A stretch of DNA of 64,000 nucleotides from Piromyces finnis finn (GCA_002104945.1 MCFH01000006.1:124001-188000); one strand, 5' to 3'. Positions 1 to 64,000 are shown, counted from the first letter of the stretch. The notes: generated by a model from the letters alone, not told the origin. Numbers and translations: made by a program.

Positions 1-1297
1 ATAAGTAATTTATTCTTGGACTACACTACATATATAGATTGTTCACTAAATCTATTTTTTAAGCATATAGGAATATCATTATTTTTGATTATATTTTATT
101 ATATGATAGAACTAAATCATGAATTAGGTATAAGGCGAGATGCATTTATTAATTCTACTAGTGATGAAATTACATCATATACAAAATGTGACTATGACAG
201 TATATTATTTCATAATGAAGATAAAAATTGGTCATTTAACAATTGTCCATATTTAATAAATTCAATGGATGAAAAACTAAAAATAAGATTAGATTCTCTA
301 AGTAATGAAATCAAAAATTTACAACCAATTAATATTAGTAAATACTTTTCATATGTAATAGATGAAAAGAATATAAAAATTTTAAACTCTTCTGAAAGAG
401 AAGTAAATGAAAAAATATATAAAAAAATCAAAAAAGTTAATACACTTTATTTTGAATTATTTCTTTTATATTTATTAAATACAATATTTTTAATAGTTGT
501 AATTTGTCGAAATTCTATGAAAAATAATGAGTTGAAATCAATTTCAATTATTCAAAATATTAATGGGAAATGGGAGTACATGTGTATTCTTGATAAATAT
601 GATTTATTTGAAAGTATAATTGAATTTCTATTTCTAATATTAATTATGAACAAAGGAGATCAATTACAAAATTTCAACAATATTTTTAAATATACATATT
701 ATATTGAAAATTCAATAAGGATAGGTATCTTTTCAGGACCTGTATTAAATGTAATATAAACATATAAAATATATATTGATATAAAAATTTTTTAAAAAAA
801 GACTGATTATTTTTATTTTTAATATTTAATAATAATAATAATAATAATAATAATTACAACAAAATCATTACCAAAATATTTATCAATATCTATAGATAAT
901 AAGTTATTTTATCTTTTTAAATAATCAGAAATATCAAAGATTTTCAAAAGTTATTTTTGATACTATATTTAATTCTATTGGATATTTCATTTTCTTTTTA
1001 ATTTTTATATGGGAAATTTTAATTTTTATTACAAAAAAGTGTAATAATATAAATAAAAATTATTTTGTATATAAAAAACATGAGAAATGTGCTCTTCATA
1101 ATTCTACTACTTGTGAATGTTCTTTAAATGTTACCAACGAACAAATGAAACTTGATATAAGAGAGTCACTTGATTTTTATAAAATATGTTCATCTTATTA
1201 TGTATTCAACCAAAGGAAATTACATTATATTAATGCAGTATCAAAAATAAATATGATTTATATATACAGTAATAATAAAAATCATAATATTTTTTAA
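1..1297 (+). CDS. 3' part of a class C GPCR-like 7TM membrane protein (5'-truncated by window edge); exons <1..750 and 896..1297
   Basis: Frame open from base 1 to a GT donor at 751 (AAT|GTAATA). A phase-0 acceptor (TATAG|896) continues open to TAA at 1295-1297. Product has several hydrophobic helices (FFKHIGISLFLIIFYY; LFLLYLLNTIFLIVVI; IIEFLFLILIM; IGYFIFFLIFIWEILIFI), an extracellular NGKWEYMC loop and a Cys/His tail (CALHNSTTCECS...FYKICS), as I recall for the expanded gut-fungal GPCR-like family. Family call is from memory of motif pattern. Confidence 0.5.
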
Positions 1298-1619
1298 TTT
1301 AATTTCATCATTTAATATTTAATAATAAAAAATATGTAAACAATCATTTATACTTTAAATCACTGTCTTTATTATAAGTTAATATAACTTTTACATTTAA
1401 AGATATTAATTAAAATTTTAAATGTTTTATATAAATATTAAAACATGTTTTAACGATATAATAATAAAATTTAATAAAAAAAATATCGTTTTAAATTCTT
1501 ATTATGGAGCCTTTAAAGTTTCATTAATAATCGTTATATATAAAAGAAATAAATTATAAGAACATTGACACTAGTGTTAAATATAAATATTTAAATATAA
1601 ATGCTATTATTTTGAAAAT

Positions 1620-1752
1620 AGGAGTGTTTAGGCTGAAAATTCAGTATGGCAAACCAGAAGGTCATGACCACATAGATATAGGAAATAGGCAACATTTTTA
1701 TAAAAACCACTATTAGGATTATTCTAATAAATGGGAAAGATGAACTCAGTAA
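1620..1752 (+). mobile_element. Decayed 3'-end copy of the SINE-like element at 57453-57947
   Basis: gctgaaaattcagtatggcaaaccagaaggtcatgaccac...caacattttt...aaccactatt...aaatgggaaagatgaactcag aligns colinearly with 57802-57922. Confidence 0.8.
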
Positions 1753-2299
1753 TTAAATTTTTTTTAAAATAATATAAATTTTCAAAATTAAAAATAACTA
1801 TAAAATTATAATAAAACAAATCTTTTTGTTATTCGATTATCAATATTAATTTATAATATAAATAAAATATTTAATAAATTATTAAAAAATATTGATATTT
1901 TAATATATTTATACTGGAGCAAAATAAAATAATAATATTAATAATAATTATTTTATATTTTTTAATATTTTTATTTTTTGGTAAAAGTATTTATTTTCTG
2001 ATGGATAATACATTTAAGTGAATTAATTGAACCAATCATAAAAAAAAATAAAATCAATATTTTAATGTTATATTTAATTAAAAGTTTATTTTTACTTTAA
2101 TATACTTTTTATTTTTTAAATATTTTAATAAAATATTATAGTAGAAATTAACTTTTTATTGAATTATTTTTATAATATTTCTATAATTATATTATTTTAT
2201 TTAATAAATTATTAATAAAATAAAATAAACTAAATAGTTTATAGAATATTTAATATATATTATGTTATATAATTAACCACAAAAATATTTATTTTATAT

Positions 2300-2542
2300 T
2301 AATTATTTCAATATATTGATCATTTTACAGATGTTTGCATTGTAACATTCATAATCAAGTTTTTTAGCCAAATAAATATTATAAATAATACCATATTTAT
2401 TATTATTTTAAACATTCCAAATACCTTCATTGTTGATATACATAACTTTAATACAACGTAGAAATTCTATTTATTTGACCAGCAATTTTGGGTTTAGTTT
2501 TAAATTTTAGTTTTAGTTTTGGTTTTGACTTTCGTAATATTC
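2300..2542 (-). pseudogene. Degenerate linker plus tandem fungal dockerin (NCDD, CBM10-like) remnant downstream of the CE6 stop
   Basis: Minus-strand translation across frameshifts gives KTKNITKVKTKTKTK (linker), then QNCWSNK*..., KVMYINNEGIWNV*NNNKYGI and YLAKKLDYECYNANICKMI. These match the dockerin pattern CWxxxLGYxCC...VxYTDxDGxWGVENxxWCGI, with stops and lost Cys/Trp. Confidence 0.75.
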
Positions 2543-3328
2543 TTAGTTTTTAACTTCAACATCACCTATAATTTTTAACATTTCTTCAGCATAACGTTGA
2601 CCTAAAGTACGATATGCAGCAGAAGTGAAGTGAAGACCATCACCTTGTTGACCTAAACCCTGGGAAAATATAACATGTGCAGATGGAATAACCTTTGGAA
2701 GCTGTTGAATAATTGAATTCATACTTCCACATTGACCACCTTCATTACTTTGGACTACTTCACCAGCAAGGAATGGAACATCATCAGCTTTTAAGCCTAA
2801 GTCTTTAAGAATATTATAGTAAACATTTTTAACACGATTTGGCCAATTTTGTTGACCAGTGTTTGTTTCACCTTGATGGAAAAGAATACCTTTAATGACA
2901 CCAACTTCTTGAGCCTTTTTTCCCATGTCGATTAAACGACCATATGGATTACCACCGTATGAATTAACTCTATTAATCATGAAAGATTGTAAAGGATAAC
3001 TTTTGTAATTATCTTTTTCAAAAAGTTGAATATCACAACCAGCAATAGCAACAACAATAACACCAATCTTAATCTCTTGTGGTAATTTTTTGACCAATGT
3101 TCGACCAAAATAATCTACTGGACCTAACATACCATCACAATTTGCAAGTGGTGGGATAGCATCATACCATTCGCCTATTTGACGGCCATTTCCATTAAAA
3201 GGAGAAAGAACTTGAAAACGTTTATCTACAGTTTTGTCTTGATTTTCAATTGGACCTTGGCCTTCCATATTAGATTGTCCAAAGGCTAAGTAAATGTGAA
3301 AGTTTGGATCTGGTAACATTTTAGCCAT
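2543..3328 (-). CDS. Carbohydrate esterase family 6 (SGNH/SASA) acetyl xylan esterase, catalytic domain only
   Basis: Intronless ORF with PDPNFHIYLAFGQSNMEG (catalytic Ser), GILFHQGETN and DGLHF (DxxH). First ATG at 3328; the ORF track start at 3358 is a TTG. Confidence 0.93.
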   Translation of the reverse strand: MAKMLPDPNFHIYLAFGQSNMEGQGPIENQDKTVDKRFQVLSPFNGNGRQIGEWYDAIPPLANCDGMLGPVDYFGRTLVKKLPQEIKIGVIVVAIAGCDIQLFEKDNYKSYPLQSFMINRVNSYGGNPYGRLIDMGKKAQEVGVIKGILFHQGETNTGQQNWPNRVKNVYYNILKDLGLKADDVPFLAGEVVQSNEGGQCGSMNSIIQQLPKVIPSAHVIFSQGLGQQGDGLHFTSAAYRTLGQRYAEEMLKIIGDVEVKN

Positions 3329-4906
3329 TATAAATATATTTTTCTTATTTAATTTCAATAAATATTATAAATATAGTAATTAGATTTATGAAATGGTATT
3401 AAAATAAATATGATATTTGTATATATTTATTTTTTCCTTTTATCAAAATAAATGAAATTTTTAATTTAAAAATTTTTAATTGAGTAAAAATGGACTGATT
3501 TTATAGTAATTCAAAAAAAGAAAAAAAATATAAATATGTTTATTATCTGATATACTTTTAATATTATTAAATTAATTAAATCCTTTTATATATAATATAT
3601 TATAATAATAACAAAAAAAAAAAAAACATTAAATGATATAAAATGTTTATAATGTATATAATGTATATATTTTTTGTTTTAATATAATTATGCTTATTAA
3701 ATAATTGGTTATGATTAGTTGATGAATACATATTTTTTCAATATTAATTAATTTAGCAGAATTTTAATATAAATTAAAGTTTTTAAATAATATAAACATG
3801 TTTTTTTTTTTTTTTTTTCTATAAATGAATAGAAAAAAAGCAAGTGATTATAAACATTTTTAATATGATTATGTATATAATGGATAAAAAGAAAATCTTC
3901 ATATTTTTATAAATGATCTTTAATATAATATAAAAGTTTATTATGGTATAATTTATAAGGAATTTTATACTATTAAATAAATATAAATTAATATAAAATA
4001 TTTACTTTTTTTTTCTTTATTTTTTATAATTGTAAAAAAGTAATAACAAAAACTTGTTAATTAAAATAAATATACAATATATAAATTTCTATAGGTGAAA
4101 AATGTATGTAATTAATTTTTTATTTTCAATATTTAATAATAATATTAATAAATATTATTACCATTAAATATTATAAATCATTTTTGTCATTCATTATGAA
4201 ACTTCTTAACAATACTATGTTTACAAACAATGATCAATGTTTAATAAGTTTAAAGCAACGATCAAGAACGTTAAAACTGAAAAAATAGTAAGATCAGCCA
4301 TTTGGCAATATTTGATTATGACTTTCAGTCAGTCACATTGAAGCAATCGAAGGACAAATATAATTATTATATTTGAGTATAATAATTGTATATTGTATAA
4401 TAGTGACTTATTTTTGTTCATATGTTAATAATTAAAAAAAAATTCCAAAAATATTTATAGACTTTCCCTTTTATTTATACAACAATCTTCTTTTTTATTT
4501 ACTAATATGACTTTTATAATTGTTAATTTTTTCTTTTTTTTTTGAAATAAAATATATATTTTTAATTTTTTTTTTATTAATATAAATGATTGTGTGTGAT
4601 ATATTAATATAAATATGAAGATATAATAATATACATTATATATGCTTATATAAAAAATTAAATATTGATTTATTATCTTTCTAAATATTGAATAATTTCA
4701 ATTATTGCTTTTTTTTTTTTTTTTTTAATAATATTTATATATATAAATATTTTAATATTAAATAACGTTAAAAATAATGAGTTAATCTTTATATTTCTTT
4801 TTCTATTGTAAAATGTATAATAAAATGAAATATAGATTTTTGAGTAAAATTTTTATTATAAAATGAAAATTTAGAAGTCTTTATAATGATATAGATATTA
4901 AGGGTC

Positions 4907-7900
4907 TTAAACAACTTGATGATTTGGTTTAATTTCTTTAATTTCGCCATCATCATCGTCATCATCTAAATCTTCTTCTTCAACATCTTCTTCATCTTCA
5001 TATTCTAAATCAATTAAAGCCAAGTCAAGACCCCAGACACGACGTTTAATAGCTTTGTATACTTCAGAGAATGCAATAAAGAATAAAATAGAAAATCCGA
5101 TTAAAGCCCATTGCCAAGTAATATAAGTTTGTTTAAATACTTTATCATTAATAACAGGGATGTAAGCGGTTGGAACAATAAGAATAAGACCAAGGATGAA
5201 AGAGAAAAGAAGTGCTTTATTCATTTTTTGCTTTGTGAAGAAACCACTCTTACGGTTATGACGACAATTAAAACCATGAACTAAAATTAATAAAGAAAGA
5301 ACATAAAAGGCAACACCACGAGCAAGGAAACCGATTTTACATTTTTCTTCTTCAATACCGTCACTTTCATTACAATTTACATTATTTGTTAATAAATCTG
5401 ATCCATTCTTTGCTATAATTGTAATAATATAAGATACTAAAGATAAAACACCCATAAGCAAACCATAAATGACAGTATCTAACATTAATTCGAAAGAAAA
5501 CAATGAGGAAGAAAGTGGTCTTGGTGGATGATGCATAACATCCTTAGCAGCTTTTTCAACACCAAGAGCTAAAGCAATTGGAGAACTAGTAACCATATTT
5601 AAGTATAAAATTTGAGCTGGAGACATAGGGAATACAGATACATTTTGATCTTTAAAGAATAAACCAAGTACTAAAAGAACAACTTCAGATACATTACCAG
5701 AAAGTAAGTGGAGAGTGAATTTACCAATATTAGTGAAAATTCTACGACCAGAAGCAATAGCATGGACAATACTAGCGAAATTATCATCAGTTAAAGTAAT
5801 AGAAGAAGCTTGCTTTGTGACATCACTACCTCCTTTACCCATAGCAATACCAATATCAGCCATTTTAATAGCTGGAGCATCATTAACACCATCACCAGTC
5901 ATAGCAACAAACTTTTCACGACGACGGTGAAGAGCTTCAATAAGAGTAACTTTTGTTTGTGGGGTACAACGAGCAATAACTAATGGTAAGTAAGTCATAG
6001 CATCAACATCCTCTGGCTTCATATTATCAAAATCGGAGGCAACCATAACAACATTCTTTTTATTCATATTTTCCTTTGAAATAATACCAATTTCGGCAGC
6101 AATAGCTTTAGCAGTAGCTGGGTGATCACCAGTAGCCATACGAACAATAATACCTGCTTCTTGACACATTCTAACTGAGGCTGCTGATTCTTCTCTTGGT
6201 GGATCATACATACCAATAATACCGAGATAAATTAAATCACTTTCAGCTTGTTCTCTAGTCATATTTTCATCATAAGTATCTCTAAAAGCATAAGAAAGAC
6301 CTAAAACACGCATACCTCTGGATGCAAATTTCATCATAAACTTTTTGGATTTCTTTCCAACATCTGGATGAATTTGTTCAATTTGATTATCTTTAGTCAT
6401 ATAATTGTTACAAATAGAGAGTTCACTTTCCATTGCACCCTTAGATAAGAAGAGATATTTACCAGTTTCTTTGTTTTTGTAAATAACAGTCATACGTTTA
6501 ACAACAGCATCAAATGGATGTTCCATAATAAATTCATACTTTTCAGAAATTTTTTCTTTAGTGTAACCAAACTTTTGAGCAAATACTACTAAAGCGATTT
6601 CAGTTGGATCACCAATACTTTTCCAAGCATTTTCTTCTTTTTCATAGAATAGAGATGATGTACTACATAAGGCACAAACCATACTGGCTAAATCTAAACG
6701 TTGACTATCTTGATTAATTTCACTTAATGGGACTTCCTCAGTGTATTTCTTACTGTCTGGAGCCTTTCTCATTAATTTACCTTCTGGAATAATACCAACA
6801 CCAGTAACTTCAAAATCTTCTTCACCAATATAGCAACTTTTGACAACCATTTTACTTTGAGTTAAAGTACCAGTCTTATCAGAACAAATATCTGTAACTT
6901 GACCTAAAGCTTCTAAGGCGGCTAAACGACGAATAATAGCCTTTTCTTTAGCCATGTGACGTACACCGACAGCCATAGTAACAGTAACGACAGCTGGAAG
7001 ACCTTCTGGTAAAATAGCAACGGCTAAAGAAATAGCATATAAAAGAACTTCAGAAGTAATCTTAAATTTGTTTACAGCAAAGACAACTACTGCTAAAATA
7101 ATAGCAATTCCTAACAATAAGAACATCATTCTGTCCATAGTCTTTTGAAGTGGTGTTTTACCACTTTGACTTTTGCTTTCACTCTTTTCTAACATAACAG
7201 CAATCTTACCAACTTCAGTTTTTAAACCAGTACCAATAACAATACCAATACCTCTACCTTTAGTAGCTAAACTATTTTTAAAAGCACAATTTGTTCTATC
7301 ACCAACAGAAATTTCATTTTCTTTAACTTCAAGTTTATTAACTTGCTTTACAGCTGGAACAGATTCACCAGTTAATAAGGATTCATCAATTTCTAAATTA
7401 ACAGCTTCGCATAAACGAAGATCAGCTGGGATAACATCACCTTCTTCTAAGTAAACAACATCACCTGGAACAACTTCTCTGCATGGAATAACGTTAACTT
7501 CATGATTACGTAAAACTCTAGCGGTTGGAGAAGACATTTTCTTTAAAGCTTCCATAGTTTTTTCAGACTTAAATTCTTGGAAGAAACCAATACCAGTATT
7601 TGTAACAATAACAACAGCTAATACAATAGCTTCAACCCAATCTTGTACACAGCAACTGACAATCAAAGCAATAAGTAAAACAATATTCATAGAGTTGAAT
7701 AAGTTACTTAAAAATACCTTTAAGGTAGAAGTACCAGATGAACCATACAATTCATTGGCACCTACTCTTTGAAGTCTTTCTGTAGCTTCATCTTGGGTAA
7801 GACCAGTAGTAACATCTATTTTAATATTAATTTAATAAAATTAATTTATTCTGAACAAAAATAGAATAACTACTAAATTTAATATATATTATTTCAATGA

Positions 7901-8302
7901 CAACTTTTCATACTATAAATATCTATAATACTAAGTTTTTAATATCCTTTAATTTTTATTTTAATATTCTTAATACATATGAATAACATATAATATTCAT
8001 TAAAATTTTCGAAGGCTTATTAATACTTTCTTTTTTATTAAAAAATTTTTTTATCTATTTATTACTTTTATTTATATAAATAGTTATTATACTGAAATTA
8101 ACTTCAACATATAAAATTCTTATTTCGTTCTTTTTTAACCTCTTAAAAAAATTTTTTTTTTCATTTTCTTGTTCAATTATTGTATTTTATAAAAGCACTT
8201 ACCTGTGTGTAATAATGATTTAGTTTCGTCAATTGATAGTAAATGGTATTCTACCTTTTCTTCTTCTTCCTTTGGTTCAATAATTACGTCTTTACTAGAC
8301 AT
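4907..8302 (-). CDS. ENA1: ENA-type (P2D) Na+/K+-exporting P-type ATPase; exons 8203..8302 and 4907..7815 (~1002 aa)
   Basis: Motifs LTGES, ILPEGLP, CSDKTGTLT (phospho-Asp), KGA, TGDH, MTGDGVNDAP; TM6 MVTSSPIALALG is ENA-like. Exon 1 MSSKDV...LLHT with CAG|GTAAGT donor joins in phase to a TAG acceptor at 7816-7817. Confidence 0.88.
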
Positions 8303-9064
8303 TTTTTTTCTTTATGATATTTAATTATATAACTATCTTTATACTATTATTATAAATTTAAATGTTTCTATTATAAAAACTGGTTCCTTATTTTTTGTTT
8401 AATAATAAATTTTTTATATTTTATAACTATATAGTTATAAAACACTATTCTTAAATAGATTTTTAACTAGATTTCTGTATAATTTGTTAAATATTCTTTA
8501 TAAAAGAAACCTATATCTATTTTCCTTTTAAATATATTTATTTCAATTTTCTTAATTATTTTAAATTTTTTTTTATTATCCTTTCTTTTCAAAAAAAAAA
8601 AAATAAAATGTATATCACCAATGAGAAAAAAATAGATTCTTTATATCTTTACTATTAATGTTAATCTATTTTTCTCTGGTATAATATTTAAAAAAAAAAA
8701 AAAAAAACCAAAAAATAAAATTAAAAACGCAACTTTTTTTTTGTTTATTATTTAAAAAAAAAGAAAAAAAAAAAAGTTAAGTTTTTTTCTTTTTTAAAGT
8801 TAAAATAATGTTATAAAATTTTAAATCTTAATAATTAAAAATGGATAATAAATTTTTTCTCAATATACTTTTTCAGTACAAATAAAAATATGAAATAAAT
8901 TTTAATATATTAAAAGTTATAATTTAAAATTAAAGTTTTTAAATCATAATATATTATCAATTTAAAGATATATGTAATACTACATTATAATAATAAAGAT
9001 GAGACCTTTATATTTCGATACTTGTAAATTAAAGCATAAAATAATTTATCATGCAACCTTTTGA

Positions 9065-9108
9065 TTTTATTTAATAATAATGAAGGCAGTCATTATTATT
9101 AAATAAAA
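9065..9108. repeat. Perfect 19-bp inverted repeat with 6-nt loop
   Basis: ttttatttaataataatga-aggcag-tcattattattaaataaaa. Confidence 0.85.
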
Positions 9109-12100
9109 AGAAAGATGCATATTTGAAATTAACTTATAAAAAGTAATAAACTTTAAATAATTGAATTGTTTAAATATATTATAATTATATTGTCTCGTAA
9201 TAAATATTTTAGGTTCTATAATAATAATATATTTTTATGTTACACGAATAATTGATTAATTTTATTTTCTTCAACATACACTTTATCATAATAGAACAGA
9301 CAAAAAATTGAATATTTTCCTTTATTTTCTTCTTATAAGAACTTTTAAAAATAGTAATTTCAACAAAAATATCCTAATCATCAACAAAACTAAATTGATA
9401 ATACATATAAACACAATTAAAGAGTTAATATTTATAATTATGTATATTGGTTATTATAATTGTTAATAATAACCTGCATTATTGTTAATGGTGGCATAAG
9501 TATTAAATATATATACATTATATAAATATTTTATTTTTAAAAAATAAAGATATTCATGCTCCTAATATGCTATTCTTTTTTTGAAATAAAATTATAAAAA
9601 TATATAATTATATTAATCATTATTACATAATAATTATTATATAATTAATTAAATTAAATATAAATGTAAGAAAAAAGATATAAATCTACCACACAATAAT
9701 GATATTAACTAACATTAAATAAAAAATGATAATTATAACTTATTTTCTTGTAATATTTTTTTATTTATTATTAATGTGATTTTTTTATAATAAACTGTCA
9801 ATTTAAATTTTAATATAAGTTATATAACTTAAATAAGATTATAATTAGTTTTTATAATAATAATAAGGTTACATATAAATTTAAAATTAAAACCTTAAAT
9901 AATTTTATTATAACTTTAAATTTGAGAAATGTCATATATAAAGTTCTTTTATTTTAAAAAATGAATAACATATAGGCAGTTATGTAGATAAAATTGAATT
10001 ATTGACACTATTTTTTCTCTTTAAATTTATTATATAAGTATATAATATTTAAATTAAGAGTGAAATTTTTAACAAAAGCTTTTAATATAAGTAAAATATT
10101 TATTTAAAAATATATAAAGCAAATTTGCTTTTTATGTGTATGTTATGAAATAATATCTCATTATATATATGTTCAAATATACAATAAATCATTGCATATA
10201 TTCTACTATAAATATATAATGCTCTATATATAAATATTACAATGATAATACTTAAATTTAAGCAATATAATTTTTGTCATTATTCATTATTATCAACACC
10301 CAATAATTTTCCTTAGTGTCATTTAAAAAAAAATATCAATATAATTAAATAATTAGATTATTAAAAAAAAATAAAAAAAAAATGACAATTATCATAAAAA
10401 CTCTAAATTTATTGAATAAAATAATTATTATAATAAAAAAGATAAAATAATTAAGGTTTTTTATAATCAAAATAAAAAAAAAAAAAATCTGATAATTTAT
10501 TGAATATATTTTTTCAACACCATATTATAATTACAAATACATATTATTATTTTCTTTTGTTAAAAAAAATTTCACTACAATTTATTAAATATATAAGAAT
10601 ATTTTATTTAAATAATGTAAAAAAAAAAAAAAAGAAAAAAGATAATATGATTTTTAAAAGAATTTAAAATATATAATAAATATAATAATTTTAAAAAAAA
10701 AGAGTTAAAAGATATAAATGTTCTAATATCTAATATTAATTTAATATTAATAAGTTTTAATTTTGAATTAGCAATGACTATTAAGGTTTTGCCATTTCAA
10801 TATTTTTATAATAATAATCAAGTAGTATTTTTATTTTAAATTTTCACATTATAATATTATTACCATATATGAAAGGTAAAAATTTAATTTAATGAATAGC
10901 TGTCAAATTTTAACCAATTATTTTTTTGGAAATTTTATATAATTTTAATATAAAAAAGAAAAGAAAAACAGAATAATGTTTGAATATATTTTAAGTTTTC
11001 CCTTTATAGATCAGATAATTTATTTTAAAAATGATATTATATATATGTATAATTAGTTTCAACATTCTCATTATAATTTAATATTAAAGTTCTAACTAAG
11101 CTTTAATAAAAATTAAAATGTCAATTATTGTATGAAATATTCATATGAATAACAATAGTTTAATTTTCTTTAACATCATTATATACATATATATTAATAG
11201 ATAATGATAATATAAACTTTAATCATTTTTTATTTTTTGAAAAGAATACCTTTTAATAAAAATATGATAATAGAATTATTCAAAAAATATAGTTTTATAT
11301 TGTAAACTGTAAACAAATATATTTAATAGTATTTAATAATAATTTTAAATTATAATATGTCTTTAGAAACCAAAAGTGGTTTTTTAGTAATTGATAATTA
11401 ATAGTTAATTATTTTCATGACTATCGTATGCTTATTAACTAGTTAAATAAAAAATATAATAATATTATTAATAGAATTAATAAATCATATAATTAATATT
11501 TTTATTTGATGCATTATTATTATAATGATTATTATATATTTATCTGTACTACTATAATATTTTTGTAACAATAGTATTTTACTTTCGAACTATTATAATA
11601 ATAATAAAGTTTAAAAAATTATTAAACGATATTTATATCCCACCACTTATATAATTTTAAATATTATATACATATACTATACACTATTATAAATTTCAAA
11701 TACTAATTTTCAATTAAAGTATTATTTGAAATAATTATATTTAAACAATAATTATTTTAAAATTACTACTCTCATACCTATTTCGTAAATTTTTGATTTT
11801 ATGATTTTATATAATTAACTAGTAGCTTCAAATAAAATATATAAATTAAAAAAATGCTTTTTTACTCAAATTAATATTTTCTATTTGAAAAATATAATAG
11901 GAAAAGTGTATAGTTCATAAATAATATTATTACTCATAAAAAATATTATTTTTTTATAAACTATTATATTTTAATAGAATATACATATATAACAATATAA
12001 TTAATTATTATTCATTTAGGGAAATTACTTCTTTATTATGAATAGCATTTTAGATAAATAATTTTCAACTAATTATAATTATGATACTTAAAAAATATAA

Positions 12101-12459
12101 CTTGTTATATAATAATGATTAATAAAACAAATATATACATTTTAGCAAATATGTTTATTTCTTTTTTTTAGAAAAGCTAATATCAATTATAATAATTTAA
12201 TATATATATATTTTGTTTAAAACTGTCTTAAATAAATATTATTATTGTAAAAATTAATTTATATAAATAAAAAGCTTATACTTATGTATTATTATTATTA
12301 TTATTATTGTTATTATTATTATTTTGATAAAATATAATTATATAAATCTATGATTTATAGATATGATATAATAATATAATAGTATTTCATATTGATTAAA
12401 ATAAAGTATAATAAAAATATATATATATTTCATATCAAATAAAATACCCTATCTTATAC

Positions 12460-12665
12460 TATAATAGAATATTTAATTATTAAAATAATTTAAAAATAAC
12501 TATTCCATCATTGAATTAATTAGAAAAATTAATTTTACATCTACAATTATTTCTTAATTGTATATAATAGAATATTTAATTATTAAAATAATTTAAAAAT
12601 AACTATTCCATCATTGAATTAATTAGAAAAATTAATTTTACATCTACAATTAAGAAATAATTGTA
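12460..12665. repeat. 103-bp direct tandem duplication (12460-12562, 12563-12665)
   Basis: Units identical except for an inverted 7-nt loop in the terminal tacaatt/aattgta hairpin. Confidence 0.9.
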
Positions 12666-12734
12666 AGGTATTTAAATATGAAATTTTAAATGAACTTTTA
12701 TATTTTTTATATTCCTTTTCTTTTTTATTATAAG

Positions 12735-12841
12735 TTATTTATAGATTAAAATTTTAATTGCATTATTTATTTGTTCAAATAAAAAAAATAGAAATAAAAT
12801 GTTGCACTATCTTTTATATCATAATTTTAATCTATAAATAA
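12735..12841. repeat. 19-bp perfect inverted repeat flanking a 69-bp spacer (MITE-like foldback)
   Basis: ttatttatagattaaaatt (12735-12753) / aattttaatctataaataa (12823-12841). Confidence 0.7.
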
Positions 12842-13288
12842 AGTTTTAGACATAATGAACTTTTTTTTTTTATATTTTTTTATATGAAATTTATAAAAAA
12901 AATTTTTTAAAAAGAAGTTTAATTATTATAATACAATTCTAATTAATAATGTTAATAACTATCTATATTCTAAAATTATACTTAATTTTATTAATTTTGT
13001 AACTCTAAATAATTAAAAGAAAATCTATTAATAAAATGAATATTATTAAAGAACAAATTCTTACAATTAAAATTAACTTCTAATTTTTCAGAAATTGTAT
13101 AAAAAGAAGCAAAATTTTCATTCATTTTAAAAATCAGTTATCTATTGATCTATTCAATAAATAATTAATATACCACAAAAAACCGAGCTTATTAGCAAAA
13201 AGCGATATTTTTAAAAAAAATAATTTTATTTTTTTCTTAATAAAAAAATAAAAACTTTTAAAAAAATTTTTTTTAATAATTAATCAAG

Positions 13289-14236
13289 ATGGTTTACCAA
13301 AACAATCGTCAAAATGTTATGGTTAAGGGTTTCGGAAACTCTTTCATGAACAGAGCCAATGTTAATCAACATATTCAACACAAACAACAATTAAACAACA
13401 AAACCCAAAAGCCAACTCAAAAGCCATTAAGAGGTCAAAATTTACAACAATTTAATAATGCCGTTCATGAATTATGTTTTATGTACGACGCTGTCAACTA
13501 CTTCGGAAAGTCCGAATATGCCAAGAAGAATTGTTGGAGAGTAATTAACAAACATCAATTAAACACTGCTACCATTTATTCTATTCGTTATGCTCCATCT
13601 GTTCCAAAAAGAAATGTTGCTAAGAAGCAACCAACCAAGAAACAAGAACAACGTCCACAACCAAAACAACAACCAAAGCAACAATTAAGACAACAATTAA
13701 AGCAACAACAACCAAAACAACAATTAAGACAACAACCAAAGCAACAATTAAGACAACAATTAAAACAACAACAACCAAAGCAACAAAGTAGAAAACAAGG
13801 TGGAAGAAGAATTGGTGGATGTCAATTCAAGCCAAATGTTCCACGTGTTCACAATTACAGTACTACTCCATTACCAAACAACTTATATCCAACTCCTAAA
13901 AACTTCAATCACTTATTTGATGCTTTCAACTACTTTGGTAATCCAAAGGTTAGAGGCATTAAATCTTGGATCGAAAGCTCTCGTACTCACAAGTTAAACT
14001 CTATCGCTACAGTCTTTGCTAAGAGAAATGCTCCACATGTCCCAATAAGACATAACCGTTCTAATAGAAAAAACCAACAACAAGGTCCAAAAAAACAACA
14101 ACAAATCCAAAGAAATGTTCCAAAGCAACAATCTAACAGAAGACAACCACAAAAGAACAACAGAAAACAAAAGAATCAATTCTCAAATGTTTGGGAAGAT
14201 TACTACGTTAGTCCAAAACAACGTATGTTCAAGTAA
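13289..14236 (+). CDS. Orphan 315-aa very basic Q/K/N/R-rich protein with two copies of an unrecognised module and a central QQPKQQLR repeat
   Basis: Intronless ATG..TAA ORF, much richer in C/G than its flanks. Uses C-ending codons (TTC, AAC, TAC, GCC) and AAG, like the ENA and AP-2 genes. No family recognised. Confidence 0.85.
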   Translation: MVYQNNRQNVMVKGFGNSFMNRANVNQHIQHKQQLNNKTQKPTQKPLRGQNLQQFNNAVHELCFMYDAVNYFGKSEYAKKNCWRVINKHQLNTATIYSIRYAPSVPKRNVAKKQPTKKQEQRPQPKQQPKQQLRQQLKQQQPKQQLRQQPKQQLRQQLKQQQPKQQSRKQGGRRIGGCQFKPNVPRVHNYSTTPLPNNLYPTPKNFNHLFDAFNYFGNPKVRGIKSWIESSRTHKLNSIATVFAKRNAPHVPIRHNRSNRKNQQQGPKKQQQIQRNVPKQQSNRRQPQKNNRKQKNQFSNVWEDYYVSPKQRMFK

Positions 14237-15146
14237 AAGTATTGATTTATAGTGGGAAAACTCTATATTTTCAATTTGTAGTTCTTTTGAAAATCTAATT
14301 GTTGTTGGGATATTTCATTAGAACAAAATTCAAAATATTTTCTTTTTTTATTATATATAACAAAATGAGTTATTTATATCGATTTTAAAAGGGATTTGGT
14401 TAAATATAAATTTTTAATAATTTATTTTTAAAAATCAAATTACTTTTTTTTTTTAAAAAAGAAAAATTTATTTTATTTTTTTTTTTATATAAAAAATATT
14501 TTTAAAATATGTAAATCACAAACCAAATATATATTTAATATTAATATATATTTTATATCTCGATTGTTTGATTACAAATAATCATTATACCATTGTGTAA
14601 TATTTTAAAAAACATATTTTTATTAAGAATATAAAAAAAAAAAAAAATTTAAAAAAAAAAATAAAAAAAAAAACCTTAGGGGAAAAAAAAAATAAAGTTA
14701 TAAATTTTTAGTGTGTAACTAAATTATTATTATCATATAAATATTAGGGATATATAAGATTTAAAAAGGAAAAGAAGTAAATTTATTTTATATAATTTTA
14801 TTTTACATTATTAATTTTATTTATTATTAATTTTATTTATTATTAATTATTAATTTAATGCTGTTTTATTTAAATAAAAGGTAATTAATGTTATATATTC
14901 TTTCAAATACTTTTGCTTTTTTTTTTTATTATAATTATTGTATTATTCTTCACTACTATAATGTGATTTTATTTTAATTTTATTAGTTTTTTTTTTTTTT
15001 TTTTTTATTTATTTATTTATTTATTTTTATTATTTTATATTTATTTTCATAATTTTTCTTGATTGCTTTTTCTAATATATTTTTTATATTTTATTTTATA
15101 TATATATATATATAGCCTTTGTTTTTGGTAAATGAATAATAGGAAA

Positions 15147-18100
15147 TTAAATTCCTTTAACATCTACACATAACATTCTCTCAATAAAGTTTCTTAATGT
15201 TTCAGTTACTATTTCATTGGTTGTTCTTAATGTTAAACGGTACATCTATATTTTAAAATTAAAATTTAAAATGTATTTATTTAATTAATAAATAGTAAAA
15301 AAAAAAAAAAAAAAAAAAAAAAATAGATAAAAACTTTATACTAATTTTAAAAAATAAGTTTTATAAAAAGAAATGAAGCATACCTGTTGTTCTAAGTTTG
15401 GTTCCAATCTTAATAAACAACCTATCTTACCAAGATCAATAGAGTGGAAAACTGCAGCACCAACAAAATTATTTTTATTAGGATCAACATTTTCACAAAT
15501 ACCAAAATGTAAATTAGATAATATATTTCTGGTCTTATTAACATCAATAGGATTTGGTGTCTTAAAAATAATTTGACTTTCTCTTGGTGGACCACCAATT
15601 TGTCTCCAACGAGTGAAGAAGTCTTGACAATTCATAATAATTGGTTCAAGGAATTTACCAATAGAAACTGGGAATTGAAGTTGTAATGAATTTGGCATAC
15701 CATTCATATGATATTGAATATATAATACTGGTGGGCTCTTAAATACACCATTACATTCTAAAGCATAAAGTTGATTAAGTTGGGTAGCAGCTGGAATAGT
15801 TTGTGCAATTGGTTGTGCTACACTAAGCTTTAATTCATTTTGGGATTTAGTTTGAACAATAAAGTTAGTAAGAGTAAATTGAGTTTTGTTACCAGCGAAT
15901 AATGCAATTCTACCTAAATGGTTATGATATTCAGATTTAATACCCAATTGAATAGTAGAATCTTCATAAAGAATACCATTATCAGCTAACATTAACTTAT
16001 TGTAATATATATCAGCCATTTTTTCGGCAGGTATAATTTCTTTTGGTGCTTGAACAATTTCCTTAACAGTATCATTTGGTTTAATTTCTTCCACCACTGA
16101 TTCCTTTTTAACAATTCTACGATCTTTATTTTTATTGGCATCCTTACCACCAATAACCCAAATTCTTTTATCTTCGGTATCTGCAATCTTTTTATTAAGA
16201 CTTGAAAGTAAAATGGATTCTCTTTCTGGGAATGGTGGCATTTCATCAAATACAGTTTGCAAAAGATCATCAGTTGGGAGGTTACTGATGGCTAAATATT
16301 CACAAGCTCTTTGTTGTAATTCAACATCTAATACGTGACTATATTGTTTAAATACATTTGTAATTTCACTTTTAATTTCAGGGAATAAATTAATAAACTT
16401 AATATATGTAGATAAAAGTAAAGCACGTGTTGAAAGTGATGCCATTCCAAATTTAGAATGAATAGTAGTGAATTGTTCTATTGGACTACTTCCTGGTTCA
16501 TTAGCAATTAAGTGACCAAACTCACCAAGAATATAACCTGCAACCTTTAAAGTAGTTTCATGACAAATTGGTGACTTTAAAGAGTACATTAAAGTACGAG
16601 CAGCATATTCTTGTAAATCTTCGTTATTGGTAACAATTTGAATAATACGGTACCATACTTCATCACTAACAAAATCACCAGCTATAGAAATTAATTGTAG
16701 CATTATATCAACATACCATGAATATTCTGTAGCATATTTTTCAGTTAAAATAGCAATTTTAAGAACAAGTTCTTCCTTAATAGCATAATCTGCAACTTGA
16801 AGATATTTTAATAGTTCAGTAACAATAGTTTCTGCATTACTATTATCACACATACTATACAATAAATCTAAAGCCTTTCTTCTAACACTAATATCTTTAT
16901 CCTTCAATGACATAATAATGGTATTTTGATGTTTTTTAATTGGATCAAGAGATTCGACGAAACCTGCTAAGTGACACATAGTTTCTAAACCTAAATATCT
17001 AGTGTTGGTCTCTTTTGATGAAATAAATTTTCCCAATAAAACTGCAGCTTGACTTACTATATGTGATTCACTATCAATATGAATTGCTAAATTAATAGCT
17101 TCAAATAATACAGCATTCTGTGCATTATTATGTTGTATATTCTTTGGAATTTCTTGTGAATTATTTATAATAGCTTGAAGAGTATGATTTAATCTTTCAA
17201 TCAAAAATTTATCCTCTATTTAAAGTATCCATTACAGTGTTTTAATTATAATCGTAATTATTAATATTATCGTTATTGTTATTATTATTATTAAAATTCA
17301 AATTAATAAATGAAATTAATAAATATAAATAAATGTTATATAGTTTTACATTTCATTTTATATAATTTTAATATTAATTTTTACCTGGTGGTGGATAATA
17401 TTGTAAAAGTCTTAAAAGTTTAACTTGAAGCCATGGAATTGGAACTTTATAGTATAAATAATCTAGAGTATATTCCTTTTCAATTACAATCTATTTTTTT
17501 TTTAATAATATTATTTAATTTAAAAAAAAATACAATTAATAATAATTTTCAATGCTTTTTTTTTTATAATATAATTACTCTGTAAAGACGGTCAATAGCT
17601 TTAGGAATACATGCTGCATATGCTTCTGGGTATTGTTGTGCTAATGAAGTAATAAGACTGGTAACAGATAATGTAACACCCTATTTAATGTTTTAGAAAT
17701 AGTAATTATTAATTTTTTATATTGAATAATGATTTAATTGTAATGGATGACTTTCTTTAAATATAATATTTTATTCCCATTATAATTACCAAATCTTGAT
17801 CATCCATTAAAAATAAAATTAATTCGGCCCAATCAATAGCTGGAATAATATCACTATGTTTACGGAATAATCTAAGCATACATAATGCAGCCTTCTTTTT
17901 AACAAATGTTCTCTTCTGACTATATAATTAAAACAATAAATAGCATTAAATATGTTAATGATTTGATTCTACTTGTTTTTTTCCTTTATAATTACAAGTA
18001 ATAAAGAAATGCAACTATCTGACTATAATTAACCTTGAAACTAATAATCTTTGTACATCAACCGATAAGGATTCGGCCATTTCACGGCCACCAATATTAG

Positions 18101-19010
18101 CAATAGCATGTAAAGCCAAGCAATTATGAATTTCATTATAATCTTCTAAATCTTTTCTAATTGAATTTACTACTAATTTAATAAGATCACTGTTTTCAGT
18201 TAATAATAATGTCATAGCGAGATAACCCTAAATTTGATAATAATTGTTTAATTGAAAATTAATTACAGAATATGACTTTAATCAATTTAAAATTATTTAA
18301 ATATCATTATTGCTTGTTACAATTTGTTTTTCACTGTATTTAGAACTTGAAATTAAATTTAAAGCTTCCATGTGTCCGAAATCAACATCCCAACCAAGAA
18401 TGTAAATATACAATAATTTACATACATATTTTTTCTTTTGATATCCATTAAGATTACCATCTATTTTTATTTTGGAATTTGAATTGCATTTATATTTTTA
18501 TTATAATTTTGTTTTTGTTGTTTAGTTTTGTTTTGTTGTTATAGTTGTTGTTTTTTAATTTGAAATTGATAATTATAATCATTTTTATTATCAATATAGA
18601 AATAAAATAATAAAAGAATATATGTTATATGAAATCAATTATATCAATAAATGTTATTTCATATTCAATATGTATTTTTATTATGTTTAAATTTTTGTAT
18701 ATAAAAATTTAATAGTTAAATATTAGAATATGGGTAAAAATAAAAATGATAATTTTAAAAATATACTATATTTATTTATGATTTATGTAACCTCTAAATT
18801 TATTTCTAATATTTGCCATTTCTTTGTTAATACGCTTTTCTTCTAACTCTCTTGCACGACCTAATTAATATAAAATAATTACAAACATTATTAATAATTT
18901 ATAGAAAATATTATAATTATTTGTTTAATTACTATTTTTATTTTAATTATATTAAGACTCGTACAGTTACGAAGATCGGCAATAAAAACAGTCAAACCTT
19001 TCATAGACAT
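15147..19010 (-). CDS. AP2A: AP-2 adaptor complex alpha subunit (alpha-adaptin), 9 exons
   Basis: Spliced N-terminus [37 protein letters not shown]...[28 protein letters not shown]; trunk motifs [38 protein letters not shown]; appendage domain; last exon 15147..15245 ([11 protein letters not shown]...KGI*). All introns traced are GT-AG. Confidence 0.95.
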
Positions 19011-19032
19011 TTTGACTATCGGTTTTATATTT

Positions 19033-19063
<31 letters not shown>

Positions 19064-20661
19064 TATATTTCTATTTTTAAATATAAAATTATATGAAAAA
19101 TTAATATTAGATTTTTACAATTAATATTTTAAATTCTTAATATTTATTTCAAAAATAATATTTTTTATAAATTTTTAATAATAAAATAAAATAAAATAAA
19201 AAAAAGTTATATTACCTTCAAAAAAGTTTTTCCTTTAAAGTTTATTTTTTATTTTATTTAATTTGCTTATTATTTCCTTCTTTGTTATTATTATTATTAT
19301 TATTTTGTTTGTTTATTCTATTATATTTTATTTTTAATTTTTCATTATTAATTTCTTTTAATTATTAATTATTATTTATATTCTAATATTAAAATTTGAC
19401 GTTATGTTTAACAGTTAATTGAAATATAAGTAATAATTATATAATCTATATATATATAAAAAAAAAAAAAAAAAAAAAAGAACAAATAATAATAATTATA
19501 ATAATAATAATAGAAAAAAAAAAAATGCTAAACTACGAACGATTATTTTAAAAATAATAAATAAATTAAATAATATATAAAATGGTAATTATAAATTTTA
19601 AATAATATTAATTAATTTTTATATTTATTATTCAACAAGCACGTGATTACATAAATTATTACTTATATCATTTATGTATTGTACATACATATAGAATAAT
19701 ATATATTCAACTTTGTTTAAAAATATTATTTTACAGATTATTAAGAAATAGAGATAATTATTTATACTATGATAGTTAAATTTAATATAATTATATTTTC
19801 TATTATTATACAATTTATAAAGATATTCATATAGTCTTTTCTTTTTTATTTTAGTAAATTCAAAATTAATATTCAAATAGTATTATTTGGTAAAAATCTT
19901 TGTGTGACATTAATACATTTAAACATAATAAAGGGTAGGTTTTTTTAATAATAATAATAATATCTACCTTTTCACATAATTTATATAAAAATATAATAAA
20001 AAAAACATTAAAGTGGCCAACTTCTTAATGTAATTGTTAATAATAAAATATTTATTTTAAAATAAATGTTTATATTAAAATAACAAATAGAAAAAGAAAA
20101 GAAAAAAAAACTTCAAAATTGGTAAATCTTTAAATTCTTTTTTAAAAATTTTTTAAAAATTCAATACCCTTTTTAAATATGGGAGACATAAAATATCATA
20201 TATTTCCATCCATAACAATAAATAAGCTATGATATAAAGTAATAGACTTTATAAAAAGAGAAAAATAAAATAATTTATAATAGACCTTTATATTTCAATA
20301 AAATATATTATTTATTTATCAAAAAAAAAGAAAAAGAACATTTTCTACTCTTTACATATAAATATAAACCTAGTTTTTAAAAATGAAAAATCAGTTAAGA
20401 TTATAGTTGATATTATTAACTAAAAATAGAACAAAGTTTTAATTATTTTTGAATATATTTTTTCTATATTTGAATATCCTTTTGTTTTTTTACATTAAAA
20501 ATTAAATATATTAAATATAATTTATTCGAAGATTGAAAGAAATAAAATATATAAATAGCAATCTTTTGTTTTTTATATATTACATATATGATTATTTCAA
20601 TATAAAAGATAAATACAATTCAAATCATTACATATTATAAAGAACAAAAAAAGGTTACAAA

Positions 20662-23506
20662 ATGAATATTGATAGTAATGTATCTATATGAAAATTAACT
20701 TAAAATAAAACCATATATTAATAACACATAAAGTACAAGATTTATTAATACTAATACAAACATACAAACCATATATATTATTAATACATATATTATTATT
20801 TATAATGTTAATGATGATAATAATAATATTTAATAACAATTATCATATATAATAAAGCCATAAATCCAAGTATTATATCACCCCAAGAAGAATTGGAAGA
20901 GATAATAAGAGAATACATAACACCTGACAAACTAGTTAGTTTTTTTTTTTTTTAAAAAAAAAAAATTAATCTTAAATAATATAATATATCATTAAATATG
21001 TTGTAATAAAAAAAAAAAAAAAATAGAGGAAAATTACAGGAATCAAAAATTTAGATGAAGCAAGAAGTATTGAATTAAAAGTTGATAGTAGAAAAACTAG
21101 TATTGGAAATGTTGGTACGATTAAGATATAGAAATATAATATTAATTTTTTGATAAAAATCTTTTCAATTTAATAACTCAATAAAAATATTAACAATTAC
21201 TTAGGGAAAATATTACCAAATTTGTCACAGTTAAATTTAAATAATAGTTATTTTGATTCAATAAGGTATATTAAAATATCAAAATATTTATTGATTTAAA
21301 AAGAAACGAAGCATGGAACCTTTAACTTACTATAATAAGAAATAATTATAATTATAATAATTAATAAGAAATTTAGGCTCATCTTTCGAAAATTTAAATA
21401 TATTATGGGCTTGTAATTGTTCAATCAAAGAACTTGATGGAATAAGTTCATTCAATTCATTAAAAGTATGCGTTTATATATAAATGAAGATAAAGACATA
21501 TATATATATATTTTTAATATAACAATTAAATATTTATTATAATAAAAAAATAAAAAAAAAGAAATTATATGTTAATAAGAATTTAATATCCGATTTATAT
21601 TCAATAACAATGTTGGAAAATCTGGAAACATTAAACATTGAAAGGTATAATTTAACTTTTAATTTTATTATAATTTATTAAAATATATATAAATACTGAA
21701 TTATATAACCTAGGTAATAATATTAATTATTCCTTCAAAAATGCTTATATAGTAATTTAGTTTCTGACATTGAGCAGTTGGAATATTTAGCATTATGTCC
21801 ATCTTTAAAAAATTTAACTATTAGAAATAATCCTATAATGTTAAAATTAAAAATTACAATTGAAAAAAATGAAAAAATCATAAAACAAAATAAAATACAT
21901 GCATATAATAAAATTATAAAAAATTTAATCCCTAGTATTTCAATATTAGACGGAGTCCTAATAGAATCAAAAAAAATCAATATACTAACAGGTATATATA
22001 CAATCTTTTACTTTTTTTATTTTATTTTTTGTATGTGGTCTTCTATTATAATATTTTTTTTAACAAATCTTTTTTAATAAAATTATAAAATCATAAAATT
22101 CAATCTATAACTTTTAGATGAAGAAATAAATGATATATTAAAAAAAGCAGAAGAAATGCAAATTGAAACTACCCCAATAAATAAAACAACGACAAATAAA
22201 TACTATGGAATTGAAAATGAAGTAGAAGAAGCTAGTGAATTAACATATGGTACATACTAAAATATAATTTCTTATATATATTTGTGATAATTTTAATATC
22301 AAAAAAAAATATTAATTTACATATCTACTTTTTTTTTAAATAAATATCCTAATGGATTTTTATTAATATTATATAAATTAAGGTACATCTGAAACTGTAT
22401 GTGGAAATCCGGCATTATTTTTACGATCAAGAAGACAAGAAAAACAAGAGTTATGTCATTCTATTGATAAACCTCAACTTGATGTCGAAATAAAAAATTA
22501 CATAGAGAATTTAGAGAAAGAAGATGATTTTACAAGTAATTTAACTGAAGATAATAATTTAATTGATGAAAACGAAATAAGTAATAAAGATCATAATAAT
22601 GATAATATATCTACAAAAACACAACAAAAACTTATTTCTGATAAAGAAAAAAAGAAAAAAATTAAACATAAAACAATTAAAAAAGTTCCAAATATAGATG
22701 AAGAAAAAAAATGTATTGAATTTGAATCTGAAAGTCTCACTGAAAATTGTGATATGATATCTAATATTATAATAAAAGATAAAACAGAAATTTCGAATAA
22801 ATCCGAAAAATTAATTAAAAAAAAAATTAAAAAAACTATAATAGATGAATATGATATGAAAAAAGCATCAGGAATAAAACATCAAAGAAGTAAATCATCA
22901 ATTACTAGTTCCCCTAGAACAAATACATTAACAACAAATTCTTCTGGATATCATAAAGTACCTACAAAAGCTATTAATAATAAACCATTTGTATCTATTG
23001 ATTCAATATACAGTATTAGTAGTAGTGACAGTAGTAGCACATGTGGTTTAAAAAAAGAACCTATTTCAAAACCTCACATGTTACACCGAAGGTCTTCCAC
23101 AACAGAATCAGGATTAGATTTACATAAATATGCATCACCCTCTCCTCCTCCTGACAAGAAATCACCTCTTTCACCTGATATTTTTTTAGCATTAAAAAAT
23201 AACTCTATAATAAATTCAAAATCTCTTTCTAAAAAATTAAATAAATTTGATACACTAATTCAAAAAAAGAGTGATATAACTGATTTAGAAAAACAAAATA
23301 AAAGAAATATTTATGTACGAAAGCTTAATATTAAAAGTCATACATTCAATACCAGTCGAGATTTTAACGATTTAACATTTATAAATAATAAAATGGATAA
23401 CAATTTAATACCTCACCCTCCCTTAAAACCTATAACATCACAAGAAGATGAACATAGACCAATTTCTGTACCTATCATACGTAGACGTATGTACAAAAAG
23501 AAATAA
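20662..23506 (+). CDS. LRRC56: LRRC56-like leucine-rich-repeat protein (ODA8 family, axonemal dynein transport/assembly); multi-exon, start approximate
   Basis: Spliced exons give INPSII...EYITPDKL, SIELKVDSRKTSIGNVG, LPNLSQLNLNNSYF, NLGSSFENLNILWACNCSIKELDGISSF, LEYLALCPSLKNLTIRNNP and EASELTYGTSETVCGNPALFLRSRR, colinear with LRRC56, followed by a long disordered tail. Confidence 0.8.
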
Positions 23507-23896
23507 GTCTATTGTTTTTGTTTTTTCGTAAAGAAGAATATATAGATTATTTCAAATAATTCTTCTATATCGAAGTTTTTTTAAGCTTTATAAACATTAA
23601 AATAGTAAACTATCTATTATAAATATTTCTAATTTAATATTAATATAACCTTATCATATAAATGATTATTATAATAAAGTCAATATTGTCTATCGTTCAA
23701 ATTAAAATAATATCAATGAAATCTAATATATCTAAAATAACAAATAAAAATTAAATTTTAATTCAGTCATTAAAATGATACCATTTCATTTATATTTTTA
23801 ATAGATTTTGACAAACTAAAAAAAATCGAATAAATAAAATATTTTTAAATATTTTTAAATTATTTTGTTTTAATGTAATATTTTTTATAATTATAT

Positions 23897-24012
23897 GCTG
23901 AAGATTCAGTATGGAAAACCAGTAGGGTTAAACTACCCAACTAGTAATAAAAAATAGTCAACATTTCTATATGAACCACTAATTAGGATTATTCTATTAA
24001 ATGGGAGAAATA
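23897..24012 (+). mobile_element. Decayed 3'-end copy of the SINE-like element
   Basis: gctgaagattcagtatggaaaaccagtagggtt...caacatttct...gaaccact...aaatgggagaaat aligns with 57802-57913. Confidence 0.8.
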
Positions 24013-24141
24013 TACACATTTTTTAATAAAAATATATGATTATTAAATTAATATAAAGACATTTTAAATAGTATTACCACTAATTTTCTTTTTTACTTAA
24101 CATTTTTTTAATTTAGTTTTTTTTTTTTTTTAATTAATCTA

Positions 24142-24201
24142 AAAAATTTCAATTAAAGTTTAAGGTAGTACAACCTTATTGAAACTTTAATTAAAATTTT
24201 T
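24142..24201. repeat. Inverted repeat (19/20 outer arms plus inner aagg/cctt)
   Basis: aaaaatttcaattaaagttt-aagg-tagtacaa-cctt-attg-aaactttaattaaaattttt. Confidence 0.65.
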
Positions 24202-24694
24202 TATTTACGTTAACAAAACTTTAAAAAAAAATGGTTATTAATAATATTATTTAAATAATGTATATATATATGATTAATAATTATTATATTTGATAGTAAA
24301 ACAGAAATACATATATATATATATATTTTTTTTGCTTATTTGAATAAAGTCCAATTTAAAAAAGTAATAGTAATATTAAAATGTTTTAGAATTTAAATGT
24401 TGCAAGAATTTTAAATATTAATTTTGTTTTGTTTTATTTTTTAATAAAAATACCAATGATTTTTTTTACAATCTCCGATTGTTTAATTGTTCATTATATT
24501 AAATTTTAATATTACATTTATAATAAACATTTTTTTTTAAACTAATTTTTAAAATATGAAAAATTTCACTATTTTATAATACTTTATTTTTTAAACTTTG
24601 TTGACTAGCAGTAATAATATTATAGAGATTTTTTTTTTTAATTTCATATATATCTATCATCTACCATATAGGGAAAAAATAACTATATAAAAAG

Positions 24695-27600
24695 ATGTCA
24701 ATAAATGTAAATATCACAATTGTTATATAAAGCTTTCACTATAATATATAATAAAAATTAATTCTTAATATATGTATATGTTATTTTATGTTATTTTTAA
24801 TATTCAAAATATATTTAAATATATTTTTTTATAAAGAGAAAATATTCAAATACTGAAATTAGATTTCCAAATTACTTGGATTTACCACCTCACGACCGTG
24901 GAAAAGGTCAAATACAATATAAAAATGCTGAATCAGATTACACAATTTCAAATAGAGTAAATAAAATGACTTGATAAAATAAAAATTAAAATTTACTATT
25001 TAAAAAAAAAAAAAAAACGAGGAGAACTACTAATTAATTATTTTAATTTCTAATTCAATTATATACAATTCTTTACATTTATACTTTTTATCTGGAACAA
25101 ATGTGAATTTTAAATTATAATATACAAAAAATAATATGGAAACTTTTAATAATTATCAATTCAAAAATAAAATATTTAGGAAAAAATCTTAGAACAAGTA
25201 TGTATTATTTCATAATTACATTACATTATATTATATTATATTATATTAATAATATAATACAATAGTGAAATATTGAAATAAAATGAAATATCCATACAAT
25301 ATTATTATCATTATTATATTATCATTATTATTTAAATTTAGTTAATTAAAAGAGATATAGAAAAAAACAACTAAAAACAGTTATAAATAGTCATTATATT
25401 GTTTGTTTGTTTTTTTTTTTTTACCATACTATATAATTATAATAATATTTAATATATCTATTACTTTTTAAAAAAGTTAAAACAAGATGTAAGTGCATCA
25501 TTAGCACAGGAAAGTGACTCACGTATTGAAAATTTAAGAAAATATAGAAGTGGTGTTGCATTAAATGAAGAAGACCGTCTAGCTATATTAATAAATGAAG
25601 TAAATTTTTATTACTTTCAATTTTTAAATAATATTAAAATCAACAAAAAAAATAAATATAAATTAATTATAAAATGACACTTTTATGGATTTTAATAGTA
25701 TATGTTATTTTATTATTAAATAATATCAATCTCATATAATCAAATAATAAATAAAAAAAAAGAGAGAAGAAATGAAAAGAAAAAGAAGAGAAGAATTAAA
25801 AAAGATGAATGAAGAAACCATAGAAGCTGCAGAATATGACTTAAAATATCATAATCGTATACGTATGAAAAAGTATTTACAACAAGTATGGTTAAATTCA
25901 CCAGAATTAAGAGAATTAGAAGCAAAATTAAATTTAGCCTATATTAATAAGGAAAGAGATATGCAAAAAAGAGAGAAAAGATTACAAGATGAACGTAATA
26001 GAGTAAATTATCATCATTTTTAAAAAATATAAAATATAATAATAATTTTAATAAAATTAAAAATTGTGTAATTTATTTTTCCACTTTCAACATCTACAAA
26101 TTTATAAAATAATAATTTATATGATAATATATATTATATATAATTTTTTATTCAATTAAAGATGGAAGAAGAAGAAATATCAAAAAAATTATTGCAAGAT
26201 TATGAAGAATATAAAAAAGAAGAAGCAGAAAATAAAAAGCATGAATATTACATAAGTAAAAATTATAGTAAAGCATTAGCTGAACAATTAAATGATCAAG
26301 AAAAACGTAGACTGGAAGAAAGTAAGGAAATTGCCAAAGATAAAGAATTGATTGACAAAATTGTTCAAAAGGTTTATGAAGAAGATGAAAAGTAAAATAT
26401 AATAAATTTAAAAAAAAAAAATTAATTTTTAAAATCAAAAAAATTCTAATAATAATAATATAAATATTTATTTGAAAAATTAATAAAAGACAAAAGCAAT
26501 ATGAAATAGAAAAAAGAAAAGAATTCCAAAAAGGAATCGAAGAATTTATTCAAAACAAAATGCTTCAAAAGGAAGAAGAAGAGTACATGCGTAAGAAAGA
26601 AGAAGAAAGTATTAATGAATATAATAAAAGAAAAGAAGAAAGAAAAGGACAATATGATGAATTGAAACGTTTAAGAGAAAATAATAAAAATATTATATAC
26701 CAAAGAGTAATTATTTTTAATTTTTTTTTTTTTTTTTAAGATTTTATTATTTAAAATTGAATATATAATATAACATTTATTTCTCATGTACTAAAAAAAA
26801 ATAGTTGGCAGATGAAATCGAAAGGAATGAAAAAGAAAAGCAAATGGTTAACCAAATTAGAATTGAATTATATGAAGAAAAACAAGCTGAACGTGAACGT
26901 CAACTTGCAGATGTAATTATTAATTTTTATATTAATAATATTTTTTTTATTTTTTGTTTTTTCTATTTTTTAACTTCTTATCTTTTTTTTCACTATTATT
27001 AGGAATTATTTGAAAAGAAAATTAGACAAAGAATTGAACTTATTGAATCCTTCCAACAACAAATATTATACAAAAAGAAGAAGCTTCAAGAAGAAAATGA
27101 AATTGAAGAAATATATAAACAACAAGTAAATTTATACTTTTTATTTATTTATTTATCTATTACTAATTATGAAATAGTTGAAGGGATATAATTCATAATA
27201 AATAACCAATTTATTTTTTAAAAATTATCATAAAATAAAAAATGTTAATATATAATATCACAATAGATTGCTAAACAAGCTGAAGATTATAAGAAGTTAG
27301 AATTAATGAATGAACAAAAGAGAAGAATGAAACAATTAGAATACGCTAGAGAAATGGAAAGATTAATAAAGGAAAGAGATCAATACTTAGATAATAAGAG
27401 AAGACAAGAAGAAGAAGAAAACAACAAACTTGAAGAATTAGAGAAATTAAGATTAGAAGTTGTTGAAGCTGAACGTCAAAGATTACTTAAAGAACATGCT
27501 ACTCAACTTGTGGGCTATCTTCCAAAGGTAAATATCAATTATATTATAACTATCAAAAAAAAATATTGTTTTTCCATTTAAATTAATTTTATTTATATAT

Positions 27601-27776
27601 AATTGTGTATATATCTACAATATATATCTATGATTTAATTTCTAATAAATATTAAGGGTGTTATACGAGATGAAAATGATTTAAAACTTTTTGATGAGAA
27701 ACTTCAAAAGCAATTTGAAGAATTAAAAATTACAAAAGAAAAAAATAAACCTATACAAACATCTTCATTATATTAA
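24695..27776 (+). CDS. MNS1: MNS1-like axonemal coiled-coil protein (trichohyalin-plectin-homology domain); multi-exon, start approximate
   Basis: QQVWLNSPELRELEAKLNLAYINKERDMQ and LLKEHATQLVGYLPK|GVIRDENDLKLF match the conserved MNS1 blocks; K/E/R coiled-coil exons lie between; TAA at 27774-27776. Confidence 0.85.
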
Positions 27777-28552
27777 TATAGGATAAATATAATCAAAATA
27801 CATTCGGATAATAATTAGCAAGAAAAAAAAAATTTGTTTTTCATAAAAAAAGAAACTTTATCCAAAATATTATTTTAATAAAATTAAAAATGAAATGATT
27901 TATTTTATATGTATTAAAATCTATTTTTTATTATTGTTTTTTTTTAAAAAAAAAAAAAATCCGACTATTATCATTATTATTATTATTTATTATTATTATT
28001 ATTTAATAATACATCAGTAAGAAAATATATATATATAAATATATTACCTTTAAATAAATATTATATAAAAACTTAAATATAAAAGTCATAGTAAAAAATA
28101 TATTTGCTTTATGTTCATTTGTCATTTTTATTATTTAAATTCGGATTATTTTATATAAAATAAAAGTAATACTATTCAATATTGTTATTACAAATTACAA
28201 TAAATTAAATAATTAAGAAAGAAAGAAAATAAAAAAAAAAAAAAAAGAAAGAAAATAAAAAATGAAAAAGAAAGAAAATGAAAAAGAGAAAAATAACAAA
28301 AAATATTAAAAAAAAAAAAAGTTTTTAAAATTTAGATAGTAACAATAATAATTGATAATAAAATAAAAAAATTAAAAAAAAAAAAGGAGGAAAATTAACT
28401 TTTATTTTAAGTATCTATTATTATTATGAATGAGTTTATTAATTATAAAAAAACCAAAATATATTAAGAATAAAAAAAAAAAAAAAAAAGAAAATAAGAA
28501 CTAAATAGTATTCTAATATTATATTTTATTCTAAATTCTAAATTTCTATATT

Positions 28553-31167
28553 TTAATAATAATAAATAATGTTATTATTATTGTTGTTATTGTTGTTATT
28601 GTTAATATTGGTATTACTAAGATTTTGATCATTTTTTGGTATTTGTGGATTAACAATATTTTGATTAATAATTGTTGATGGTAGGGGTTGTTGAATAATT
28701 TGTAATGGTTCACCATTAGAATTAAAAGTATTTAAATTTTGAATAGTATTAACATGATTTATATAATTTGGTTGAATATAATTTGCTGGAAGAGAAGAAC
28801 CTTTAGCTAAAGTAAATGAATTGTTTGATATTTGAATTGAAGTTGTAGGAGGCATATTAATCACATTTTGGTTTTGAATAGTAATATTTTGTGGAAATTG
28901 AAAATTAGCGTTACTATTTATGGATGAATGTCCTTGATTAGGAGTGGCCAAGATTTGTAATTGTGGATTATTTAATGAATTATCTACATATAAAGAACCT
29001 TGAGTTTGTATCACTAATTGTGAGGATGATTGAATTGGATAAGATCTTGTTCTTCTATATGTTTGCATATTGGATGAATAAAGTCTTTGTGAATTTTGAA
29101 GAGTATTTATTGTCTGGGATGAATCTTGAGCCATGGAATGATGATAATTCATTATTGGAGAAGGATTCAATGTATTGATTGTATTAATTTTATTAGAAAT
29201 TGATAACGAACCATGTTTTGTCATATTTATATTTGTTAGTTGAGGATTTATAGAATTAACAGAAACATTAATAGAATTAGGTGATGGTGAATTTATTGGT
29301 GTAGCTACAGGGGTTGTTATTGGTCCTTTAGGAGGATGTTGAACTATAATTTGTTGTATATTGTTTTTTGTTTGTTGAAGTTGAACTGGAGATGATTCTT
29401 GAATTTGAACAGGTATATTTTGTATTGGTAATTTAGCAGAATGACTATCTAAAATATTAGATTCAGGAGGAGTTGATATGGGTATCGTTTTTACTGAATA
29501 TTGCAATGATGCATTATTCATGTTTTGATTATTATTTGAAGATAATGTAGATATATTTGCTAACATTAAATTATCTGGAGTGGTTATTTGATTAGTATTA
29601 TTTGATGAAAGTTTTAAAGGAGTTCCTATACTAAGATCCATAGGTTCATTAGTATTAGCAATGGGATTAAATAATGAAGAATGTTGAGTAGTTGAAATTG
29701 AAGCAATAGTAGATGGAATATCTATTGTTTTATTTAAATTAAGATTTTTATCAGTAATTGGATGAGATATACCATTCGAAGAATTAATTGATGAATTGTT
29801 GTTATTGTGTAAATCTATCATAGTATTGGAAATTAATTTATTTTTATTACCATTACTATTATCATTATTATCATCCTTGTCACTTTTATTATTTGTTGAG
29901 ATTTTATTTAATGATAAAATTGATTCACCAGAATTTAATTTTTGCTTTTTATTTGATAAATTTGAATCATCAAGATATTCAAATGGGACTTCTGACTTAT
30001 TTACTTTATATGACGTATGATTAATTGATCCAGAATTAGAAGTATACTTTAATGAAGTAGATAATATATTATCATTAAAACTATATTTATTATTTGTATT
30101 ATGTGTATTAATATTAATATTGGTATTATTGTTATTTTTAGCATTATTTGTATTCTTATCATTGTCCTTATTATTAATATCATCATTACCATCATTGTCA
30201 TTATTTTTATTATCATCATTTTTACTATTACTATTATTATTATCCTCTGTTTCTAAAGTATGTTTATCAATTATATTCTTTTTAATTTTATTTCTTTTAT
30301 TTTTATTATCATTAATAGTATCATTTTTTATTAACATATATTTGTTACTTTTTTTATCTATTAACTTTTTTTCATTTCTTATAATGCTTTCTTTTTTAAT
30401 CTCTTTATTCCTTGATACTTCTAATTCATATTTTAATCTTTCATTCTCTTTTACAAGTATTGATATTCTTTTATATAAAGAATTAATCTCATTTTTATAT
30501 ACTTCTTCAGAATTTGTTTTATTTTGACTGTGTGATTCTTCTAATTGTTTTTTTAACGAATCAATGTACTCTATAATAAATATATATTTTAAAATAATAA
30601 ATAATTTAAAAAAATTATATTTAAAAAGCCAAATTCAAAAATAATGGTCAAATTATTAAAGATATAATTAATAATTAATATACCTATTGCTTTACACATT
30701 ATCGTTATTGTTGAAGATTTTTTTGTATTTATAAGAGGAAGACGATTTTTTAATTCTTCTAATTTAGATTTTTGATATACCCTACGTTTTCTTTCCAACG
30801 CATTATGATTTTCTCTCTTTATTCTCCTGTGTTTTTTAATATTAATTATTAATTTTTTTTTATATCATATGAGCAAGAAATGTTTAAAATAAAAACTTAT
30901 TATTAAATGCAATACATACAAATCCCTATCTCTTGTTGATTTTTCATCATCAGAATCATCTTTTTCATCTACATCGTCCATTTTATCCTTTTCTTTAGAA
31001 TCTACATCCTCTTTCAATTCGGAATCAATATTATCTTTGGATTCTTTATTAATGTTTAAAGAAGTTTCATTATAATTTAAAAATGAGGTTTCTGTTTCCA
31101 ATGATGAAACAGAATTGATGTTTTCGTTAGTAGATGATAATGTCGTATTTATTGGTGGTGTTGTCAT
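28553..31167 (-). CDS. Max/Myc-like bHLH-ZIP transcription factor with long N/Q/S-rich C-terminus; exons 30920..31167, 30684..30826, 28553..30570
   Basis: Phases are consistent. Spliced product reads RDLRIKRENHNALERKRRVYQKSKLEELKNRLPL...STITIMCKAIEYIDSLKKQLEE followed by a heptad-like segment. Confidence 0.8.
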
Positions 31168-34100
31168 TTTTCTTAATTTTACTTTAGTTTTTTTTTTTTT
31201 TTTTTTTTTTTTGGATATACTTTTAATATCTCCTATTATATTTCTTTTTTTCTAATAGATGATTTTGGTAAATTTATAGTAGTTAATTCATCTAATAATA
31301 TATTCTTAACTTCATTATGTTTAATATATATTTAATAATTTCTGTATTGAAATTGAAAATTTCTTTGTATTTTATTGTCTCGTTTCTAGGTTACTATATG
31401 CTTTTTATATAATATATAATTGAAAAATAAAAATCATTAAGTCAATATTTCTATTGGATTAAAATAGTTATATTAAATAAAGTTACATAAAAAATCAAAA
31501 AGTATATTATTTATTTAAAAAAAAAAAAAAGAAAAAAGAAATAAAATAAAATATTTTATATATATATATATTCAATAATATAGTGTATATAATTCTACTT
31601 TATTATTACTATTATTATTGTTGTTGTGTTATATATATTCAGTTTGCCTTATATGAATTTTTGGGTATTATAAAAAAAAAGAAAAGAAAGAAATTTTATT
31701 AATTGTAATATTAAGATCCTTTTCACATTTCACATATATATATTCTTTGTAATAAAATTTAAAATAATATTATAATTATTTTCCAATTAAATGTATATGA
31801 TTTAATTTTATGTTTTATAAAGTGCATTTTCTTATTTTATAAAAAAATTTCCCTTTTACTTTTTCTTTGTTGAAATTTCATATTCTCTTATAAAATGTTA
31901 ACAATATAGTAAATAATTTTTCTCATAAAGTATATAATAATATCGATATTACTTTTTTTTAGGAAAATAATATTTATATTCTTTTTCAAAATTATTAATA
32001 GGAATTTTAAAATATTTTAAAATGAATTGAATATCAATAAATTTCATATTATGAGTATATTAAGTATCTTTATTATTGTTGCTCATTTATATTTTAGAAA
32101 ATATTACTATCTTTTATTCTACTAAAAAAAAGTGTTTTGTATGAAAACTCTCTCTTTATTCAAATTCTCAAATGCATTGTTATTTTTCTTAAAATCTTTG
32201 AATTAAAATATTTTATAATTTTTATTACATTAAATATTTGATATTTCTTTTTATTATTATTAATTTTGCCTTTCAGTAAATGTAATTTTAGGTATTTAAA
32301 TAATATTTGAATTTATCAATTTACTTTATTCTATTTTAATGAAAATCTTAATTGAAATACAGTAGAAATATGAATATAAAAAAAATAATAATTATAATAT
32401 ATATTTAAAAACTGGAGTTTTGATAAAAAAAAAAATCAAAGTTTTTTACTTGGGATATATAAATTGTTTTTATATACAAAATATTTCTTCATATATAAAA
32501 AATGCATTTTATATAATTGATTAATTTATTTAAATATATTTTATATTTAAATAAATATATTTAATGACATTTAATGTTATGTAAATTCTATATAATAATA
32601 ATATATATATAAAGGTTTTTTTTTATTGACTTTTTGATTTTTAATATATATCGTGGATGTGGTTGTTGTTTACTTCTTAGTATTATAATTTCAATTTATT
32701 ATAATATATAGCTAATATATCATCACATTTAATATAATATATTATTATTATTTGATTTTACATATCACCAATATTAAATATTTTTTAATGTTGTTAAATA
32801 AATTTCACAAAATCTATATTTGTCAATTTTGATTAATACATTTATTATATAATATATAATATAATATAATTAAATATATGTAGGTATAATAATTTTCTAT
32901 TGTTTATTTTAATATATTTAATATATAACTTTAATTTATATTAAAACAATTATTTAATATTTTGTGTTTTTTTTCTTATTTTAATATCTACATTTTTTCT
33001 TTTATAAAATTATATTATTTACAGTTTATTAATGAGTTTTTGGAATTTCTACGATTCTTTTTTTTTACTATTATTATTCTATAAAAATTACTATTTATTA
33101 ATATATATAATTTTATATAGCCAAAAACTATTAAAATATTTAGCTTTTATTATTAATAAATAGAAATAATATATTAATAATTAAAATAGAAAAAAAACTA
33201 CATATTACATATACTTTAAATATAAAATGAATCATAAAATTAATAACAATAGAATATGTAACATTAAACATTGTAAAATTTGGCTAATTTGCAATGTAAT
33301 CCATTAAACTATTTTACAAATATTACAATAGAATAATATTCTATAAATTTTAGCATTTAACAGAAATTTGATATTCATAAATATCTAAAAATTATAACTA
33401 CATATCCAATTATGATAGAAAGAGTAATTATACAATTGACATAATAAAAAAATTTTCATCAAGAAAACATAAAATAATTGAAACGAATAACCAATTATTA
33501 TTGTTGGTTTAATTATTACTTTATAAATTAATTTCTATATTTATATTATATCCATTATATATTATAAAAGTAAAATATTTCCTTATAATACTCCAAATAA
33601 AAATTATTAAAATTTAATGAAAAAAAAACATGTTATAGTATAAATATATTTATTCATCACAATAATAAATATTCTCCTTGTGGTTATTATTACTTATTTC
33701 CTGTGATTATATAGTCAATGTTTATTTTTAAATAAAATATATTTTATTTAAAATTATCCTTAATTCATCATTTAATTTAATTTGGGATTGATCTTGTGTA
33801 TATTTACACTAAAATAGATATATATTATTAATAAGTATTATAATATAATCGTAGATTAATATAATTTATATAAAATACTAATTCCAAACTAAATAAATTA
33901 TATTAATAAATCTCTCTTCCATAAAAAAAAATTAATTTTAATATATTTGCAAAATATAGTTAAATTAAATTATTATGAAAATTGATGTAACATTTTATGT
34001 AGGTTATATTGAAAATTTATTATTATATTATTAAAACATTAAAAGTGGTTTAGGAATCTTAGAAAACATTAGTTATAATTTTATTATTATAAATTATAAA

Positions 34101-37100
34101 TACTCAAATTATAAATTCACAATGAAGTAGATTTATAACGTCATCATAAAATAGTTATAACTTTGAGCAAGTATTCTTAGAAAATACTATTTTGAAAAAA
34201 AAATTTTAATTAAAAATGAGGATCTTCAATAAATGATGATTAAAATGAAAATTTAAATTAATATGTCTATATTTGTATAAATTGTTAATTTATATATGTT
34301 ACACAGCCATATGCTTTTTTTAATTATTTTTTTTTGTTTATATTATTAATGATATATATTTATTATACTTTAATATATGTAACAGTTGTATATATATTCA
34401 TGATAAATAAAATGATAGCATAAAAAAATACTTTTCTTTTTTTTTTCCAGTTATTGTTTTTATTATTTTATAAAGTTTTAATTTAATATTTATTAAAGTA
34501 TTGAAACAATCTGTATAACAAAGGAGCTTTTTTAAATTAATAAATATAAATTGAAAATTTAATATTATTATTATTTAAGGATAATTTGTATCACTAAAGC
34601 ACATGCATAAATATAATTTATCAATTCATTTGAGCCATATTACAAATATAAGTACAAAAATGAAAAAAAAAATTTTAATATTGTATGTTAGTTACACCTT
34701 TATTTAAATAAATAATAGTATATATTAATTTATGCTATTAAATATAAACGATTATAATAGTATTTTAATTATTTTTCTTACTATTATTTTCCTTTTTTTA
34801 TATGATAAAAGATAATGTATATCATTATATTGATTATTTAGAAAATAGTTTTATTATTTAAATATTGTATAATATATAATGCATTTTTATATTTTAACGT
34901 TATAACATTTAAAAAATTCTAAATGATATATAGTTAAATGACTCTTTTTTTATAATTATTTAAAAAGATCTACAAATATAAGAATATAATAATAATTAAT
35001 TTTTTTTTTTAATGTGAGAAGATGAGAAAAAAAAAGATTTTTAAAATATAAACTTAAAATATAAAAATTTCCAAAATATTTTCCGATTTCAATTAAAATT
35101 AGAGTTATAGAAATGGTAAACTTTAATAATAAAAAAAAGGTTATAATTTTTTGAAATTAACATTATCTTTACATTAACCTTAAATGATATAATTATCTCT
35201 TTTTTTATTTTGTAAAAATAAATCTTAGTAAACTCATTCCTAATTAAAAGAGTAAACAAACTTCTAATTAAATTAGTTGATTATATTTGAAATATATTTT
35301 AATATATTTCAATTGCATAATATCATAATATAGCGTTACAAATAAAATATAGACTATGTCTCTTTTTTTTTATTTTTTTTTATTATTGCTGGTTATAGCT
35401 ACATCATTCTGTTGTTATGTTGTTATGTTGTTAATGCTACTTTTTTACTCCCAATATGTTTTGAAAATCATATTTTATTATGGGATAATGATATCTATAT
35501 TTAATTAAAATCAGTTTTTTTAATATATATAAATTGATTCTAATATATAAAAAAAAGGTTTTAAATTAAAACTTTATTTAATAATATTTTTATTATTTAA
35601 TAATGTTTTTATTATTTAATAATATATATAATACTATAAAATAAAAATTATTTTCATATATTATTAATCAAATACATTCAAAAAAAAAAGGTTCGGATGA
35701 TATATTTAAAAATACAAATATTAATATTTATAATGAGAAGAAGAAAGCAAAAGCAATAACTGGAAAAAAAAAACACAAAAACAACTATTATCATGTTTAA
35801 TAGTTATTAACATATTTATTATCAAGTTTATTATTATTAAGATTATTATTTAATAATATGTATTACTATTAATAATGAATTTATTTACTATTAATGTATT
35901 TATTATATTTTATAATCTATAAAATTAAAATATAAATAAATTTTATGATACTTATATAAGATAGAAATCATACTATATTCTTTACCTACGAATATATGTA
36001 GATAAAAACAATTTAATATAATATGTACTAAAGAAATTTATAACTAAAGCAGTGATTTAATAAAAAAAAAAGTTTTATTAGTAATTTAATTTATATCTTT
36101 TTTTTTTTTTTTTTTGAAATAACCAATTCTAAGTATTTAAATGTTAATATTATCTTACAGGCTTGGCTTGTAAAAAAAAAAAAAAAAAAGATAATTGCCT
36201 GATAAATTAATATTTATATAAATAAAAATTTAATTTATTATTCACTTGATTACAAAATATATTAAATATAAGTTAATATATATTAAATATAATTATTTAA
36301 GAATCTATTGTACTATTAAAAAATAAACCTTTTTTTTCTTTTTCTTTTTTAATATATGATGTATCAAAAATTTTACAATATCAGAAATTAATATTTAATT
36401 AATATATTGTGATACATTTTTATTAATATAAATATTTTCCATTTAATATAAATTAATGTAATTGAAACTGTATTTCATATACTTTTTATTTAATTCTATT
36501 ATAATTTTCCATGTTATGGAAAATTAAAAAATTAATTATATGACTATAATTAATAGCATTAAAATACAATATACTTATAAAATAAAGATAAATTTGTTAT
36601 TTATAAATAAATTATAATTATATCAAGCTTGCTATGTTTTTATAATGTGTGTAAACGAGATAAAATTCTATTTTAATTTTTATTTTTATTTTTATTTTAT
36701 ACAATAAAGTCTTATTATATTAAGGACATAAAAATTTATAATTAACCTTATATAAAATGAGGTATTAAAAGAAAATTTTTTTTATTGTTCTTAAAAATTA
36801 CAACATATGTTGAATTTGGTAATTTTTATAAATGCCAATATATATATGATCACTAGTATTATTAATCAAAAGAATAATTTATAAAAATTACAACATCCTT
36901 AATTCATTTTAAAGATATAAGAATTGGTTTTATCCATAGCAATTTTATTAACTACTTGGTATATAAACAATAAGTAGTGATATAAAATGATATAATGATT
37001 TCATATTTTAATTACATTTACATTTTCAAATAATAATTTCAATTGCTATCCTATCTTAAAATATATATATATGTATATATATAACATTTCATGATTGTCT

Positions 37101-38075
37101 AATTAATTATTCAATTAAAAAAAAAAAAGCCTTATAAAAATGTTGAATACTAGAGTATAAAAGTTATATATTATTCAAATTAATTATTGTTTTCATAATA
37201 TAAAAGAATTACATATCATTATTTCAAAAAAAATGATACATTTTAGAGTTGATGTTTTTATGATTATTCAATTTTTTATCCTATTAAATATTCATAATTC
37301 ATAAATCCATAAATATATTATCAAATATCGAAAGATCAAAAAACATAACATCTTAAATAAATTTTACTTTCTTTATAAATAATAAATATAAACATTATTA
37401 TTTAAAATAATAATAAAATATATAATATTAGAATAGTATAATATTAATAAAAAGTTTCTAATAATTATCCACTAATTATAATATCATAATATTATGAATT
37501 ATAATATTAAAAATTATAATAATAATAATAAAAAGCCATTTAATAATAATTAAAATATATTAACTTTAAAATTATTTTAATATAAATATTAAATATATTA
37601 AATATTTTTTATTATAATATACTATTTATATTATGGTATAAAAATTTTTATAATAATTTATTTCTATTTATACATTTTTGTTATTAATTAAAGTAATTAT
37701 TTAAATTTCTGCAAAATCAAAAATTACATATAAATGAAATGATAAGAAAGATGTTATGGAAATGTGTATTATATTAAATTAAAAGAATAAACATAAAAAT
37801 ATCATTTATTATAATTTAATGAGTATTTTATAAATTCATTTTTAAAATATACCTATGTTAATAATTTAAGAATCTTTTTTTTTTTTTTGTATATACCATT
37901 TTATTTGTAATAACATAATATAATATTTTGAATATATATACCTTTTTTTGTTTTGTTTTCTATTAAAAAATAATAGTGTACATTACTCTTGTTTATAAAT
38001 ATAATAAAATACTTATATTTTATTTAATTATATAATTCAAAATTTTAAATAAAAACTTCATGTAAAAAAAAAAAA

Positions 38076-41000
38076 ATGAAAAATATCTATTTATTGTTTT
38101 TATTTTATAAATTATATTTTTTATTATTTGTTAAAGCAATATATATACCCTATGGTCGATTAGAATGTGATATTCTTAAAACAATATACCAAGTTGATAA
38201 TTACAATAATTTTTATAATAATTTTTTAAAGTGGAAAAAAGGTGAAGACAAAAGCAATGATGAAAACGATGTATATATTAATATTATAAATAAGTTATAT
38301 AAAGAATGTTTAGTTGAACGACCATTAAAAAATATTAAATATGAGAGAAATATAAAAGAAATTTTTGAAAAAGGTAATATATAACTGTAATATTAATTAA
38401 TTTTAAATAGGTGTAAAATAAAACACATAAAAATGCTTTTTAAAATGTATAAATAGCAAATATGTTAAAATGTATTTTATTTTTCTAAAAAATATAATCA
38501 TATTAATAATATATTATAATAATAAAATATTATTTATATATATTGATATTTAACATTCTTTTTTAAAACTATTCCAACGTATATTTGTATAATCCATTTA
38601 AATAAATATTCTTCTATATTATTACTTTTACAATTTGGTACTACCATTGATAATTTTGATATTGATTTATTCTTTTGGGATTAATGGAATTCATTTAATT
38701 GAATAATAATATATATCAAATGGAATAACTATATTAATAATTTTGAATTCTTATAAATGGGTTTTTATTAATAATAACTAATTTTCAATTTTCATTATAA
38801 TGAAATTTCATTTTCTATAAACTTTTTTTTTTTTCATATTATTATTGGTGGTGATGGTGAAACTAAATAAATGTTTAATGTATAAATATAATATATATGA
38901 AATTTAAAAAAGAGAAGGAATTGAGAGAAAAGGAACGGAATGAAAAATTGACAGTTAATTTATTATCAAAGTCAACTACATTTTATTCCAATAAAGAATT
39001 TAAAGAACAGCTTAATATTTTAAATATACCTTTTCATTACAATTTAAATCAAATTTTAAAATGGTATTTACCTGTTAGCTATATAGATTTTACATATGAA
39101 AAGGAGTCTAGTAATTATATTGGATTTTTAGATATTTTACAAGATTCTCTTATACTGAAAAAAGAAATAAAAGAAAATGTATTTATACGTCAATCTCTTT
39201 GTCTCAAAAAAACTTATGAACAAATTTACTTAATATATGATGAAAATGAACTTGCTCGTATGAATTCCCAAAAAATATTGGACTTAGAGGAAGAAGAACA
39301 TCGAAATAATAAAGATAATTCTCATTCTCAACTTCATCTTCGAAACAATTTTAATCGCTTTATCAGTAATAATAAAGACCAAGAATGGACCAACAAATTA
39401 TTTAAAATGGACGATGATAATATCATGAATTGGCCTACAAAATTTTACAATGAAATTATTAAAGTATTTAATTTTTCAGATAAAAATAAAGAGGAAAAAG
39501 AAAAAGAAAAATATAAAGAAAATGTGAATAAAGAACAGGATGAAATTCATTCAAATAAAAATCATTTAGAGGATTCGAAAATCACCAATAATAGCAGTAC
39601 TAATGATAATTCTGATAATTCTACAAATAGTATCATTAACAATAATAATAATAATGATAATAATAATAATGATAATAATAATGATAATAATAATAATAAT
39701 AATATCAATAATAATAATAATAGCAATAACAAGAAATTAAATGAATTTAATAAAGAATCCACATTAGAAAAATTAAAAGAAATGGAAGATTATGTTCATT
39801 ATCAAGAAAAATTTTCTGGTAATGCATGCAAAAATGAATACTATTATTTCAATAATGAGGAATATTTTAAAAGATTATTTGATCAAAAACTAACTTGTTC
39901 AATTCGTTTAGAAGATAAATTAAAGATTAAGTCAAATGAAAAGAACAAAATTAATATTAACAACAATAGTAATAGTAATAATAAAAGCAATTATAATAAT
40001 AATAAAAATATCAATGATAATAATAACAATAAGCATGTTATTAATGAAGTTGTGAAAGAAAGAATGCAAACAATAGAATTATTAGAAAAAATATATAGTC
40101 AAAAAAATGAAGAAGATGATATTATATCTACTACTACAATTGATTCATCATATCAAGAATCAGACAAGGAAGATAAAAGTAATTATAGTATTTCTTCTTC
40201 AGAAGGACCAATGGAGACGCCAAATGTTATAGATGATAAAAAAGGTAATGATGAAGATTTTATTTCATCACTAATGGAAGAAAAGGTAACCGCAACAACA
40301 ACTTTATTTGAGCAATCTGATGAAAAAAAGGATCATCAAGAAAAGGATATTAATGTAACACAAACTCCTAATAATCAAGATCATCAGAATAGCAATGAAG
40401 AAACTTCCTCATTTATTAAAGATAAAGAAAACATAAAATATGAAATACCTACAACAGAAAATGAAGACAAAGTAGAAAAAGAAAAAGATACCCAATTGGT
40501 AGATGAAGTAAATGAAGAAAAAGAAGAAATTACAACAGGTATAGATATTGATGATAAAAAAGAAAAAGAGACAATTGAAAATGAAAATCTTAATATTAAC
40601 GAAAGTGAAAAAGAATACTATGACAATAACGTAGAAAACAAAACAAATATTATTAATAATAAAAACGAAACAGAATCTGAAAAAATAAATACACAATCCA
40701 CATCTGGAGAAAATGAAAAAAATAGTAATAAAAGTAGTAACTCTAAATGTAAGTCAATATGTTGTTTTATCTTTATTTTTTTTTTTTAATTATTCTACTA
40801 TTTTGTTTATTTCTATAAATTTAATATATTTATAAAAATATTAAAAGCTATAAAATAAAATATACATATTTGTTAATATTAATTGTTCACATTAATATAT
40901 CAATAGATAAAAACAGATTCTTATCATACTTTTTACGAGATGGTCAAAGTAAAGTTAAAAAACCTAAGCCAATTCCCTCAATGGAAGATGATATTATTTA

Positions 41001-41406
41001 CTCTGTTAAAGATTTAAAATTAACAGGAAAGGAACATTTTAATTTTGCATCATTAGATTGTGCAGCAGCTGTTTTAAAATCAAATCCTGAATTAAAAATG
41101 GCTAATGCCATTTTAAATGAATCTAAGGATTCTTATTCCAATAATATATGTCAAGCAAAGGAGAAATTTGTCATTATAGAACTCTGTGAAGATATTCTTA
41201 TTGATCGTATCATCTTAGGTAATTTTGAATATTTTTCATCAATGTATAAAGATGTTAAGGTTTCAATTTCTTCTCGATATCCTCCAAAAGATGGTCATTG
41301 GAAACTGTTGGCATTTTTAAGGGCAACAAATTCAAGAGATATTCAAGTAAGTAAATGAATAAAAAAAAAAATTTTTTTTTATTAAAAGTTGATACTTTAT
41401 AATAAT

Positions 41407-41461
<55 letters not shown>

Positions 41462-42679
41462 TATATAATAAAATAATATGTTAGGTATTTAAAATTAAAA
41501 AGCCATTAAGTTATGTTAAATATGTACGATTTGACTTTTTATCTTATTATGGATACGAATATTTTTGCCCATTAAGTTTAATTAGAATTCATGGTCGTAC
41601 AATGATGGATGAATTTATTGAAGACGAAGGAAAATTAGAAGAAGAAGTTATTATTGAAACACCAACTTATCCATATTTACAGCCTGGTCATCCTTTCTTA
41701 ACACTTCCTTCATCATCTAATTCTCATGAATCTAGTCCATTTGAAGATGCATTCCCCTTCCTTAGTTCAGATTCTTTCTTGAGTGACACTTCCTCTAATA
41801 GTAAAGTTCAAACTAATAGCCGTGTTACTTCACATTCTAAATCTTCAACCTCCACCTCATCATCTTCTACCAAAGGAGATAATTCTGACAAAGGAAGTAC
41901 TAACATTAATCTTTTTTCCCTTTTTGTTAAACAGTATAACAATCAATTAATTACCAATAAAAATGATTATTCATATGAAACATCTCCAACTACTAGAGCA
42001 ACTCGTCAAACAAAAACAAATCCATCAACTACCACAACTCCAAATGACATAGAAGAAGAACTAACAAATGAATCCAATATAAATAATTCTAATGAAGAAG
42101 AAGATGATGATAAAGTAAATAATGATAATGAAAACCAACCTCCGTTACATGAAAGTGTATTTAAAACAATCATGAGACGTTTAACTGCACTGGAAAGAAA
42201 TACAACACTATCTTTCAAATATTTAGAAGAACAAGGGAAAATATTTAATCAATATATTCTTTATCTTAATAAAAAACAACAAACCTCTTTAAAACAACTC
42301 ATCAAAGACAACAATATGATGTACGATAATAATTTACATGCATTGGTAATAATCATTTCTATTTCTAATATATGATAGGATATAACAATTTTCTTCTCTT
42401 TATATATTTTTATTTATTTATTTATTTATTATTTTTGATAGAAAAATGAATTTGATAGCAATTGGAAAGAAATGTGGAATGAACTTCAAATTAATAAGCA
42501 AATTTATTATGATACCATTAAGCAAATTGCATTTAAAATCGAAAATATTGAGCAATCTGTAAGGACTATTTTTAAAAGTTTAATATATATTTACCTCATT
42601 ATTCTTTATTTATTAATTTTAATTTTGATGATATAATTTTCTATATCTGTATTTAAATTATAAATATGAATATCAAAAA

Positions 42680-42717
<38 letters not shown>

Positions 42718-44605
42718 TGATAATAGAATGTTTGCTTTACTTTTAATTATAATATTCAATAAGTTGATATGGATAATTATAAAAAAAATGTGGTCCTTAC
42801 TCTTTAGATTCAGTTCAAAATCAAAAAGAAGATATTCAAACACACGAATCAAGCAAAAAAACGACTATTATTATCTTGAATCAGAGTAAAAAAAATAAAA
42901 ATCATTTTTAGAAATTTTATTTTTAAATAGTTTTGATTTACAAGAAATAATAATTAGAATAAAATTGGTACTAATTTAATTATATATTTTTTACATATTT
43001 TCTTTTCCTAGTGATTCCTTTTCATCCTTAAATAACATAAATACATCAAATTATGAAGATTTTGTAAGAAGAAAAAGTCCACTATCAAATAATATTAAAT
43101 ATTCATCATCTAGTCCAAATACTCCGCCAGCTAAACTTAAAAGAAAAAAAATGCTTAGAAAAATTCCATCATATACAAATGCAGTTCATATGAATAGATA
43201 TGAACATATTAATAATCATATCTATGGACCTGGTACTAATTATGCTCAAAGTATAGGACATATTCAAAGTCGAGCAAGTAATAGTACTGGAAGTAGTCGC
43301 CGCAATTCAAGTGTTGAATTTTCTACCAATGATTTATTACGAAAATCACAACGTCTTCCTCCACAAACATCAACATTATTATCATCAGCATCATCTATTC
43401 TTCAAGCTAAAAAATTGCTTCATACCCTTTATCATCAAAAACCACCACTTTCACCAAACTCTAGCTATTCAAATAAAAAATTCGATAGTTTAATAGATAA
43501 TATAGATGGAGCTTCCAGTTCCAGCACCAACGGAACTAATATTAATAATAATTCTAACAACAACAATAATTCATTGTCAACAAATCCAAAATTAAAACAT
43601 CATTATTCATCACCTCGATCTACCTATCTAAGCATGCCTTCAAAAGATATTGAAAAAAATATGAAGAAAAAAGAAAAGGTAAAGGATAATAGTAGTGTAA
43701 GTAGTCAAAGTGATGATAATAATAATAATGGTGATGATGAAGACGATGAAGATGAAGATGACGTAAAAGAAATCGCAGGTACTATTAAAGAGTCTGAGCA
43801 TAAAAAAAATAAAGGAAATTATCATAGTCATACTTCTGCAGCATCTCACTGCCCCTTAGGCATTTCAACCCAACCAGATACCACCACTGATAACAACAAT
43901 AGTAACTCAGAAATTGAAGAAGTAAAGGAGAAGAAAGAATTAAAAGACGAAAAGGGTAATCATTCTATCACTTTATCTAAAATAAGCAATGAAAATATGC
44001 CAGTAATAACAACTACCAAAGTAAAAGGTATAAAATCAAATTCTCTTCCTATTAATTCATATATGCATTCATCAACACATCATGGTCAAAATTATAATCA
44101 CTCTGGAAATAGAGTTAAATTGACTTCCTCACCGATTTCTATGGCAACCGCCGCCACTACTGTTACAAGTACAGAGACTCCATCAACTTCAATGAAGAAC
44201 TCTCATCGCTCAGGTGTACGACTTCCTTCAATAAATACCAGTAAATTAGGATTACCATCGTCATCGTCAAAGTCACCAAATGCTAGCTCCATTATTAATA
44301 GTACACCAATAATAGATTATCCAGTATCCGCACCAATTGATACAAATCATCCAACCTCTACAATGGATTCAGTCAATACCCCTTCTTCAGCCCCACTCCA
44401 TCTTCATCATTATGACGATCTTTCCAATATCTATACTAACATGATTTTGTCTTCACTTTCGTCAACCTCAAAAGAAAGAAGTCGTATTCATCGTAATTAC
44501 AATTTTATTGGTAATAAGCATATATTAAGAAGAAAAAGGACAAATTTAGTAAGAAGCCCAGCCTCTTTCCCAAGTTTAAATATAAATCGAATGAACAATA
44601 AATAA
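38076..44605 (+). CDS. SLP1/SUCO-like mid-SUN-domain type I membrane protein; multi-exon, linkage of the 38076 signal-peptide exon uncertain
   Basis: SUN domain FNFASLDCAAAVLKSNPE...FVIIELCEDILIDRIILGNFEYFSSMYKD...YFCPLSLIRIHGRTMMDEF; conserved ESVFKTIMRRLTALERNTTLSFKYLEEQ; TM exon (FALLLIIIFNKLIWIII) near 42720-42780; S/T-rich cytoplasmic tail to TAA at 44605. Confidence 0.85.
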
Positions 44606-45784
44606 GAATTTAATATATATATATTATATATATTATATACATATAATATTATTATAATATTATTATTACAAAAAATAAATAAAGAATAAATAAATTATAA
44701 AAATTCTTTTCATAATGAATAGTTTCTATTATTAATTTTTTTTTTTAACTTTTATTTTTAATAAAAAGGATAATAATAATAATAATAATAATAATAATAT
44801 ATTTTAAAGAATTAAAAAAATCTTAAATAATATTTAAATATCAAAATATCTTTATTATTTATTTTTATAGATAATTTCCTCCTTCCTTTTTACAAACTTT
44901 ATTTAAAATAAGAATAAATAAATAAAAAAATATCAAAATTAAATGTATATAGGCCTTTTTCTCTATACATATGATCTTAAATATGTAGATAGTAAGTGAT
45001 ATTTAAATATATAATTTATATTTAAAAAATATATATATATATATATATTCAGTAATCCGATTACTTATTTTTACAAAGTAATATAAATGTATATATATAA
45101 ATACACTTGATTAATTTTTTAATTAAAAAAAAAATAAACAATATAAAGCACATAAAGATACTAAAATGAAAATGAAAATATTTAAAAAACTACAAAAAAA
45201 ATCATAAAAACTAAACTAAATATATTATAATATTTAGTATGAATCTGAATCTGTTTTATATTAATATTGAATTCAAAATTTTGATAAATTGATAAATTTG
45301 TAAAATAAATATTTGTAATATTTTTTTTTTAGATTTATGTTATTTTAACTATTATTACTTCGGATTACCTAATAATAATATTAAATCAAAATAAATAAAT
45401 ATAAAATTCAATTATAATGAAATAATAAAAACTTTTAAATTCATTTTAATCTGCTTAAAATATATTGACTTTTCTATCTCATAAAAAAAAATTTAAAGAA
45501 ATTTTTTAAACTCTAATTGATATCATTTTTTTATAATTAAAAAATTGATCCATAAAATATTCTAAGATAATTCTATTTTTGTTAATTGAAAATTTTTAAT
45601 GATGGTTTATTGCAAAAAAAATATAAAAAAAAAAAAAATTATAACTTAAACCATAATAAAAAAATAAAGGATATCTCATAATGACTATAAAACAATATTA
45701 ATGTACATTATATAAATTTTAAAAAACTTTCACACTATTCTAATATTAGAGACTGTCTATCTTTATAATATTATTAATCTTTTT

Positions 45785-45939
45785 ATTTAAAATGATTTAC
45801 ATTACACCCTGGCGAGATAAATATTATTATGATGATAGTAAATTAGAATTATTAATACCTACCTTAAATATAATAACCCAACCTATAGCAAACCTTTGTG
45901 AAGAAAATATATGAGTACTAACAATTATTGGGCCGAACC
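45785..45939 (-). mobile_element. Decayed 5'-end copy of the SINE-like element (reverse strand)
   Basis: Reverse complement ttcggccc...gttagtac...attttcttcacaaaggtttgctataggttgggttattatatttaaggtaggtatt...ttctaatttacta...gccagggtgtaatgta aligns with ~57452-57615. Confidence 0.8.
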
Positions 45940-45991
45940 AAATAAATATAAATCAGGTATTTATTTATAGTTCTCTACAAAAATAATAATA

Positions 45992-46126
<135 letters not shown>

Positions 46127-46896
46127 ATAACAATAGTAATAGCATAATCTATATTTATTTATATAAATTTTAATTTTACATTATTTATTTTATAGTTTAA
46201 ATAAGTAAAAAGTGTTGATAAAATAATTTCAGTATTTATCTATTTTAAGGAATCCATAGTATAGAAGGATGATAAATTATATTCTAATAAGAAGAAGAAG
46301 AAGAGAGCTAATAGGGTTTATATCTTTAATATATTTATTCAAAAATCTGCAGGTAAATAAAAGTAATTTAAGTATATAATAAAATAATTAATTGCATTTT
46401 TAAACTATAAAACTCTTTTGAAATCTTTATTTTAAACATAAGACTAAATATATAAAAAAAGTAATTTAAGAAATTTTAATTTTAACGGAAAGCAACAAAT
46501 ATTTTTAATGTTTTTTCTAGAAAATAAAAAATCAAAATACAGAAAATTCTTTATTTTCTAAAAATACAGATATTTTTTTTAAAAAAAATATTGAAAAAGA
46601 AATAATATTTTTATATAAATAATAAGTTTAACAATGCATTTGATTTTGAAGAAGAAGTAACATTAGAAATTTTCCAATTTATTTGATTCTTAGATGATCA
46701 TTTATGCAATGTACCTTCAAGTATATATTAAAAAATTATCTTTTATTTTTTAAATATTCTTAATTCTATTCTTCACAACATTAATTCTGAGAAGCTCCAA
46801 AAGACAGATTAAAGGACATAGAAAATAATGAATAATATTGGCAATAATTAATTTTAATATACATATTTACTCATCTCAATTCAAAGGAATGTAATT

Positions 46897-47045
46897 AAAA
46901 TATCGTTCAGTGATGAGTATATAGTGTATATGGTTTAAAGAACATCTAAGCTGAGGATACAATATAACAGACCACTTAGAAATAGAAATTAATCAATCAG
47001 CATTTCTCTTAAAAAAATCCACTATTAGAATTAAACTTCTATTCG
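46897..47045 (+). mobile_element. Decayed 3'-half copy of the SINE-like element with an internal deletion
   Basis: aaaatatcgttcag...gtgtatatggtttaaagaacatctaagctgaggatacaatataacagaccacttagaaatag...cagcatttctct...ccactatt aligns with ~57746-57900; the gacc-aggag-ggtc hairpin region is deleted between acc microhomologies. Confidence 0.7.
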
Positions 47046-47472
47046 TCTAATATATATCTATAAATAAATGTGATGTATATATAATATAATCATATACTAA
47101 AAGTGTTGTTACATAATTTCTATGTAAGCAGAGATAGTTATCTTTTTGTTATTATTTTAGTATTGTTCACGTGATTTATTATAAACTAAACTTTAACCTT
47201 TTGTTAATATTTTTTTTTATTAAATTTATTATACTATTATAATTTATAATATTAAAATTTAATTAAAAAAATTTTTATACTCTATAACAATATTTAATAT
47301 AACTCATTAGTTTAGTTATATTATTCTTTAAAAAAGAAAACTGAAGAAAAGAGAAGAAATTTATATATAAAAAAAGTTATATTTATAAGGTATATATAAT
47401 AATCGTGCAATAATAATACTCTTTTTTTTTCTTTTCTTAATAATTTTTTTAAAAAAAAAAAAGTTATTAAAC

Positions 47473-48430
47473 ATGTCTGACAAATTCCAAACTCCAACTC
47501 AACTTCAAGAGAAGAAGGCTTTAGAAGAATTAAATTTACATTCCTTACCAACTCAAGTTGAACTCCAAAAAATGGTAAAAAAAAAAAAAAAATACTACTC
47601 TATAAAATAATATATCTATTTTAAATAAAATTATATAAGATAATTGATAATTATATTTTATTTTAATTATTAAATATACATTTCATTTATATATTATAAA
47701 CTCTAAATTCAAATTTTGAAATTTCTAATTACTTTTTTTTAAACATTTTTATACATATATTATACTTAAAAGATAGAAGAATTAGTTTCACAAATGGTAT
47801 ATATACCTTTATTTAATAATTAAATATATATATATAAGGAAATGAAAAGGAACTTTTTTTTAATATGTTATTATTTCTATAAATTTTAAAAATTTCAGGA
47901 AACTCAATTTGAAGATGTTGCTTCCCAAATTAACAAGAAAAGTAAAATATAAAGAAAAGATAATTAATAATTAAGTATATAAAAGATACATATATATATA
48001 TATAATATAATTAATTATTACTTTTTTTTTTTTTTTTTTTTTTTACTTCTATCAATATCAAAAATTCTTTTCCTCCTTAATTCAATAATTAATGATAAAA
48101 AATGAAATATAAATGAATAATTTCAATTTTATTATTACCAACATTTTTATTTATTTATTTATTTATTTATTTATTATTTGAATGTTTTTTTAATACTATA
48201 ATATTATAATATATTATATATTATATATATTATAACTGCATAATCGCTTTTATTTTACTATTATTCCTATTATTATTGTTAATAATACATATTTATATAT
48301 TATTAATATAAAAAAAAAAAAAAAAAAAAATGGGAATTAAAAAGTGGAGGATATGGATACTCGTATTACCGAATTAGAAAAAGGTATTGGTAATCTTTTA
48401 GACCAAGCTTCAACTGAAGTTGATCAGTAA
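47473..48430 (+). CDS. HSBP1: Heat shock factor binding protein 1-like small coiled-coil protein; exons 47473..47574, 47899..47941, 48345..48430 (missed by ORF track)
   Basis: Spliced product MSDKFQTPTQLQEKKALEELNLHSLPTQVELQKMETQFEDVASQINKKMEDMDTRITELEKGIGNLLDQASTEVDQ*. The C-terminal half matches the HSBP1 pattern QxxFxxMSxQIxxRIDDMxxRIDxLEKxIxDL; phases are consistent. Confidence 0.75.
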
Positions 48431-49109
48431 AATATAGTTTAGAATGATAAAAGAAATAAAGAAGAAGAAAAAGAGTTATAAACAACTTATTATAATGAGA
48501 CTTTTTTTTTTTACCAATTTATTATCATTAATCTTTATACCATAATTAAAATAATAATTAAAATAATAATAAATTGTTTTTCTATTTTAATAGTTTATAA
48601 TAGTGAAAATATTAAGTTTAATATTACTAACAGTATTAATACACAAAAAAAAGATAATGGTCATAAAAATAACATTATCATCTTCATTTTTCAACTATTA
48701 AAATATATTACAAATAATTATAATTATTATTTTCCTTGTAAATACTTTTTTTTAAAAAAAAAAATAAAATAAAAATAAAAAAAAAAAATATATACATTAC
48801 TTCTTCCTCTCATACAATAGAACTTGTTCTATATATTCTATATATTTGTAATGGGTTTTTAATTCAATAATTAAACGATATATTAAAATATAGTAATATA
48901 AATAATAAGAAGCATTCGCTTTATACATTAAAAATATAAAATTATGAATTAAAAAAAAGGAATAAATAAATAAAAAGTAAATCATAATGATAATAAAATA
49001 TAAACATTTATCTATTTTTAAAAAATTAGCATCAAAATTTTGTTTTATTTAATTTTGTTTTTTTTTTTGTTTTTTTTTGTTTTTTTGTTTTTTGTTTTTT
49101 TGCTTTTTT

Positions 49110-49155
<46 letters not shown>

Positions 49156-49319
49156 TTTTTGTTTTGCTTTGTTTCATTGCTTATTGCAATCGAAATATTA
49201 TTTATGTATATATAAAATATACTATATAACATAAAAAATGATTTTAGTTAAAAAAAAAAAATATCACATTATATAATTTTTTTTTCCTAAACATTATTTT
49301 CCTTTATTCTTTTACAAAT

Positions 49320-51857
49320 TTAATTAGTAATTAAAATACGAATAAAGGCTTGTTCATGCTTAGTATTTTCAAAAATGACTTGTGGATTATCACTTGGACA
49401 TCTCAAAAAGTTTGGAGCAAAAACCATTGCTAAATTTGCAACGGACATTTTTGTATACTCTTGATTTTCTTGTTTAGCAATAACTTTTAAGAAATCAATC
49501 ATATAAGATATTACACGTTTATTGATTTCTGGTAAAGTATCTATTAATTCCCATGCTGTTGTACCAATATTTTCATTACTTGCCTTTTTACCAATTTCCA
49601 TACAATTATCATAAGCATCAGCTGGAATTAATGGTTCTGCTAATTCTCTTAACCAAAGTTTTAAAAGAGAGGCTGGAACATTTGGATCAGAACAATTGTT
49701 TAAATTAAAGTTTCTTTTTTCAACTTGACATCTTAATTCTGAAATAGCATCAGCATCACCTGGTACTCTGAAAATACCTTCAGTCTGAGCACCATTTAAC
49801 TGTATGATAGAATCTATTAAAAATACCATAATAGCTGGTATTTCTAATTCTGGATTATCTTTCTTTTGTTGTTCCATAATATCCTCTAATGTTTCTCCAA
49901 AGAATGAGAAATTGAATGCAGCATTCATACGTTGCTCAATTTCCTTTAAAGAAAGAGTTTTACCTCTTGGTCCAACAATACAAGTTCTTGCTAATTTTCT
50001 ATAGCAATGTTGACTAAGAATTCTTATAATCTGAATTCTTTCATCTTCTGCTTCAGTATTATCATTACCATCTTTCTGATTTTTCTCATCATTATCATTG
50101 GTAGTAACACTTTTTTCATCTATAGAAAGATTTTTCAAACTCGCATTCTTATCTTGATGGACCTTTTCACCAGGAGTATCATTAATCAAATTATTTGCCC
50201 AACTTGAATAAATAAACTTTTCAATAAAAGACTTTAAGTAGTTTTCAAAATCACGAGAAGGAGGGAAAGCTACTACTAAAACAGACATTAACTTCCATCC
50301 CAACACAATATGACTAAAATTTGGATTCTTATTTAATTGCTTACAAACTTGACAATAAATTTCATCACGAATACCTGCATTATTAATACCTATCTCAACT
50401 AATTTTTGAACATCTACAAGATTACCATTGGAAGTTTTATCACTAAGAATATGTTGAATAAGAGAAAATGATCGTAACGCATCTTTATAATAATTACGAG
50501 ATGATTTCAATAGAGGTTTACGAAGTGATTGTTTTGACCAACTAAGTAAACTTTCTATAGGAATCTTTTTTCTAAATAAACCTCTACGATGTTCCATAAA
50601 GTTCTTTTTTGCATATTCATCAAAACCATAATTTTTTATATGATTAAGAATTTCAGCAGATAATCTCTTATAATGTTCAAATTTCATTGAAACTGGAAGA
50701 ATTTGTGAATGCCCTCCAGGGGTATTAATATTATTATTTGTTTGTGCTACATTATCTATTTATTATAAATATATATTAGCAAAAAAAAAATAATAATAAT
50801 AAATATATATAATAAAAGATTAATATTATGATAATTATAATTACAATAGTTAATATTAAAATTATAATAGTTTTATCAATTATTTAGGATTGATTTTTTC
50901 ACTCACCAATTGAATTTAAAACAGAATTATCAATAATAATTGAAAGATGTTGATTTCTTGAATTTTCTATAAATTCTAATTTGGTTTTATTAATTTCTCC
51001 TTTTTCCAAACTATCTTCATTCTTTATTTCGTACTATAGAGTTTATTATAAAAATATTTAAATAAGTCGTTGATAAATAGTTAATATTTATTTATTATTA
51101 TCTGACATTCTATCATTATTATATATTTACCTTTATCGAATTACGTTTTACATTTTTTAAAAATTTTTGTTGCTAAAAAAAATTATGCATAAAATTTATT
51201 AATTTTCTAATTACCAAGAATTTTATATAAATTTTTTAATTTTTAACCAATTAAAAATCAACTTTATGTTTTATAATTATTTTTTGTGTAAAAATAAAAA
51301 TTCTTTAAATCTTTATTTACCTGTAACTTTATTAATGAAATAATTTTAACTGATAGATATTAATTATAATATTGAGAAAGTGGAATAAATAATAAAATAT
51401 TAATTATCAACATTTTCTATATATCAATTTTTTTCAGTATTTTAATTATAATATTGTTATTACCCCCTTCTGGACGAATCCATTCTGTAAATTTTGTTTT
51501 GGTATTGTAATAATATGGCTACAGAAATAGTAAAAATATTTATTTGTTAATTAATATTTCTATTATTTTAAATTATCTATTTTATTCTTAATGGCAAATT
51601 ACCATTTCATGTTTTTCATCATAAAGTTCCCACCATTCAACATTATAATTTAAATTATCGCTATTTTATTTATAAATAAAAAAATTATTATTCATTAGCA
51701 AAATTATGAATAATAATGATGAATTTTCTTTAATATTTTAAAATATTTACAATGAAGTTCCTAAAGGTTTATCCCAAGTACATGAACCAGTCTTAATATT
51801 GGCATAAAATGGTTTGGAAGTTTTAGGATCAACCAACTCTATCCATTCATTACTCAT
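49320..51857 (-). CDS. WW-WW-MyTH4-RhoGAP protein (ARHGAP39/Vilse-like), multi-exon
   Basis: 5' exons encode WW1 (EWIELVDPKTSKPFYANIKTGSCTWDKP) and WW2 (WWELYDEKHEM|PYYYNTKTKFTEWIRP). The large exon encodes MyTH4 (RDEIYCQVCKQLNKNP...GWKLM) and RhoGAP (TEGIFRVPGD with Arg finger, ASLLKLWLRELAEPLIP, KMSVANLAMVFAPNFLR). Confidence 0.88.
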
Positions 51858-52920
51858 TTTTACAAAGAAATCTACTATTTAACAAAAAGATATAATATTC
51901 TATCTTTATTGAATAATTATCAATATTATATTGGTAGTTGTTGTTGTTGTTTTATAGTATTAATTTCTCTTTTATTTTTATGTTGAGGTTATTAGTTTAT
52001 TGAAAAATATATTATTTCTTCTTCCTTTTTTTAATATGAATATAAATATACTGATTACTAATGTTTTAATGAATATAACTCGGTATTTCTTTCTTTCTAC
52101 TTTTCTATTGACTATAAATATTTCTTTATTTAGTTAGGTACAAAACCTTTAAAAAAAAAAAACAGAATTTAAATGTTTTATATCGCAATGAATATTTTTT
52201 TTAACTGTATTAAAATTTATCCTATTCACTTTTTTCTTTTAATTTTTTTCTAATATATCTAAATAAATATGTTTGTTTTTTAAAAAAAAAAAGTAAATAT
52301 ATAAATAAATAAAACTCTTATTAGTTTTTTTGTTGATATATACAATAATACTATTATTTTAATAGCTTCATATAAAATTATTAATATTTAATTATATAAT
52401 CGATATATAATTTTTTTTACTATATATAATTTAAGCATTGAATTCTTTTTAAAAAAAACAATGCTCTTTTTGTTGTTGTTTAGTTGTAATATTTAATAAT
52501 TGATTTAAAATATATTTTCAAATACTATATATTTTTTGAAAAACTATTTTCTTTTTTTTTTCTCGTTGTTGCTCTTTAATTTTTTAAAAATTAAAAATAA
52601 TGATATTATATTAAATTATATTCTTATTATATTATATTAAACGTGTTTTTTAATCAATAATAATTAAGCATACAGAGCATACATATATTTACTTTATTTA
52701 TGGTATATTTTATATCTTAAATTAATAGTTAAAAAAAATAATAGGATAAACAAATTGGATATATTTGTGAAACTTTTTTTCTTTTTAAACTATACTGAAA
52801 AATATTCTTTCTTTTTTAAGCAATTTTTTTTCTTCACCAGCTATTTCTATTCCTATTTTTGCTCAATATTAAAAAAAAGTTTCCAAAAAAAAAAAAAAAA
52901 AGAAAGAAATGCTGTTGCTA

Positions 52921-52951
<31 letters not shown>

Positions 52952-55900
52952 GAAAACAATGTTGAAGAAAAAAAACAATTACTCGAAAAAAAAAAAAAAC
53001 TTTTTTTATATAATAAATATTAATCTATTTTTTTTTTTTTCAAATATTTTTCTAATATATTATTTTAATTATTTAATTTAAATTAATATATCTTTAGGGA
53101 TCAATGGATGATTAATATATTATATTTTAATATATTTTTCTATTTACTTTTTTATATTGAATTAAAAATTTTAATTAATTTATATATTATGTAATATATG
53201 GTAATTTTTAATATTCTAATTTCTAATTCATTTTATATATTTTATATTATTTATTCTATTTAAAAAAAATGATATTACTGATTAAAAAATATGGCTATAA
53301 ATGCCTAATTTCTATTTATTTTTAAAGGTACATATAAACACAATAAATGGCTTTGCTTTAACTATATGCAATAATTTAAATTTTTCTTTTCACTTATATT
53401 CTATATTAACTAAAAATTAAATATGTGATTCTTTTTTTTTTAAGCTTTGCTTATTTTTCTTATTATTCCCAGAAATTTGCTACAATTGACAATTGAGAGG
53501 TCAAATTCTGGTACTTCAATTATTATTTAATTATTCCTTTCTACAATGATCCTCTATCTTATTTTAAATTTCATCTTTTTAGAATTTCCAACTACTAAAT
53601 ATGGTTATATTAATTTTTAATCGATAATTCATTAAAATTTAAAGTTTAAAGATCTATTCTATTGTATTTAATTTTGTATACATTAAATATAATGTACATC
53701 ACAATAATAATCCATTCTTAGGATCCTTTCTTCTCATACTATTGTGTTGATGTAAAATGGTATCATAAAAATGTGTTGAATTGATTATTTTTTTTTTGAA
53801 GCTATTTACTTTAATAAAAATGAAAAAAAAGAAATACTTACACTTTCTAAGTTGTTCTTCTTCTTTTATATATAAAGATAGCTAATGAGAAAATAAAAAA
53901 ATTTTAATTATTTTTAAAAATTTAAAAACTTCCTCTTTATAAAAAAAATGTAGTTTAACTTTGAAATATTAATTTTTTTATATTTATACTATTTAAATGT
54001 TGTATATATTTTTTTATAAACTAAAATAAAAGCAAAAATATATATATTGTTTAAAAGTATTTTTAACTAAAAGAAAAACTTATTTACAGTATAAAAAAAT
54101 TATAAGTACTATTGTTTATATTTTTATATTAACTCTTTACTGCGTTGCTAAAAAAAAAAAAAAAAAAAAAACTTTAAAAGATCGAGATAACAATAAAAAT
54201 TAATATATTTTTAGTTATAGATACAATCTTTCACAAGATTTCTTTTTCCAATGTAAATTAATTATTAACTTAAAAAAAAGTAAATCAACTATTGAAACTA
54301 TTGAATATATGATGTAGTTATTAGTGTATTACTAATAAGTAATATTTAATATATAATATTATATTAAATTATTTTTCACTAACAGAAAAAATAAACTAAC
54401 TATAGAAAGATAAAAAAAAAAAGTTTTGGATTTTCGATATATATATATTTTCTATTATCTTTTTAATTATTTACGGAAAGTATTCTTAACCGAAATACTT
54501 TTAATAAATTTAAAATTAAAATGATAATTGTTTTACTTTTTGAAATATATATGTATATTTTTTTTTCCTCTTTTTTCTTTTTTTTTTTTTTTTTTTTCTA
54601 TAAAATATTTTAAAACTATCTACAAATTCAATATAATAAAATATTTATTCTTTTTTAATAAAGAAATATTTTGTATTTTATTGTTTCAACATTAAGTTTT
54701 ATATTATTTAATACTTTTGTTGTTATTATTGTTTCAGTTTTTTTTTTTATGTTTTTATTTTTTTTTATTGTTTTATTGCTTTAATTGTTTTTTGTTTTTT
54801 GTTTTTTGTTTTTTAGTTTTTTAGTTTTTAGTTTTTTGTTCTTTTTTTTTTTTTTTTTTTTTAATTTGTTTTTAGTATTGTTTTTAATTTATTGTTTATT
54901 CCTTTTATTATGTAATTATTAATTATTTTATTTTGGTTTTATTATTAAAAAAATGATAATATATTGATAAAATACATATCTTATTGTAATATGCTTTACA
55001 AATATAATGATATCACTTTTTTATTATTTAAATTTTATTTTTGATTATTTCAATAATTGCTTTTTATTATTGTGAATTATCTATTGTAATTGAATTGATT
55101 TAAAAAAATATATATATTAAGTTAACATATCAATTATTTGTAGTATAATTTTCAAAGAAGAAAAAATAAAAAATAATTACCTAGTTATTAATAAAATTTC
55201 ATTTTATTTCTTCTTAATAATATTAAAAGTATTATTAATATAAATTAGTTTTGGTAAAAAAGCTGGTAAAAAAAATTATTATTATTATTATTATTATAAT
55301 TATTATTAAATTTTAAAAAAATATATATATATATATTTTAAAAATTATTGTAATTAACCAATAATAATAATATATATATAAACTAATATATTTGTGTTAT
55401 CGTATTTGAAAAAAAAAAAAAGTATGAAGTAGTAATTTTAATTATTTATGTAAAAAAGAAAAAAGAATTATTATTATTTTATTTGTTGTAGGGAAAAAGC
55501 TAGTATTTTTAATATTTTTGTTTGTTTTACTTTTTAAGATAAATTGTTCGACCTATTTGTTGGAAAACTAATAATTAACTATACGTATTATCAAAATAGT
55601 TCTGTTAATTATATACTTATATGTAAATTTGTTGTTGATTTCTATTCTATTTTATTTGTTACTATTGTTTTTAGATAATAAATTATGAATTTGATTATTC
55701 TTTCATTTACAACTATACTCAATATAGCTAAATTTATTTATTATAAAAAAAGTATTATTATTGTTATTGCAATACAAATAATAAAACTGACTAATTAAAA
55801 TAATAATAATAATAAAGAAGAAGAAGAAGAAGAAGAAGAAAACGAAAATGAAAAATAAAAAGTTTCAAGAATGAAGAAAAATAATAATTTTTAAAACAAT

Positions 55901-57452
55901 TATTAAAAAAATAAAAGTTTTGCTTTTTAATAAAATTAATTAAATGATTTTTTTAATTATTATGAAAATTGATTTGTTTTAGAAAAAATTAATCAATAAA
56001 TTAATTTATTCCAAAGCTTAATTAATATTAAAATAAATTTTAAATGTTTGATGAATCATATTGGCATTTAATGTTGGGTTGATTTTTTTAATATTGATGA
56101 GATAAAAAATACTAGATTTTTGGAAATTTAAGCCAGGTTTTTTGGCAAGGAAAGTTTGATATTAACCAGACTATATATCAGAAAATTTTAAATTTTTTTC
56201 TTATTTTTTTAGGAAAAAATTTAGTAATTATATTAATTCATTAGAAAAGTATAAACTTTTAATTTTTATGAATAATAATAGTGCATCAATAACAATGGCA
56301 TGGATACAATAACTTAATGTTAACTATTGATACTATAAAAAAAATAATAGTAATTTACATTCTAATAATATCAAATAAAGAAAAAAATAAATAACTTTGT
56401 TTTAACTTTTTTCTCTTTTTTATTTATTTTTGTTTCATATGTTTCTATTAAAAAAAAATTATCTTTATTATTTTATATAAAAATAAAAATTCATAACAAA
56501 GTACAGTAAGTACATTAACATATTAAATTATATTAAATTTATTATTTTCTGCAATAGCTATTCTTTTACTTTAATGCATTCAAAAAAAAAAGTATAGAAA
56601 TATTATCTTTAAATATAGAAAAAGTATTTTAGTTTTTATTTCAATTCATTATTTGTTGTTGTTGTTGCTGTTACTTTTATTGGTATTTAAAATTGTAGTA
56701 AAAAAAAAAAGTCAAATATATTTCTATTAAAAAGAAAAAAAAAATTAAACTTTTTAATATGAAACTTTAATAAATAGAATAACATCAAAAGTAAAACACT
56801 ATTTTATTCTATTATAAAAGAAAAGAAAAAGTAAATGATTAAAAAAAAAGTTTTTTTTGTTAAAATAGTATTATTAAAAATATATGTATAACATTCATAT
56901 ATAAATGTTATTTGTTGATATGTTTTGTTTTGTATATATGGCATTAAACATTTCTTTTAAAAAGAATAATTAACATTAATTGTACCTTTAAAATTTTTTA
57001 CTTTTTTTTTTTATAAATATAAATTATAATAATTTACATGAACCAATAAAATATTTATTAAATTTTAATTAAATATTTTGAGTACAAACTTTATTTTATA
57101 ATAATATGTATAAAAAAAAATAAAAAGATAAAATCAATAAATTAAAAAAAAAAAATAGATTTAATAAAAATTTATTTGAATCAACTATAATATAAATATA
57201 AATAAAAATTTATATATAATTAAATAATATTTATTATATAGTAATTTTAAAATTTAATAGGTGCATCTCTAATTATGTAATTATGAATAATAACTACAAA
57301 TAATAAAAAAAAAAGGTACATGCAAAAAAAGCATTTTACATTATTTTACATTTTAATAATCGATATAGAATATAAAGAAAAAAAAAAATTAAATAATAAA
57401 AAAATTTAAATCAAATTATAACTATTTTTAAATGAATAATGGTATTAGTAAT

Positions 57453-57947
57453 TCGACCCCGCAGATGTCAGTGCCTGTGGATTTTCCCACTGGGTTTGCC
57501 ATGGGTTGGGTTATGATATTCAGGTAAGTATAAATGAACTTTCTAATTTACTACTATGATAATAACACTCGTCTAGCCGGCCTGAGAGGGTCTAGTGTAC
57601 ATGGTACATTCCAAATTAGAACTTAATAAGTGGTGACTTAGGCTATGCCAAAAACACATAATATTCCTTAATCAATTTAAGTGTAAACATTAGGGGGCGG
57701 TTGACACGTGATCAAATTGACTATAAGAGGCTTAGCATTATAGTTGTGAAATATCGTACAACGACATGCATCTAATGTACATGGATTAAGTGAGCGTCGA
57801 AGCTGAAGAAACAGTATGACAGACCAGGAGGGTCACAACCACCTAGCAATAGGAATGAGCCAACGTTTCTCTAAGAACCACCATTGGAGCTAACTCTGAT
57901 CGATGGGAGAAATGCACTCGGAAGTTAAAAAAAAAAAAAAAAAAAAA
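57453..57947 (+). mobile_element. Intact non-autonomous non-LTR retroposon (SINE-like): 474-bp structured body plus A21 tail, with 12-bp TSD
   Basis: Exact direct repeat ggtattagtaat at 57441-57452 and 57948-57959; poly(A) 57927-57947; sharp GC-rich island in very AT-rich flanks; no ORF; four decayed homologues in the window. Confidence 0.88.
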
Positions 57948-59310
57948 GGTATTAGTAATCATGTTATTAGTAATAATTAAATAGTCAACAAGAATAAAAA
58001 GTATTCACGTTTTGTTAGACTATGGAATATTTATATATATATTAGAGAAAAAACTAAAATATAAAATAAATAGAGATATTTTTCCATTATTTTATTATTT
58101 TAATTTCTTAGATATAAATTATTAAAACTTTTATGTATATATATATGTATATATATATATATTGTATAATTACATATACTAAATATACTTTAAAGAAAAA
58201 ACAATTACAAAAATGACATGGAAAAATGAAAAGATTTATTAGTTTTTTATTATTTTTTTTTATTATAATTATAATTTTAAAATAAAAGAAAAAAAAAATA
58301 AAGTTTATTTTTTTTTTCTTTTTCTTTTCTTTATTTTTAATATTGATATTAGTATTGGTATTGGTATTTATTAGTATTATTTAGATATTGTTAATTTAAT
58401 ATTTTATTTTGTATTTAATAGTTGTTATTTATTATTTAGAATTTTTTTTTTCTCTCTTTTCCTTTTTTTTCATTATCTTTTTTTATCCATAGCTATGAAA
58501 GATTAAAAAAAAATATTCTTTTTTTTTTTTTCATTTATTGGTTGACTAACTATATTATAATGCTAAAATAAACCTCTAACTTACAAGAATTATCTAACCT
58601 ATAAACCATGAGGTGGATGAACTCGTTTTTATTTATTATAATTAATAGTATCATTTATATTTTTTTTTTCATCCTATAAATGAAATGATCAGAACTATTA
58701 TTAATTACTGCTATTGAAATTGCTTGAAACTATTCTAAACAATAAATTGGTAATATAAGATTTGTAAAATACAATAAACATTATAAATGAATGGGATTTT
58801 TTGTTATTATTATTAAAAGATAAAAAAAAAAAAAAAGTATATTTAATATTTAATATAGAATATATATATTAAATATTAAATATACTTTTTTTTTATTATT
58901 TTAAATTGTTTTTTTTTTTTTTTTTTTTATTTTGTTTTGTTGTTGTTGTTGTTGTTTTGAAAAAAAAATAAGAAAAGAAAAAAAGAAAGAAAAAATATCG
59001 ACATAATATAAAAAGAAAACAGATAAAATACAATACTTTCTTTTTCTTCTTCTTTGCCTATAATTTCAATAAATTTGATAGGTTACTTGTTGACTTCTTA
59101 TCAACCATTAATAGAAATGAAATTATATATGTTTTAATGGGGTGATATTGAAATAAAATAAAAAAAAAAAACCTTGCATCAAAATAATAGTATTAGACTG
59201 ATATTATAAATATTTGATTTCATATATAAATTGATTCGTGTTTAAGTTGATATCAAGTTGTTGTTGTTTTTTCCTCTTACTTTTATTCCATTTATATTAT
59301 TATTACATGA

Positions 59311-61021
59311 TTATGGAGATGGTGGTGGAAGTTCAAGTCTTGGTATAATAATTGAATTATTAATTTTTGGTGAGGTAGATTTTTCGAGTTCTGGAGTTCG
59401 GGGAGGACGTTCAATGATTGAAGATGGTTGAAGTTCTTTTTGAGATAATATTGGACTTTGAAGACTTGGTGTGCCAGGACGACTACCTGTAAACTGTATG
59501 TAAGGTGAACTAGGACTATGAAGGTTTGGAGTACCTGGACGACTACCTGTATATTGTAAATAAGGAGAATTTGAGTTTTGCATATTTGGAGAAGCATATT
59601 CTAATATTGGGGTTGTTCTTGGTGGTCGTTCAACTAAAGATACAGAATAATCTCTACGTGAAGATGGGTAATCTACAACAGAAGAAATTCCGCATTCATT
59701 CTTAATTGAAGAACCTGGATTATCTAAATAGGGTGAAATCGGAATTTCAAGTGGGATATTGTAATCACTGGAAAGTTCATTGGTTGATTGGCTATAAATA
59801 GATGCTGTATGTGGTCTTATATTCATTGAACTTGATGAATTAGCCATATTACTTGTACTTCCCAAAAGATTTACATTACTACCACTTGGATAATCAATTG
59901 GAGTTAATGGTAATGGTTGTGGTGTACGAATAGATTTATTACCTGAACTTTGACTCTTTGGAAGGCTAGCATTACCACCGGTGTGACTTGGTGGACGTAA
60001 TGAGTTTTGACTTTCTGAATGACTATTATTATTATACATTTGCTCTTGCTTTAAAACAGCTTGTTCAATTTTTTCTTTCGTTTTAATATCTTTAATAGCA
60101 ATGGATGAAAAGAATAATCCGATAATAGTGAAAACTAATGCTGTTGATGAACCCATAATAATAGCAAAATGACTAGGTTCATATTCAATTAAACGTTTGT
60201 TTTCTATAGCTGACTTATAATGGCAACATTCATCACTATAATTATTACAATACTCTGTTTTATCTGAATTATTTCGATAACCTAATAAGTATATAAAATA
60301 TATATTATTTTATTATTATCATTATTCAAATAATATATAGGTATATATTAAAAATATTATAATAAGAAAACTTACCACAATTAACAATTTCTTCATTATA
60401 AGGATCATAACAATCTTGATCTTCATCTATATCTGAAAAATATATATCTGACAAATCAGTTAAATATTGATCTCTAGCATTGTTTATATCTTTCTTATCA
60501 CCTAAAGAAATCATTTCCTTATTTTGGGGATAAGGGCAAACTGTTTCATTTTTCAAGAAATAAAATGCGGCATTGTAATAATTAGCAAAATTACTTTTGC
60601 ATAATGCTTTTAATTTACTTTTTGATTCCTCTGTAAGAAATTGCTTATACATATAATAACAATTTGCAGTTTTTATATATCTGAAATCTATTGTTTGAGT
60701 ATTGTCTGTAACATTATAAATCTTTAAATAATTATCAAAACTCTTTTCTGCTAATTCAATATTATCATAGTAGCATAAACCTCTTGCTATATGTAAATAT
60801 CTGATATAATAATCTAATCTAGCACCTTCTTGAGGAATTTCCTTTTCAAAATTTGATAAAAGATATTGTTCAGACGTTAATCTATCTATTTTATCTTTAT
60901 CAAAATATAATTCTGTGTTATTATATTGACTGCAATACCAAGATGAAACTTTTACCGTTTCTGAAGCCAAAGATAATAAAATTGATATTAAATTAATGAA
61001 TAAAATTATGAAAAATTTCAT
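59311..61021 (-). CDS. Type I single-pass membrane protein (signal peptide, Cys-rich ectodomain, TM, S/P-rich tail); exons 60376..61021 and 59311..60281 (~538 aa)
   Basis: The two ORF-track ORFs join in phase via a TGTG|GTAAGT...TTAG|GTTAT intron: MKFFIILFINLISILLSLA...EEIVNC-G-YRNNSDKTEYCNNYSDECCHY...FAIIMGSSTALVFTIIGLFFSSIAI... Confidence 0.8.
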
Positions 61022-61674
61022 TTTATAAAATCTTTTTTCTTAATATTTATTTCGTTTTGTATTGATTGCTATTCCAAGTATTGTTTATTTTTATTTTTTA
61101 AAAAATAAAAAAATAAATTAAATATTATAACTACGATAGTTTCGAATTAAAATTTTATTTAATAAAAAAAAAATATTGAATTTTTACAGTTGCTTTTTAT
61201 ATAAATATAATATTGACGATAATTTCTCTTGTATTTCTTTTTAATAATTAAATATATATATATATTCCTTACTTTTATTTCTTATTATCTAAAATTAAAT
61301 ATATATATATATAAGGATTATTTCTTTTATTTATTTTTATTATATGTAAATTGATATTTTTTTTCTTTAAAATTCTGATAACCACTTTCTAAAAATAAAA
61401 GGTGTTTTATAATATATAATACAAAATAATAGATTTAAGATTTTGTTTATATCTATCTTTATATATATATATATATATAAATAAATAATAAATTTTGAAA
61501 TATAATTTTCTATATTTCTTTCTATAAAATTATTTAAACTATCATTTCAAAATTATATACAATTTCGAATTGATTTTTTTTTTTCCTTCTTTTATTATTA
61601 GTTTTAAAACTTTCAATATACTTTTTCTTTTCTTTTCTTTATTTCTTAAATAATAAAAATGATGAGTTTTTTAA

Positions 61675-61705
<31 letters not shown>

Positions 61706-62113
61706 TTAAAAAGAAAAAAAAAAAATAATAATAAATACACCCTAAATTCTAATGAAAATGTTTATGAAAATATTTTTTTTTGTGTGCGTGTGGGTTTAAA
61801 TTGTATTATCATTTTTTTATAATTATTAGGTATATTATTAATATAATCCTATTTAATTGTTTTTATATTAAATTTAAATAAAATATTAATTTATGATTCA
61901 TTATTTATAATATATAATAAAATAGAATATATAATGTTAGGAGTAATTTAAAATTAAATATTAATAATACAGAATAAAATTTTAAAACTTTATTTATATT
62001 TATTTTTAAATATATTAAAGGGTTAGTTTAAAATAAAGGTTAAGGTAGAGTATACTAAAAACATTATTCTTTACACTATGGTCTTTATTAGATTTTCACT
62101 TTAACAATAAAAT

Positions 62114-62227
62114 AAGTTTGACGACTTAAAATGCAATAGATTTTTACTTTAGTTTATATCTTTATTTTCTTAATTAATAGTTTCAATTGACAATTAAAAT
62201 CTATTACAATTTTAAGACATCAAACTT
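62114..62227. repeat. ~114-bp foldback with ~31-bp imperfect terminal inverted repeats (MITE-like)
   Basis: aagtttgacgacttaaaatgcaatagatttt / aaaatctattacaattttaagacatcaaactt. Confidence 0.6.
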
Positions 62228-62676
62228 ACTGTTTGTACTTTCATCATTGATTTATATATTTAATATAAAATTTGATAATTATATTAAATAGCTCTTTCTA
62301 AACTTTTAGTAATAATCTCTATTAAAATAGACTTTATAATACCATTTTATTGGATAAAAATATATATATAATCGATTATAGAATAACCAAGGTGATGATA
62401 ACAACAATAACAACAAAACAATAATAATAATAAACATTTTATAATTTCTATAATTAATTTATTAAATGTAATTATATTTGTTTAGTATAAAAAAATATGA
62501 AATCTATAAATCTATAAATCTATACATATATATGTTAAAGAAAAAAAGAAATAAAATAAAAAAAAGTGTATTAAATATTTATATTTAGTATTAATAATAT
62601 TTATTAATAGTTGATAATTATATATATATATAAAGAATATTTATTATATTGCTTTAATTAATTAGAATTTTACATA

Positions 62677-62751
<75 letters not shown>

Positions 62752-62752
62752 A
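62677..62752. repeat. (TAAA)n microsatellite, about 19 units
   Basis: Direct reading. Confidence 0.9.
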
Positions 62753-63312
62753 TTTAAAATGTGGTTGCTTGATATTTTGACAATTAAATAATTTTCCTTT
62801 TAATTAATAATAAAAAAAATAATAAGCTATTTTATTTTGTATAATATGCATCGTTTATATTAATATTTTATTTAGTAAATAATAAATATATATTATATTT
62901 TATAAAACTTTAAATTGGCTATTTATGAAAAAGCTTGTTTTACTAATTGATATAAAAATTCAAAGATATTTTTTTATTTTATTTTTTTTTATTCTTTAAT
63001 AATTGGTAAAAATAAAAGTAAAAAGAAAACTTACATTATGATTATTAATAGTCATGTTTTTCTAATTTTAGATTTTTTACTCTTTATATAAAAAAATTTA
63101 TATTTTATAACTAATTTTTTTTTCATCTGTTATTGAAATATCAAAGAAATTTTATTGTTTATTCAGTAATAATTTTTTTTTAATATAGAATTAAAACATT
63201 TTTGTTATTCATTTTATTACATTATATATCTATATACATATCTAAATAAAAGTCATCACAATTTTTTTTTTAAAAAATATATTTTATTTTTAGTAATGAA
63301 GGATCAAATATT

Positions 63313-63914
63313 TTACATCCTACTGCCTAAACAATATTCGGGGGCATAACCTTGACGATTTGATTGAATATCTTTAACCATAACCCATCCACCTTCAAAT
63401 TTCTGAATAAGTTGAACAATCATTCCTCTTCTTAATGAAATATCTCTTGCATCTGAACTATTATAATCTTCGGCTACATTATAACTATTTGGTGGATATC
63501 TTCCTCCAAGAGTCGCATTAGAACTATTTCCAAGAGTTGAACCATTTGATTTCATAGTACCTGTATTTCTTAATGTTCCATTTAAATTTCTAGATTTTGA
63601 ATTAAATGTTTGTACTTTAGGATCAAATCCTTCATTATATGCATTTTGTAGATTTTGGTTGCTTGATTTTTGATATTCTTTTTCTTGTTGATGAAGCGAC
63701 TTTTTAATATTTTCTTGCATTTTAATTTCTTTTACAATCTTTGCAGAGAAAAATGAACCTATTACAATAAATACTGAAGAAACAATGACACCATAATAAA
63801 AGGGTTCCATATTGAACTTATATTCAAATGGAATTTGATATTTATGTAAAGGACAACAATATCCATCATTAGATTTTTTACAATATTCATTTTTTAGATC
63901 TTGTGTTGGATAAC
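63313..63914 (-). CDS. Last exon of a single-pass membrane protein with C-terminal SH3 domain; paralogue of the 59311-61021 gene (5' part outside window)
   Basis: Acceptor TTAG|GTTATCC at 63914. Reads GYPTQDLKNEYCKKSNDGYCCPLHK, TM (YYGVIVSSVFIVIGSFFSA), then SH3 (YNVAEDYNSSDARDISLRRGMIVQLIQKFEGGWVMVKDIQSNRQGYAPEYCL). Confidence 0.85.
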
Positions 63915-64000
63915 CTAAAATATTATTATAAATTTTATATTTATTATTAATTTGTATTATAATTAATTATTTAAAAATCTAATAGCTTAAATAGTTTGTA

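Follow-up and report, generated by a model that had tools for sequence, protein, structure and literature searches.

A GC-rich island in the genome of the anaerobic gut fungus Piromyces finnis finn (GCA_002104945.1) is very likely the result of a single recent insertion of a retroposon that is short, does not code for protein and depends on a LINE for its movement, a SINE in the working sense of the term, with a full unit of 535 nt. The island lies in a window, the whole 64,000-nt stretch of DNA that was analysed, which corresponds to positions 124001–188000 of contig C189 of the host genome. Analysis of the family to which it belongs showed a short non-coding unit, a common 5′ end, an A-rich tail with target-site duplications (TSDs), and a probable LINE partner carrying a shared sequence module. 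The copy in the window is not a full-length copy with its head, as it starts at unit nt 62.

Direct reading of the window sequence placed a 474-nt body at 57453–57926, followed by an A21 tail at 57927–57947, with a 12-bp duplication outside. The features of the window copy are as follows:

57441–57452, plus strand: left TSD, ggtattagtaat, repeated without change over all 12 nt in the right flank.
57453–57926, plus strand: retroposon body, unit nt 62–535, without the 61-nt head, from alignment with family copies.
57453–57460, plus strand: box-B remnant, TCGACCCC, the 3′ part of GGTTCGACCCC (unit nt 59–69), cut by the truncation; the exact GGTTCGANNCC is found in the family.
57524–57576, plus strand: intron-like AT-rich stretch, GTAAGTAT...TCTAG, with CAG before it, from the sequence and from comparison with a metagenome relative (L077).
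57792–57841, plus strand: segment equal to unit nt 401–450, sharing 85% identity with the final codons of L1-like LINE family B, from alignment.
57802–57815, plus strand: hairpin 1 of the LINE-shared module, GCUG-AAGAAA-CAGU, with 96% of cells paired.
57822–57834, plus strand: hairpin 2 of the LINE-shared module, GACC-AGGAG-GGUC, with compensatory changes.
57927–57947, plus strand: pure poly(A) tail, A21, from the sequence.
57948–57959, plus strand: right TSD, ggtattagtaat, from the sequence.

The G+C content of the body is 35–42%, compared with 8–14% in the flanks, where the base frequencies are A 0.415, T 0.42, C 0.084 and G 0.082. Given this flank composition, the probability that the same 12 nt would occur by chance at both of two given places is about 5 × 10−6. 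The final T of the left TSD could also be element nt 61, which would give a 1-nt microhomology at the truncated 5′ junction and a TSD of 11–12 bp. Coding capacity is slight even in the complete 535-nt unit, with a longest ATG-initiated ORF of 37 aa and a longest open frame of 52 codons. The body, tail and exact 12-bp duplication described in an earlier note on this DNA were therefore all present, and its description of the body as GC-rich and non-coding also held. The element is not intact as that note had claimed, since the first 61 nt of the unit are missing.

The host genome (56.46 Mb in 232 contigs, 84% A+T) was searched for related sequences. Of 850 first-look candidates, 40 were scored, and each of these matched the whole 474-nt body at approximately 100% identity. 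Thirty loci were then fetched, the window copy (L002) among them. The element ran exactly 61 nt further in the 5′ direction in 26 of these copies, to a common start, GTCGTTCCAG..., beyond which the flanks were unrelated; this common extension sets the family unit at 535 nt. Truncation was seen elsewhere in L016 (at about nt 19) and in L028 (at about nt 12). Genome-wide, with up to two mismatches allowed, the 3′ 30-mer followed by A5 was found in 284 copies and the 5′ 30-mer in 206, while reversed controls gave 0 in both cases. Exact matches to each 30-mer numbered at least 100. The ratio of heads to 3′ ends indicates that approximately 73% of copies are full-length. This profile characterises a SINE-like element whose RNA has a defined 5′ end and differs from that of a LINE tail with random ends. 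The counts bear out the earlier proposal of a multi-copy retroposon family and rule out a single-copy sequence.

Sequence variation within the family was minimal. Only one variable body site, nt 349, was found across the best 30 copies, with the minor A carried by the window copy, L001 and L003. The window copy accordingly shows no differences from L001 and L003, and one difference (A, not G, at nt 349) from each of the 27 others. The mean pairwise difference was 0.19 per 474 nt among these 30 copies, a sample biased to the best ones. A candidate second SINE family at L070 proved to be antisense LINE A 5′ sequence together with an old 199-nt copy of 86% identity; the variant tail of L070 occurs once in the genome, along with one intermediate carrying three mismatches.

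The junctions of the fetched copies carry the marks of retroposition. TSDs of 10–16 bp were located directly at the element ends in 26 of the 30 copies, although the matches for L019 and L021 were not convincing. In L030 the duplication was set 19 nt from the 5′ end, and none was found in L014, L017 or L027. Tails consisted purely of A; the shortest was A8, the longest A132 and the median length 31. At the 5′ junctions, four copies had a different first base, two had one extra base, and L030 had 19. Such irregularities are usual in LINE-mediated insertions, and poly(A) of variable length combined with TSDs marks target-primed reverse transcription by an endonuclease-plus-reverse transcriptase (RT) LINE. 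The L030 copy lies inside a LINE ORF. In L027, a different copy of this LINE is uninterrupted and has the TSD sequence only once, providing a paralogous empty site. A target-site preference was considered and rejected: T preceded the TSD in 19 of 25 cases, which is the expectation once delimiting tail from TSD excludes A. Recent target-primed reverse transcription, as first proposed for the island, is supported by its exact TSD, its pure tail and the near identity of the family copies.

The 61-nt head and the sequence that adjoins it contain a candidate internal promoter. An exact box-B consensus, GGTTCGANNCC, occupies unit nt 59–69, where about 0.001 occurrences would be expected per element; one other occurrence was found in 355 kb, counting both strands. 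A box-A-like stretch lies approximately 44 nt upstream; judged by eye, it fits the box A pattern at only 6 of the 9 positions specified. Counting against Pol III transcription, possible Pol III terminators occur in the unit, as T5 at nt 11–15 and T4 at nt 91–94. The first 91 nt fold more stably than shuffled sequences (z = −3.7), with nt 1–10 pairing with nt 57–66 around an inner hairpin at about nt 24–44. A homologous element was identified with a head 20-mer scan in metagenome contig L077 (Ga0138317_1043819). Its head is 88% identical to that of the unit and the blocks GATTTTTCCCA and AGGTAAGTATAA are conserved, while the remainder is approximately 55–60% identical. A change of UU to GA at nt 5–6 gives L077 a perfect 10-bp terminal stem, and within the inner hairpin a G-C pair has become C-G. 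A different, 'anticodon-like' head hairpin, proposed by eye, was not kept in L077. On our reading, the head would be the conserved promoter and 5′ structure of these elements, probably read by Pol III.

Attempts to assign the head to a known RNA class gave negative results. No Rfam family matched the window region or body, the full unit, or the 90-nt head alone, so the Rfam search proposed at the outset returned nothing relevant. The Rfam tRNA model gave no match at E ≤ 10, including with the 90-nt head alone. ARAGORN reported nothing at default or 80% of thresholds, and at 70% gave a poor cloverleaf beside obviously spurious ones. Rfam matches to 5S rRNA and SRP RNA were likewise absent from the head, while a real 5S gene in L077 scored 107 bits with the same tool. 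Unit nt 38–69 may be collinear with tRNA-Ala(AGC). A 32-place pattern for genuine genes of this form detected none in the host genome and returned only 21 head variants, which belong to related SINE families. The stems supported by the L077 comparison, 1–10/57–66 and 26–40, differ from those of a cloverleaf, and the supported head structure is thus not a cloverleaf. The L077 head has its nearest counterparts in the 21 variants of the host genome, and several families share the head. The earlier note had seen no tRNA, 5S or 7SL head, as the window copy lacks the head altogether; for the family, the absence of recognisable homology stands, but an exact box B does exist.

Conservation of the head in a second organism raises the alternative that a non-coding RNA with a function in the cell, encoded by a source gene conserved in gut fungi, gave rise to the copies as processed pseudogenes. 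The 535-nt RNA would then serve the cell, and its retroposition would be incidental. In L077, 17 nt separate the homologue from the 5S rRNA gene upstream of it; the homologue has no visible poly(A) and retains the head and internal blocks; the head folds well, and an ideal 5′ splice-site-like block is common to the unit and L077. Against this, the lack of an Rfam family extends to every part of the element, and the whole RNA folds like shuffled sequences. The junction between 5S and head is absent from the host genome, even though the L077 5S gene is 100% identical to host 5S genes; a conserved master locus beside a 5S gene was accordingly rejected, as none joins 5S to the head there. The L077 element also runs at its 3′ end into a convergent gene, and the position of its end is not clear-cut. 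Finally, the body is only about 55–60% conserved between the two species and several head-sharing families occur in the host genome, a combination that SINE turnover fits better than does a conserved gene. We consider a cellular RNA origin unlikely.

Folding analysis of the entire element gave no indication of global structure, with z = 0.06 for the 535-nt unit and z = 0.70 for the 474-nt body relative to dinucleotide shuffles. The island had been described as structured; this does not apply to the element as a whole (z = +0.70 for the body) and is supported only for the head and a small two-hairpin module. A perfect 5′ splice-site sequence of 11 nt, CAGGTAAGTAT, occurs in the body, and the AT-rich stretch after it ends in TAG. 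The splice-site-like block AGGTAAGTATAA is among those conserved in L077. No spliced copies, without the intron-like stretch, were found in the host genome, which indicates that the copied RNA was not spliced at this position.

Having considered the cellular RNA alternative, we return to the reading of the family as a LINE-dependent SINE, for which candidate partners are present. LINEs of the host genome encode APE endonuclease and RT domains and are L1-like, their best solved relative being human L1 ORF2p (E = 5 × 10−34, compared with 5 × 10−19 for R2 proteins). Two families were distinguished:

LINE family A: ORF of 1478 aa; approximately 40 copies, with 92–100% aa identity over a 207-aa probe.
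LINE family B: ORF of approximately 1512 aa; more than 100 copies, in many of which the ORF is open; the RT region shares 71% aa identity with that of family A.

The 3′ end of LINE B, seen in L030 and L015, consists of the ORF end followed by a 260-nt AT-rich UTR that finishes in ...GCCGTT(A)n. Unit nt 401–450 align with the last codons of the LINE B ORF at 85% identity over 53 nt. This module comprises two 4-bp hairpins, GCUG/CAGU and GACC/GGUC. Hairpin 2 shows compensatory changes, to GGCC/GGCC in LINE B and to AACC/GGUU in an old relic within the window; in L077 it reads GGAC/GUCC by eye, being shifted by one column in the alignment on which the pair counts are based. Across a small set of seven sequences, 87.5% of cells were paired, compared with 18–38% when the partners were slid, and 3 of 8 pairs changed on both sides. 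A scan of the metagenome with the LINE/SINE module pattern gave 0 matches.

The similarity to LINE B is confined to the single 53-nt segment. The distance from module to poly(A) is approximately 85 nt in the SINE and approximately 300 nt in LINE B, and the LINE B 3′ UTR (about 260 nt) is unlike the SINE tail. A poly(A) tail is common to both. The LINE sharing the 3′ end of the island, which the earlier note had suggested seeking, was thus found in part: LINE B shares nt 401–450, but not the tail beyond the module. Family B is the likeliest source of enzyme, because SINE nt 401–450 copy the two-hairpin module of its last codons. From a 3′-end comparison made with LINE B only, we lean slightly towards family B as the driver, with the module and poly(A) serving as the handle.

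The resemblance to a LINE raises a second alternative, that an autonomous LINE left the element behind as a 5′-truncated copy of its 3′ end, in which case 5′ ends would be random. The window copy is indeed 5′-truncated, it includes the 53-nt stretch resembling a LINE ORF end, and AT-decayed short relics of the 3′ 120 nt alone occur in the window. However, 206 of 284 copies start at one nucleotide, and comparison of the 10 kb before five copies revealed nothing in common upstream. The absence of any common sequence upstream of the head argues that the element is not a truncated LINE end. None of the copies at the 30 loci is longer, extending past nt 1 into LINE sequence. The 3′ UTR in which LINE B ends is a different one, the 5′ region of LINE A has no similarity to the element, and no match to the 3′ 30-mer was found at predicted LINE A or LINE B ends in the low-numbered contigs. 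This origin is very improbable, and the 5′-truncated LINE 3′ UTR named beforehand as a possible refutation is largely refuted by the common start at nt 1 and the unrelated flanks upstream.

That an active SINE might consist of the 474-nt body alone, complete and intact as the earlier note proposed, can be dismissed almost entirely. A perfect TSD and a pure tail do enclose exactly 474 nt, and one further copy, at C112:1238092, begins at the identical base (nt 62); yet only these 2 copies genome-wide start at nt 62, compared with 206 with the full head. Among approximately 78 truncated copies whose starts are distributed over 535 positions, chance alone would be expected to place two at the same base. 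Chance likewise suffices for these 2 copies without a truncation hotspot at nt 62, caused by stalling of RT at the head stem. An artefact of assembly, or a collapsed repeat, is equally negligible: the near-perfect identity among copies might speak for it, but every copy has its own unique flanks, TSD and tail length.

The window copy is therefore best described as a truncated member of the SINE family. Its start at unit nt 62 means either that the reverse transcript was incomplete or that it was joined early, at the 1-nt microhomology. It was very probably dead on arrival and unable to seed new copies, as its head is gone and it starts in the middle of box B; this follows if the head is the promoter and 5′ structure of the family. 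Situated in intergenic DNA, this dead, truncated insertion has no evident effect and is probably inert.

These observations can be combined in a model for propagation of the family. The head, comprising box B at nt 59–69, the box-A-like stretch and the stem, would act as internal promoter and 5′ structure. Enzyme would be supplied in trans by a resident L1-like LINE, most likely the abundant family B, whose protein probably picks up the SINE RNA through the two-hairpin module and poly(A). Target-primed reverse transcription would then insert the SINE, giving TSDs of 10–16 bp and A tails. A more far-reaching reading, which we put forward only tentatively and think rather doubtful, is that the head (61–72 nt) represents a new SINE-head class, not derived from tRNA, 5S or 7SL, with a box-B-bearing stem structure maintained across families and in another gut fungus, and that the L1-like LINE recruits the RNA via an internal, LINE-derived module. 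If true, this would constitute stringent recognition at a non-terminal site by a fungal L1-like element.

These results show that the genome of an anaerobic gut fungus harbours a SINE–LINE system, with hundreds of near-identical copies, that is active at present or was so until very recently. Genomes of gut fungi are extremely AT-rich and difficult to annotate, and GC-rich islands of this kind should be masked as repeats, not annotated as genes or structured RNAs. The insertions are potential polymorphic markers for strain typing. The family also offers a compact test case for template choice by an L1-like enzyme, between a shared hairpin module and poly(A).

The mechanism is an ordinary one and the kind of mobile DNA is known; the family is undescribed for gut fungi in the literature found. 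No publication on SINEs of Neocallimastigomycota or Piromyces was found in the published literature, as distinct from the Repbase and Dfam collections, in agreement with the earlier statement that no SINE family is described from gut fungi, and a survey of transposable elements in 625 fungal genomes does not mention Neocallimastigomycota. Pairs of SINEs and L1-clade LINEs of the 'stringent' type, which share a 3′ stem-loop and poly(A), have been described in the plant ZmSINE2 group and in Chlamydomonas, as SINEX-3_CR and L1-1_CR (PMC3747384). The present family resembles these pairs in being a short, non-coding poly(A) retroposon with a stem-loop copied from a resident L1-like LINE, with TSDs and with an APE-plus-RT partner. 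It differs from them in that the module lies in the last codons of the LINE, not in the terminal ~80 nt, and in that the sequence from module to tail is not shared.

In comparison with Alu and B1, which are mobilised by mammalian L1 in a 'relaxed', poly(A)-based manner, the family has similarly variable poly(A) lengths and TSDs of 10–16 bp, 5′-truncated copies joined at microhomology, and a probable driver of the L1-like kind. In contrast, its head is not 7SL-derived, the unit is monomeric and 535 nt long, and it carries a LINE-derived module, of which Alu has none. Among fungal elements, Mg-SINE of Magnaporthe is approximately 470 bp in length. Fungal SINEs also include the AfuSINE2 and AfuSINE3 families of Aspergillus fumigatus (PMC5063351). 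All of these are, like the present family, short non-autonomous fungal retroposons with TSDs, and in size the present unit is near to Mg-SINE. Their heads, however, are recognisably tRNA- or 5S-related, whereas the head described here is unmatched by the Rfam tRNA and 5S models, and the host in this case is an early-diverging anaerobic gut fungus.

The insertion at window 57441-57959, a truncated copy of the 535-nt SINE-like element, lies in AT-rich intergenic DNA, ~1.35 kb from the nearest ORFs:

59311-60156, minus strand, 281-aa Ser/Pro-rich protein
60326-61021, minus strand, 231-aa protein with a signal-peptide-like start

Old relics of the element were found elsewhere in the window:

1632-1747, plus strand, AT-decayed old relic, 3′ ~120 nt of this element type
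23897-24011, plus strand, AT-decayed old relic of the same type
46898-47040, plus strand, AT-decayed old relic of the same type
45811-45945, minus strand, old relic of nt 102-187 of the unit

The three 3′ relics, at 70-74% identity to the element, include the two-hairpin module (unit nt 401-450), and show earlier waves of the SINE-like family or of its LINE-tail relatives. The fourth relic matches at 78% over 87 nt; by eye, homology extends as far as a box-B-like GGTTCGGCCC on the 5′ side, and past the splice-site-like block of the element body on the 3′ side. A long (TTA)n microsatellite (window ~45990-46125) adjoins this relic.

Copies elsewhere in the genome of the window (G000; contigs prefixed C) lie in or near sequences of its two L1-like LINE families, LINE A and LINE B:

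L070 (G000:C196:173042-176377), 2434-2632, 199-nt old copy, 86% identity
L030 (G000:C13:748811-752284), 1420-2030, full-length copy within the C-terminal coding region of one LINE B copy
L027 (G000:C24:485060-488533), 1470-2040, full-length copy without a TSD
L016 (G000:C68:92214-95687), copy 5′ truncated at ~nt 19

A LINE A copy carries the L070 element in its 5′ region, and most of the element's differences resemble C-to-T transitions. In L030, 19 extra nucleotides separate the TSD from the element start, and the empty site for this insertion is provided by the uninterrupted paralogue in L027. The L027 copy bridges the 3′ part of a LINE B ORF and endonuclease sequence from another LINE (33% aa identity). 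This junction may stem from a rearrangement, from recombination or from an endonuclease-independent event. The L016 copy ends in an unusually long, pure A132 tail, with a LINE B fragment a few hundred bases downstream.

The start of the element head was also found in a closely spaced pair:

G000:C150:542411-542550, minus strand, 30-nt head start present twice, 110 nt apart

No matching 3′ end was present nearby among the matches listed, and the pair may represent a tandem or rearranged head.

5S rRNA genes were observed in the genome and beside a homologous element in a metagenome contig (L077):

G000:C153:5379, 13913 and 22447, minus strand, three identical 5S rRNA genes
L077 (metagenome contig Ga0138317_1043819), 640-1294, minus strand, homologous element with conserved head

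The spacing of the C153 genes is exactly 8534 bp, and this regularity suggests that 5S lies within a tandem repeat unit, perhaps rDNA. The L077 element, which has no visible poly(A), is convergent with a SNF7-like gene. A 5S rRNA gene (107 bits), 100% identical to 5S genes of the Piromyces finnis finn genome, lies 17 nt upstream of the element, which may either represent a source locus or have inserted close to a Pol III gene.
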